A stretch of DNA of 63,543 nucleotides, the filler included, from Neolecta irregularis DAH-3 (lineage: Eukaryota), in the NCBI GenBank assembly GCA_001929475.1. It is 9 parts of 9 records of this genome, joined end to end, with 100 filler letters (N's around TTAATTAATTAA, not from the genome) between each part and the next. Parts side by side here need not be neighbours in the genome. Positions count along the whole stretch, not along the records: positions 24,476 to 45,037 come from LXFE01000264.1; 8 more parts are not named here. One strand, 5' to 3'. This document shows, piece after piece, positions 1 to 63,543 of the stretch (position 1 is the stretch's first letter; every line of letters begins with the position of its first letter). The translations under genes and the position numbers were made by a program. Below the pieces are notes generated by a model. It was given only the letters and a program-made list of their open reading frames with translations. It was not told where the DNA came from and did no database searches.

Positions 1-518
1 TCCCAACATTTCAAACATGGTGTGATGATAACTCTGTACGATTAACAATATGATTATCCCAAAAAAGTACGTCTTTGCCGACATCTTCCAAGTCTGTCTC
101 TTGTTAGCGGGATTGAAAGTATGACTACCATTGTGTTTACCGCCAGCTCGGATGCACTAGCGGTAGAGGTTCAGCTACAGTACCGGGTATATGGGAGACC
201 CCACCTTTTGCGAATTTACCGCTCGCTTGAGTTTTGCAAATTCGCTCAAAGGATCGACGGTGCCCAGAAAAATGGGCTTGTACTGGTTCATGCCTTTGTT
301 TAGTAAATCTTTTTGGCAAGGGCATACCGGCATTGGCAAAGAGGAGGGTCTTGTCGTCGTGGGGAATTGTAGGCGAGCTGGGGATAAAGGTGTGTCCTCG
401 GTCCTTGAAGTACTGCAAGAAAGTCTGGCGCACCTGGGGGTGTTTGCGACGGATGATTGAAGCGGTTCTATACCTTCTTTGCGGGCCATTTAACCTGGAG
501 ATGGGATGAATGGGACAT
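1..518 (-). CDS. ALA1: Alanyl-tRNA synthetase, 5' part (continues beyond window start), several short introns
   Basis: Spliced translation [24 protein letters not shown]...[22 protein letters not shown]...[32 protein letters not shown] gives canonical AlaRS motifs; GT-AG introns join the frames. Confidence 0.96.
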
Positions 519-696
519 TGGGCGGGTTGTGATGCGGGAAACAGCCAGGCTGCGCTGGAATATGATGAGTGGCAGTGGAATATGATGAGTGGCAGGTGGA
601 CAAAAATGTCGAGGCTTGAAGTAGCAGCACCAGCAGCGGGTTCCTGTTAAATCACCTGATTACTTATCGATCTCTTTCTGATCCACCACCAATTAG

Positions 697-1291
697 ATGT
701 CACAACAGAGGAATAAACGAGTAGCTGCAGACAGAGAGGCCGATTATGCGAGAAAGACCAGCCGATTGATGCACCAGCTCTCCATTCGACAGCGTGTGTG
801 CACCCTGCCACGCTTCCAGACTCCAACTCACAGATCCAGACAGACTCCCATCCACCCTCGCTGGGCAGCTCATCGCCAGAGGAGGACACAGCCATGCGTC
901 CGCGCACAAGCTACGACAAAGACGAATATACCATCGTTATAACCAGTCTAAGCGATTCAGAAGACGATCTCCAGGACCGCGACCAGGAAAAAGCTTTCTC
1001 CATAATCGATAAAATGGACAAGGTCCCCGAGACGGTATACCAGCCAAGGCTGCATCTGTCCTCCCCTACCACCGATTTAGTCCTGTGGAAACCTCAAGAG
1101 TCGTGGTCTCTACTTCCCTCAGAGACCTTCAAATCATTTATAGGTGCCGAGCTAATAACCACCAACTCACCATCCTAGGACAAAAGACATTGCCCCAACA
1201 GATAAAACAAGGCGATCATGTGGACGAGATACGGCCTGCATCATTGAAGCCATTAGAAGTAGATCCTGATGCCATGGATTTAGATATTTGA
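697..1291 (+). CDS. Small hypothetical protein, probably 3 exons
   Basis: Three overlapping ORFs joinable by short introns; ends DPDAMDLDI; no named domain recognised. Confidence 0.5.
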
Positions 1292-1421
1292 CTCTATCAT
1301 ATTCCATATTTATTGACTACGCTTGATTTGTCGACTGCACATTTAAAACAAACCCTCCATACTGTCACCCCTATCAATGCCGACTGATATCAATATCAAA
1401 ACTTATTCAATCCATTCATAC

Positions 1422-1964
1422 CTATGACATAGGACTCTGAAAACGTCCGGTATTACCGGTAGAATGAGGATACAAATGGGCCTTGGGTGGTTCGTAAACG
1501 GGTAACTGTTGACCAGAATAAGGCGGGAGCTCTTGTTCCAGAGTCGGTCCATTTTGGTTCGGCCGCCCATATGTGGCGTTGGGATCAAAGGTATTAAACT
1601 GATAATTCGGTTGCGGTGCAGGGTATACAAGTCCTCTATATTTCTATGCAATTTAGACATAAACGTGAAGCGAAAGTGACGTACCTTGGCTACTAACCAC
1701 TGATGCGAAAAGAATATTAGCTTGTGCTTATAGCGGGGAAAGAACACATACAGAATGATACGGAAGAGGCGGCTGGCCCTAAAGAAAGTCAGTAATCCCT
1801 CAGAGATGAAAAAGTACCTGTCTAATACGTCTGTTCGCATGTGTATATGAAGCGACTATCGCCAGTCCAACTATACACAAGAGCATGACAATAACGAGGG
1901 AGCGAATCCAATAACTGCCGTCGTCGACATAAGACCAGTATCGTTTCACAAGTGTTTCCGCCAT
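1422..1964 (-). CDS. RCR-family-like single-pass membrane protein with PY-type motifs, 4 exons
   Basis: Manual splicing: MAETLVKRYW...WIRSLVIVMLLCIVGLAIVASYTHANRRIRQ|GQPPLPYHS|WLVAK|KYRGL...ELPPYSGQQLPVYEPP...MS*; TM helix, basic stop-transfer, LPPY/LPVY motifs. Confidence 0.65.
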
Positions 1965-2480
1965 GTTAAAAGCAAGATATATGTGCTAGGTAGACAGAGC
2001 AGATTCAGGTTTAGAGGAGACTGAGGGAAATAGACGATCGCGCCACTTCCGTCGGCATCAAGAAAGGCGGCGGTGGCGGTATACAATATTACTTTCCGAA
2101 AGTGGCGAATCGCCTGACTCTTGTTTGTTCCGATAAAATACTCCAATATCTTGCACCTTTTCTCTCTCTTTATTCCCATATTACTAGCCAATTTTCCCAT
2201 TGTAGAATGTTCAACGTAGATACGAGATCTCCCCCGGGCCGTTCTTGTGCCGTTCTTCTTTTTCTCCGGGTTCTCGGACCGGTTTTTATGGCGCCAATAC
2301 ACTGGAAATATATGCATTGGAATCCTATATCTGAAAACTATTTTTACATATTCATTCAAGACATTGAGTCCAACGATGAATGTTGTATTGGACCGATAAA
2401 ACCGTTGGCCGACTATACACGTGTTGAAACGACTTTGCCCCTAGTGCATCACTCTTAAGGATGATAATAAAGCCATTTCA

Positions 2481-5400
2481 ATGGGTTTGACCCCCGAAGA
2501 TGAACGAGATTATCAGGACAGTCTCAATGACTATTTGGAAGCGGAGAATGGCGAACAAATGGGCGAAACTGAACAAGACGAATTATTGTTCTCGCAACTT
2601 GCGGTTGATCAAGATCTTATCCTAGAGTACCTAAAAGACGCCAAGACCAAAGATAAACTCGAACGTAAGCAACTTGAAAATTCTCAAGATCACGAAGCTT
2701 TAATTCAGGAGGGATCAGAAAAAGATCTCGACGACCAAGGAAGCACCGGACGCGACCCCTCCATTGTCGATAGCCTAATTACAGATGACAATACCGTATC
2801 CCGAAGAGTATAGCTTAATTTTTCATTATATCTAAAGTTTCAGGCNNNNNNNNNNCTACAGATGACAATACCGTATCCCGAAGAGTATAGCTTAATTTTT
2901 CATTATATCTAAAGTTTCAGGCTTCTATCGCATCTGAAACCCTTTCAATTGCTTCCAGCTCCTACTCAGAAGTTACATCTTTGACACCGTCCCGTTCCTT
3001 GTTATCCCCATTTCGAAACCTTGATTCCGCAAGACAAAATCGGCGGTTAACATCTCTCACTGCTCCTCTCTCTCAATCACCTTCTCTGTCCGTGTTTCAT
3101 TCGCGCGCTTCCTCCGTTTCGAATTTCAACGATGCTTCCAGTTCAGAAGGACTTTCAAATCCCCGAGATGTTATCAGATGGAAAAGACTTAAACGGATAT
3201 CAGCTCGCCTCTATTCGGATGCCGGAAAACGTAACTGGGGAAACCCTACTGCGTTTTGCGTAAGACTGCCAATAACAATGATGGACTGAGACATAGGTTT
3301 CTGGGGTAATTGCCGTGGGGACAAGTAAAGGTCTAGTCCTGCTATTCGACTATCACCAAACTCTGAGATCTATTATGGGACCCGGGAGTAAAGGTGGTAT
3401 TCTTTCATTTACTCAAAAGCTTATGATATAGCCGTTGAAAGTGGTGCTGTTACGTCCATTACTGTCTCAGCAGACCATGCATATATTGCGACAGGTCATG
3501 CTCGCGGATCTATTTTCCTATGGGATCTCTCAAAGTCAGCTCAGCCGGCACGTTCGATACCTGCACTTTCTTCTGAAGAAATCAGACAGGCTAAGGCGTC
3601 TGGTCATCGAGATGGAAATGTAATCATAGACACTGGATTCATCGGGGCTAGTCATAGTCATCTGGTTTCTTTTGATGATCACGGGATGGGATTCGACCAT
3701 CTTTTCAGCAGGAAAATGATCGTCACGTCCGTCCATAGCACTCGTATCATCGGACGACAGTTGGGGTTGAACGGGGAGACGTTCTATGGCCGCAGTTCGC
3801 CATTGATGGCATTCTCTCCGCTTCCTCTGGGCTCTGCCTCACATTTTTCAGATATGTTGGGCATAGTTGCGATGGTTACTCTCTCACGAGTATCTCTCTT
3901 CTTTCTATATTATACTGATAGATTCTCAGCTGATAATTATATCAACTGTTCCTGTCCCCCGAACTCAGTTCAAGTTCTCAAGGCCGAGGCATTCGCCGGA
4001 CCCGTCCGATATAGCAGAAGGGGCTTGCCTCGCTTGGTATCCGTCAGTAAAGTATCGTGTGCCCGGAAACTCATCTCTTTCTGAATTGTCCTCTAAGCCT
4101 GCCTTGGCTTTTGCATGGGATAAGTATCTTGCTATCCTACATATCATGGATACAGAACAACCGCCTAGCGAAGACAAGTCTGATATCCCTGCAGTAGCAT
4201 TCGCTGTCCGAGTAGAAAGGCATGTCGATGAGCCTATTGTTGCCATTAAATGGTTCACACACGAGGTTGACAGTTGCCAATATTGTTGCTTAATGATTTA
4301 GATCTTGTTACTCTTGACCAAGACTCATAGAGTATTGATTCTTGAGGCCGCTAGTTTAGATATTACCGATTCTGGCGACATCGTTTCGAAAAGTCTTTTG
4401 CATTTCAATTACTTGACTTCAAGCCTGAAGATTGACCAAAATCTCGACGTGACGCCGGCTACATCGGATATGTTTCATCAAACTCTCCATACTTACAAGA
4501 ATAAGATATTCATGTTGGTATATTCAATCTCAACATTGGCCGCTTACCCGCAGTGTTCAACAGGCATTATACTCGGAATGTTGTCTACATGGGCTGATCG
4601 AGTCTTGGGATTTGTCGACCGTTCAGATTTCATTGAAGCAATCCGTCTTTGTACTTCTTATTACGCTGGCGGCCGGAGTCTAGTAACTCTCGGACTTCCA
4701 ATTGATGAACAACAACGTAAACATGCGATTGAAGATAAAATTCTCGATTTCATGCTTGCTTCTCTTCGCTATACGTTCAAGAAAGAAACGAATGCCAGGT
4801 CAGACCCACTAAATCTTCACAGAAATGTTGCATCTCTGAAAGGAGAATTAACCTCCGTTTGCTTCGAGGCCTGTATTTGCATGGACAACATGGCCTTCTT
4901 ATTTGACCAGATTTACGAATTTTATGAAGAGGAGGCAGACAAGGTCATATTTCTTGAAGCCCTCGAAAATTACATCACTAGTTTCAAAATTCGGAAAATG
5001 CCTCCTACGGTCGTGAAAGATTTCATCGAGTTATATTGTTCGCGGAAGCAATTCGGGTTACTGGAGCGTGTCATATGCCATATCGATGCTCTTTCACTAG
5101 ATATTAACCAAGTCATCACGCTCTGCAAGAACAATAATCTATTTGACCCTCAAATTTACATTTGGAACGAGGCCTTGGAGGATTATATCGCTCCTATGAT
5201 TGAGTTTGTTCAACTCGCAAGAGATCTCCTTATTTCTGCTGCAGACTCTGAACAGTTACCAGAAGATATCAGGTTATCGCAAGTTACGAGGCTTTTCCCC
5301 TATTTATCATACATCCTCACTGGTCGGATATATCCCACTGGAGAGGTGAAGGACGAACTGAAAGCCAATGGCGGTAAGAACGCGCTCTATCATTTCCTAT

Positions 5401-7418
5401 TCTCAGGAAGGACGCTCATATGGCCTCCCAAGGGTGGCGTCTTGATTACAACTACGATCAACGATGAACCTGAACTCACATTCCCTTATTTACGTCTTTT
5501 TCTCCGATTGGACACGCCAACATTTCTTCAAGCTATGGACGAAGCACTTGAAGATCCATATCTCAACGGCCAAGAGGAATTATCCTCCAGCGATTATCCC
5601 GAGACAGCGCATCCCTTTAATATCAATGTGAATCGACAGTTTATCGTGAATATTTTAATGGAAGTCATGAGCATTGGATTTTCTCAAGAAGACCTTTTAT
5701 TCCTTTATATCTTCATTGCGAGAAATGTTCCAAAATATCCTCAGTTCATTATGCTATCGGGATCCACCCTTGAACATATTCTCGCTGAACTATGCTCATT
5801 CAAAGATCCAGAATTGGCAGAAGAATGCCAACTGTCAGTCGAATACCTTTTATCGACTTTCAAGCCATTCGACACCGAACATATTATTGAGTTGTACCAA
5901 GAAGCTAAATTTTGGAGAGTCTTGCGTTCGGCATATCGGACTGATAAAAAATACGACAAGATGCTATTGGCCTACTTTGACGATCCGGATGCAAGGTCTA
6001 ATACTCTCGTTGCCTTGGAAGACTTATTACGGCCGAGTAATGAACTGAACACTAAACAATTGAGTAAGGTCAGAGATGTTGTCTTGCAAAAGTGTTTGGA
6101 CTTTGTGCAACTTGATCCCCGTCGATTTTCTCGTATCGTTGAAGAGAACTTGTGCGATATACACCCAGTTATCATTGAGAAGCTGAAAGATTATCCGGAA
6201 ATGCAATTTCAGTACCTGGACTATTTACTTGGTCTTGAGCAATCGCCGGAAGATGGGAAGGGAAGCGCGACAACCTGGATCACCAAAGACTTCAGGCATC
6301 TTTATATTAAGCTCAGTGCTAGATTTAGACCTTTGCAAGTCAAAGCGTATCTCGAGTCACAATCCTCCCAAAACTACCAGGAAGAGATTGTCATATCAAT
6401 CCTGGGGGAATATGATATACTTGATGCGATGGTCTCTATCCTCTGTCGCAAGGGTTTGCACGGCGAGGCAATGGACCTGATTCTGGATCGTTTGCAGTCG
6501 TGTACAGAACTGATCTGGTTTCTGTTGAACGACATGAAGGCAGCCAATAGGTTTCCCCCAGAATTTGATCAACTCAAATCACAAATTCACACCTTTCAGC
6601 AAGACGTATTGATTGGGCGTTCAATGTGCGAAGATTTGTCAAAGCTGCCATCGGTTCGACCGAGTAAAATTCGTGGCGGAAAAGAATTAAATCCAATTGA
6701 AATGAATTGGTTAAAACTAATATCGAATGTATCTTCATCAATCCGCAAAATAGCCACAGTCTCTGAATCTGTAATTGCTCCGCTCGATATTACGCTGCAT
6801 CAGTCTCTGTCGAAGAGCGGCAACCTCCTAGTGCAAGACCTATTCACGTCTTTACTAAGTGTAACATCGTCCTCATCATTATCTGTAAATTTCATCAAAG
6901 TTCTTGGAGCATTTCTGAAGCAGATATCAGAGGAATCGCCACGTCTGGAAGATGTTCGAGAGACATTATCGAATATATTTGATGCGTATATTTATGAACC
7001 GCAGATTCTTTCGTTGGCATTACAGATTATTGACAGGGACATCTTTTTGGAGGTAGATGACTCGATTCAGAAACGAAGGAGAGGATGGAGACCATCGGGA
7101 TTCGAATGTGATAGATGCGGCGCCAAAATCTGGGGAACCGGGGTCATTCGAAACATTTACGAGGCTTGGGATACGAAAATGTTGGCTGATATAATTCAAA
7201 GAACGAAATCAAGGGAAGCTGAGAATAAGAGCTTGTCTGCCGGTAAAAGTAAGCAAAATTTGGAGGATTTACCTTTGAATGTTGTTGCCGGCGAAGCTAA
7301 TGCAGCGGACTTGATTGTATTTGCATGCGGACATTGTTACCACCGCGCGCATTTCTCGGATCAGGAATTAAATGGCATGTTAATTTGTGATATTTGCAGG
7401 GAGAAGGAATCCAAGTAG
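2481..7418 (+). CDS. VPS8: CORVET complex subunit Vps8, multi-exon, small gap at 2846-2855
   Basis: Beta-propeller-like N-terminus (IAVGTSKGLVLLFDYHQ), long helical region with LDINQVITLCKNNNLFD..IYIWN, C-terminal RING-like CDRC...CGHCYH...CDIC. Confidence 0.9.
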
Positions 7419-7598
7419 AATAATATTTTGCAAATAATCAAATTGACAAATAAACCTTTGTTAGATATCAGAAAAGAGACAGAAACCTTCCAACGAATTC
7501 TCTAGAAATACCCCACATATTTTACTCTATACAGATATACATGAAAAGCTCCAACCTGCAGAAACCCCGTGAAATCCAGATATAAAAGCTCAAATGAT

Positions 7599-8513
7599 TT
7601 AAAAGCTTAGACCGTTTCTAATTTTAGCCTTGAGAGACTTTCGTTTACTTTGAGATTGCAATGGAGAACGAGGCGGAGAATATGGTCGGGACACATATCC
7701 CTGCGTTTGATATGATTTTGGCAAATTTTGATCATGTGTTTCATCTCGATGTCCATTTGTGATCTGTCGCTGTGGTTCTCCATGAGCACTGAAAATAGAG
7801 TTGTTTTGAACCGGAAGATGTTGATAAGAGCTATTTCCAGTGGAAGAAGGGGGTGTCGCAGATGGAGCAGCCTCATTTAAATATTTGACGGCACTAGAAG
7901 AAGCCACATGTCTTGGGGACGGGTAGTTGGGTCGCGCGTAATTCGAAGGGGGTCTCGGTGTATCGTACGGTGAGGCGTGATGTTGACTTGCTCTTCGATT
8001 TAGATATGCACCCGAATTATTGGGATGTCGATCCGAGTCGTCCGTGGCGGCCCGCATAAGTTTCAATTCTGTCTAGTTCTAGTGTTGTTCTATAAATATC
8101 ACTTACGTAACCTGTCTCCAGTCGCGGCAAATTCAAAAGACCGAATAGTATCTAAGGGTCTCTCGGCCTTTGAGCGGAACGGATTAGCAAAATCTGGGTC
8201 TAGGAGGGAGTTGGTTCGGGGTAATAACTTCTGGAAACGAACCTTGGATGACATTTCCAAACACGTCTTTGAACTTTTGGTCCGGGGAAGTCGGAGGAGA
8301 CCAGGACTGAGCTTCAGCTACAGCCCAGGGCTCCAGCTCCTGAAGCGGCTTGTTGATCTGGGATGCGGACGTTCCGGATCCTCCGAGACCGCGATGTCGG
8401 CGGTGGGAAGCGGCAGCGTGGGCCTCATCGTTGACGGCGGACAAGTCCGGACTGTGGTCTATGCCTGTTGTGTTTGCACGGCGAGATCGAGTGAAGGCTC
8501 TGCGGAGAGACAT
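7599..8513 (-). CDS. DUF2406-family protein, about 3 exons
   Basis: Spliced motif KDVFGNVIQ|DPDFANPFRSKAERPLDTIRSFEFAA matches the DUF2406 signature; low-complexity C-terminus. Confidence 0.75.
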
Positions 8514-8603
8514 GTTGGCGAGGGAAAAGAAAAAAGGCAGAGGCGAGAAGAGGGCAGGGACGAGAGAAAAGAAAGGCGCAGAGGCAGAGGTGCAGTACAT
8601 TCA

Positions 8604-10284
8604 TTAGGTCACGTGACCGGGCTGCCCGGGGCGACGTCGGTGGCTGCTGGCAAACGCCAAAATCCATTTGCAGTTGGTCAACACGCACTTAAGCGCCTTT
8701 GTCCATTCCTCAAACTGGTTGAACGCAAGCTTGATGCAGTGGTCGCCTATGCGGTCCTTGTGGATTCTGCCCATCAAAACAAGGTCAACACCAACAACTT
8801 ACCCGTACGGCAGCTTCAGATTCGCATCCTGCGACCGCGTAAACTGACCGAGTTGGTGCAAGCATTCCAGGAACGCAACCATCGCCGCGTCAATCTTGCG
8901 GTGCGCAACAAGGTTTGGCAGGATCGAATCGCCAGAGCTGTACAGCTCAAGCATCTCGTTTCCTTGCGTGCGCGGGCGGTTATTGGCGTCGCGCTCAATC
9001 TTCTCAATCGCCGAAGTGCATCCTCGCGGGTGCAGCAGATACCTGCACCAGTCAGCAGCACTCCCCCAAAATCAGACCCTTCAAATTCAAACTGCAGTTT
9101 CTCCGCCACAGTAACAAGCAGCAAAAGGGTCTGACCCCACGCGGCGTTGATCTCAGTCCATTCAACCTGCTCTGTCAATTGCAGCTCAAGTCGTGTAAAC
9201 ACACCATGTACTGCTGCGACCTCCCCAGCCGCAACCCATTAATAGTCCCAAAATGCCCATCGTGAGAAATACAAAAGACATCATTGTAAACATTCGTCCG
9301 TTGAAGTCGCTCTAATTGCTTCGAATCATGATCATACCCCAAATTGACGCTATCCCGTTCATTCTGAAAATCTTCCAATTGAGACATAAATTCATTCTTC
9401 GACTTCCAAAACTCTTCTTCTTCAATTTCGAGTTTTGATAACTCGGCTTGCAACGAAGCAAACTCGTTTTCGAGATCTTGGCTTTGTTTTTCGAGAGACT
9501 CAAGGTGCTTCAGTGCTTGTTCTTCTTCTTTGATTATCTAAATATCAGCATTCAAATAGATACAACACCATTGATACACGATAGTATTCTTTCTGTGCAG
9601 CCTCACGTTCAGCGTCAGTGGGTATATCTGCATTCGCGCGTTTCAAAAACTCAATATATGCATCACGCTCCTTTGTCGAATCTGACAACCGTTTATTCAT
9701 ACCGTCGAGTAGGATTTCAGTACATTCCGCACAGACAGGATGGCTAATTTCTGATTTGGATGAGAGGACATCAAACAACTTTGACGCAGTTTTCAGCTTT
9801 TGGGATAACGTGTTTGAGGAATTGTTTTCGTTTGATTTGGCTGATGGTTCTGACACATGTTTTGCTGGTGCGATTTGTGATTCCGTCAGAACCACATAAG
9901 ATTCCGCTGGACCTCCAAAGATTGATTGATCACCGAGAGACTGGTTTGGGGATCGCCTGTTGGACGATGTGGGAATATTGGCTCTTGAAGACGAATGATG
10001 AGACTTCAAGACCCGTTGATATAAAGCGTCCCTTCTGTCAGGATACAGATGTTTTTGCTGCTGTCTCTTTGTAGATGTCTGTGGGCTTGAAAAGGCGGAC
10101 TCGTTACCTTGATTGTGAATGATCTGGTCTTTCTCAGATATATACTGGACGTCAACTGATCATAGGCTCCTGGAGACAGATCAACCAATGTTTCGTGAAT
10201 CTCCAAGGGCAATCTGCATCTCTCGCAAGTCAACATTTCCTCCTCGATGTCGGTCATGGCAGGTTTCTGTAGCGGAGATCGCAT
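8604..10284 (-). CDS. ATG6: Beclin-1/Atg6/Vps30 PI3K complex subunit
   Basis: [12 protein letters not shown], coiled coil, [57 protein letters not shown]; start codon could be 10284 or 10257. Confidence 0.95.
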
Positions 10285-10361
10285 CACAGTAGTGTAGTCA
10301 CGTGTATAATTGTTTCCTTACATTGTAATACCCCACTTGACCCAAAAATCAATCCTGGACT

Positions 10362-11656
10362 TTACATAGTTTTTGCTTGTCCATCTCCAGCATTGCTGGC
10401 TTCCAGCTTCTCTTCGCTTGCTTCTTTTAGTTTCGCCCGGACAACTTCTGCGAATATATCACTCTTCTGAGCGCTCTTTCGCTTCTTCAGTGATTGATCC
10501 TGGTCAGTAGCAGCTACTCCGGTGTCCTCGTAAATACTTTCATCATCCTCAGTCATTCCAAGAGCTTTGATTCGGTTGGCAAGTTTGACATGTTCAACAG
10601 CCCTGCAAACATCAACTACATTGAAAAAGGGTACTCTGCCTCTTGAACCTCCTCCGAATAGTAAGACCTGCTTTAACAGAAGGCAAGATATCTTGAGTCT
10701 TTGCAGTATCACCAACTAACCACGGATGAGAAAGAGCTTGTTTAGCATTTAACCGCTCATGGGGATCAGGATTGAGCAAATTTTTAATAAAATCTTTGGC
10801 ATCATTACTGATGTGTATCCAGTACCGTTCATGAAAGGAGGTATCGGCTGCAATAGTTTCTGCAATCAGTCCTTGGCGGTCTTCGCTTCGCCATGGGGAG
10901 TATCCACAGAGTAGTGTGTACGTAATAACCCTGCGAATTAGCACTTTTGAGAGAGTGGAGTAACCCAACACTCCAAATATCAGCAGGGTAACTGTGTCCA
11001 ACACGAGTCAAAACCTCTGGAGCGCAGTATCCATAGCTTCCAGCCATGGTAGTGAGCACATCATCGTCCTGAGCAAGCAGCTTTGCGATCCCAAAATCTG
11101 CTAGAACGAGAGGGGAATGTTTATCTGGAGTCGAGTACAATAGATTCTCTGGCTTTAAATCTCGGTGAATGATGTGTTTTCCATGCAAGTATGCAACTGC
11201 ATCTAAAATCTCTTTGATGTGGTCCACTGCATCTCGTTCTGTAAACTTTCCCAATTCGCAGATTCGGTCAAACAGTTCTCCGCCCGTAGCGAGCTCGGTG
11301 ACAAGGTAATATTTATCCCTCGACTCGAACCAATCGACAAAATGAACAATGTGAGGGTGATCAAGCGATTTCAACAATCTCATTTCTTCAAGGACCATTT
11401 CCTCGTTTCCTATACCATCAATTGCGGAACCCCAACAAGGAGGGAAACCTTTGACCTTTCTCTTTGGAATGATCTTTATGGCGACTGGGCCATTTTCCGT
11501 CATGGCCTCCTTGACTATGCCATATGTTCCACAGCCACTTGAAATTGGAAAATAGAGCATTGAATCGACTTACAGGGTCTTTCCGAGTTTGTAGAGTTTC
11601 TTACGCTCATATCCAGGCGGCTGATGGCTTTTGAAGAGCTCTGGAATAAAGGACAT
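10362..11656 (-). CDS. CMK1: Ca2+/calmodulin-dependent protein kinase
   Basis: GxGx[47 protein letters not shown] and a C-terminal regulatory helix. Confidence 0.92.
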
Positions 11657-11922
11657 GTTTTCGAGAAGAAAACAGCAAGAAAGGAGATGGCTAGTGAGGC
11701 TTGGTGGATGGGAAGAAGAGTTCTGAATCCAGGTCGTTGGCATTACGTTCCGCTGCTAGTCTTGCCATATATTATGTATACATATTTGGCACTATGCTTC
11801 TATCTGAATACCTTGGAGATGTTAGCTGCCTTATTTATCTCTTGAAGCCGGGGCAGCTGTCTCCTTTGCACTATTCCACTCAACCTATACACACTTTATT
11901 GTCAAGTTCTCCACCTCCAAAC

Positions 11923-12378
11923 ATGTCTCCTCCCTCAAGTCGATCCAAAAACAATCGTCAATCAGAGACTCGCTACTACAATGTGGCATTGAAAGGCTAC
12001 CAAAATTACCTTGACACAACACCCCTGAAACTCAAATTCGTAGACATATATCTCGTGTTTCTAATGGTCGTCGGAATCATACAATTCTTATACTGCATCG
12101 TCTCGGGATCGTATCCCTTCAATGCCTTCCTCGCTGCATTTTTCAGCGCCGTTGGACAGTTTGTACTGGCAGGTATTTATCAACCTTTGAGTTCAAGCTG
12201 AGGATAAAGCGGGGTTGAGAACTCAGTCAAATCCCTTGAATCGAAAGGACTTTGCGAGTGTCTCCCCGGAACGGTTGTGTCCTCTTGTGTTCTCACATAC
12301 TTACACCATAGGGCATTTGGAGATTTCGTGTTTGGAAGTTTGCTTCTACATTTCTTTGTTATTAATTTTATCGGATAG
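11923..12378 (+). CDS. OST2: Oligosaccharyltransferase subunit DAD1/Ost2, 3 exons
   Basis: YLDTTPLKLKFVD...YPFNAFL...VGQFVLA|..LRTQ...VSPER|AFGDFVFGSLLLHFFVINFIG*. Confidence 0.95.
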
Positions 12379-12454
12379 AAGAAAATGTCAGGCCCTACAC
12401 TTCTCTACAAAACTCAGAAGACCCAAGTCTCGTATCATTAATTATTCCAGACAA

Positions 12455-14039
12455 TCAAAGATTGCCATCCTTGGTATATAGTCCAAGTTCTTTTTCTACT
12501 GCCCGAGCCAAGCGTTGCACCGCTTCTTCTCCTTTTATAAGGTCAATACTGGCAAAATTTGCTCGCAAGAACACATCGCGAAGAGGATTGATGGCGAACC
12601 AACTTCCTGGTATAACCAACACTTTCTCCTCCAATGCCCTATTGAAAATGCTGTCTTCGACTCCTTTCACTCCCAATATATGGAAGTCTGGATGTCGAGT
12701 ATGATCAATCTTGATCCAAATGAACATCCCGGCAGCTGGAGCAGTCCATGTGAATACATCAGTTCGAAGGTACTTTTGCATATTCGCCAGACATTTATTC
12801 CGTCTGTTTGTGTATTCAGATCGAATATAGACTAGCCAATCTAGAAATCCATGATGGCCCCATTTTTCAACAAGGAGATGATAGAGAAGCAATTGACTGA
12901 AGCCGGAAGCCGTTTGAATGGAGACTTCATTGTGGCGAATAACACGCTCGATAAACTGTGCACAGCCTGTTATCCAACCGCACCGAGAATTTGGAGCGAC
13001 AACCTGAGATTCAGATTTTTGAATTAAAAGGTCATACCTTTGAAAAGGAGTCGAGACGAAGGACTCGACCGTCTGTATCGAGTTTGAGAAAACTGGGCAG
13101 CAAACTTTGTACGAGTTCATCGGCCGTAGGAAGAGGTGGATCATGATCATGATCTTCTGTGTAGGGTTGCATTTGCAAAAAGTCAGCAAGTTAGAATTAT
13201 GTTGACAATATTTAGCGTACAATACGGATCGTCTTCAATGATTACAATATCGTACTTTTGACAGATTTTATATATACGTTTTCGGCGATTGATGCCCAAT
13301 GTCGCACCAGATGGATTTTGACCACATCTATGATGAATGTGAGTTTGTGGCTTATCATAGCGACATACGGGACCAGATAAATTACGGTTGGCCGTTTGGC
13401 GCCTTCTATTTGTTCATCCCATTTATCCAGTTTCTCTTCAAGAATATCATCTCGAATTCCTTCCGAATCCATGGCGATACCACACAGTTTTAAGCCCATA
13501 GGATCGGCAGTCTCGACTGCGGCTGGATACGCAAATTCTTCCAAAAGTAGAGCATCGCCTCGAGAACAGAGCATTCGAAGACAAAGAGCGAGTCCTTGTG
13601 TATTCCCCGCCGTGATAGAACATTGCCAATCTTCGTAGGGTGGTTTATGAGCAAGCTACATGGTTACACTAAAGTGCGTGCTGCTAAATTGTACCTTTGT
13701 ATGTTCCGTGACAAATTTCAAGAAATCCGAGACGCCATAACCTTGAGCATATTGCAGCGAATCAGAAAGAGAAAGCACGTTATTCTCCTTGGTCCTGTAT
13801 TTCTGAATCACAATTCTATCGCCAGCTACCTGTGTTTCTTTTTCTGAGAAGCGTCCTAATTCCGGGACAACGGCTTCCAAGGCAGAAAAAGGGAAATAGC
13901 AGGGTTCAGGAAGACCACCGCCCATTGTAATCATCCCTTCGCGTAGCGTGTAAGCATATGCGCATTTCAACGGTGAGGGTCTTCGTAGTGCGCTTTCTTT
14001 GGAGATATGGTGAGAGAAATCACGGGCTTTGTGGGACAT
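12455..14039 (-). CDS. PLP-dependent class I aromatic/aminoadipate aminotransferase (Aro8-like)
   Basis: MGGGLP..CYFPF, LQYAQGYG, GQNPSG, IIEDDPY, DGRVLRLDSFSK, APNSRCGW, PAAGMFIW. Confidence 0.9.
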
Positions 14040-14278
14040 GGCGTTTGCAAGGAGGCGTTAAACTTTACAATGGCTTTGCTATCTCCCGTAGCCAGCCACT
14101 AGTATTAAATGATTCCTGTTTGCCATTGACAACTGCAAATATCAACCGCTGTATCGTACCAACACTGCTTAAAGCGAGGGTTGTGTACACACGCGGAATA
14201 GGGCAAATGATGGGACAAGATGATATAGATGTAATTGCTCTAGTTTCTATCGGACAAGAGTAATATAAATGGAACACT

Positions 14279-15379
14279 TCAAAAAGTTGTCCCGCTGATG
14301 TAGAACCACTAATGCGTTGACAAAGCTTGACAGGATGACATACTTTATGAACAGCAGAGTCCAATGGAGCAGGAGGTAAATCTTGATGCCCTCGGATAGC
14401 TGGAGCATGCCCTCGGAAAGGCGAATATGCAATGGTAGTGTTGAGACTGGTGTCAACAGGTGATGCTTATTCTGATATACGTGGAGATGGTATTAGAATC
14501 AGATTTTCCGGTGATCAAGCGCTCCCACGCTTCAGCGGCTTCACTGACAACCTCGGTAGCATATTTGCGATTCTTGCATTCACCGGAAAATGCGAATTGA
14601 TTTTCTGGTTTTCCATCTGGGATCTTGTAAATCCGGAACCATTCGTTGGTTGCTCGGATTAATCCCGGCATATGTCTTTCGACGTCTTCGATATCTTGCG
14701 ATTAGAACGGGGAAGGAACAAAGGACACCATTTAGTTTGGGAGCCAATGGATCGTTTATGTCAATAGCGAGAATTTTCCAATCGGTTTCTCCTTCATCGA
14801 GGAGAGCCATGACTCCGAGGACTTTGACCTGTTTTATTTGACCAGTATATCCTACTGCTTCGCCAATCTCACAGACATCCAAAGGATCATTGTCGCCCTT
14901 TGCCTTGGTCTCTGGGTGGATGACATTGGGGTCCTCCCAGGTCTAGGAGTCAGCAACGAGGGGCAATGTTGCGGGGGCCGTGCCTGGGGAAAGGCACCAT
15001 AGTTCCAGATGTAGCCGCAGTGGGGAAAGCAGGAGCGGACGAATCGGAGCTTGCCCTTCTTGACATCCTGCTTGATGGGGTTCATTGGCTCTTCCTTGCT
15101 GATCTGGGGGCATGGTCGGCGACAGAGCAGGTCGGGAGAAGAGTTACCTCCATTTTGGCATTTGTCCAGCCTGAGGGTCAGAGGCAAGCAGCGGGAGCGG
15201 GCAGGCATACGGGGCACCTCGACGACCATGTTCAGGACGGTCTTGGCGTCGTCCGCATAGAGCGGGATGTCGTGGAAGGCGGAGACGACTGCGCCGTCGC
15301 GCTCGATGTAGACTCTGTGGTCGGGCGTGTATCGCGGTGCGATTGCGCGGAGGGAGAAGTCGCGGGCGGCGGCAGGCAT
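14279..15379 (-). CDS. IPP1: Inorganic pyrophosphatase, multi-exon
   Basis: [82 protein letters not shown]. Confidence 0.96.
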
Positions 15380-15569
15380 GGTGTGCTGGAGATGGGCGAG
15401 CAGGAGGTGTGCGCGGGTCAGGGAAGCCAGGATGGCGGGTTCTTAAACAGGCGGGTAGGCTCGTTAACTGGTGGTTAGTAGCGGGGGCGGGTCCGCAAAC
15501 TGGAGGTTGGTTGGGCTGGATGCCGGCTTGCGTCTGCAAGATTTTTCGGATATTGCTGGACCCGCCCTG

Positions 15570-17125
15570 ATGCCGCCCCTCTCGCGATCCACCCGCATCG
15601 GCATCCTGCTGGCCATCGACTCGGTCTTCTTCGTGGTCGAGATCGTCTGCGGTAGCTCTCTGCGCCCGATCTCGCTGACCCGCGCAAGGCTACACGGTCC
15701 ATTCCCTGGCGCTGGTTGCCGATTCGTTCCACATGGCATTCTCCCGCTGCCGCTGCCGCTGACCCGCAGCTCAACGACGTCTTCTCGCTCATCGTTGCGC
15801 TGTACGCCGTAAAGGTGCCGCCGCGCGCCCGTCTGCCGCTCATTCCAGCTCGCCGGCAGCAGAAAGGCGTCGTCAGAGTACTCCTACGGCTGGCAGCGCG
15901 CAGAAATCCTAGGCGCGCTGATCAACGGCGTTTTCCTTCTCGCTCTCTGTCTGAGCATCTTTCTCGAAGCCGTCCAGCGCTTCTTCGAACCCCAGGGTAT
16001 GTCCGTTTGCAAACATTCCAAACACGGTAGAAATCAGCAATCCGAAACTCGTCTTGATTGTTGGCTGTGCTGGCTTGGCAAGTAACTTGATCGGGCTAGT
16101 CTTGTTTCACGGTATGTTATTCTCCCGGGCGTCTCTTATCTAGAACACGGCCACGGACATCAGCAATATCATGGAGCAGTGGAAGAAAGCGATTCTGGCC
16201 CTGTAGATCGTGGCGATATTGAATCTGTGCTTCCGTCTACCATAGTACAGAGTATCGCAAGACCGCGACAGGTTTCAACTAGGCCCCGAAGCCGCCATAC
16301 AAGTTTTGCTAGCGCCGATAGTATCTATCTTCATCCCAGCCAAAGCAGACGTGCAGTAATCGAAGCTGCCAAACCCGATGACGATGTTGACCAAGACCTT
16401 GTCGAGGCCGATGCTGCCGCTCTTCATTCGACTCATAAACATCTTCTCAACAAGCTCAACGGAAATTCTGGAAAGGACAGCCATTCTCACCGGAATCTCA
16501 ACATGAGAGGGGTTCTGATAGAATTTCAATATATTGCTTATGGTACAGGTGTTTCTCCATGTCATGGGCGATTTTGTCGGAAATCTCGGCGTCGTTGCAA
16601 CAGCCTTGTTCATTTGGAAAACGGACTTTTCCTGGAGATTCTACTCAGACCCTGTCATTTCCCTTTTTATCACAGCAATCATCTTCTCAAGCGCTCTGCC
16701 ACTATGCAAATCAGCAAGCCAGATATTACTTCAGCGCGTTCCCACTGGCGTCAAATTAAGTGATGTGAAAGAGGACATTTCCAACGTGAGAATTTTCACC
16801 CCACACTAAACAAGGCTCACTACCATAGATCAAAGGAGTTGATAGCGTCCATGAATTACATATTTGGCAGCTTTCCGATATCAAGATGATTGCTTCGGTC
16901 CATGTCATGGTATCTTTATTGCCGACCGAGTCTAAAGAGTACATGACTATCGCAACCGCTATCAGAACGTGTCTGCACGAGTACGGCATTCATTCGTCGA
17001 CAATTCAACCGGAATTCGCTGGGATTATCCCCCGCATGCACCCACGAATAGAAGAAGTTGGAGACAATACTTGTCTTCTTAGCTGTGTCGGAGGAGACCA
17101 TTGCAATGATGCTCAGTGCTGTTAA
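15570..17125 (+). CDS. CDF-family zinc transporter (Zrc1/Cot1/Zhf1-like)
   Basis: SLALVADSFHM|LND, YSYGWQRAEILGALINGVFL, His-containing loop, NLNMRG|VFLHVMGD, VHELHIWQL, GIHSSTIQPE. Confidence 0.93.
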
Positions 17126-17322
17126 AGAATAACTTGACTGGAAATAACTGGAGTTTCGTGTAGATTGGTGGCTTTTATGACCTAATATTTCATCAAGTTG
17201 AAGCAGGCAGCCTATGAGATCGGCGTTTGGGCACCCCCACGATATTTTTATGCCCCTGTGCCCCTTCCCCGCCGGCAGCAATAAAAGCCTGTCATCGATC
17301 TCTTCAAACGCCTATCAGCATC

Positions 17323-18466
17323 ATGGTGCCTCTCCAAGTAGGCATTTATCCTCCATTGCCTACATTCTTCTTTCCCGAAACTGAAAATGTCGATACGGCG
17401 ACTTGCGTACAACATTGCCTGAGAATGGCTCAGAGTACATTTGTTTATGTGCGCCGGTTTGACAATCTCCAGGCGGCGTCGCAGGTGTAGTCCTTCAGGG
17501 TATTGATTCTTTTTTTGCGGTACTACTCACTCTTCAGGCTCGACTGGAGAGGCAGTTCACCTTTCCCATGCAGAAAGAAGCCAGGTTACACAAGCCGTAG
17601 TCAAGGCATTGAGAACAGCCGGATATCTCAACATGCCTGTTATAGTTGGTGCTGGTGCTCAAAGTACCCGAGAAACCATCCAGCTTTGCAACCTTGCCCA
17701 CGCCGATGGCGGGAATTATGTCTTGGCAGGCTAATCTGATCCAGACATTTCGGGGTTAATCTGCAGATCCTTTCGCCGAGTTATTTTCAAAGAAATATGA
17801 CTGATGGTGTTATCAAACAGTTCTTTATCGACGTACAATGTAGTTATGTATGGATTGTTCACAGTGCAGGTTGCAAACGAGTCGCCATTGCCAGTTTTGA
17901 TATACAACTTTCCAGGTGTACTTGGAGGTATCGACCTTGACACAGATGTCATTACTGAACTCTCGCAACATGCAAATATCGTGGGAGTTAAACTTACATG
18001 TGGAAACAATGGGAAACTAACAAGGCATTATTGACTTTTTACATGTCCTTATAAAGATAGGCTCACATCCTTGCCGGCAAGTTACCTAGGCCCGACGAAT
18101 GTCAATCCGACCGCGAGAAATTTCGTTGCGTTTGGAGGATTTGGAGATTTCTTGCTCCAATCATTGATCATTGGCGGTGGAGGAGCAATCTGTGGTCTTG
18201 CAAATGTTGTACCAAAGACCTGTATTCATCTCGTCAACCTGTTCAAGGAAAAAAAGCTTGAAGAGGCCGTCCAATTACAATTCAAACTAGCATGGGCAGA
18301 TTGGATCCTCGTTAAAGTTGGAGTGCCAGGAACAAAATACGCAATTGAAATGAGTGAAGGTTATGGTGGACTTTGTCGCAAACCTTTACCCGAGTGCAAT
18401 CCCGAAATGATGACAATGATCAAGAAGGAATTGCAAGATATTCTTATAATCGAAACAGGGCTATAA
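17323..18466 (+). CDS. Dihydrodipicolinate-synthase-family aldolase (fungal deoxyhexulosonate/HOGA aldolase-like)
   Basis: GIYPPLPTFF, QG|STGEAVHL, SPLPVLIYNFPG, NIVGVKLTCGNNGKL (Schiff-base Lys), GAICGLANVVP. Confidence 0.88.
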
Positions 18467-18605
18467 AGAGCCATCAACCACTTTGTCCGTTCATAATTTT
18501 AAGGTTAGAAATAAAAAGCAATCTTTCAGAAACAATCTGAACCCCGCTTTACCAGCCTACAATCGACATTTCTTTTCGCACAATCAATCTTTAGCCTAAA
18601 TCAAG

Positions 18606-19064
18606 ATGTCTAGTCCTCTCTCTGTTACGCCCAAAAACATATCTGGCACATATGTCTTGAACAAGTCTCTTTCGTCCGATCATGATGCCGTATTGCGAGC
18701 TCAGGGTATCGGTTGGTTTACTCGAAAGGTATCTTGGCCACTTGATCTGTGGTTTGTTGAAATATAAAGGCAATCGGGTTGGCCACTGTAAGCCTTAAAA
18801 TCAACCATTACATCTCTGAAGAAGATAATTTCGAGCACATGGAGGTTACATTCGGGTCAATTGCGGGTATCCAACCGAAATTAGAACACTATGTACAAAA
18901 CCGCCATTGACCATAAGCTGATCCCCCAGGTTTTCAATTCTATCAACCGGGAACGGGATGATCCGGTCTTTGGTCAAGTAATTACCAACTCTAAACGAGT
19001 TCCCATTTCCGAACTCACGGACGATTTTCTCAAGGAGGATTGGCTAGACGATATTGAAGAGGGT
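18606..19064 (+). CDS. Conserved fungal hypothetical protein, truncated by gap
   Basis: MSSPLSVTPKNISGTYVLNKSLSSDHDAVLRAQGIGWFTRK|AIGLATVSLKI resembles a widespread fungal family of uncertain function. Confidence 0.55.
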
Positions 19065-19074
19065 NNNNNNNNNN

Positions 19075-19390
19075 CAGCTGATCCCCCAGGTTTTCAATTC
19101 TATCAACCGGGAAAGGGATGATCCGGTCTTTGGTCAAGTAATTACCAACTCTAAACGGGTTCCCATTTCCGAACTCACGGACGATTTTCTCAAGGAGGAT
19201 TGGCTAGACGATATTGAAGAGGGTNNNNNNNNNNTCCACAGTCTCTGAATCTGTAATCGCTCCGCTCGATATTACCCTGCATCAGTCTCTGTCGAAGAGC
19301 GGCAACCTCCTAGTGCAAGACCTTTTCACGTCTTTACTAAGTGTAACATCGTCCTCATCATTATCTGTAAATTTCATCAAAGTTCTTGGA
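19075..19390 (+). other. Mis-scaffolded duplicate fragments: copy of ~18915-19064 and copy of VPS8 ~6755-6909
   Basis: Near-identical to other parts of the window, separated by 10-N gaps, with a few synonymous differences. Confidence 0.9.
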
Positions 19391-19490
19391 NNNNNNNNNN
19401 NNNNNNNNNNNNNNNNNNNNNNNNNNNNNNNNNNTTAATTAATTAANNNNNNNNNNNNNNNNNNNNNNNNNNNNNNNNNNNNNNNNNNNN
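19391..19490. other. Artificial scaffold linker N-TTAATTAATTAA-N (also near 24420, 45082, 53044, 55829, 56947, 58238, 60141)
   Basis: Identical six-frame-stop linker embedded in N runs eight times. Confidence 0.98.
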
Positions 19491-20654
19491 TCTAGTTGAG
19501 GCTGAATCTTCTACAGACCAAATGCTGCTGAATGCGGGCATTGCAGTAATATTCTATTTGAGGCTGAATTTAGGCTGCGTTCGCCAGCCACACAAAAGAA
19601 ATATCTCCATTTTCTAAAACAGGGAATATCATACTTGTTGATGGAAATTAACATTTTGCGAACTTTATTCTTCATAAACGCCACTAACTGCGTTCGCCGC
19701 CACAGTGAAATAAAATATTGCCTTTTTGGTCAACGCCACAAAGGCTTGACAGCAGCAAGGTTGCTTCTCGGTGGTACTATTGTAGTAGTGGTTGATAATA
19801 AACCTGAATGGTTCATGTTGAATAAGAGATGAGGGGAATTGTAGCCCATGGGCCTAAAAAGCCAGGCCCATTGAATTGCGGCAATGTCTACAAGTCTTAC
19901 CCGCAGATGTCCTATTCGATTCGCTATTCAGGTCTCTTCAATGCAACTAGTACTATAGGAGGCATCACCAATTGCTCATTCTGTAATGTTCTACAGTTCT
20001 ATGACATCCTCCAAGGAAATATTCTGGCTCAAAAAGAACCCAGCTGCGAAATATTATCCTGCATATCTGGCTCCAACAGGCTACCGCAATATTTGTTCTG
20101 TTGCCTAACAGGAAATTTATTTCCTCTGGCGCCAGCTCATTTTGGAGAACAAGGCGAAAAGAATTCAGTTGGCTCACGCATCTAAATTTTAACCATTAAT
20201 GAAGTCGGGGCTTGGCCTTGTATCAGGTAGGTATTCATGCTAACTTTGCTATGAGGGTTCAAGAAAGATATTTTATTGATAAACCTAATAAACTTTTCTG
20301 CAGAGCACATCCTCCACTCTGGCAGAACGTTAAACTAAGAAACGGGAAACAACTCCCAAACGCCCAGAATCTACCTAGTGACTCCTCAGCTCTCTGCATA
20401 CTCCTGACTGTCGAGGATACCCTGGGTGAGATAATGGCTAAAGAATGAGCCTGCCGTCAGTCCGATATTCTGATGGTTGCAAGTATGGATGAGCCTGAGT
20501 GGAACCGTGGGCAGTGGAACCGTGGGCAGGACTTTGGGAGTAACTATTTTGAATGACGATATCTGGCTATTAAGAAGGGTTCTGCCGGATGTTGTTGAGA
20601 GTGGAGAGATTATGGAGTGGAGGGAGGGTCAGCGGATAACGATCGAGATTCACC

Positions 20655-22094
20655 ATGGCCCTCAGAGTCGCCCTCAAGACCCCCAAAGGCACAAAAGACT
20701 GGTGCCATGCAGACATCCGCCTCAGAGACCACATCTTTGCCACAATCGCCGCCGTCTTTGCCGCTCACGGCGCGGTTCCCCTAGACACCCCCGTCTTCGA
20801 GCGCTCAGAAATCCTCGCCGGCAAATACGGCCAAGACGCAAAGCTCATCTACAACCTCCAGGACCAGGGCGGCGAACTCTGCTCCCTCCGCTACGACCTC
20901 ACAGTCCCCTTTGCCAGATGGCTCGCCATGAACAACATCCTCCAAATAAAGCGCTACCACATCGCAAAAGTCTACCGCAGAGACCAGCCCGCAATCGCAA
21001 AGGGCCGCTTGCGAGAGTTCTACCAGTGCGACTTTGATATCGCTGGCTCCTTTGACCCCATGATCCCCGACGCAGAAATAATAAAAATCCTCTGCAAAGT
21101 CCTCGCAGACCTCGACATCGGCTCCTTTACCGTAAAACTAAACCACAGAAAACTCCTAGACGGCATCTTTCAGATCTGCGGCGTCCCAGACTCGCTCATT
21201 CGCCCAATCTCGAGCGCCGTAGACAAGCTCGACAAGGCATTCCTCCACAATGTTCTCGCTAATGTCAGCTGCCCTGGGACGCCGTCCGCAACGAAATGAT
21301 CCTCGAAAAGGGCCTCGACCCTCTCGTTGCAGACAAAATCGCTTCCTACGTCAAGCTCAAAGGTACCCTTCCCTCGTTCTCTCTCACATCCAGGCGGCCA
21401 CGATCTCCTGGAAATCCTAGAACGCGACCCCGCAATCACCTCAAACCCCTCCGCTTCCGCCGCTCTCAAAGACCTCGGCCTCCTCTTTAACTACCTCGCC
21501 GCCCTCTCCATCCTCGATAAAATCTCCTTTGACCTTTCTCTCGCCAGAGGCTTGGATTACTATACAGGCATAATCTACGAAGCAGTCACACAAGCATCCC
21601 AAGACGACTCCATCGGCTCAGTCGCTGCCGGAGGCCGCTACGACGACCTCGTCGGCATGTTTGCAAACAAACCAAACACCATCGTTCCCTGCGTAGGCAT
21701 ATCCATCGGCGTCGAACGCGTCTTTTCAATCCTAAAATCACGCACTCCCATCATCGATCAGAATTCAGTCCAGGTCTACGTAATGGCCTTTGGAGGCGGC
21801 AAAGACTGGACCGGCTTCATCGCAGAACGTCTCTCAATTTGCAATATCCTATGGGACGCTGGAATCAAGGCCGAACTATTGTACAAGAATAAACCGAAAC
21901 CCAGACCACAATTCGAAGCCGCTGAACGAGGTAAAATTCCCCTCGCCGTCATCCTCGGTCAATCTGAATATCCAAACGGTCAGGTTCGCGTCAAAAAATT
22001 AGGCTTGAAATTAGATTCCGATCAAGGCGATCTTGTCAATATCGGTGATTTGGTACAATATCTCTTGAAAACCTTGACCGAATTAAAATTGTAA
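20655..22094 (+). CDS. HTS1: Histidyl-tRNA synthetase, 3 exons
   Basis: [63 protein letters not shown]. Confidence 0.97.
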
Positions 22095-22149
22095 GTTCAG
22101 CGTCAAGTTTCGATATATTAGATTATTTCAGTTCGATATATTAGATATT

Positions 22150-23811
22150 TTATACTCTTTCCCGCAGCGTATCTTTCAACCATCCTGAAATCAGCAAAAT
22201 CACAATCAAAACACACCCATTTTTTCAAAAACGTCTACGCCAAGGCTTCGAATTCCGACAATCGGAGCCCATGTAGTTGAATACAATTTACAAAGCTTAT
22301 CGCAGACACCAATACGCACGTGATTGTCAAAATATCGCTTGCGGTTATACTGTTCCAATACAATTGTAGACCCTATCATTAGCCCAATAAATATAGAGCA
22401 ACCAATGTCGGAGCCAGTGTAGACTGCATCGCTCAAGACCGCAGTTAGCGATTGAACGTCTTGCATTCCCATGTTCAATCCCTGTCCTGCGAGAGGATGA
22501 ATCGTATGAGCCGCATCGCCTACCAGAGCCACCCGGTCAGAAATATATGTATCCGCATGTCTCATGCGAAGANNNNNNNNNNCACGTCTTGCATTCCCAT
22601 GTTCAATCCCTGTCCTGCGAGAGGATGAATCGTGTGAGCCGCATCGCCTACCAGAGCCACCCGGTCAGAAATATATGTATCCGCATGTCTCATGCGAAGA
22701 GGAAAACAAGCAATATTCGAGGCTTCTAATACTGAAGGCGGGACATCTCCATCAACCCTTGTACATTGCAATCGCCACGATACCTCATCAGCAATATCGG
22801 AAGATTCAGTTGAAATGTATGATAAGTCAGTTGGCGTCAATCGGAACGCGGCTGTTATCAGAGCGGAAAAGTCCCGAGACGACATTGATTTGAATCTATT
22901 TGCGAGTTGAGATGTCGTTGACCAAACGAGACTGGCATATCCATCGGGAAGCTAAAAGTCAGTTTCCGAGTAACCAAGAACAACAGGAAGAAGAGCGATT
23001 GGACCTGTTGGAAGGAACCTTTGCCAGGCGGTTAGCGTCGGTCGACTTGTTTTCAGAGTAGAAACTACTCCATGACCGTAATCCCATCCTCTTGACTCGA
23101 TGCTTGCAAATGTCCGCACAGGAGAATTTACACCGTCGGCTCCAATCTATATATAAGTCTTGCATATCACCAACGACAAACCAGTAATCTAGATTCAATC
23201 GCCTTGCCAGATGATAAACTAATCACAGGAAATTCATCTGGTCTAGTAATATTCAAAACTTGTTGCTGACTGAATATATCCACCCGCCCTAATTCATTCA
23301 ACCGGTCAAGCAAACAATTCTGCAGATTAGAAATCTCCGTGATGGTTCCATGAGGTTCATCCGAAGGAAACGTTATTCGCGAACCACTGATGCCGTCCCA
23401 CACTTGCATGTCCTTGTAAGCTTGTACCCTTGACCCGTCGATAAACTTCCAAGCGCCAATATCTACCGAAATCAACGAGACCGCCTGCAACACCCACCGT
23501 TGAGAAAATTGACCGTACAACGCGTCAATGAAACCGTCCGACTCGAAAATAATGGCGTGCTCTTCCATTTGGCCAATGGCGAACTCTCAATCACCGCCAT
23601 TTTCAAATCTTGCGTCCCACATTTCGATCCTAAAGTCAACTCGCAGAAAAATATACTTACGAAGAGCAGCGGCTAACGATAGGCCAGCGGTGGCTCCACC
23701 GACAATAACCACATCATAAAATGGTAAAGAACCCGCTGAAATCAACCTTTTGCCAAAGTTCGCCCGATAGGAGGATAGAGTCCACGGGGTTAAAAGCGGG
23801 TTTATCACCAT
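22150..23811 (-). CDS. COQ6: Ubiquinone biosynthesis FAD monooxygenase, with gap and local duplication near 22573
   Basis: [57 protein letters not shown]. Confidence 0.93.
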
Positions 23812-24475
23812 GTGAAATTGATGGGGTTAAAGTTGGTCACACTCCTCCACGTTCATCTTAAACCTTCAGATATGAATGATTCGGATACACATGAAATTCT
23901 TTTTGCAAGTGAACACTGAATCCCGTTTTCTCGAATTATTGTCCGCGATTGTCTCATTACAATCTTCGAAGAGATGCTCTTATGCCTTCATTGTATTTTG
24001 ATAAAATATCAATCAGCGGGCGACAAGTGTTTTAATTCAAATATATTTCTATTCTAAACAAATTACTAGCAAAAGGAACATTAATCCAGAAATTTATTCG
24101 TCATTATGTGATTTGTAAACGTTTGCACTGCTCTCAGTATTATTCGTTGGTTGTAATGATAGTATCCATAAAATGTCGTTGCTGGCGGCTTTTATTAACA
24201 TAATATTGAAATCTCGTGCTCTCCCCGTATACTTTCAAGAGAACAAATTCCACGAGGTCGCCAGCTAATTGTGGAAAAGGGAGCGATACTACACCGGCCG
24301 CGTTGGTGGAATAAGAAGGTATCATGTAGCCTGCCACATCAATTACAAGGTTAATGGCTGACATTTTGACATTTTNNNNNNNNNNNNNNNNNNNNNNNNN
24401 NNNNNNNNNNNNNNNNNNNTTAATTAATTAANNNNNNNNNNNNNNNNNNNNNNNNNNNNNNNNNNNNNNNNNNNN

Positions 24476-24615
24476 ACTGTGTATTCTACAGACTGACCCA
24501 TAATACATTCACCATACTGTGTATTCTACAGACTGACCCATTGCGAATACGTTTCACCATACTGTGTATTCTACAGACTGACCCATTGCGAATACGTTTC
24601 ACCATACTTTGTGTA
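24476..24615. repeat. Minisatellite, 40-45 bp unit, about 3 copies, at a scaffold edge
   Basis: ACTGTGTATTCTACAGACTGACCCATTGCGAATACGTTTCACCAT repeated head-to-tail; first copy shorter. Confidence 0.9.
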
Positions 24616-24759
24616 TATTTCATGTATCCGCTCGACTCGATAACCATGTTGATCTGGTGGAAAGCCAGTTCCTGTCCCACCCGCGACTTGTAACTTTATA
24701 GCCAAAAACCGGTTTAAATTACATTTTAACAGCCAAAATTAAAGTAGAAAACAGGAAAA

Positions 24760-26396
24760 ATGTCCCGTCCAATTCCTATCAAGAACAGCAGTCGCCGACC
24801 AGCAGAGTCCGAAATAAGTTCTTCGCCGCCTTCAGCCGTCGAAGTAAACTCTTGGCCTACTTATCCCAGTCCTTCGCCCTTTCTAGATTCAAATCTGGCT
24901 ATCTTCACGCGCCGTCAAAGCGATTCTTCAAGATCTACCGTCGCGAAACAATTGAAACCGTTCGCGACTCGCGATATCAAGATCTTGTTGCTAGAGAATA
25001 TCAATCAAGCGGCTCATGATATTTTCAGAAAGCAAGGTTATCAAGTATTTATCCCTTTTTCCGGTATATAGTAACTATCAGGTCGAATCTTTTAATACTT
25101 CACTGCCCGTAGACCAGTTGATTGAAAAGATTCAGTAATAATATTGACGCGGATAACTGACCAGTATTTAGCGATGTTCACGTCATCGGAATCCGATCAA
25201 AAACAAATTTAACCTCTCAAATTCTACAAAACGCGCGAAATCTTGTAGTAGTGGGGTGTTTTTGCATCGGCACCAATCAAGTCAATCTTGAGTTTGCGGC
25301 AAAGAAAGGTATCGCGGTATTCAACTCTCCTTTCAGCAATTCTCGTTCAGTAGCAGAATTGGTGCTTGCCGAGATCGTTTGCTTGGCCAGGCAATTATGC
25401 GAACGCTCAATGGAGATGCACCAAGGTACCTGGAATAAAGTTTCCGCTCATTGCTCGGAAATTCGGGGGAAAACATTGGGAATTGTTGGTTACGGACATA
25501 TTGGCTCCCAACTCTCAGTCTTGGCAGAATCGATGGGAATGAAAGTGATTTATTACGACGTGGTGCCTCTCATGGCTCTCGGAACAGCCAAGCAAATGAC
25601 CAGTTTAAACTGCCTTCTTTCTCTCGCAGATTTCGTTTCTCTTCATGTTCCTGAACTAGCCGAGACCACAAACATGATTGGGCAACCCGAACTCGCGGCT
25701 ATGCAACAGGGATCATACATCATCAATGCTTCACGGGGACATGTCGTTCAGATTCCTGCTTTAATCGATGCAATGAAAAGCGGCCATATAGCGGGTGCGG
25801 CGCTCGATGTATATCCAAATGAACCCGTTGCAAATGGACCTTTGTTTACAAGCCAACTGAACTCTTGGACAGAGGATCTGGTTCATTTGAAAAATTTGAT
25901 ATTATCGCCGCATATTGGCGGAAGCACAGAAGAAGCTCAGAGCGCGATTGGTGCAGAAGTTGGTGAAGCTATTGTTCGATGTACAACTCTGATATTTCCC
26001 ACTTGTGATTTCTGATATTTCTAGATGTTAACGAGGGAGCAACGACTGGTGCTGTCAATTTCCCAGAAGTAAGACTCCGGCCTTTGACCTTGGAAGAAGA
26101 CAACCATGCCAGAGTATACTTATAGTAAACCCACGCTGACCCACAGGTTCTCCATGTCCATCAAAATGTCCCAGGTGTTCTTCGTACTGTTAACGAAATT
26201 CTTTCGGAGCACAACGTCGATAAACAGTTTTCTGATTCCAGGTAGCTTTGTCCTCTGTTTCCCAATTAACTCGCTCAGAGGTCCCATCGCCTATCTCATG
26301 GCTGACGTATCCAATGTCAGCACTAATGAAATTGAGAATCTTTATAAAAAGCTCACAGCCACACCATACAACATTGCGACCCGTTTACTGTATTAA
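24760..26396 (+). CDS. SER3: D-3-phosphoglycerate dehydrogenase
   Basis: IKILLLENIN, GIRSKT, GCFCIGTNQV, VFNSPFSNSRSVAEL, GIVGYGHIG, INASRG, PHIGGSTEEAQ, C-terminal ACT-like region. Confidence 0.96.
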
Positions 26397-26464
26397 GAAA
26401 AGGGTAGGAATTTCAAGAGGTCTTTTGATAGCCAATATGCGAGTCGTATTTATTTAATCATCTA

Positions 26465-26583
26465 TCAATCCGAAAAAGTTCCGGCATAAATATCGGAGAA
26501 ACCCGGAACCAGAAAGTAGGACAAGCAGCATACTTTCTGGTTCCGGGTTTCTCCGATATTTATGCCGGAACTTTTCGGATTGA
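26465..26583. repeat. Near-perfect inverted repeat (54/53-bp arms, 12-nt loop)
   Basis: 26465-26518 is the reverse complement of 26531-26583 except for one A/T indel. Confidence 0.95.
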
Positions 26584-26616
26584 ATAACCTCTCATTTCAT
26601 ACGTCTTTGTAACTGA

Positions 26617-27904
26617 ATGTTTATCCTACGAACCGCTATTCGGTCCGTTCCAAAAAGGCAGTTTTCTACCTCCCAGAGAAGATTTTCTTATGAGGATACC
26701 ATACAGAATCTCAGACTCAACAGCGACACAAAAGTTATCTATCAGGTTTTTATTATTGTTTTTTAAAGCTGACAATCTTAGGGATTCACTGGAAAACAAG
26801 TATGATTCACGGTACAGAGGAATTGATATTAAGCAGCGAGTAGGGGACTTTTCATGCCCAGCAAGGTATGCTTGCTACATCGTTACTACTCATAGCCAAT
26901 CCCAGCAATTGACTATGGGACCAAAGTTGTTGGCGGAGTAAATCCCAAAAAAGCCGGAGAAATACACTTGGGATGTCCTGTATTTGCAAATGTGGCAGAA
27001 GCTATGAAAGCTACTGGAGGTACGATTCATGAGTATCAAATTTGATTTTTACAGCTACTGCAAGTGGAATATTCGTACCACCCCCATTTGCAGCAGATGC
27101 AATCAAAGAGGTATCCCAGTATAATAATCATCTAATCTTTCTAGGCGATAGAGGCTGAACTTCCACTTGTCGTCGCAATCACCGAAGGAATCCCTCAGCA
27201 TGACATGGTCCGAGTAACCCAGATGCTCAAAACACAAAGTAAAACTCGCCTAGTGGGACCCAATTCCCCGGGAATGATTGCCCCAGAACAATGCAAAATT
27301 GGAATTATGCCTTCACACATTCACAAACGAGGCCGCATTGGAATCATTTCGCGAAGCGGGACGTTGACGTATGAAGCTGTGAACCAGACTACGGCTGTTG
27401 GATTGGGGCAAAGCCTTGTAATTGGTATGGGCGGAGATCCTTTTCCAGGAACGATGTTTATCGATGCCCTGAAACTGTTCTTGGAGGACAAGGAGACTGA
27501 GGGTACAACCTTTGGTTTTGGAATTAACTCGTTAGGCATCATTCTGATTGGAGAAATCGGAGGAACAGCAGAGGAAGAGGCTGCAGACTTTTTAAAGACA
27601 CATAATCTAACAAGAAGCGCGCCGAAACCTGTTGTTTCGTTTATTGCCGGTGTAACAGCACCAAAAGGTCGTTTGCCATAATATTACTGCTGATATATGC
27701 AGGCAAACGAATGGGACATGCTGGTGCTATTATTGCTGGAGGCAAAGGCGATGCAAATAGCAAAATCCAAGCTCTGGAAGCCGCAGGAGTGGTTGTTGAG
27801 CGATCACCTGGTTTGAAATTCTCCATTTATGGATTTGAATGACATTTTTAGCACGCCTAGGACAAAGTCTGTATGACGAATTTGTCAAGAAGGATCTTTT
27901 GTAA
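26617..27904 (+). CDS. LSC1: Succinyl-CoA ligase alpha subunit, mitochondrial presequence, many introns
   Basis: [22 protein letters not shown] presequence; [52 protein letters not shown]. Confidence 0.96.
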
Positions 27905-28025
27905 CCGGCCGGAGTAATAAAGAAATAGCATCAATGAATATATCAAGTACATTTGCAAACCGGGGTTAGCTCGAGGTCTTTTCTTGATATATCTCCTTAG
28001 ACCCGAACCGCAAATACTCGTCGTT

Positions 28026-30286
28026 ATGGCTACTCCACCGGATATTAGACCGAGTTTAGAGGAAAGAATTCCTCTAATTCGCACAGCTTCTCGTCCTGGT
28101 ACTGCAATTGCGAGAACCCATGCAGATGTTTTGGAATCCAATTGGGAAACTAAATTCCGGTACTACATCCCGATCGTAGCATGGCTACCGGAATACAAAT
28201 GTACCTTTTCTTTATTTCTCAATCTAACCTTGAGTGGAATATCTTGCCGGAGATTTGATATCGGGCCTAACACTTGCCTGTATGTCAGTTCCAATGGCCT
28301 TGTCATATGCAAAGTATATTATAACTCAGCTGCTGGATTAACTCCCAGAAACCTCGCAAAGATTCCGCCAATCAACGGTCTTTACTCGGCTGCTATTCCG
28401 CCATTAGTCTATGCAATTTTCGGATCCTGCAAACAGATGGTGGTTCAGCCCGAAGCTCCTTTATCGTTATTAGTAGGCGAAGCAATCCGAATGCAACTCC
28501 AGCCTGGCAGTGAATCGGATGAAGCTACTAACATCGCAGCTTTGATTACAGGACTAACAGGCGCTATTGTTACATTGGCCGGTGTCTTTCGTTTAGGGTT
28601 TGTTGATGCCGTATCATTTCTTGCTCAGCTATGTTTAAGATATTAGGTTTTATCCAGAGCTTTACTCAGAGGAGCAATTACCGGCGTCGCAATCCTGATT
28701 TTTGTTGAACAATTGATTATTGAGCTTGGATTGTCGCATCTTGCGTCTGAGAAAGGCATTCTTACGAAAACTGCCGTGGAAAAGTTTGTCTTTTTGTGCA
28801 CTCATATCGAATACTCTCACTTTCTCACTTCTATGGTTTCTTTATGCTCTTTTGTTGTTTTAATGGCTTCGGGGTACTCGTTTCCTTGTTATTTTAAGCC
28901 AACTCTTAGAATCGCTAAAAACAAGGCTCAAGAACGATACAAATGGTCCGTATATATTCCAGATATTCTCCTCGTGGTTATTACAGCTACAGGTAACATT
29001 ATCCTTTTGATTCCATCTAAAAATAGTGCTAACATCAATCTTTGACTGGCACCACCGCGGTATCGCAATCTTGGGCGTCGTCAAAGCTGGAAAAATTCAA
29101 GTTCATCCGCCCTCCCTGGGTCATCTTAGATTATCTCAAAGTACAGCTTTCGTGGTGGCGGTTATGGGGTTTTTTGAGACTTGTCTTGCTGGAAAGTCTT
29201 TGAGTGCAAAATACGGTTATTCCATTAGTACCAATCGTGAACTGACCGCAATTGGTATTCTTACTAAACAGCATATTTCTTACTGGTAAAAGGTATTGCT
29301 AATATCGCATCTTGTTTTTTCACCACCTTACCTGCTTTCGGAGGCTACGGTCGAAGTAAAATTAATGCGTTAAGTGGAGCGAGAACGCAATTATCAGGGT
29401 ACTTTGGCCAATCTGCAATCATTGACACATAGCGTCTTTCTCTCAATCTTTGTTATTCTTTCGATATTTTTCCTTATGCCCTTTTTTCATTATCTACCAG
29501 TAAGCTACTTCTCGTACTGTGCACAGCCGACGTATAGACATGCGTTCTTGCAACAACAGTCTCAGTGGTTGTAGTCTCTATGATAACCGAAGTACCCGAA
29601 GACATTTCTTTCTTCTGGAAAGTTCGCGGGTGGCAAGAACTCGCATTGATGCTCGTCACCTGTTTTCTCACCATTGTCTGGAGTTTGGAACTAGGGATTG
29701 GTGTTGGTGTGGGTTTCAGTGTCTTGATGGTCGTTAAGAATTCGATACATGCGAGAATTTCCATTCAGGGAAAAAAGAAAGGGACAAATGAGTATCAAAG
29801 TGTAGAGGATTATCCAGAGGTATGCATGACAAGAGTTGCCATTGATTAAAAGGAAACCGAACACATTCAAGGATGTTTGATTGTGAAAATCCCGGAGCCG
29901 CTCACGTTCTCTAATACTGCACAATTGAAAGAGCGACTCAGGAGGCTGGAGCATTATGGCCATAGCCGAGTTTTTCCGGGGTTTCCAAGGCAAAGAGACG
30001 AGGAACATAACTCCAATTTTATCTTGGATGTCAAGGATATGGGCGATGTCGATGCCAGGTAAACCTTTTTTTTGCGGGTCTTTTACACAATAGTGCCCTT
30101 CAGATTTTCTTTGAGATTGTCCAAGGCTACAAGAACCAAGCAGTCTTTATCGTTGGACTAAGAAAAGAATTGCAAGACTTATTTGAACGAGCTGGGATTA
30201 TTCGAAGTATTGGAAAGGACCACTTGTGCAGTACTATCAACGAAGCACTGGCACAAGTACAGGCGGGAATTTGGGTTGGAGATTAG
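28026..30286 (+). CDS. SulP/SLC26 anion transporter with STAS domain
   Basis: YYIPIVAWLPEY, DLISGLTLA..VPMALSYA, GLYSAAIPPLVYAIFG, NRELTAIG, PAFGGYGRSKIN, IVKIPEPLTFSNT. Confidence 0.9.
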
Positions 30287-30353
30287 ATTAGCAAAGTACA
30301 TTTATTATACTTTTGGAGGTTTAGTTTCCTCCCCACCATCAACACCTGACCAT

Positions 30354-31094
30354 ATGACATCTATACGGAAACGCTCACTCAGCGTGTCATCCAACGAAAC
30401 CGCCGTTGACCACGAATCAATGTCTTCGTCTTCTTCGCCTCCCCAACATCTCAACAAAGCTTCTCGCACAGAGGAAACTCCAAACGGCAAAGGCTGGTTA
30501 CAATGTACATTACCGCCAACTTGCTCCAAGAAACCTGCCAATTTTCCGTCGGCAGAGGTATATGAATCGTATTTCCACCTCAACGACACTGCTTGAATAG
30601 GTAGGCATTATCAAAGTCAACATATAAATACATGTCATGAATGCCATAAAAATTTCCCATCAATGCGTTACTTAGACTTGCATATCTCTGAGAATCATGA
30701 TGCGCTGGCAGACGCTAGACGAGCTCGGGGGGACAAAACGGTAGGTTTCTTATTCCCAAATAGCTGATCGCAGTACGGCTGTTTTGTAGAGGACTGTCCC
30801 AAGGTCTGTTCGACTTCAAAGACTCGACGATGGCATTTGATTGACAAGCACATGTTTCCTCGGGAATACAGATTCAGTGTAGTGAATACGGGAGTACACG
30901 AGTATACAAGCATGCTTCGCCGAGCACGGATTCACAAGGAATGCGAGTCAATGGATGTTGACAGGAAGAAAAAGGATGTCATAGTTACCGAAGTAGATGT
31001 CAAAGAATTGACAAAAGACCTGGCGGGTGTAAGACTCGTTCCCGCTAATATTCAGTTTGGCAGGAGAGGCGGGAAAGCTGGGTTTCGTGCATAA
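30354..31094 (+). CDS. C2H2 zinc-finger protein (ZNF511-like fungal family)
   Basis: CTLPPTC, CHECHKNFP..LDLHISENHD, YGCFVEDCPKVC..RRWHLIDKHMFP. Confidence 0.75.
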
Positions 31095-31119
31095 TTGCAT
31101 ATATCTTTTGGTGTTTTGG

Positions 31120-32469
31120 TTATGATCTGTACTCTGCATTGATTGAAATGTACTTTATGTTAGCATGGTATTTATCTTCAAGGAATACTTCATGGCTGAA
31201 ATCACAAGTCCACATTCTGGCTGATCCTCCTCCATTTGTGCCTAACGAGACTTTGATCTCTATATCCTCCTCTTTCAATATCTCACTCGCATAACTTTCA
31301 TCGACTTGCACCGGCTCACCGTTTTCTAAAAGAGGCAAATCGCATCCGCCTGTAGTTGATAGAAATGAAACGCTGGTCGTTTGAGGATTCACATCCACTC
31401 CAGCATATCCAATCGCAGCTAATATTCTCCCCCAGTTCGCATCTTGGCCGAAAAGAGCTGTTTTGACAAGAGGCGACTTTGCAATACTAGAGGCGACCTT
31501 TTTGGCGTCATCAGCAGATTTGGCATCCTGAGACATGAGTACTATAGAGATAAAACTTGCCTGGACAGTGATAGCCACGAATTTAGTTGCTCCTTCCCCG
31601 TCTCGGATAACTAACTGAGCCAGCTCCTGGAAGAAACCGGTGATTATCTGCTTGAGCATGCTAAAGTCTGGAGAATTGGTGTGAATGACTGGACCGCCTC
31701 CTTCACCATTCGCGAGTAGAGCTACTGTATCGTTTGTGCTGGTATCGCCATCTACTGTAATTGAATTGAAGCTTTTATCCACAGCATAGGAGATGATTGC
31801 TTTTACTGCTTCGGGAGAAATTGATGCGTCTGTAGCAGCGAAACCAAGAAGTGTAGCCATATTTGGGTGAATCATACCGGCACCTTTAGCAATTCCAGCA
31901 ATTCGAAACTCCTTTCCGCCGAGATTAAAAGTTGACGATCTGAGCTTTGGAAATGTATCTGTCGTACATATTGCATTTGCACATGCAAGCCAGTGTTTAT
32001 GAGTTGACCCAATATTGAGATGCAAATTGGGGATTCCCTTAGTGATTTTGTCAATGACCAATCTTTGACCAATTACACCTGTCGACATCACCAATGTGCT
32101 ATTTTCCGAAAAAAGGAGCTTATCAACTGAATAAGCCATGGCCTCTGCGTCTAAAAGACCATTTTGACCGGTAACTGCATTGGCACAGCCGCTATTAATC
32201 ACGATAGCCCGTATCTTTGAACTTGACTTTGATAGAATCCGCTCGCTTATTATGACTGGAGCCGCCTGGAATACATTTTTCGTAAATAGGGCTGAGGCAG
32301 AACACGGCTTGTCTGATACCAAAAGTGCGAGATCAAGCGATTTTGGGTCTTCCTTGATGCCGATATGTTGACCTCCGACCCTGAATCCGAGTGGATATGT
32401 GCCTGATATAGGAACAAACCGAGCCTTTAAAGTAGAATAGGATTTAAACCAAAAGCTTTTTACGCCCAT
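31120..32469 (-). CDS. ARG7: Ornithine acetyltransferase ArgJ, includes two in-frame introns
   Basis: [34 protein letters not shown] (autocleavage site), [33 protein letters not shown]. Confidence 0.97.
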
Positions 32470-32589
32470 CGAAACACAGGATATAAATTATTTGGCGCTT
32501 ATCGTGATGTCATGTTCGCGACCTCACGTGAATTTTGAATTGTCTTTCAACCTTATTGGATAGTAAAACTCTACAGCAATTGAGTATTA

Positions 32590-34044
32590 ATGCGAGGAAA
32601 ACGGGGAGCTTCATCAAATGGTTCTGCGCCAGATTCGTCACCGGGTCGCGGATCTCGCACCAACACACTTCAAGACGAAGGAAACCACTTTAATACTCCT
32701 ACAACTCCTCAAAAGAGTAATAAGACTGCAGGAACAGCGACTCCAAAGAGGTTGCGGGAATTGACGGGCACTCCAAAAACACCTCTGTATAGTTTTGGAA
32801 GGAATCAACAGGTGGTGGTGAATGCAGATCGATCCGCACGCAGGAAAAGTTATAGAAAGTTGATCCAGGATACCCTCGATGAGGGAAATAGTGATCAAGA
32901 AGACGATGAACAAAATGAAATAGTACGCGAGATTGCGGAAAACTCCCAAGACGACAGTAGCGAGGACATTTCTGGTCTCGAATCAGAAGCCGAGATTGAG
33001 AACAAAAAGATTAATCGCGGAACTGGATTTGAAGAATATTTCGCTCAGTTACGAGCCAAAGGAAAAACCTCGAATAACACATTGTCGAAATTACCCCAAT
33101 TGGACCATTCAGAATGTAGACGTCTACTAGACGAAATGGGACCATTTCACCAGGAAGAAACAGACTATCTGCACAGTTCAAAGTGTCATGGTGGCATGTT
33201 TGATCAGTGGATTTTCGAATTATCTTCCGGATTCAACATTCTGCTATATGGATACGGATCGAAAAGACGCTTAATCATGAACTTTGTAGAAAGTCACCTT
33301 TCAAATCAACTCGTTGTCGTAATCAACGGCTACTTTCCATCGATAAATATCAAAGACATTCTACAAATAATTGCCTCTGCCCTCGAAATTAACGTCGGAT
33401 CTGTATCTCAAGATATCTTGAATACAATACTCGCTGAATTACCACATAACTCGATACCCCCATTGACCCTTGTTATCCACAACCTAGACGGCGAAAATAT
33501 TCGTTCAGAAAAATCACAGTCCTACTTATCAATACTCGCATCTCATCCTAAAATTACCCTTCTTGCATCCATTGATCACATAAACGCTCCTCTTCTCTGG
33601 GATATCGCTAAATCTAGCAATTATAACTTTCTATGGCATGAAACAACAACATTTATACCCTATACAATTGAAACTTCCTTTGAAAATAATCTGGTATCAC
33701 AAATCTCTCAAGTCGGAGGCGGAAAAGGCGCAAAATATGTCCTTTCAACTCTGACGCCCAACGCTCGAGGAATTTATCGCCTTCTCCTGGAATCCCAGGT
33801 AAAATTAATGAAAGATACCGAACAGGCAAACGAATCCTTTGGTCTGGAATACAAGAATTGGTATACCCTTAGTTCAAAAGAGTTCCTAGTCAGCAACGAC
33901 ATCAATTTCCGCAATACGTTGACAGAATTTTTTGATCATCGGTTGGTTGTTTCCAAGCGGGATCACGTTGGCGAAGAGATTCTTTGGGTGCCGTTTGAGA
34001 AAAGGGGAGTCGTCCAGATTCTCGAGGACTTGGATGAGATGTAG
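32590..34044 (+). CDS. ORC2: Origin recognition complex subunit 2, single exon
   Basis: FDQWIFELSSGFNILLYGYGSKR, VVINGY, IHNLDG, LASIDHINAPLLWD, LTEFFDHRL. Confidence 0.95.
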   Translation: MRGKRGASSNGSAPDSSPGRGSRTNTLQDEGNHFNTPTTPQKSNKTAGTATPKRLRELTGTPKTPLYSFGRNQQVVVNADRSARRKSYRKLIQDTLDEGNSDQEDDEQNEIVREIAENSQDDSSEDISGLESEAEIENKKINRGTGFEEYFAQLRAKGKTSNNTLSKLPQLDHSECRRLLDEMGPFHQEETDYLHSSKCHGGMFDQWIFELSSGFNILLYGYGSKRRLIMNFVESHLSNQLVVVINGYFPSINIKDILQIIASALEINVGSVSQDILNTILAELPHNSIPPLTLVIHNLDGENIRSEKSQSYLSILASHPKITLLASIDHINAPLLWDIAKSSNYNFLWHETTTFIPYTIETSFENNLVSQISQVGGGKGAKYVLSTLTPNARGIYRLLLESQVKLMKDTEQANESFGLEYKNWYTLSSKEFLVSNDINFRNTLTEFFDHRLVVSKRDHVGEEILWVPFEKRGVVQILEDLDEM

Positions 34045-34413
34045 CTCTAGGCTCGCTCTAATAAATTTGTAGATGAAATTACTGGAGTTGGTTTAAAGGT
34101 TCAAATATATCATTGCGGCTCTATTGACGAATCATTGCATGACAAAACTTTCACTTCATGACTTTTAGGCTGCGATAAAACATTAGAGTGGTTCTCTGCA
34201 TATCGAATTTCTAAACTCTGAAATACGAAGAAATATAGAGTGAGTGCCCACTCGATCAACAAGCGTATAATAGAACACATCAACATCTGACATACGCACT
34301 TCTTAAATCCTCTTGAGCTGTCCTCGTGATGTATCACTGTCCATAGTTGATAGATACAGGTCCTCGCTTACATGGCCCGCGACACTGTCTTCCTGACAAA
34401 CCATGGCTTCGTC

Positions 34414-37075
34414 CTAGCTTTGTGGTGGTTGCCCTGAAGAAGGGAAGCTCATCTTCGATCCGGAAGAACTCCATATATGTCCGGGTGAATGAGCATACAT
34501 GTCCTTTTTCTGAACATCTGGCAACTCCCGGTTTCCATTCATCGGAGTTGCGTGCATCCCATTAAGGTACGGGGAGAATGCCAGACCAGAGAATTCGCTA
34601 CTTGTATTCCACGCCTCTCTAGACGGTTCTTGATGAAGTTGTGGTGGAGACTGAGGCAACTGTTGAGAACTATAGTTGAAAACCTGAGCAAGTAGATCGG
34701 AGACATTTCGCGGTTGACCTGAGTGGTGCTGCGAGGTTGGTCTTTGTACATCCGGCACTGCACGAGTACTTTCTTGAGACGATTGAGATGCAGGCCTATC
34801 ATTCAAACTGCTTTATGAGCAAGAGTTATGCTTACTTGATCGTTCCATTCTTTCTCCGACCAGAGAAAACAATCTGCTCGTCTGTATCTTCCGGTGAAAA
34901 GCTGACATCGAATGTACCACCAGGAACAGCACCGACTAAATCATCGACCATTGCACCCAAAGAGAATGCCATAGATGGCTCTGAATTCACGGATTCAGGT
35001 ATTCGAATTCGACTGGTCTCAAGAACTATATTGGTAGTATCAAATTGCCTCGTGCTATCATGAATTGGAGTTTCACTAATGGTAGTCGTGGTGTCAATAA
35101 ACGGAGAAGCAGAGAACTGCGGTGGGGCAATCGCAAAAGCGTCGATTGGCGTGCTAGCGACTCCGCCAAGATTAACTTGAAAGATTCCATTGATATGAAC
35201 GATTGGAGAATTCTGGACATGTCAAGATTGTGAGAACCACAGGAAATACTGACCAACATTTGTGAAAACTCCATTGCGTCTTCGAGAAGATCTCTTATTC
35301 TCATAAGAGTTTCTTCGTTTGGAAGGATCTGAGTGGCCTTGTCGACCAAACCGTAGAGACCGAGTATATCCCCTTGAACTGCTCTTCCTCGAGTTCCCCC
35401 ATTTAAAGGAACAGAACCACTAGTCTCGATATCTTCTCGAAGAAGATGGGTCAACTGCGGTAACTCTGCAAACGAGACAATCTTGGACAGTGAAGTTAGG
35501 GCCGCCGTCCACGATTCCAAAAAGGCCCCTGAATTCCAAGGCGAGTACTCGGAACTGATTTTCTCAAGAAGAAAGTCCCGGTTGTGCATCAGCCACTTGG
35601 AGGATATTCGCATAGCAGGAAGGAGTCTTCTAGTGACTGCAGATATTCGATCTGCTGGGTATGTTTCCGTATCATATGTGGATAATTCTTGCGAAACAGC
35701 ACACTCGATAACGATAATATCGCTAAGAGTGCCGATTAATTGCAGAGCCCATTGCGTGTACATTTCCTCTTGAGTAGAACGATTCGGGGGATCTATTGTA
35801 AGCATGGACTCTCTAAAGATGTGCACCACTGTTGCGAATATAGCAGATAACGGAGAAACTAGTCATAATAATAGTATGGATCATATCTGAAGATAGAGAG
35901 CGATTGCTAATATCGATTCGTAAACGTTCGAGGAGCTGAGTAACTTCCATCTCGAATTCTGGAAAGCTAACTCATCAGGCCTTGTTCGTTAAGCAAGTCA
36001 TACTCATCAGTTAACTCTATCGACGCAAACAGCGCAGCAAACTGCCATGATATAGCTTCAGAAGCCTGTTCTTCCTGAGTCTTGGCTTTTGTTTCACGCT
36101 TTCCACCCTTTTTGACATCGTGTGGTTCGGGCTTTCCTCTCATCGCCTTCTTAAATCCCATAACCATGTTATCTCGACTCGTAGGAAAGGGTTCGAGGGC
36201 GGATAAGGCTCTGAGACAATAATAAGTCGAGTTGAGAATATTGCCATCGTTTGTCGCCAATACTGCGAGCTGGTTGAATGGCACACCAGAGTTTGGGTTG
36301 ACGAAACGAGATAGATTGTAATAATTAAAGGCGTGAGTCCATTTCTTCCCATGCTTCTTCTTATCAAGAGAATACTGCGCTCTGTACCTAGACAGATCCC
36401 CAAGATATACTAAAGATCGATGGACCGAATCGAGGACACTGCGCTTGAGGTGATGGGGGAGATTACATGGCGAATCCAGTTCTGGGGCTTGCAATGAGCA
36501 TGGATCCCATCTTTCTGCTATACCTTCAAGTTGAATCGATTTCATAATATCCACCAACTCGACAAGTCTGAAGTGCGAAACTAAACGTTGAAGAAAGGTG
36601 CGGTAAAACCTTGAAGCATTTTTGAGGAATGATGAAAACTCATTCGTCGACTTTCTAGTTTCGACAGGCTTCTGTCTCCCATTCAACTGGCGAACCTAAA
36701 CAGATAAATATCATAATAGAAATATTGACTTACCTTTTCGACGTGTTTTCGAAACACATCCATCACCCGATGATGACATCGCATCCAAAGATATTTCGAC
36801 TCGATCTCTTGCTGGACAGCGAATTCAAAATCCAGGAATATAACATTTTCATAAGACTGGGATAACCTATGCCCGATTAACGCGAGCAACCGGCAACTTT
36901 AACATACTTTCCTAAGATATACTGTACATCCGCGAAATTTGGATCTGGTTTCTTCAAGACAACTCTCAGTTCTTTCTCAAGATCTCCAGCTTGCCTGAAA
37001 GATGTCAGGAGATAGTAGAGAATATAATGACCTGAAAGCATCTTCCGCTCGAGTTGTATCGAACTCGATATCCAT
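34414..37075 (-). CDS. Est1/Ebs1/SMG7-family protein (telomerase or NMD factor)
   Basis: LW..CH, KPVETRK...FLK...FY, SLVYLGDLSRYR, PNSGVPFNQLAVL, YYCLRAL..PFP..RDN; low-complexity C-terminus. Confidence 0.85.
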
Positions 37076-37339
37076 GCCGTTAAGTGAGCTTCATCCGAGT
37101 ACTGAAAGGTGCCGACTTAAATATGGCTGTGCATAGAACAATCAAAGTGATATTGACAAAATGGCAGTGGTAGGAAACTGGAGGATGAGTTGGTGGGGAG
37201 TGAAAATCACCGCGCGCTGAAGCTCCGCTACTCATGGCTCAAAATCAGCCGTAATTTATAAACTAGCAGCTCAATGAAAGAGATAATTTTCCCTTGCCAA
37301 ACTCCAGAGTCAATACCAATATCGTGATACGAAGTTGTA

Positions 37340-38482
37340 TCAAGCTCGGTACCGACCATACTCCCCTCCTCCAGGTTTTCCCATAGGCGTACTTTCCAAT
37401 TCTCTTGCGAATGCACCCTGCGGTTTTGTCCGACCACTACGCATCGCTGGCGTTCCAAACTGGGCATTCTGAGAAACATTCCCCAAAGGCGCTCGATGAC
37501 GATTATCTCTTGGGGCTGACTGGCGCCACAAGTTACGTTGCGGAGGGTCCTCTTGCTGCACTAGTCAAGCACATTTGGAAGAGGTAGATCGCGTACAGAT
37601 GCCCTAAATGGCATAGTCCCACCTGTTTGGCCTGGATATGCTTGCTGATGGCCTGTTAGTGCAGCTTGTTGATCGACAGTCGCAGATACAGCACTCTGGA
37701 GTGGAGACAAGAGAGCTTTGCGTTTGAGTTTATCGTAGAGAAGCTAAACCGATTAGCGGAAAATTCCGTGAACACCGGAAAGCCTATTGTCTAAGTTCAA
37801 TTAGGAAATACCTGTAATTTGTGGAATTGTCGGGACTTTTCCTGCAATGAGTCTAAAAGTTCGTGATTCTTTTTCCGTGAATTTTCATTGTCTTTCTGCA
37901 AAGCTATTGTGATTAGAAGAAACTGTCAAAAGAGTGGATGCATACATGAGACTTGACCTTTTAGTCCGCCCATTTCGGCATTTGCATCCCGTATAAGGCT
38001 ATCGAGCTGATTGTTCACGTTGTTGTATTTTTCTTGGAGAGTTTTTGAAAGGAATTCTTGATAGACACTGGATTGTAAGAGAGGGATGGGGTATATGCAT
38101 ACATTTCTTGAGTACTTTGATAACTCCAGAATGACATAGCTCTGGAACAAATCTCCATGACAATTGTTGGAGACAATCCAGAGAGCACAGACGTTTTGTA
38201 GTCACTGTGTTGTTACTTATCACCCCATAAACACTTACTCTGTTGGATTGAGATTTGTCAACACTACATCATCAGGTTCTCCGAGTAAGGTCTCGCATGC
38301 AGGACAATTCCTCTCATCTGTAAATAGCTTATTTGCACTGACATCGATCAGTTTCTGTAGGGTTTCGAGTATAATGTGTCCGACCAATCGACGCAAAAGA
38401 TGTGACTGCAGGTCGTAACCACGCCTTGTGTTGTCAAAGGCGTCCGGCAACGAAGACTGTTGCATTTGAGGCTCTGGTCCAT
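37340..38482 (-). CDS. HEI10: HEI10/CCNB1IP1-like meiotic RING E3 ligase; 3' end uncertain
   Basis: MDQSLKCNSLRCRTPLTTQGVVTTCSHIFCVDC|...CPACET..PDDVVLTNLNPTE|..KTSVLSGLSPTIVMEICSRAMSFWSYQ followed by coiled coil. Confidence 0.85.
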
Positions 38483-38917
38483 AGTTTATTAAAAAATTAT
38501 TATTCAACAGTGAAGCATATAGTAATGAGTTTTGAGTGTTGGTGTTGAGTTTTCGCTACTCTTGACTGTCTAGGCAGAACAAAACAACGTCAATACTAAT
38601 TCTGTACCACTGAAACTGGGACTGAAAGCCAAACTCTGTAAATATCTTGCATTGCTATAGAAGAGTCAGCCAGCTTGCATTCTCACAAGAATCTTTCGTC
38701 TCAGTCTAATCTCAGTGTCTGTATTGTAAAATCACCAACAACTGGCATTTCTATCTCTATTCAATATATTTAGACTATTCGGAACAACCTTGCGCTGTGT
38801 CATTCTCCTGTTTCTGCAGAATTGGACGGCAAAATAAGCCGCCGCAGTCCTAAACTCGCCCAAAGCCTGGTCAAGCCGCCTCCGCCTCCCCCGCTGAAAT
38901 CCTCCCATCCCTTTCCC

Positions 38918-40530
38918 ATGTCTACAACCTCCTCACCTGCCTCTTCTCTCCCTCAGACCATCTCAGAGTCACCTCCGACAGATCTGCCAAAGATCAAGCT
39001 CAAAATCAAACCGCTACTTGCTGCTCCTCAATCTCCAAAAGAAAAACCAAAGCAGAAAAGGATCCAGCCCGATCCACGAACCCTTGAAACTGCCTTCGAA
39101 ATCGCCTTTATCGTCGCGTTCCGCTCAAAATTCTCCGTTCTCTTCGAGGGAGTCCCGGATTTCGGTCCGCAGGATCTGGAAGAATGGGTCCAGGCCTCCG
39201 AACCCCCTCCAGATGTCGAGGAACTCTACTGCAGACTCGCTACTCTTGCTTTGAATCGGCAGAAGCCTGTCGAGTGAAGCTTTTCCTTTGCTCGTATCCT
39301 GATTTTTTGCAGGAGAGGCCATCATAAACGCGCGCTGGAGACCTGTATGGTTCAAAATTACGCCATGTACGGCGATCCCACTTGGCATGGTCAAAATCCA
39401 CTTTCGGGTAACAAGACTTTTGCTGACCTCGACTGGGATGGAAGGGTATGTGCTGCTCATATAAAAGCGTCTTGATCGTGCTACAGCTGCGGTTTCTAAG
39501 GTGTCTTGTTGATTGGGCATTGCTACATTCAGATACTGTCCGACAGATGTGTGAAGAAAACTTTTCATGTAAAAGATCGAAACAACTACTAAACCCGCTT
39601 GCCGTTCATGCTCTCGGGAAAAATAGCCAAAAGAAAAAGCTCTGGTTCATTGAAGGGAGTGGTTCAAGTATGTCATTTTATCCATGTTACCCACAAACCT
39701 TTCTAGATTCCCGTTTTAGAGTCTACCGAGAGACAGACTCGATGAAAAAGACCGTTAGTTGGAAGACTTGTGCCGGAAATGTAGATGAGCTTCGGAAGCT
39801 GGCAGATGATTTATCCGAAGAGACTACAAACGAGGCCCGAAACCTCGGTACAAAAGTCCGAGAGACTATTCTCCCTCGTGTTGCTGCCGCACAAACAGTA
39901 CTTCTGGTCGTCTGGATGTCTTTTGACATGACATAGAGACGAGAACGTGCTGAAGTTGCAAAACAAAGAACCGCAGCATTGAATTCGGATCCCACTATTT
40001 ACGCAACCAGAACTCGGGGTCGACGGATAGACTATAGCAATCTCGGCGAAGGAACACCTTCGTCCACCGCTCGACACTCTCCTGATCCTAGTAACGAAGC
40101 AGGCGAATCATCACGTTCTATCCGCGCCAAACGTCGTCGTGGTGGAACTGAAGAATCCGAAGAATCTGGACAATACACTCGACAAATGAAAAGGCCGAGA
40201 ACGGAGATGAGTGCAGGTGAAGATGATCCGGATGTACAGAGTGAAGAGGATGAAGACATGCCCGACCTCAACGACGATACAGAAGATAGTCAAAGCGAAT
40301 CTTCAGAAGATATGCGGACTTCGCTGATAGTAAAGCTGAAGTATTCACCTCACAAATACATGCTCGACCGCGCATCCGAGATTATCCCGCCGATTCAAGA
40401 AATCAACGGCTCGACAAATGGATACTTTTCATCAATGTCGAATTCTGCAACAGCTCCTGGTCCGGCACCTCCACTGATATTTTCACTACCGATTCCTTTA
40501 GAATTCAAGCCATTTTACACCTTAAAATAG
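38918..40530 (+). CDS. Probable DDT/WHIM-type chromatin-associated protein
   Basis: FEIAFIVAFRSKF, LRFLRCLVDWAL, PLAVHALG, RFRVYRET..W, RTRGRRIDY, acidic tail; family assignment tentative. Confidence 0.6.
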
Positions 40531-40658
40531 AGAATTGCGAGAAACCCCTGGACAATTCTTTTTTATTATCAACCATCTTTGTTTTTTTTCGTGTAAAGCA
40601 TATCCAAATATAATCACATTGACATGGCCCAAATACATATATTACATTACAATTTAAC

Positions 40659-43600
40659 CTAAACTCCTCCTCCGATCTCCTCCACTTTATCAAGTAATCG
40701 GCGTAGTCCTCTAGGAATAACATCTTTCACAGCCTGTCTTTCTAGAGGAGCAGGAGGAGGCGGTGCTGGTAAGGAATAAACATTCGTCCGCCGGGGTTTC
40801 TTTTCAACCAAAACAGGACTTTGCATCATTCGTTTCCGTTTACGTTCGAGGGTGAGTTGACGTGCATACCATGGCGAGGGGTCAATGCTGATATCGTTGA
40901 CAAGTTTCTCCAACGCAGGTGTGAGATTTGTGTCTTGAACTGTCTGGATTTGCAAGACGTGTAGATTTGTTATTGAAGATTGTGAGGAAGCGAACAAGGA
41001 AGCGAAATCGAGTGACTGTGAGATCTGGATGTTAGAATTCTACCAATTGACTGTAACGTACGTCAATCCGATAGTCAGCGTTCTTCATCCACTGAATGAC
41101 AAGCACCGAAAACTTGAATCTAGAAGAATTGGAAACTTCTTTAATGACTTGGTGAAATCGATCCTTCTCAATATCCCAATCTCCAACGTCCACAGAACAA
41201 GAAAACACTACGGCACCGACATTTTCCAATGCAAACAACGTGTCACTTTCCGATACCGAAACTTCAAAGTTACCATGATCCCCCTTGTACAGCCGACAAT
41301 CCTCCTGTGAATCCTCCAAAAACCCCACTTTTGACCGCAGCCAGACCGCAATAGGATGTTCTTCATCCAGATAGGTCACGAGCAACTTCCACGTTCCCAT
41401 TCTCTTTTCAATTTCGAAATATGCATTCACAGTGCCTAGAAAGAGTTTCTGAAGATCAATGGGTTTCCAAAGAGTCGTAGTCTGTTCATTCGCCTAACCA
41501 AGATCAATTTTTGAACAAACCGGAACAGTCTCGTAAAAATATATACCTCGAGAAGAATTTTCGATAAATCACCCGCGATGATGCCCAGATTGTTATGACG
41601 AGTATTCGTCAAACTAGCGACACCCATATCTCTTACTGCTTCCTCGAATTTCCGCCTTTTTCGTTCTCGGTCGAGTTGAATGCGTTTCCGTTCGACAGCT
41701 GCGAGTTTCGCTTGATGTGCTAGCGTCGAGAAGCGATGTAGGACATGTCGCCGGAGATGATTTGAGTAAAAAATAGAGGCGATGGCTGTTGCTGTGGTTT
41801 CCAAAATACATTCCTCGACGAATGATTCGATGATCTGGTTGGATAAAATATCGATCAACTCTCTTTTTTGTTTCTCGGCGAGAGCGTGGGCTTCCGCTGC
41901 TTTTTGGGCAGAGAGAAGGGATTGGAAGGGAAGTGGGGTGACTGGAATATCGCGTTTCTGTTTGAGAGCTGGGGATTGTGTTGGTGTGCTTCCTACTGAA
42001 GGAGGTGGTGATGGAATAACCTCTATTTGAAGGGATGATGGAGGTTTCGGAGCTCTGAAGGAAAAGGCTTGTTTATTTGTTGAGAGATTTGGCTGAAATG
42101 CTGGTATAGACTGAACATGTGAAAAGATTGGAGCGAATGAGGGAGTAGATTGAAATGAGGAAGACATTGGAGTAGGAATGTTTGACTTTAGGCTCGAAAA
42201 CGAACTTGCAAAGACGGCTGGTTGGGACGCTGTTGATACAGACAGATAATTCTTATCTAAACTCGATCTTTGCCTATTCGCAAAGTGTTTTGTCGAACCA
42301 GAAACGAAATTCGGTGTAGGACTTGAATTTGCCTTCTTTTGTAGCAAAAATGTATCCATGATGCTAGACTGTCGAGGAGTCTTTCCACTAGTTGAAGGCT
42401 GGTTGATCAGTTCCCTCAACTGTTTTCCGCCTCTCTTAACTTCAACCAGACATTTTGAAAAAGTCCGCGGAGGCGCAGGTTTATTGTGCGGCCAGGGGTC
42501 GACTTTATCCAATTTAACACCAACCGTTTGATCCGCAGTGACTTCCGAATTGACGTCGAAATGCTCGCAAAAGACAAGGGCTTCCTCTGGCGAATCAAAA
42601 GCGAGAATCCGGGCAAGATCCACCAGAGGATATGGTCCATATCGCTTCAAAAAGCACTTCTTCATAGCGACCAGTGCGCCCTTTCTGATATCGGGAAAAT
42701 GTTCTTCAAGAATACAGGAGAGCATATACGATGTCTGGTGATCCCTGACTAATTTGAAGAAGCGGGTGTATGAATTCATACAAGCTTCCGTGACCTCCAC
42801 CACGTTTTTTTCTGGTTTTCGAACGGTCCGTTGTGCAAAACCGTATAGCTTCAAGACATGTTGGACTTGGGGGGAGAGGATGATATTTCTGGGCAGAGTA
42901 TTAATTTTTACCAGAATGTCTCGATGTTGGAGATTGATTGCGATATTGTATGCTTGAAATTCGGGTTCATTTGGACTTTGGTATTCACCTCGCAGATCAT
43001 CGTAAAACGAAATCAACGACATTAGGGCTAGAGGGGTCAGCGCCCGTTGAATTGTGGTATACTCTTCTTCAATTCTTTGACTTCCATTTCGGCTTCAAAG
43101 TTTAGAGATCCGTGGAGGACGTGCAGAGCGATAATATGCAGCCTCGATATCCGTTCATAGCATTCGATTGATACATGATTTTTGATATTTTGAATACTGA
43201 AATCGTTTCGAATGGCTCGTGTTCGATCGCGCAAGAAGGAATGCGTATTCCGCAATGTGTCTTGGTCGACAGTAAATTTGTCAACCAGGTAGTCCAACGT
43301 CTTCTGTATTTTGTCAGTACATATGCAAATAAGAAGGGTACTCGAAGAACAATTGGAGGTCTGACATCGCTGGGTAGCTGAGGTTCGATGCCAGCAGCTG
43401 GTCTCACGAATCGTTTGACTGTAAGTTTTGGATCAACGTCTCCTGACACCGGATCGCGTTCCAAGCGATCGATAAAACGATCTTCTTCTCGTCTATAACG
43501 TTCGTATTCCGAACACATTTCCTGGCAGGTTCCGACCATGAAAACATTTTTCTGAGAAAGGGTCTGGCGATTCGAGTCATCTGTAATGAGACCCTTTCGA

Positions 43601-43772
43601 ATACAGTCGGCTCTTTCGAGCTCGCGAGCTTTGCGAAGCTAGGTGCCGTTTAGACTGATTCGTATAATAATGAGCATACTTGCTGTAGACGAACTGCGGC
43701 TTCTGATTCTTTGAACCGTTGTTTTCTGGCTGCTGCATCTGTGTTGAGGCCATTAGACGTGATACCGGCCAT
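40659..43772 (-). CDS. SAC3: Sac3/GANP-family mRNA export factor
   Basis: VGTCQEMCSEYER..RE, RPAAG..LPSDVRPP, FLRDRTRAIRNDFSIQ, YERISRLHI, NEPEFQAY. Confidence 0.9.
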
Positions 43773-43918
43773 GATATGGATGGCGTACACTACTAGATAG
43801 ACATGGGTACGGATTTGGAGTGTGGGATAATAGCACGTGCATTAAAAAGGACACATAAAATTACTATCTAGGAACTGGACATTAGCTATCGTTTCTAACA
43901 GAATGGAGGGTAGACAAA

Positions 43919-44000
43919 AACGTCAGAAGGAACAATTGGAATACTTTGTGATAATCACGGATGATCATGTTTAGCATAGAATAAGCAGTTCATCATGCAA
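43919..44000 (-). ncRNA. snR53: Box C/D snoRNA, snR53-like, with a second D-box guide
   Basis: C box ATGATGA (43996-43990); D' guide TTATTCTATGCTAA then AC-ATGA pairs with 18S TTAGCATGGAATAA; D guide TCCAATTGTTCCT pairs with 18S AGGAACAATTGGA; D box CTGA (43926-43923). Confidence 0.82.
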
Positions 44001-44080
44001 GAAGAAAGAAAAAACATACTTTGGAGACAAATTCGACCTGGAATGTAAGCAGCTGGACAAATAATACAAAGTAAAAGACA

Positions 44081-44158
44081 CCAATCAGGTAATCGAACCA
44101 TAAAGGTTAATCCCCATAGTTAATCGGAATTTGATAGTACTTAGTTACTCATCAGAGA
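44081..44158 (-). ncRNA. Box C/D snoRNA, candidate guide for the 18S 5' domain
   Basis: C box TGATGA (44154-44149), guide GTACTATCAAAT before D' CCGA, D box CTGA (44088-44085), flanking stem AAGACATC/GGTGTCTT. Confidence 0.75.
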
Positions 44159-44261
44159 TGTCTTGTCAAATAAAATAAAGACGTACCTGAGAAATCTGAA
44201 TTGTTCGCAAGACGTATCTACACCGGTCAGTAAATTCCCGGTACACAGAATATAAAACAGC

Positions 44262-44348
44262 GAGATCAGAAACGAACGTTTGGCTGTTCTTGGTCGATCG
44301 TCACACGCACAAGCATAGGACTGGGGCGACACAGATGTTCATCAATAA
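44262..44348 (-). ncRNA. snR67: Box C/D snoRNA, snR67-like
   Basis: C box TGATGA (44344-44339); TGTGTCGCCCCAG pairs with the 25S P-loop CTGGGGCGGCACA; C'-like GTGACGA; D box CTGA (44269-44266); D' degenerate. Confidence 0.78.
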
Positions 44349-44563
44349 GAAAGGAAAGAAAATAAACGTACCAGATGGAAACGCACCATATGGAAACGCA
44401 CCAGATGGAGGCGAATTGAGAAAATGGCCCTTTTTATCTGGAAATATTCGCCGCTAATTACAAATAGCCGCTAATTACTACAAACATCCCAATTTCTAGC
44501 TAATGAAGTCCTTTTGGCTCAGAAATCATCTGCTAATGATTCTGAGACAAATGAAGTTTATCT

Positions 44564-45037
<474 letters not shown>

Positions 45038-45305
45038 NNNNNNNNNNNNNNNNNNNNNNNNNNNNNNNNNNNNNNNNNNNNTTAATTAATTAANNNNNNN
45101 NNNNNNNNNNNNNNNNNNNNNNNNNNNNNNNNNNNNNAAAGGAATGTGTGTGATGGTGGAGTGGACAAACGCAAAGCGAAAATTGGCGGAAAAGCAGCCG
45201 CCGCCGGGATTCGAACAGAGTCGCAGTTAGCCACCAACCACCCGACAGCGGAGATTCAAACCCGCCAGATCTCCAGGACTGCCAGCTTCTCTAGTTTAAA
45301 TCGCC

Positions 45306-48151
45306 ATGATTGTGTCTGTTCCATCGACGCCCAGAAGGGTCAAGGTCTACGAAAACAGAGACGCAGATTGGCTGGATCGTGGCACTGGACATTGTATCGG
45401 TCATCTTGATCAAGTATGGGCTCAAGCCCATGCCCGCTAAATTGCGTGTCAGGATGAAGCGCATCTTGTCGTTCGCTCAGAAGAAGACCAGACCGTTATT
45501 CTGCAGACCCGCATCAACAGCGAGGATGTGTATTCAAAACCCCAAGGTAGCCTTCCGACCCAAATGGCAGCTGAACTGCCCAGATACCATTATTCAGTGG
45601 ACTCAAGTGGCCGGCGAGGACATGGCTTTGAGTTTCGAAAAGGCAGATGGCTGTGATGAGATCTGGTACCAGACATCATACATTTTTCATGCCTGATTGC
45701 AAGGGATTTTATTGCCTCGGTTCAGAAACAATACCAGATCGATATGCCTACTGGATTAGGTGGTAACTAGTAATCACGTCGATCCATTGGCTGATACTCA
45801 GATGATCTTCTATCGGATGATGGTGATGTCGTTGGTCCAATTCCTGTATCTTTGCCACCTCCGGAACTCGGCAATCTCACTGCAATTGAGAATATCGTAA
45901 TGCATACTGCAAATAACCCCAGACTGAGAGACCATCTTGCTCGTTGGGTGCTGAACGATGTTTGTCTTGTTCGTTATTTATGCTCATAACCAGGAATATG
46001 TCGAAAAATTAATACCGTTGCTAGAAATATCGGAAGACCTAGAGAATCTGCAAGATCTCCATCGTCTTTGTAACATTATGAAATCCATCAGTTTTTACTT
46101 TGTTAATTCTTTCGCTCTAATAGTCTAGTCCTTATAAACGACGCGTCTATTCTTGACTATATTATGAGGGACGATATCATCCTGGGTGTCGCGGGAATTC
46201 TGGAATGCAAGTGTGAAACCTGATTCCCCCCTCTTACATTTTAGATGACCCCGACTTTCCAACATTTAAAGCCAATCATCGCATATATCTGAGTGAGCCT
46301 AAGAGATTCAGGCAGGTGGTCCGCATCCAAAATCCGGAGATTCAGAGAAAAATTCATCAAACTTTTCGACTGCAATATTTCAAAGATGTCATTCTAGCGC
46401 GCATGCTCGACGACCCAACGTTCAATATCCTGAATTCCCTGATATTTTTCAACTATGTCGATATCATGCAACATATACAATCGAACAAAGACTTTTTGAA
46501 CGAATTGTTCGGCATTTTTGATGGCGACGATAGGGAAAAAAAGATTATGGCTATCCAGTTCATACATCAATTTTTTAACGTTGCCAAGAACTTACAAAAT
46601 TCTCCCCGAAGCATTTTACACAACACATTTATTTCCCACGGACTTTTACGAGCAATCGAATTCGCTCTCCAGGACTCATCATCTAGATGTCGTGTTCAGG
46701 GGATTGAGGTTGCCATGTCAACTATTGAACATGACCCTACAATCATCAGAAAATCTATATTGACTCTGCCTCAGACTACCCTTCTCGAATCCTTGACTCA
46801 AGTCTTCATCTCGGAAAAAGATCTTGGCGTGAAAAGTCAAATTGCAGACACCATCAAAGTCTTATGTGATCCAGCTGTTGGTCCTCCTACAGATGAATCA
46901 ATGACGAAGCAGACCGAATTCATGACTCGTTCCAGACAGGAAGATCCAGCCGCTGATAAATTTCTCGATTTTTTCTACTACCATACAATGGCTAATCTAG
47001 TTGCGCCGCTTGATGATCTGCAAGGTAGAATCATCCAAGCATTAAAGATTAATTATAAGATAACGAGCAAGTCACAGTCGACAAAGCCGCGCTGCTAAGC
47101 CATATCTGCGACCTCGTATGCTNNNNNNNNNNACCGCTTGATGATCTGCAAGGTAGAATCATTCAAGCATTAAAGATTAATTAAAAGATAACGAGCAAGT
47201 CACAGTCGACAAAGCCGCGCTGCTAAGCCATATCTGCGACCTCGTATGCTTTTTCATTCGTGCACATAACTTTCGGAGTAAATCTTTCATCCTGGAAAGT
47301 GGATTATCCGCAAAAATTGTCAAATTATTTGGCTGTTCACAAAAGCACCTGCATCTCGGTAAGACTGCCAATGGATTTGTTTTTACTAATATATAGCGGC
47401 CATTCGTTTTTTTCGTGTTAGTATAGGAATGAAGGATGAATTCTATAATCGTCATTTCATGAAGTTGGAATTGTTCAATCCTATATTGAGGTGCTTTGAA
47501 AAGTCAAAGGGCCGCAATAATCTTATTACATCTGCATGTCTCGAATTCTTTGACATCATTCGTCGGGTACTGACGGTTATATGAGAGTTGCTGATTTGAT
47601 AGGACAACATCAAATCGCTTGTTAATCATCTTGTAGACCTGTACAAAGAACGTTTAATTGCATTAAAGGACTTTCAACCTTTCCAACTTCTCCTGGACAA
47701 ATATGCGCAATACCATGACGAATCCGCCACAACGACTACAGAACAAGCAAAGTATGAAATCCTCCTTTGTGAAAGATATAACTTTTAGACATAGTCCAGA
47801 TCGTTGGACAAATACAAAGGGCCCAGATGTAGAAGAGGACCAATACTTTGCTACCTCGGACGAAGAAGAAAGGACACAACCAGAACAGAATCAACCCCCG
47901 ACAAATGGTACGCCTCTGGTGGATTACCCAGATGAATCTGAAGAAGGTATGGATTATATTTGTATCTGGCTCAGCCCCAAGTTCCTGCACCCCCTCCGCT
48001 TGGTGAGAAACGGCCTCGTGATGATGACGACGATGATTTACTTCATCTCTCAACAAAGAAAGATCAAACTCAATCTCCAGACAAACACACACCTAAGAAG
48101 ATTGCTATTAGTATTGGAAAAGGGCTGAAGAGATTCAGTAGGGCTCGGTAG
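45306..48151 (+). CDS. PSY2: Protein phosphatase 4 regulatory subunit 3 (Psy2/SMEK)
   Basis: RRVKVYE..WLDRGTGHC (EVH1-like), DMALSF..GCDEIW, GILE|YDPDFP..KANHR, KIHQTFRLQYFKDVILAR. Confidence 0.93.
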
Positions 48152-48233
48152 GACTGGCGTTAAATTCATTGTATGCACAGATTCAGTAGGGTTCGGACAT
48201 TTTGTTTAATTACACTTTACACGTTGAAATGCT

Positions 48234-49607
48234 CTATATATCTGGTGAAGAAAACAAATCCATCGCTTCTTCATCATGCCACGGAGATAATACCGTAGAT
48301 GAGGGACTCGGCTTCTTCACCGTCAAGCTTCTCATATGAAGAATCTTCTTTTTCCTTGAAATTGGGGCAGCCAAACTGAGTATTCCGCGCTGAGGTGTGA
48401 TGTTATGGGTCTCCCTGTCTGTAGTTGATGAAATCAGTGGTCTCCGAGAAAGTCCCCGATTTGATCTGCTAGCATCCATGCTGGGACTATTCGAGATTGA
48501 AGGCTTTGGTAATCGTGTAATTTTTCCTATACATGCCTCTGGTCCGGTTGATCTATCAACATTCTGGTGAAAAACAGACGGTAGATTGTGAAGGAATGAT
48601 TTTCCGTGCGCAGATTGATCATTCTGGACAGAAACGTCGCTTGCATCAGGCGGTATCGGATGATGTGATGGACTTATTTTTGTAAATCGCTCGTCGAATT
48701 TGGCCCGACTCAAACATGTAGGAGCTTTGGTGGGCAACTCTACCAATTTGTTTGAGGGACAGTTAATAAATCGCTGATAACTACGACTTTTCTCAGGTAG
48801 AGGCGTTGCGGGTGCAGTTCGAGGGCTGGGATAGGGCTTTGGTCGTGGGAGAGCCCCTAGACGTTTGGTTTTAGCAGTGCTTCGGGGCGTCTGTGCATTC
48901 TGTACTTCAGGAGCGATTTTTAACAATTGAATTACCGATTTCCGGCNNNNNNNNNNAATTTACATTTCGTTCTGGTTGTGTCGACACATTGACGCGCTCT
49001 ACAGTGCTCTGATCCACCGGACCCAGGCATTTGTCTGCAGGAAGATTGTCTCTAATTGTGTTGGGGGAGTGGACAAGCTCGAATTCCACGGAGGCATCTN
49101 NNNNNNNNNGACTACGACTTTTCTCAGGTAGAGGCGTTGCGGGTGCAGTTCGAGGGCTAGGATAGGGCTTTGGTCGTGGGAGAGCCCCTAGACGTTTGGC
49201 TTTGGCAGTGTTTCGGGGCGTCTGTGCATTCTGTACTTCAGGAGCGATTTTTAACAATTGAATTACCGATTTCCGGCTGAAAATTGGGGTTATATCTTGA
49301 GTTTCTGAACGACATTTAGTTCCAACAGCTGTGAGATAACGCTCGAACTCAAAGTCATCACCTTCCTCCACTGACCGCCCAGGAATAAATAGATCGTCCT
49401 TTTGATTAGTTTTCAGGTTGCTGATGGCTATCATGATACCAGAAGCCGGTAATTGCTGTCATACAAAGTTAATCTCGAGTTGAACGTATGATGCTTCATG
49501 TATCCATCATGCCAGCATTTTGCCTTTTGAACTTTCTGCGGTGTGTAAAGAACCGTATACTGGTGAACTTGAGCAGTGGTATGTCCGTCCGCAGTGATTG
49601 TCGTCAT
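48234..49607 (-). CDS. DUF2439 (Mte1/Dbl2/ZGRF1 N-terminal) domain protein; middle disrupted by mis-assembled pieces
   Basis: MTT...VHQYTVLYTPQKVQKAKCWHDGYMKHHTFNSRLTLYDSNYRLL|DDLFI..EEGDDFEFERYL matches the DUF2439 pattern; disordered C-terminus. Confidence 0.75.
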
Positions 49608-49810
49608 TCTGGGGTGGTTTCAGAGACTCTACGCAAACTAGACGCGTCAAAGTCGTCAACTAGATAGTAGAACATATTAAAAAGAGTCGGGGTTTCTGTT
49701 GTTCAAACCCACCTTGTCTCATTTGATTTGCTGTTGAGGCGAAAAACAGGCTGTAAATTGTAAAAAAACAAACCGGTTTTTTTCTTATCGTTCAGTTCCA
49801 CCTATTCAGC

Positions 49811-49986
49811 TAAGCTCAGCGCCGATTTAAGCGAACCATTTGATATTCCCTGGATTCGCCCAATTAGTGTTGACCGCAGGATTCCGTATGCGGCCACGGC
49901 GGCTGAAAAATCTTCATTTTTATTTTTATTATATATTTACATGGTGTCGTATTAAGGGGGGTTCGCTTAAATCTGCGCTGAGCTTA
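49811..49986. mobile_element. MITE-like element with 25-bp TIRs flanked by TA
   Basis: TA-AGCTCAGCGCCGATTTAAGCGAACC ... GGTTCGCTTAAATCTGCGCTGAGCT-TA, one mismatch, non-coding interior. Confidence 0.65.
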
Positions 49987-50250
49987 ATGCGCTGCATATG
50001 AGGGATTGCAAGCGTATACCTATGGTACACGCTTACCAATACAGAAGGAAGGCTTGTATTAATATTACGGCTTAAAAATTGTAGTAAATGATATAGATAG
50101 GCGGTTCATACCTAGCCAAGTCGCCAATACTTAGGCTAGAAACAATAGAACCTAGTCTTATTCGTATCTAGACCTCGACACCTACAGGGATGGTGTTCTC
50201 CGCCTCAGGAGTTGAGATAGATCAAATTCCTGTTTGGAAATAAATATCTA

Positions 50251-51872
50251 CTATATTTTTGATCCTGCCCATGTAACTTTTTCTAACTTGTAGCAGTTTA
50301 ACAGATCAACATGTAAATCCTCCAGTTTAGATACACCAAGCAATCTCATTCCAGTTTCGATTTCATCACGTAAAACTGGCTGGTTAGAGTACTGTTTAGA
50401 GAAGAAGCATTTACTTTCAACTGCTTTTATAACACCATCAGTTCCGTAGCCGCTCAATGCATACATAAATGGACATCCAAGTCCAACTGCTTTTGCTCCA
50501 AGACACAACGCTTTCAAAACATCAGTTCCTCGGCGTATCCCGCCATCAATATAAATCTCTGCTCGCGTTAAAATATCGGGGCAGAACCGTCGAATTTCAT
50601 AGAGAACATGTAATGCAGGAGGTGCACTATTTCTCAGTTTCACATGTAGAAACTTCATACGTGTCAAGCTGTCTTCCGCCGTGATTCGAGATATAGATTC
50701 CGTCGAAGCCCAAATCAGCAGCAATTTTGGCATCCTCAAAGGTCTGGATACCTTTGACAACTAGTTTCCGATCCCATTCTTTTCGTATCCAGTGTAGATC
50801 CTCCCAGTTTAGAGATGACGATATCCAGGCAGAAAGTGCTTTCCCAATACCGCCCGAGGAGCCTTTTCCAGCTCCTGAGATCTCACTTCTCTTTTAGAGT
50901 AAGTTTATATACGATAGTGGCTTGTGCGCACCGTATCCATCTGGACCTGTATGCGCTCATCTGCTTCTCTCTTTCCAGAAACGGGCGCATCTACAGTAAT
51001 TACTAATGCCTGATAGCCGAGCTTGTGGATATGACGGATGAGCGAGGTCGCTTTCTGACGATCCGAGCTGACGTAAAGCTGGAAGAATAGCGTTTGCCCA
51101 ACTTTTGATGCTTCTTTAATTTCTTTCGCAGAGTACGATGCGTTACTTGAGACCTAATGGTTTAAAAGCCCATGGCTTTCAGGAAATATACACACTGGAT
51201 TGTTCCTGTTGCCGCCGCGCCTCTTGTTAAGCAGAGTTCGCCATCGTGATGACCAAGTTTTGCCATTGCAGCAGGTGCAATGAATATTGGAATCGACGAG
51301 TTGAAGCCAAGTATAGTGGTACTCGTATCTACTGACTCTACATTTCTGAAGACACGCGGACGGAAAACAATGGTGTTGAACGATTTTCGATTCCAGGAGT
51401 AGGCTGAGAAATCAGACGGTGAATTCCAAAGATGGAGTACTGATGAGATCACAAGCAGCTGAGGAGTAATATGCATATGATTTGGGATGCATTGTTTTCT
51501 GAGCGATGTTCTCAGTAATCAGAATGGTATTCCCCAGGGAAATACGTCGAAGTCGTCCAAGCTGATGACTGTCTGTAGTGCAGGTGCATCATTTACATTT
51601 CGTTCTGGTTGTGTCGACACATTGACGCGCTCTATAGTGCTCTGATCCACCGGACCCAGGCATTTTTCTGCAGGAAGATTGTCTCTAATTGTGTTGGGGG
51701 AGTGGACAAGCTCGAATTCCACGGAGGCATCTTTGCCTGCATATTTCAAGATGGGTGCAGCACCGCCTGGATGTTGCGAAAGGAAATCTGTAACGTTGTA
51801 TACATTGCTGCTGATAATGATCCAGCAGTCTGAAGCGCAGTTGTGGGATGCCACTTGTGCTCCGGTGAACAT
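50251..51872 (-). CDS. Cytochrome b2-like FMN alpha-hydroxy acid dehydrogenase with N-terminal cytochrome b5 domain
   Basis: HN..DCWIII..VYNVTDFL..HPGG, FRPRVF, IFIAPAAMAKLGH, FFQLY, ITVDAP, SNHGGRQLD, IDGGIRRGTDVLKALCLGA. Confidence 0.93.
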
Positions 51873-51936
51873 CGAGGGCCAATGATAAAACGTGACTTAC
51901 GATCAGGTTCCTCCAACTTAAACCAACACCAACCTC

Positions 51937-52814
51937 ATGACTGCCTATACGCAACCCACGCACCAGCCGCCGTTGTATAGCAACACCGAACCGCTGCTTG
52001 GATCTCACGATGCAGAAGCGCACGATGCTCCCAAGTTTGACGGACCAGTTGTGCAGACCGCACTGGCGATCCGGATGGGTATCGCAGGCATCCTCGATTT
52101 TGATCTCACATCCAGCTTTTGTCCGCAAAGTATACACAGTCTTGTCGATGCAGCTTTGTTTGACTGCAACCATGTCGACAGTCTTTATCTGCTCTCCCAG
52201 CATCCAGCGCTTTACCCATAGCAATGCGTGGTTGACTTTTCTCTCTTTGTTTCTCTCAATCGCAGCGATGTTGGCGCTATTTTGGAAGCGCGAATCTTAT
52301 CCCGTGAATATGTATCTCCTCGCTGTATTCACCACCTTCGAAAGCTATGCCGTCGCAAATCTTGTGACTTATTATGATTCTTCAACTGTCGCCATGGCCA
52401 CCATAATCACCATGGGTGTATTCATTGGCTTGACCCTTTTCACGATGCAGTCAAGCTACGACTTTTCTCATTGGGGGACCTATCTTTATGTTACATTGTG
52501 GATTACCATTGTAGCCGGCTTTGTTGCAATGTTTTTTCCCTTTACGAGGTATACTCCACATCACATCCAGATCTCAACTTCTAGATGGATTCAGATGGGT
52601 TATGCAATCTTGGGAACTATTCTGTTCTCGGCTTATATCCTTTATGATACGCACATGATCATGCAACGACTCTCCGCAGATGAGTACATCCTTGCCGCCG
52701 TATCGCTTTATCTTGATGTAATCAACCTGTTTTTGAGCATCCTTGTATAATCCAATTCGCTTTGAAGGACTAACATTATAGCGGCTGTTAAACGCGGTAA
52801 ACAGTGATAGCTGA
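51937..52814 (+). CDS. BXI1: Bax inhibitor-1/TMBIM family membrane protein
   Basis: IRM|AFVRKVYTVLSMQL, YPVNMYLL..FT..E, FSAYILYDT, DEYILAAVSLYLDVINLFLSIL. Confidence 0.9.
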
Positions 52815-53099
52815 AATAGTCTGGGATTTGTGCGTTGGGGACTGGTTACATGAATCTAATGATATGCTTATATTTCTCTATCCATGCTTTTGAAAAACCG
52901 TTTTGTATTTTCACATCTTGGGCTTACACAGCCTGGACATCGGAGCAGCATTTGCTGCGAGCATCCTTCCCCAGAATGCAAGTGATCTTTGACCAGTCCN
53001 NNNNNNNNNNNNNNNNNNNNNNNNNNNNNNNNNNNNNNNNNNNTTAATTAATTAANNNNNNNNNNNNNNNNNNNNNNNNNNNNNNNNNNNNNNNNNNNN

Positions 53100-53452
53100 A
53101 GTGATTGCGGCTCTTCGTTGGGATTTTTCATTAGATCTCCCAGAGTTGGATTCTCCATTGGATTGTACCAAAGTCTGCATAGTTCAATTGGAAGACTGTA
53201 AGATACTGTGTATCAGTTAGGGCTGACTTGTAAGTACTCTTGGTTTAAGACCTGTATTACTAAGTACCTGACTCATCGGTACTCTTGGTTGAAGACAAGA
53301 GTACTGCTGTTGTCAGCCTATCTACTTATAGTACAGTAATACCACTAATTAGCAGCTACAGAATATACTGGAAGGTTCCGGTATCTTCCGGGACCTTCCG
53401 CCACTAGGCCACATCTGGTGTTCATACTAACCACCAGCGCACACTCCTTACA
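53100..53452 (-). mobile_element. LTR family A copy inserted into the RT region of another element
   Basis: Begins TGTAAGGAGTGTGC and aligns with 62830-63156; interrupts the RT frame after EEADK. Confidence 0.85.
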
Positions 53453-55784
53453 CTTGTCTGCCTCTTCAACCAGTATTTGATAATACGCGTTATTAAGATC
53501 AAGTTTGCCTCTAACTTTCGCTTTCACTGCTAACTCCAAGATCTCGTCTTGGCGAGGTAAAGGAGTACAATCTTTTACTGTATTGGAATTCAGTATGCGA
53601 TAGTCTGCCACCATGCATGGCCTTGCCTCCGGGTCCTTCTTTTTCACCATAAACACTCCTGATGAGATCTAGCTCGATGATGGTCTTAATCGTCCTGCAA
53701 GTTGGTGTTCTGACAAAAATTGCTGCATATGAGGCCATAATCGTGTTGGAATGCACAGCAGTTTACCATTCACCTTCTGATTCTCATCTATCAATTTGAT
53801 TCTATGTTTCGGTGTCTGGGGAAAGGGCCGTCTATCGGGAAGTTCATCAGTGAAGATATCAGGGTACGCGAGTAGTAAATCTTTATTAAGATTTATATAC
53901 AGCTGATCAATCTTAGGAATCTTATCTTTTTCTTCAACTATTTGTGCTACTTGGGATGACTTCATGGGCTGTGTCACCCTGAGTTTGTTGATAACTAAAC
54001 GATGATTGAATTGATCCGGGTATGCCTGATGGTCTCGCATAAATGGAGCTCCCAGTATAACGTTATATTTTTCAAGGGGGGCTACTTTAAATGGGACTGG
54101 ACCTGCTTCCAACCCAGCTGAACCGAGACTCAGTTGTGCTGTCAGGCCTTTCGATATAATTACCCCAGAACCCTGAAGTACTTGTTTCAAATTTGTTGGG
54201 CAAGCTAATTGATATAGTGCCATAGCGTGGTGCTCTACAAACGATTGAGCAATAAAATTCGAAGAAGATCCTGAATCAATCAGGGCTTTCATATTTATTC
54301 CTCAAACAATGATCGGAATAGTCATCGGTTCGCAATGAGTCTCTGTAGACTCTATGTCATCCTGCAGTGAGCATGAGATATCATTCTCACTGGATGAAGT
54401 CAATGGCTCCAACATCTCTATAAGAGTGATGTGATGGAGGGTATTGCATTCCAGATCTGCACTAACTATAGTAGCGGCTGGTATCTCTGTCTTCATCACA
54501 TGGATGATGTCTTGACTTTGTTTCTGCACATTTCTTCAGTTTGACTGTGTTGATCCTGGCTTTGCCTGATTAGCCAGTGGTTCTTTCTTTAATGTGTCAT
54601 GAGCTAATTCGGGGCAGGTACGAGCCCAATGACCTGCATTAATCTTGCGACAATTAAAGCAGCCGTCATTCTCTGTCAAAAATTGTCTTTGTGAATCTGT
54701 CAGTTTCAGAGGAAAATGTCGGGCAGAGGCTCTGGTATCTGGGGTTCGTGATACAGCATGTTGCCCAGCCGCAGATTTAGGGAAAGAATGGGTATGTAAC
54801 TTTTTGAATTCATTAAGAATAATATCAGCGGCTTCTGCTGCTGCAACTATCTCGTTGAACATCAGGTTTTTAAGCGTAGGCACAACGGGCATGCGCAACT
54901 CGATATCCATGCCAGAAATCAATTTCTGACAGGCGAATTCTTTAGGAAGTTTATCCCGTCCGATTTCCGTCCATAACGTTCGGATTTCTAATGAGTAATC
55001 CGTAAAGGATCACGATTTCTGAGATACGTTTTGCCATTCTTGCAGAAGAATGGCATGGTAGTTCGATGGTAGAAAATTTAATTTTAATTGTTTTTTGAAT
55101 TCTTCAAAGGAAAGATCTTCCTCCCGAATGCATTCAAACCATTAGGCTGCACTTCCTTCCAAATAGGTGGCAGCCAATTCTGTTTTTAATTCATCTGGGA
55201 CTCCTGTCAATCTCATATATGAGGTAAGGGAGCCTAGCCATGCATGGACCACTGCTGGGGTTCTGGCTCCATTGTATTTTGTAGGTTTATCCACCTTGAA
55301 TGATGGTGGATATTCCATTCTTTTTGATTCTGTTTCAGTTGTCTTGTCATTGTTTGTGGATTGGTCTTCCATCCTCAATCTTTGGGTCTCACTCCTGGTC
55401 TTAGGTGGCATGCGACAGTGATTTGTTGAATTGTTGAAAAAAGTGTAATCACTCCAAAGATCCTGGCAATCTGGTTATACAGGACGATCAGGTTACACGG
55501 TGGCGATCGTGTTACATGAATGGACTGGGTGGATCTGGAGTGACACTAAGACTGGTGTGCTAGCAAGCAACAATGAACAAGTCTATTATCTCAGTAGTTA
55601 CAAAGTGAGAATCACCATACCTACTATCTCAGTAGTTACAAAGTGAGAATAGTTAGGTAGGGTGGTTAGCAAGCTATTTAAATAAGGAAGGTCCCTTATT
55701 GACATGTGCTTGTGTGATGTTGTAGGCGAGATAACGCTGATGCGATATAATGACTAACCGAGTTATGCGAAGTTACCGAAACTT
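53453..55784 (-). mobile_element. Decayed Ty3/gypsy element (family B): 5' LTR 55784-55444, gag, protease, start of RT
   Basis: Gag KPTKYNG..W, zinc knuckle CFNC..H..C, protease LIDSGSS, RT RPCMVADYRILN..PLPRQDEIL..KLDL..AYYQI; in-frame stops; LTR ends TTACA. Confidence 0.92.
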
Positions 55785-55884
55785 NNNNNNNNNNNNNNNN
55801 NNNNNNNNNNNNNNNNNNNNNNNNNNNNTTAATTAATTAANNNNNNNNNNNNNNNNNNNNNNNNNNNNNNNNNNNNNNNNNNNN

Positions 55885-56902
55885 ATGTCAAAGAGTAAAG
55901 TCAAGTACTCAGCCGCCAGCAGGATTTCTTTCATCATTACCAGTACCCGAATCCAAATTTGATGAAATCGCAATGGACTTCATTGGCCCAATGAAGGATT
56001 CAAAGGGATACAATGGGATGCTCGTAGTGACTGATCGACTTTCTGGTCTGGTAATAATCGAACCAATTAAAATGACGATATCGGCAGCCGAAGTGGCAAA
56101 ATGGCTTTGGAAAAATTGGTACTGTAGATATGGACTACCCAAGTCCATTGTTTCCGATCGAGACCCTAGGTTTACAGGACAATTGTGGAAAGAACTGCAT
56201 CGCATGATTGGAGTCAATCTAAAGATGAGTACGGCCTTTCACCCTGAAACGGATGGATCATCAGAGCGATCGAACAAAACAATTATACAGATACTCCGGA
56301 CTTGTGTAGATGAAACACAAGAGAATTGGTCAGACTTTGTTCGTTCAACGGAATTTTGCATTAATAACTCCCTTAACGATTCAACAGGATTTACACCATT
56401 CGAGTTGGTTTATGGTTGCAAGCCAAGAGTACTGCCCAGTATACTGCCAACAGATTCTAGCGCACCGAAGGCCCAAGAGATTGCGGAAAACATGAAGATT
56501 TATTTGGAAGTCGCAAGAGATAATTTAGTGATCGCAAAGGCTAAGCAAGCAATTCAGGCTAATAGGAGAAGAAGAGATCATATTAAATATGATATCGGCG
56601 ACAGAGTTCTGTTAAGCAGTGAAAATTTTCGGAAATCCATGGCAAAAGAAGGAAAATCGGCCAAGCTACTACCACGTTGGATCGGGCCCTATCGAGTTAT
56701 AGAAACCTGGCCAGATACTCATACCTATAAACTCGAATTGCCAGTAGAGATGAGTCTCCGTCACCCAGTTTTCCATGCTAAACTGCTGAAACCGTTTAAC
56801 GATAATGACTTGGAAGAATACCCAGACCGGGCATTCGAGCAACCAGTAATCCTAGAAAGTTATGAAGATGAGCATATTATTGAACAAATACTTATGCATC
56901 GC
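55885..56902 (+). mobile_element. Ty3/gypsy integrase and start of chromodomain; open frame on an isolated contig
   Basis: IAMDFIGP, IVSDRDPRF, STAFHPETDGSSERSN, PRWIGPYRV, HPVFHAKLLK, HIIEQILMHR. Confidence 0.95.
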
Positions 56903-57088
56903 NNNNNNNNNNNNNNNNNNNNNNNNNNNNNNNNNNNNNNNNNNNNTTAATTAATTAANNNNNNNNNNNNNNNNNNNNNNNNNNNNNNNNNNNNNNNNNN
57001 NNGTAAGAGATCTATGATAGTAATTGAAATAAGCTGAGACTGAGAGGAGAGACGGAGGCAGCTTGTGGAATGGCCTCCAATTGAACTC

Positions 57089-57320
57089 TTCATTGCTCCT
57101 CTGACATGAAATTTGCTGCAAAACGGAGGACTGGGTCAAAGGTTGGAGGACGGCTACCAAACAGAATTTCATAAGGCGAGTAAGGATGGTCAAATAGTTT
57201 CCTAGTACGATAGGCATAGAGTATGTCATTCAGGAATAAATCCCAGTTTTCCGGGTTGCTGGCTGCAGAAATCTTTAGTTGCTTTATCAGAGTACCGTTA
57301 AACCGTTCTGATTGATGGTT
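57089..57320 (-). mobile_element. Retroelement integrase C-terminal remnant (no ATG, absent from ORF track)
   Basis: Reads SERFNGTLIKQLKISAASNPENWDLFLNDILYAYRTRKLFDHPYSPYEILFG. Confidence 0.75.
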
Positions 57321-57409
57321 ATTCGATATTTAGATGAAAATGAGGATTTTTTGGGAGAGTTTAGGGGTGTTGAGGGAATGGTTGACTTGTTAGGATCGTC
57401 TGTGCTGAC

Positions 57410-57478
57410 GACACGCTTTCTTTCGGATCGTTGCAGACATGCTTTCTTTTGGATCGTTGCAGACACGCTTTCTTTTTG
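57410..57478. repeat. 26-bp tandem repeat, about 2.6 copies
   Basis: GACAYGCTTTCTTTYGGATCGTTGCA repeated. Confidence 0.7.
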
Positions 57479-58293
57479 GGATGGGATGTTTGTGGTTATC
57501 GACATCTTGCATACAGTCGATCTGGATGGCTTTCTTCGGACTATCAATCCAGTGACTATTCGAATGTCCCGGACACGGATTTGCCGAGCTCGGTGGCGAA
57601 GTCAGCGGCGAGGCCTGGTCATGGGTTGGCGATGCTCGAGGGATTTGCTTTGTCGCAGCAGCTGTGTTAATGCAAAACACTCCGGATGCCCCATCTGAGA
57701 TCATAGATGCAATAACGGCGGATCTAGCCCGGCCTGGCCCGGCCCGTGGACTGAAAGCCCCCCTAAATACCCGTTCTCATGTGCCCCATCGGCCCCCGTT
57801 CCGCTTCTTATCCCCATCCGGGTCTGCTCTCCTTGGTTGCGAGTACACAGTTTGTCTATTGCGCCCTTTAGGCGGGATCCTGGCCATACGACACCATCGC
57901 TCGCCTCTTCTAGGCCACTGCAGGCACCTCTGTCTCCTCTCTCCCGAGCATTTCCAACCACATGCCCCGCATTCAGAACCATTCGTGTTCAAAAAGAATT
58001 GCCATTTGCTGTTTTCGTAGTGATCGCTTTCTGAATTAGGAAGTCAGGCTAATTGCATTTTCCAACCACATACCTGCATTCGGAAATATTGTGTTGGAAA
58101 TGAACCAGTCATTCTCATTTCGTATTGAACTGTGAGATTTCCGCAAGCATCATTTTCAACTTATCGCAAACCATGTTGTCGATTTTATTTTTCNNNNNNN
58201 NNNNNNNNNNNNNNNNNNNNNNNNNNNNNNNNNNNNNTTAATTAATTAANNNNNNNNNNNNNNNNNNNNNNNNNNNNNNNNNNNNNNNNNNNN

Positions 58294-59937
58294 CCAGTAC
58301 ATTGTAGAGGAACGTACTCGCCGCTACCGGCAGGATATTCGCAGTCTCGTTATGCGGTAGGGCGGGAATCGGCATTGTCGGGCAGACAATCCCGTCAATT
58401 CCAGCTTCGTTCCATTTAGCCGCCCAAAGCTCACGATAAAGGTTCCGTTTATTGGTCCAGCGAAGGAACTCTGCAACAGATTTCGTGCGACATAAAAGCA
58501 TGATGCGAGCAAAAGAGTCGTCTTTGAGCACATATTTAACAATACGGCTAAGGAGATACAGAATGAAATAAGGCAGTCTTGGGGCGATTAGCGCGAGTTT
58601 AATATTGGGCTGCCGCGGATCGCGTTTCAAGGGGACTCGCAAACCAGCGTAGCCATCCGCAGAGAGTAACGCTCGAGATTAGTGAATAAAAAAGGTGGAT
58701 GTCTACACATGAAGATATCGATGGCTTCGTTTACTTTGGGTGGTTCGAATAACTTTACATTGTGGCCAGCGGCTGACAGGGCATTGATCGTTTCTTGTAC
58801 AGCTCTTTTACATGCAGGACTGGTCATTGAGTATCCATCTATAGTCAGCTGTGAAATGCAACGTTCAGAAACCATCAAAATAGTATCCAAAGGTCAGCTT
58901 TTTGCCTGCAAGTTCGTCTACAGCAGCCTTGTTCCATGGCATTTTTAAGCAGTCGACATCTGTAGATTCTGGTTTAGCGTCAAGAATCGCCTGGTAGGTA
59001 TTAATTATCTTTTGGGAAGACTACCAACCTCACAGGCTAACTGAACGTCTTCACAGTATCGTGCCATAGGTCCCACGATAATGGGAACTGCTTCAAAACC
59101 TTCAACGATCCCGAAATGACCCTTGCTGGGAAATCGACGGGCTGAAGGTTTAAGAGAGTAAACCCCACAAAAGTGGGCGGGGATTCTCAGGCTACCGCCA
59201 ATGTCGCTGCCGAAACCTATAGCTGAAGAATCAGTAGCAAGGGCTACAGCTTCTCCCCCAGAACTTCCGCCCTATACAGTCAATGTAGAAAGTGGGTGTA
59301 TGTGTACAGGAGTGAACTTGGCGTTGTATGGATTTGTTGAAGTACCCCATATTGGATTACCAGACTCAAAAGCCAGCAATGCTTGAGGTACATTTGTCTT
59401 GTACATTGTAATACCTCCGAGTCTCTTCACAATTGCAACTAATGCTGCATCCTCTTGGCTTGGTTTTCCGGTAAATGTCGAGTATCCCACACAAGAGTCC
59501 CGATTGTGAAATCCAAAAGTGTCTTTGAAAGATACAGGTAATCCTAGGCCATGAGAATGGTCAAAAGGATACATGCCATGCAATGGACCTCTTGGTTTCG
59601 AGGACTTTGCGAATTCCTCGTCAAGTTGCCTCGCTTCTTCCAAAGCCTCAACAATGAAAACTAAAGTCAACAACAAAAGTCACTATCCCATACCTTCAGT
59701 CAGAAAATTGGATTTCTCATGAGCCTTGAGCGCCTGGCGGGCAAAAGCACAGAGTACATTAACTGATGTCCACTCGTGCGATATGATCTTGGATACAATC
59801 ACTTTTGCCGAACTTGAAAGAATCCCTTTCTCAAAGTCAAGATCTTGAGGGAATTCCATCAAGGCATTTTGAGCCAGTACAATAGCATTCGCTCTTTGTG
59901 ACTGCTTTTCGTCAGCTGCCCGTCGGAATGGAGACAT
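58294..59937 (-). CDS. Amidase-signature enzyme (acetamidase/FAAH-like), 3' truncated by linker
   Basis: GPLHG|LPVSFKD, KTNVPQ, NPIWG..NPYN, GGSSGGEA, GSDIGGSLRIPAHFCGVYSLKPS. Confidence 0.93.
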
Positions 59938-60196
59938 GAAGGTTTGGATTGCGAAATGCAACTCTTAAGCGCTCAGTGCGCATGACGTAAATATTGAGGC
60001 CTCAATACGAATTAGGATATACCTCTAGCATAAGATGGGATAAACCAGCTAAAGATGAGTCTTGCTAGATAATCCCATCTCCTTTATACGATTCCTNNNN
60101 NNNNNNNNNNNNNNNNNNNNNNNNNNNNNNNNNNNNNNNNTTAATTAATTAANNNNNNNNNNNNNNNNNNNNNNNNNNNNNNNNNNNNNNNNNNNN

Positions 60197-60468
60197 ATAA
60201 GGTTAAGAGAGTAAATAACTTGCAAATAGAGTTAATTGATTGTTGATTAAAAGTATTGAAGTATTGAAAACAAAGAATCCATACCACACCATCAGCTACA
60301 CTTGTACTAAGACAAGGAGCTGGTGGTCTCTGCTATCTAATATATATACAATACAAGGCCACTAATTAGTGGCCTACATTATGCCAGAAGGTTCTGGGCT
60401 ATTCCCAAACCTTCTTCCTCTAACCACCTTGAGTGTTCATACTAACTGCCTAATGAGGGTTCCTTACA
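60197..60468 (-). mobile_element. Divergent LTR family A copy
   Basis: TGTAAGGA start; shares GTTAGTATGAACAC, CTAATTAGTGG and CTTGTCTT blocks with the other copies. Confidence 0.75.
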
Positions 60469-63156
60469 CAGATCTTCATCAACAAACTCCTGAGAACTAT
60501 CCCAGTTAATTCTTATCTAGGAGATATTTGTGATTTCTCCCCTGTTATCTCTGCCGAAGTTAAAAGACAGTTAACTATGAGAAGAAAGACCAAACAAAAA
60601 TCCGCCAAATTACTCACTTTGGAAAAACCTCAGTATGAAGCTATCCTATCACTCGCCTGTCCTCGCACCTGGGTAAAATTCCCTGGACTTGATGTTAACT
60701 GCTTACTTGATGGTGAAGCAAGTACTAATTTAACTTCTCTCAATTTTATAAAGTGTCTTGGAATTGAGGAAATTAGTCATAGTACTGCCAGGCTTGCCCC
60801 ATTTAAGGGACTGACCTTGCAAGCAATTGGATGAACACCCCTACGATTCAAACTTGGTATGACAAAATGCTGTTCTGAATTTCAAATTATACCACAGCTG
60901 CAATACCACATGCTCATTGGACGATGAAGCCTTACTGAATTCAAAATCACAACCTTGTGGGAAAGTAATAAGTGGTTCTATGGCCCCACCCATTTACCAC
61001 TCCAAATCAACTACCAAGGAACATCACACAATGAAGCCATACTAATACCAGCAAAATTGGACCAAATATCAATTGAAGCCAATAATTCATCTAGTGATAA
61101 TAGTGATGAAGAAGAAGATGAATATCTTATTGGAGTACTATGAAGGGGTTTATCCAGCATAGTACATCCCCTTATGGATGATGTGCTAATATTCTCTGAC
61201 TCCCAGAGTAAGCATACCAAAGATGTCCAGTCAATCCTACAATGCCTTTGCAAAATGAAACTATTTGCGAAACTCAACAAATGTGAATTCAAGAAGAAAG
61301 TTATTGAGTGAGTGGGATTTAAAATATCCCAGAAGGGCATTGAAGCCCAAGACTCCTAGATTGCAGCAATTACAGAATGGAAAGAACCATCAAATGTCAA
61401 GGAAACTCAAGCATTCTTAGGAATGTTAGTGTTTTATCAATGCTTCATTCTGAACTTTGCAACTATCTCAGCACCCCTCTTAGAACTAACTCGAAAAAAT
61501 CAACCATGGCAATGGGATACACTCAAAAATTGCATTCCAAAAGTTAAAACAGGCACTGACTTCTCCTCCAGTGTTAGCATGCATGACATGACCCATCAAA
61601 ACCCTCAATACTAACTTGTGATGCTTTATCAATTGGCATTGGAGCAGTACTGTCACAAAGGGGGGCTGATGATTTAGAACATCTGGTTATGTTCATGTCC
61701 AAGAAACTAGATGTGCATCAAAGGAACTGGACAACCTATGACAAGGAGTTGTTTTCCATCAAAAAAGCACTGGAGAGGTTTAGGCCTCTATTAAATGGAA
61801 CCAGGTTTACAATCCGAACTGATCACAAAACACTTCAGTATATCCTGAAGCAACCTAAACTAAATCCCAAGCAGATTCACATACTAGCATTTATGGCAGA
61901 ATTCTCAGACTTTGAAGTTGAATACATCCCTGGAGCAGCTAACCTTGTTGCTGATGCACTCTCCAGGAAAACTGAATTCGAATGTCTAGCAGTAATGTTA
62001 GAGAATGATGACTCTTGGATGGATAAAGTTTGGCAATTGCTTTCCCAATCAGATTGGAAGGATACCTGGTTAAAACTATTGAAAGGAATACCATTTAAGG
62101 ACTTTGAAGTACAAGAAGGACTACTCCTATGGGATAATCTGGTTTGCATCCCAGAGAATTGTACTCTGGAGCTGCTAAAAACTTACCACGATGACCCATC
62201 AAGTGGCCACCCTGGACCCAGGAAACTTTTATCCTCTCTGGTCAAAATGTTTTACTGGAAAAAGATGTCTTAGCATGTCAAAAGATATTCGAAGATGCAC
62301 AGGCTGCACTTGCAAAAGCTCAAATAGCTCAGAAAGTGCAAGCTGATAAACATAAGAGAGGATGGATTCCAGGAGGGGGACGAAGTCTTTCTTTCAACAG
62401 AAAACCTTAGAGTTATCCCAGATGGACAGCAGCAAATGCTGCCACCGAAACTTCAAGTATGATATGAAGGGCCATTTAAGACCACCAAAAATCTAACAGA
62501 TCTTAACTATGAACTAGAACTACCCCCTTTATCTCATATCTACCCTGTTGTGCATATCAGTCAGTTAAAAAGTAAAATCGAAATGACAGAGGCATTAAGA
62601 AATGAACTGCCTCCCCCAGGACCATCAAAAACCTATAGTGATAGTTCTGGTGAATATGAATTGGAAAGCATCCTCTACTAGAAACAGGTTGTGAATGGAT
62701 ACAAATATCTTGTCAGATGGAAAGGATACAGTCCTGAGGATGATTTGTGGGTTCAAAAATCTGAGTTGAGCAAAACTGCTCCTCAATTACTAAGTAATTG
62801 GAACTCTGTTCACATTTCATGGGGGGGACTGTAAGGAGTGTGCTCTGGTTGTTAGTATGAACACCAGATGCAGCCTAGTGGTGGAAGGTTATGGAAGGTA
62901 ATGGAATATGCCACTATATTCTGTAGGTGCTAATTAGTGGCCTTATTGTATTATAAGTAAATAGGCTGACCCCGCCAGTACCCTTGTCTTCACACAAGAG
63001 TATTGACAAGTCAACCCTGCTAAGATACACAGTATCTTACAATTTGTTAGGAAGATAGCTGTTGAACACTGAGGGTTATAAACTTGTGGTGATTAGTGAG
63101 CATATAAGCTCCACAAATCACAGTTGATCAGCTCCTATAGAGAGAAGCTGATTACA
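60469..63156 (+). mobile_element. Heavily decayed chromovirus-type Ty3/gypsy element with polypurine tract and 3' LTR (62830-63156)
   Basis: Protease LLDG, RT remnant, RNase H CDA..GIGAVLSQ/NWTTYDKEL/TDHKTL/NLVADALSR, partly deleted integrase, chromodomain YLVRWKGYSPEDDLW, G-tract then TGTAA...TTACA; many stops. Confidence 0.92.
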
Positions 63157-63387
63157 TTGCCAATTGCACCCATCTGCCTCCCTGATTGCACCCATCCCTC
63201 TTGCCTATCCCATCACACTGGCATCACAAACGAACCAAATCTGTCCCTGTTGGTCTAACAAGCTATGATCCACTGGTCGAAGGTAATGTGCTTTTGAGAT
63301 TAACTCTTTTAACGAATCGAAAGAGTTTTGCTCAATACTTGTCCAATTAAAGGGTATCCCTTTCTTGGTGAGACATGATAGGATTAC
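63157..63387 (-). mobile_element. Ty3/gypsy RT-RNase H junction fragment lying between two LTRs
   Basis: LTKKGIPFNWTSIEQNSFDSLKELI...IWFVCDASVMG. Confidence 0.8.
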
Positions 63388-63543
63388 TGTAAGCACTCCA
63401 AGGATCCAAGCAATCAGGTTACACAGGGAGATCAGGTTACACAGGGCGATCGTGTTACACGGTGGCGATCGGGTTACACGAATGGACTGGGTGGATCTGG
63501 AGTGACACTCAGAACTGGGATGCTAGCAAGCAACAATGAACAA
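63388..63543 (-). mobile_element. LTR family B 3' part (runs off window end)
   Basis: Aligns with 55444-55581, including the TTACA end and internal GATCxxGTTACAC repeats. Confidence 0.85.

Follow-up and report, generated by a model that had tools for sequence, protein, structure and literature searches.

The minus strand of a 63.5-kb window of Neolecta irregularis DAH-3 (the whole stretch of DNA analysed here) carries, directly upstream of a SAC3/GANP gene, three consecutive predicted introns of 154, 149 and 145 nt (44371-44218, 44186-44038 and 44019-43875), separated by exons of 31 nt (44217-44187) and 18 nt (44037-44020). These coordinates and lengths reproduce exactly those of an earlier note on this DNA. 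The first intron combines a GTACGT donor with a TACTGAC branch-like site and a TAG acceptor, the second a GTACGT donor with GCTTAC, a non-canonical branch site, and a CAG acceptor (an alternative CAG acceptor is located at 44053), and the third a GTATGT donor with a GCTAAT branch-like site and a CAG acceptor; in all three introns, the predicted branch-like motif lies 8-10 nt ahead of the YAG. Exon 1 (44372..44410, minus strand, with a provisional 5' boundary) holds the ATG of a 25-codon ORF, the single ORF of the joined exons reported in the earlier note and recovered here; it stops in exon 4 and is the longest ORF starting in exons 1-3. The segment that follows the third intron, either the last exon of the host or a leader (43772..43874, minus strand), ends at the SAC3 start codon and contains three upstream ORFs, all of them short (4, 29 and 3 codons). 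The SAC3/GANP gene itself (41436..43771, minus strand; ATG at 43771, first intron at 43679-43639) is identified by Pfam matches to PF03399 (E 5e-36 and 2e-16) and PF12209, and its ATG lies 104 nt past the last 3' splice site, on the same strand. A PP4R3 gene is located upstream, on the opposite strand.

Exon 1 and the donor that follows it are spanned by a tandem repeat of a 15-nt unit (3.1 copies at 44364..44409, minus strand; TRF score 78, 90% matches), which provides three candidate 5' splice sites, GTGCGT at 44401, GTGCGT at 44386 and GTACGT at 44371. Upstream of exon 1, two copies of GTAATTAGCGGC (44450..44478, minus strand) are followed on their downstream side by an A-rich, TATA-like stretch, ATAAAAAG (~44437-44430, minus strand). 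The GTAATTAGCGGC motif occurs twice in the window, both times upstream of exon 1, compared with a mean of 0.13 in shuffled sequences, and the pair together with ATAAAAAG may be the host transcript's promoter.

The earlier note put most introns of the window at about 35-50 nt. A rough check with a crude ORF-joining heuristic, for which 55 donor sites were listed, agrees with this estimate in part: 23 of the 55 candidate joins are 28-47 nt long, the 41-nt SAC3 intron among them, and 32 are 68-237 nt long, many of the latter probably being false joins. Given that ordinary introns measure ~28-47 nt by this crude heuristic, the three introns considered here are 3-4 times the usual size.

Box C/D snoRNAs are stable RNAs of ~70-100 nt that associate with fibrillarin/Nop1. 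They are characterized by two boxes separated by 60-100 nt, RUGAUGA close to the 5' end and CUGA close to the 3' end, by internal D' and C' boxes, by a terminal stem that joins the C and D boxes, and by a guide of at least 10-12 nt antisense to rRNA or snRNA, in which the fifth nucleotide ahead of D or D' is the one opposite the target. As the earlier note had it, all three introns contain a TGATGA and a CTGA box, and the span from one to the other is 79, 70 and 73 nt in what we denote snoRNAs 1, 2 and 3, respectively. The distance from the D box to the 3' splice site is near-constant (48, 47 and 48 nt in introns 1, 2 and 3), and 27, 32 and 24 nt, respectively, separate the 5' splice site from the C box. 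The internal boxes, which were placed by the guide register and the Rfam alignments, are degenerate: CCTA in snoRNA 1, CCGA and TGGGGA in snoRNA 2, and ATGA and TGATTA in snoRNA 3. In the predicted folds, a terminal stem of 8 bp is present in snoRNA 2 and no clear one in snoRNAs 1 and 3, the folds of which are no better than those of shuffled sequences; no extended stem-loops were seen between the snoRNAs.

The combination of boxes and splice signals was searched for on both strands of the whole 63.5-kb window as TGATGA followed after 55-95 nt by CTGA, flanked by GTAYGT at 5-45 nt on the upstream side and by YAG at 30-60 nt on the downstream side. There are 14 TGATGA...CTGA candidates in the window, and the donor and acceptor are present as well in three of them, which are exactly the three neighbouring introns. 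First-order Markov randomisation, repeated 200 times, yielded 0.03 composite units per window on average, never more than 1, and at least one unit in 6 of the 200. None of the further C/D candidates with conserved D-guide targets was convincing anywhere in the window, and a scan of the whole window at Rfam gathering scores gave no match in any family, U6 included. For the cluster itself, the covariance-model check suggested in the earlier note came out divided, with no family at gathering score and with sub-threshold matches to snR67 for snoRNA 1 and to snR41 for snoRNA 3. A weak hit to SNORA32 at 44379-44492, with 20.6 bits (gathering score 60) and E 1.7, was rejected, its aligned 3' end being devoid of an ACA box.

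The rRNA references to which the guide elements were compared are metagenome and contaminant contigs of unidentified eukaryotes and not the rRNA of Neolecta itself. They include 109 metagenome loci around the ITS1 primer, which cover SSU, 5.8S and LSU to ~1200 (loci L004 and L040 were confirmed by Rfam), whereas the 3' parts of LSU come from contaminants in prokaryote assemblies, where 33 of 47 hits have rRNA context (for L147, L155 and L151, the match to LSU rRNA at model positions ~2233-3401 was confirmed). Positions ~1220-2230 of LSU (fungal reference) lie outside the sequences compared, and three rDNA loci around the LR0R primer, one of them a 103-nt LSU start, were left out of the comparison. 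The numbering of targets as yeast A796, A541, U122 and ~U921 is based on presumed yeast sequence and primer coordinates and is only roughly supported by the numbering of the loci. Five of the six guide elements form ungapped duplexes of 12-15 bp with conserved eukaryotic rRNA, with the target at the fifth position from the box, so that the rRNA-complementary elements that the earlier note described in each intron pair in register, in five cases out of six, with the rRNA of other eukaryotes. At three of the five predicted sites, methylation is already known and is directed by the expected families.

SnoRNA 1 (44264..44349, minus strand) has its C box at 44344-44339, the degenerate D' box CCTA at 44319-44316 and the D box at 44269-44266. 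Its D' guide (44333-44320) pairs over 15 bp, with 2 G-U pairs, with the LSU P-loop GGCTGGGGCGGCACA, the target being the second G of GGGG. The best Rfam match, which is below threshold, is snR67 (RF01177; U31 clan CL00053, CD_26), with 19.8 bits (gathering score 55) and E 0.18 over 901 nt; in a permissive Rfam scan, plant U31b (snoU31b) likewise scores 19.8 bits. The alignment with snR67 runs end to end, with both guide regions aligned, and the guide core GUCGCCCCAG, common to snR67 and U31b, is shared, with the boxes in register. The predicted P-loop guide and this best, if sub-threshold, match argue for the snR67 member of the cluster proposed in the earlier note. For the D element of snoRNA 1, no target was found in the sequences compared, that of the S. 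cerevisiae Um2724 guide included, the best duplex being one of 9 bp elsewhere. A pairing of this element with the 3' end of 5.8S (11 bp, in one locus) was rejected as out of register. In yeast, 25S Gm2619 and Um2724 are both assigned to snR67 (PMC5199042; this and the papers PMC5824354, PMC2780460, PMC8336889 and 10.1101/352906 are cited here from excerpts). According to the excerpt of PMC5824354, the snR67 D' target 25S-2619 is conserved across Dikarya and the D target 2724 occurs only in Saccharomycotina, and the orphan D element of snoRNA 1 fits this distribution.

SnoRNA 3 (43921..43999, minus strand; C box 43995-43990, D' box ATGA 43968-43965, C' box TGATTA 43957-43952, D box 43926-43923) has two guides. 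The D' guide (43984-43971, snR53-type) forms a 14-bp duplex, with 1 G-U pair, with 18S TTAGCATGGAATAA; its target is the A of TTAGC, which we take to be yeast 18S A796 (position 792 in locus L062). The D guide (43941-43927, snR41-I/U62-type) forms a 15-bp duplex, with 2 G-U pairs, with 18S GAGGAACAATTGGAG, and its target is the first A of GGAAC (A541). In the permissive scan, snoRNA 3 scores 20.5 bits against snR41 (RF01218; U62 clan CL00068; gathering score 50), and it is the 3' half of snoRNA 3 that aligns with the 5' half of the snR41 model, through the C'-like UGAUUA, the shared core CCAAUUGUUCC and CUGA. The second guide of snR41 (18S Gm1126) is absent from snoRNA 3, in which the other guide pairs with the A796 site. 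A guide for A796 is shared with snR53 (RF00338; CD_11), yet the snR53 covariance model gave no match at E <=10 in scans of either 901 nt or 95 nt. Outside Saccharomycetaceae, a second D' target of snR53, in U6 snRNA, has been reported. In yeast, 18S Am796 is made by snR53 and Am541 by snR41 (PMC5199042, excerpt), and snR53 directs 18S-796 through its D' guide (PMC5824354, excerpt). Given that both guides are present and that, as the authors stress in the available part of PMC2780460, fungal snoRNAs split and recombine their guide halves, snoRNA 3 is a predicted hybrid, with the function of snR53 on D' and that of snR41-I on D. The cluster proposed in the earlier note includes an snR53; the 14-bp A796 guide of the last snoRNA bears this out, whereas no covariance-model match to snR53 was obtained, and the extra A541 guide shows that this snoRNA is not a plain snR53.

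The member between these two, also announced in the earlier note, is snoRNA 2 (44075..44164, minus strand; C box 44154-44149, D' box CCGA 44127-44124, C' box TGGGGA 44116-44111, D box 44088-44085), which matched no Rfam family and has two guides, each forming a perfect 12-bp duplex with rRNA. The D' guide (44140-44129) pairs with 18S ATTTGATAGTAC, its target being the third U, near U122 (position 121 in locus L062), and the D guide (44101-44090) pairs with LSU TAATCGAACCAT, its target being the U that precedes CG, near U921 (position 910 in L004). We presume the 18S target to be equivalent to human U121. Human 18S Um121 is guided by SNORD4 (SNORD4A/B). SnoRNA 2 resembles SNORD4A/B in that its D' guide is aimed at the third U of AUUUG, ~22 nt past the region of yeast A100, but lacks a sequence match to these or any other Rfam family. 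Human 18S carries both Um116 and Um121 (PMC8336889, excerpt). In yeast, the excerpt of PMC5199042 gives no ribose methylations between 18S Am100 and Cm414 or between 25S Gm908 and Am1133. The target of Neurospora CD39, in the available text of PMC2780460 and on presumed numbering, is the A five nucleotides upstream of the LSU site of snoRNA 2, that is, a different nucleotide. No mention of Um920-Um922, Um929, Um930 or Um1626 was found in the literature searched; a search for a methylation map of fission-yeast rRNA returned only reviews and papers on yeast and human, and PMC5597630 contains nothing on the sites concerned.

The specificity of the duplexes was assessed with three controls. Among 3,000 random 20-mers of the window compared with 7,124 nt of rRNA, a score of at least 12 was reached in 49, of at least 13.5 in 8 and of at least 14 in 1, this control being biased toward the guides given that the reference loci were chosen once they were known to hold the motifs. 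With the maximum score across the 142 loci together (264 kb, spacers included) as the measure, the guides do not stand out significantly: 661 of 2,000 controls reach 12, and 98 of 2,000 reach 14. The number of loci, of 142, with a duplex score of at least 12 is a less biased measure than the best score, conservation serving as a filter; it is 28 for the D guide of snoRNA 2, 11 for the D' guide of snoRNA 3 and 5 for the D guide of snoRNA 3, whereas among 2,000 controls at least 5 loci are reached in 27, at least 10 in 12 and at least 20 in 7. The count for the D' guide of snoRNA 1 (34 of 142) is circular, 33 of the loci compared having been fetched by a pattern taken from that very guide; the case for this guide is made by the Rfam alignments and by published work. 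The D' guide of snoRNA 2 reaches just 2 of the 142 loci and passes the post-hoc test only. Among anchored loci, the LSU 12-mer targeted by the D guide of snoRNA 2 is present in 26 of 31 loci with the upstream anchor, the 12-nt 18S core GGAACAATTGGA of the A541 site in only 3 of 24 loci with the downstream anchor, other groups of eukaryotes differing there, and the 18S-122 12-mer targeted by the D' guide of snoRNA 2 in 1 of 5 anchored loci.

In S. cerevisiae, snR67 and snR53 belong to an intron-less unit, the precursor of which is cut by an RNase III-type endonuclease and trimmed. The Neolecta cluster is similar to this unit in that the snR67-type snoRNA comes first and the snR53-type last, with the predicted targets, the LSU P-loop G and 18S A796, in common; it is unlike it in that each snoRNA lies in an intron of its own and a third snoRNA is inserted in between. 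Furthermore, the guide for U2724 is absent here, and the last snoRNA has an additional A541 guide that in yeast is kept in snR41. The order of the cluster, for which the earlier note had invoked the yeast pair, indeed matches that of snR67-snR53, described as a polycistron in the part of the preprint available (bioRxiv 10.1101/352906). Given that no Rfam match attains gathering score, the case for homology is built on what the guides target and on the order of the genes.

Intronic clusters in non-coding hosts, which the earlier note had described as common in fungi, are documented for Neurospora crassa, where one snoRNA per intron is found in UHG-like non-coding hosts checked by RT-PCR and the clusters are conserved with those of yeast (Liu et al., 2009; PMC2780460, excerpt). 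The Neolecta unit shares with these clusters, as far as the excerpt describes them, the single snoRNA in each intron, the tiny exons, a spliced host with none but short ORFs, the correspondence to yeast polycistrons and the reshuffling of guide halves. It is distinguished from them by the combination of snR53-type and snR41-I-type guides in a single snoRNA, whereas in Neurospora the snR53 D' guide belongs to CD11 and the 18S-Am538 D guide (snR41-I, U62) to CD13 (PMC2780460, excerpt). The host ORF has 25 codons in Neolecta, compared with 159-267 bp in the Neurospora hosts covered by that excerpt, and snoRNA introns of ~150 nt, in a genome in which the usual introns measure ~30-47 nt, also set Neolecta apart from Neurospora. 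This type of cluster is already known from other fungi, and the unit described here is an unannotated instance of the Neurospora type.

We propose the following scheme. A short Pol II transcript of the minus strand would start near 44400-44440 and carry one box C/D snoRNA in each of three consecutive introns. By the established pathway for intronic snoRNAs, the snoRNP core proteins would assemble on the C/D motif of the precursor RNA; the introns, once spliced out and debranched, would be trimmed by exonucleases to the protected snoRNAs of 75-90 nt. SnoRNA 1 would guide 2'-O-methylation of the LSU P-loop G equivalent to yeast G2619; snoRNA 2 would be a double guide for a U near 18S 122 and a U near LSU 921 (yeast numbering); and snoRNA 3 would guide methylation of 18S A796 through its D' element and of 18S A541 through its D element. 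The host would be a UHG-like non-coding RNA dedicated to carrying snoRNAs, would correspond in intronic form to the snR67-snR53 polycistron of yeast, and would end before SAC3. Judging from the sequence, it is very probable that all three are real intron-encoded snoRNAs, and the interpretation as an intron-encoded cluster of an snR67-type snoRNA, a new double guide and an snR53/snR41-I hybrid appears largely right. The statement as a whole, in which the three intron-encoded snoRNAs are combined with a separate non-coding host, we regard as probable on balance.

The host is most likely non-coding and UHG-like, given that its spliced exons have only the 25-codon ORF. The principal alternative leaves the snoRNAs real and intronic and makes SAC3/GANP itself the host, such that the three introns would interrupt a long 5' leader of the SAC3 pre-mRNA or of a non-productive long-leader isoform. 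The co-oriented SAC3 start codon, so close to the last acceptor, is compatible with this arrangement, and neither a separate terminator nor a separate promoter was identified in the gap of 104 nt, which offers little room for both and counts against a separate host. Intronic snoRNAs in protein-coding hosts are, moreover, common in fungi: in Neurospora, 45 of 55 C/D snoRNAs are intronic, in coding or non-coding hosts, according to the excerpt of PMC2780460. Conversely, read-through into SAC3 would produce a leader with four upstream ATGs, opening ORFs of 25, 4, 29 and 3 codons. The 29-codon one runs across the SAC3 start in a different frame, and translation of SAC3 should suffer as a result; this favours a separate non-coding host. 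The homologous clusters of Neurospora, too, reside in non-coding UHG-like hosts (PMC2780460, excerpt). We thus consider SAC3 a possible but doubtful host, kept in play by the shortness of the gap. The non-coding host of the earlier note agrees with the lack of any ORF longer than 25 codons, whereas its independence from SAC3 is less secure, in that the introns may belong to the SAC3 5' leader.

Under another scenario, which we find improbable, the snoRNAs are real but would be released from a polycistronic precursor by an RNase III-type endonuclease and trimming, the splice-like signals being fortuitous. Such a route has a precedent in the snR67-snR53 cluster of S. cerevisiae (10.1101/352906, excerpt, with the processing route taken from general background), and the non-canonical branch site of intron 2 is in line with it. 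However, in all three units the C box follows GTAYGT at a distance of 24-32 nt and the D box precedes YAG by 47-48 nt, with a branch-like motif just ahead of the YAG. Such units are expected by chance only ~0.03 times per window, and the folds are free of extended stem-loops between the snoRNAs. Chance motifs in an intergenic spacer, with neither functional snoRNAs nor a host transcript, would agree with the failure of any Rfam model to reach gathering score and with the non-significant maximum-score test over 264 kb, but are very hard to reconcile with three adjacent composite matches against 0.03 expected, with five guides in register on conserved rRNA, three of them at known sites of the expected families, and with a snoRNA order that matches a known cluster.

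The cluster adds three predicted snoRNA genes that annotation based on ORFs cannot see. If confirmed, the cluster would imply that the snR67...snR53 linkage is older than budding yeasts and was originally intronic, that guide halves move between snoRNAs, here with snR53 joined to snR41-I, and that perhaps two rRNA methylation sites are missing from the yeast map. More tentatively, we suggest that snoRNA 2 might found an undescribed fungal family directing two U methylations that are absent in S. cerevisiae, one in 18S (presumably the equivalent of human Um121) and the other in LSU, 14 nt after yeast Gm908; that snoRNA 3 might represent, in this deep-branching ascomycete, a natural fusion of one guide half of snR53 with one of snR41; and that the unit may form the SAC3 5' leader. 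In the latter case, snoRNA output would be tied to the expression of an mRNA export factor. All of this is in line with established fungal snoRNA evolution, so that the annotation is refined and no new question is opened.

The fungal genes of the window include those for Vps8 with a fungal RING, ArgJ, ORC2 and a Tf2-like integrase. The best named homologues of ArgJ share just ~60% identity and come from groups as scattered as Pezizomycetes, Saitoella and Lipomyces, as would fit an ascomycete that stands apart from the sequenced relatives in the collection searched.

The first exon of the presumed host transcript (44372-44410, minus strand) and the first donor, GTACGT at 44371, are spanned by a 15-nt tandem unit present in 3.1 copies at 44364-44409 (consensus AAACGCACCAGATGG, plus strand). 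Because this repeat supplies three GTRCGT donor candidates, all in register, a choice among alternative 5' splice sites is possible for intron 1. Directly upstream of the presumed host start, between the host and the divergent PP4R3 gene, there are two copies of GTAATTAGCGGC, 5 nt apart, at 44450-44478. The motif is found nowhere else in the window, and the pair may be a promoter element.

The same interval between the snoRNA host and PP4R3 contains a 100-codon open frame (44672-44974, plus strand), which ends close to a scaffold gap. Its similarity to the Prp8 U5-snRNA-binding domain is weak and below threshold (27.1 bits vs 33), and may reflect either a fragment or chance. Altogether, there are 23 runs of N in the window, within 2846-60196, each 10 or 44 nt long. 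These runs often come in pairs, and we therefore read the window as a gapped scaffold; filler letters, N's included, also separate its nine joined parts. None of the runs falls within 43700-44700, and those closest to the snoRNA cluster are at 45038-45081 and 45094-45137. Gaps also occupy both flanks of a Tf2/Ty3-type retrotransposon integrase (55841-56947, plus strand), which combines rve and Tf2-1 SH3 domains.

At two minus-strand sites, 6800-6898 and 19282-19380, an identical 20-nt string precedes a CTGA, which has a TGATGA 80-99 nt upstream. The shared string suggests copies of a short repeated segment, and no conserved rRNA target was found for it at a score of at least 12.

Among the 47 matches of the P-loop pattern (the LSU rRNA search string derived from the D' guide of snoRNA 1) in prokaryote assemblies (loci L113-L159), 33 are eukaryotic LSU rRNA fragments. 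Many of these lie on very short, low-coverage contigs, and the fragments thus represent eukaryotic rDNA contamination of bacterial and archaeal genome records. Two of the loci, L147 and L155, additionally have a 5S gene in the opposite orientation, an arrangement shared with budding-yeast rDNA.
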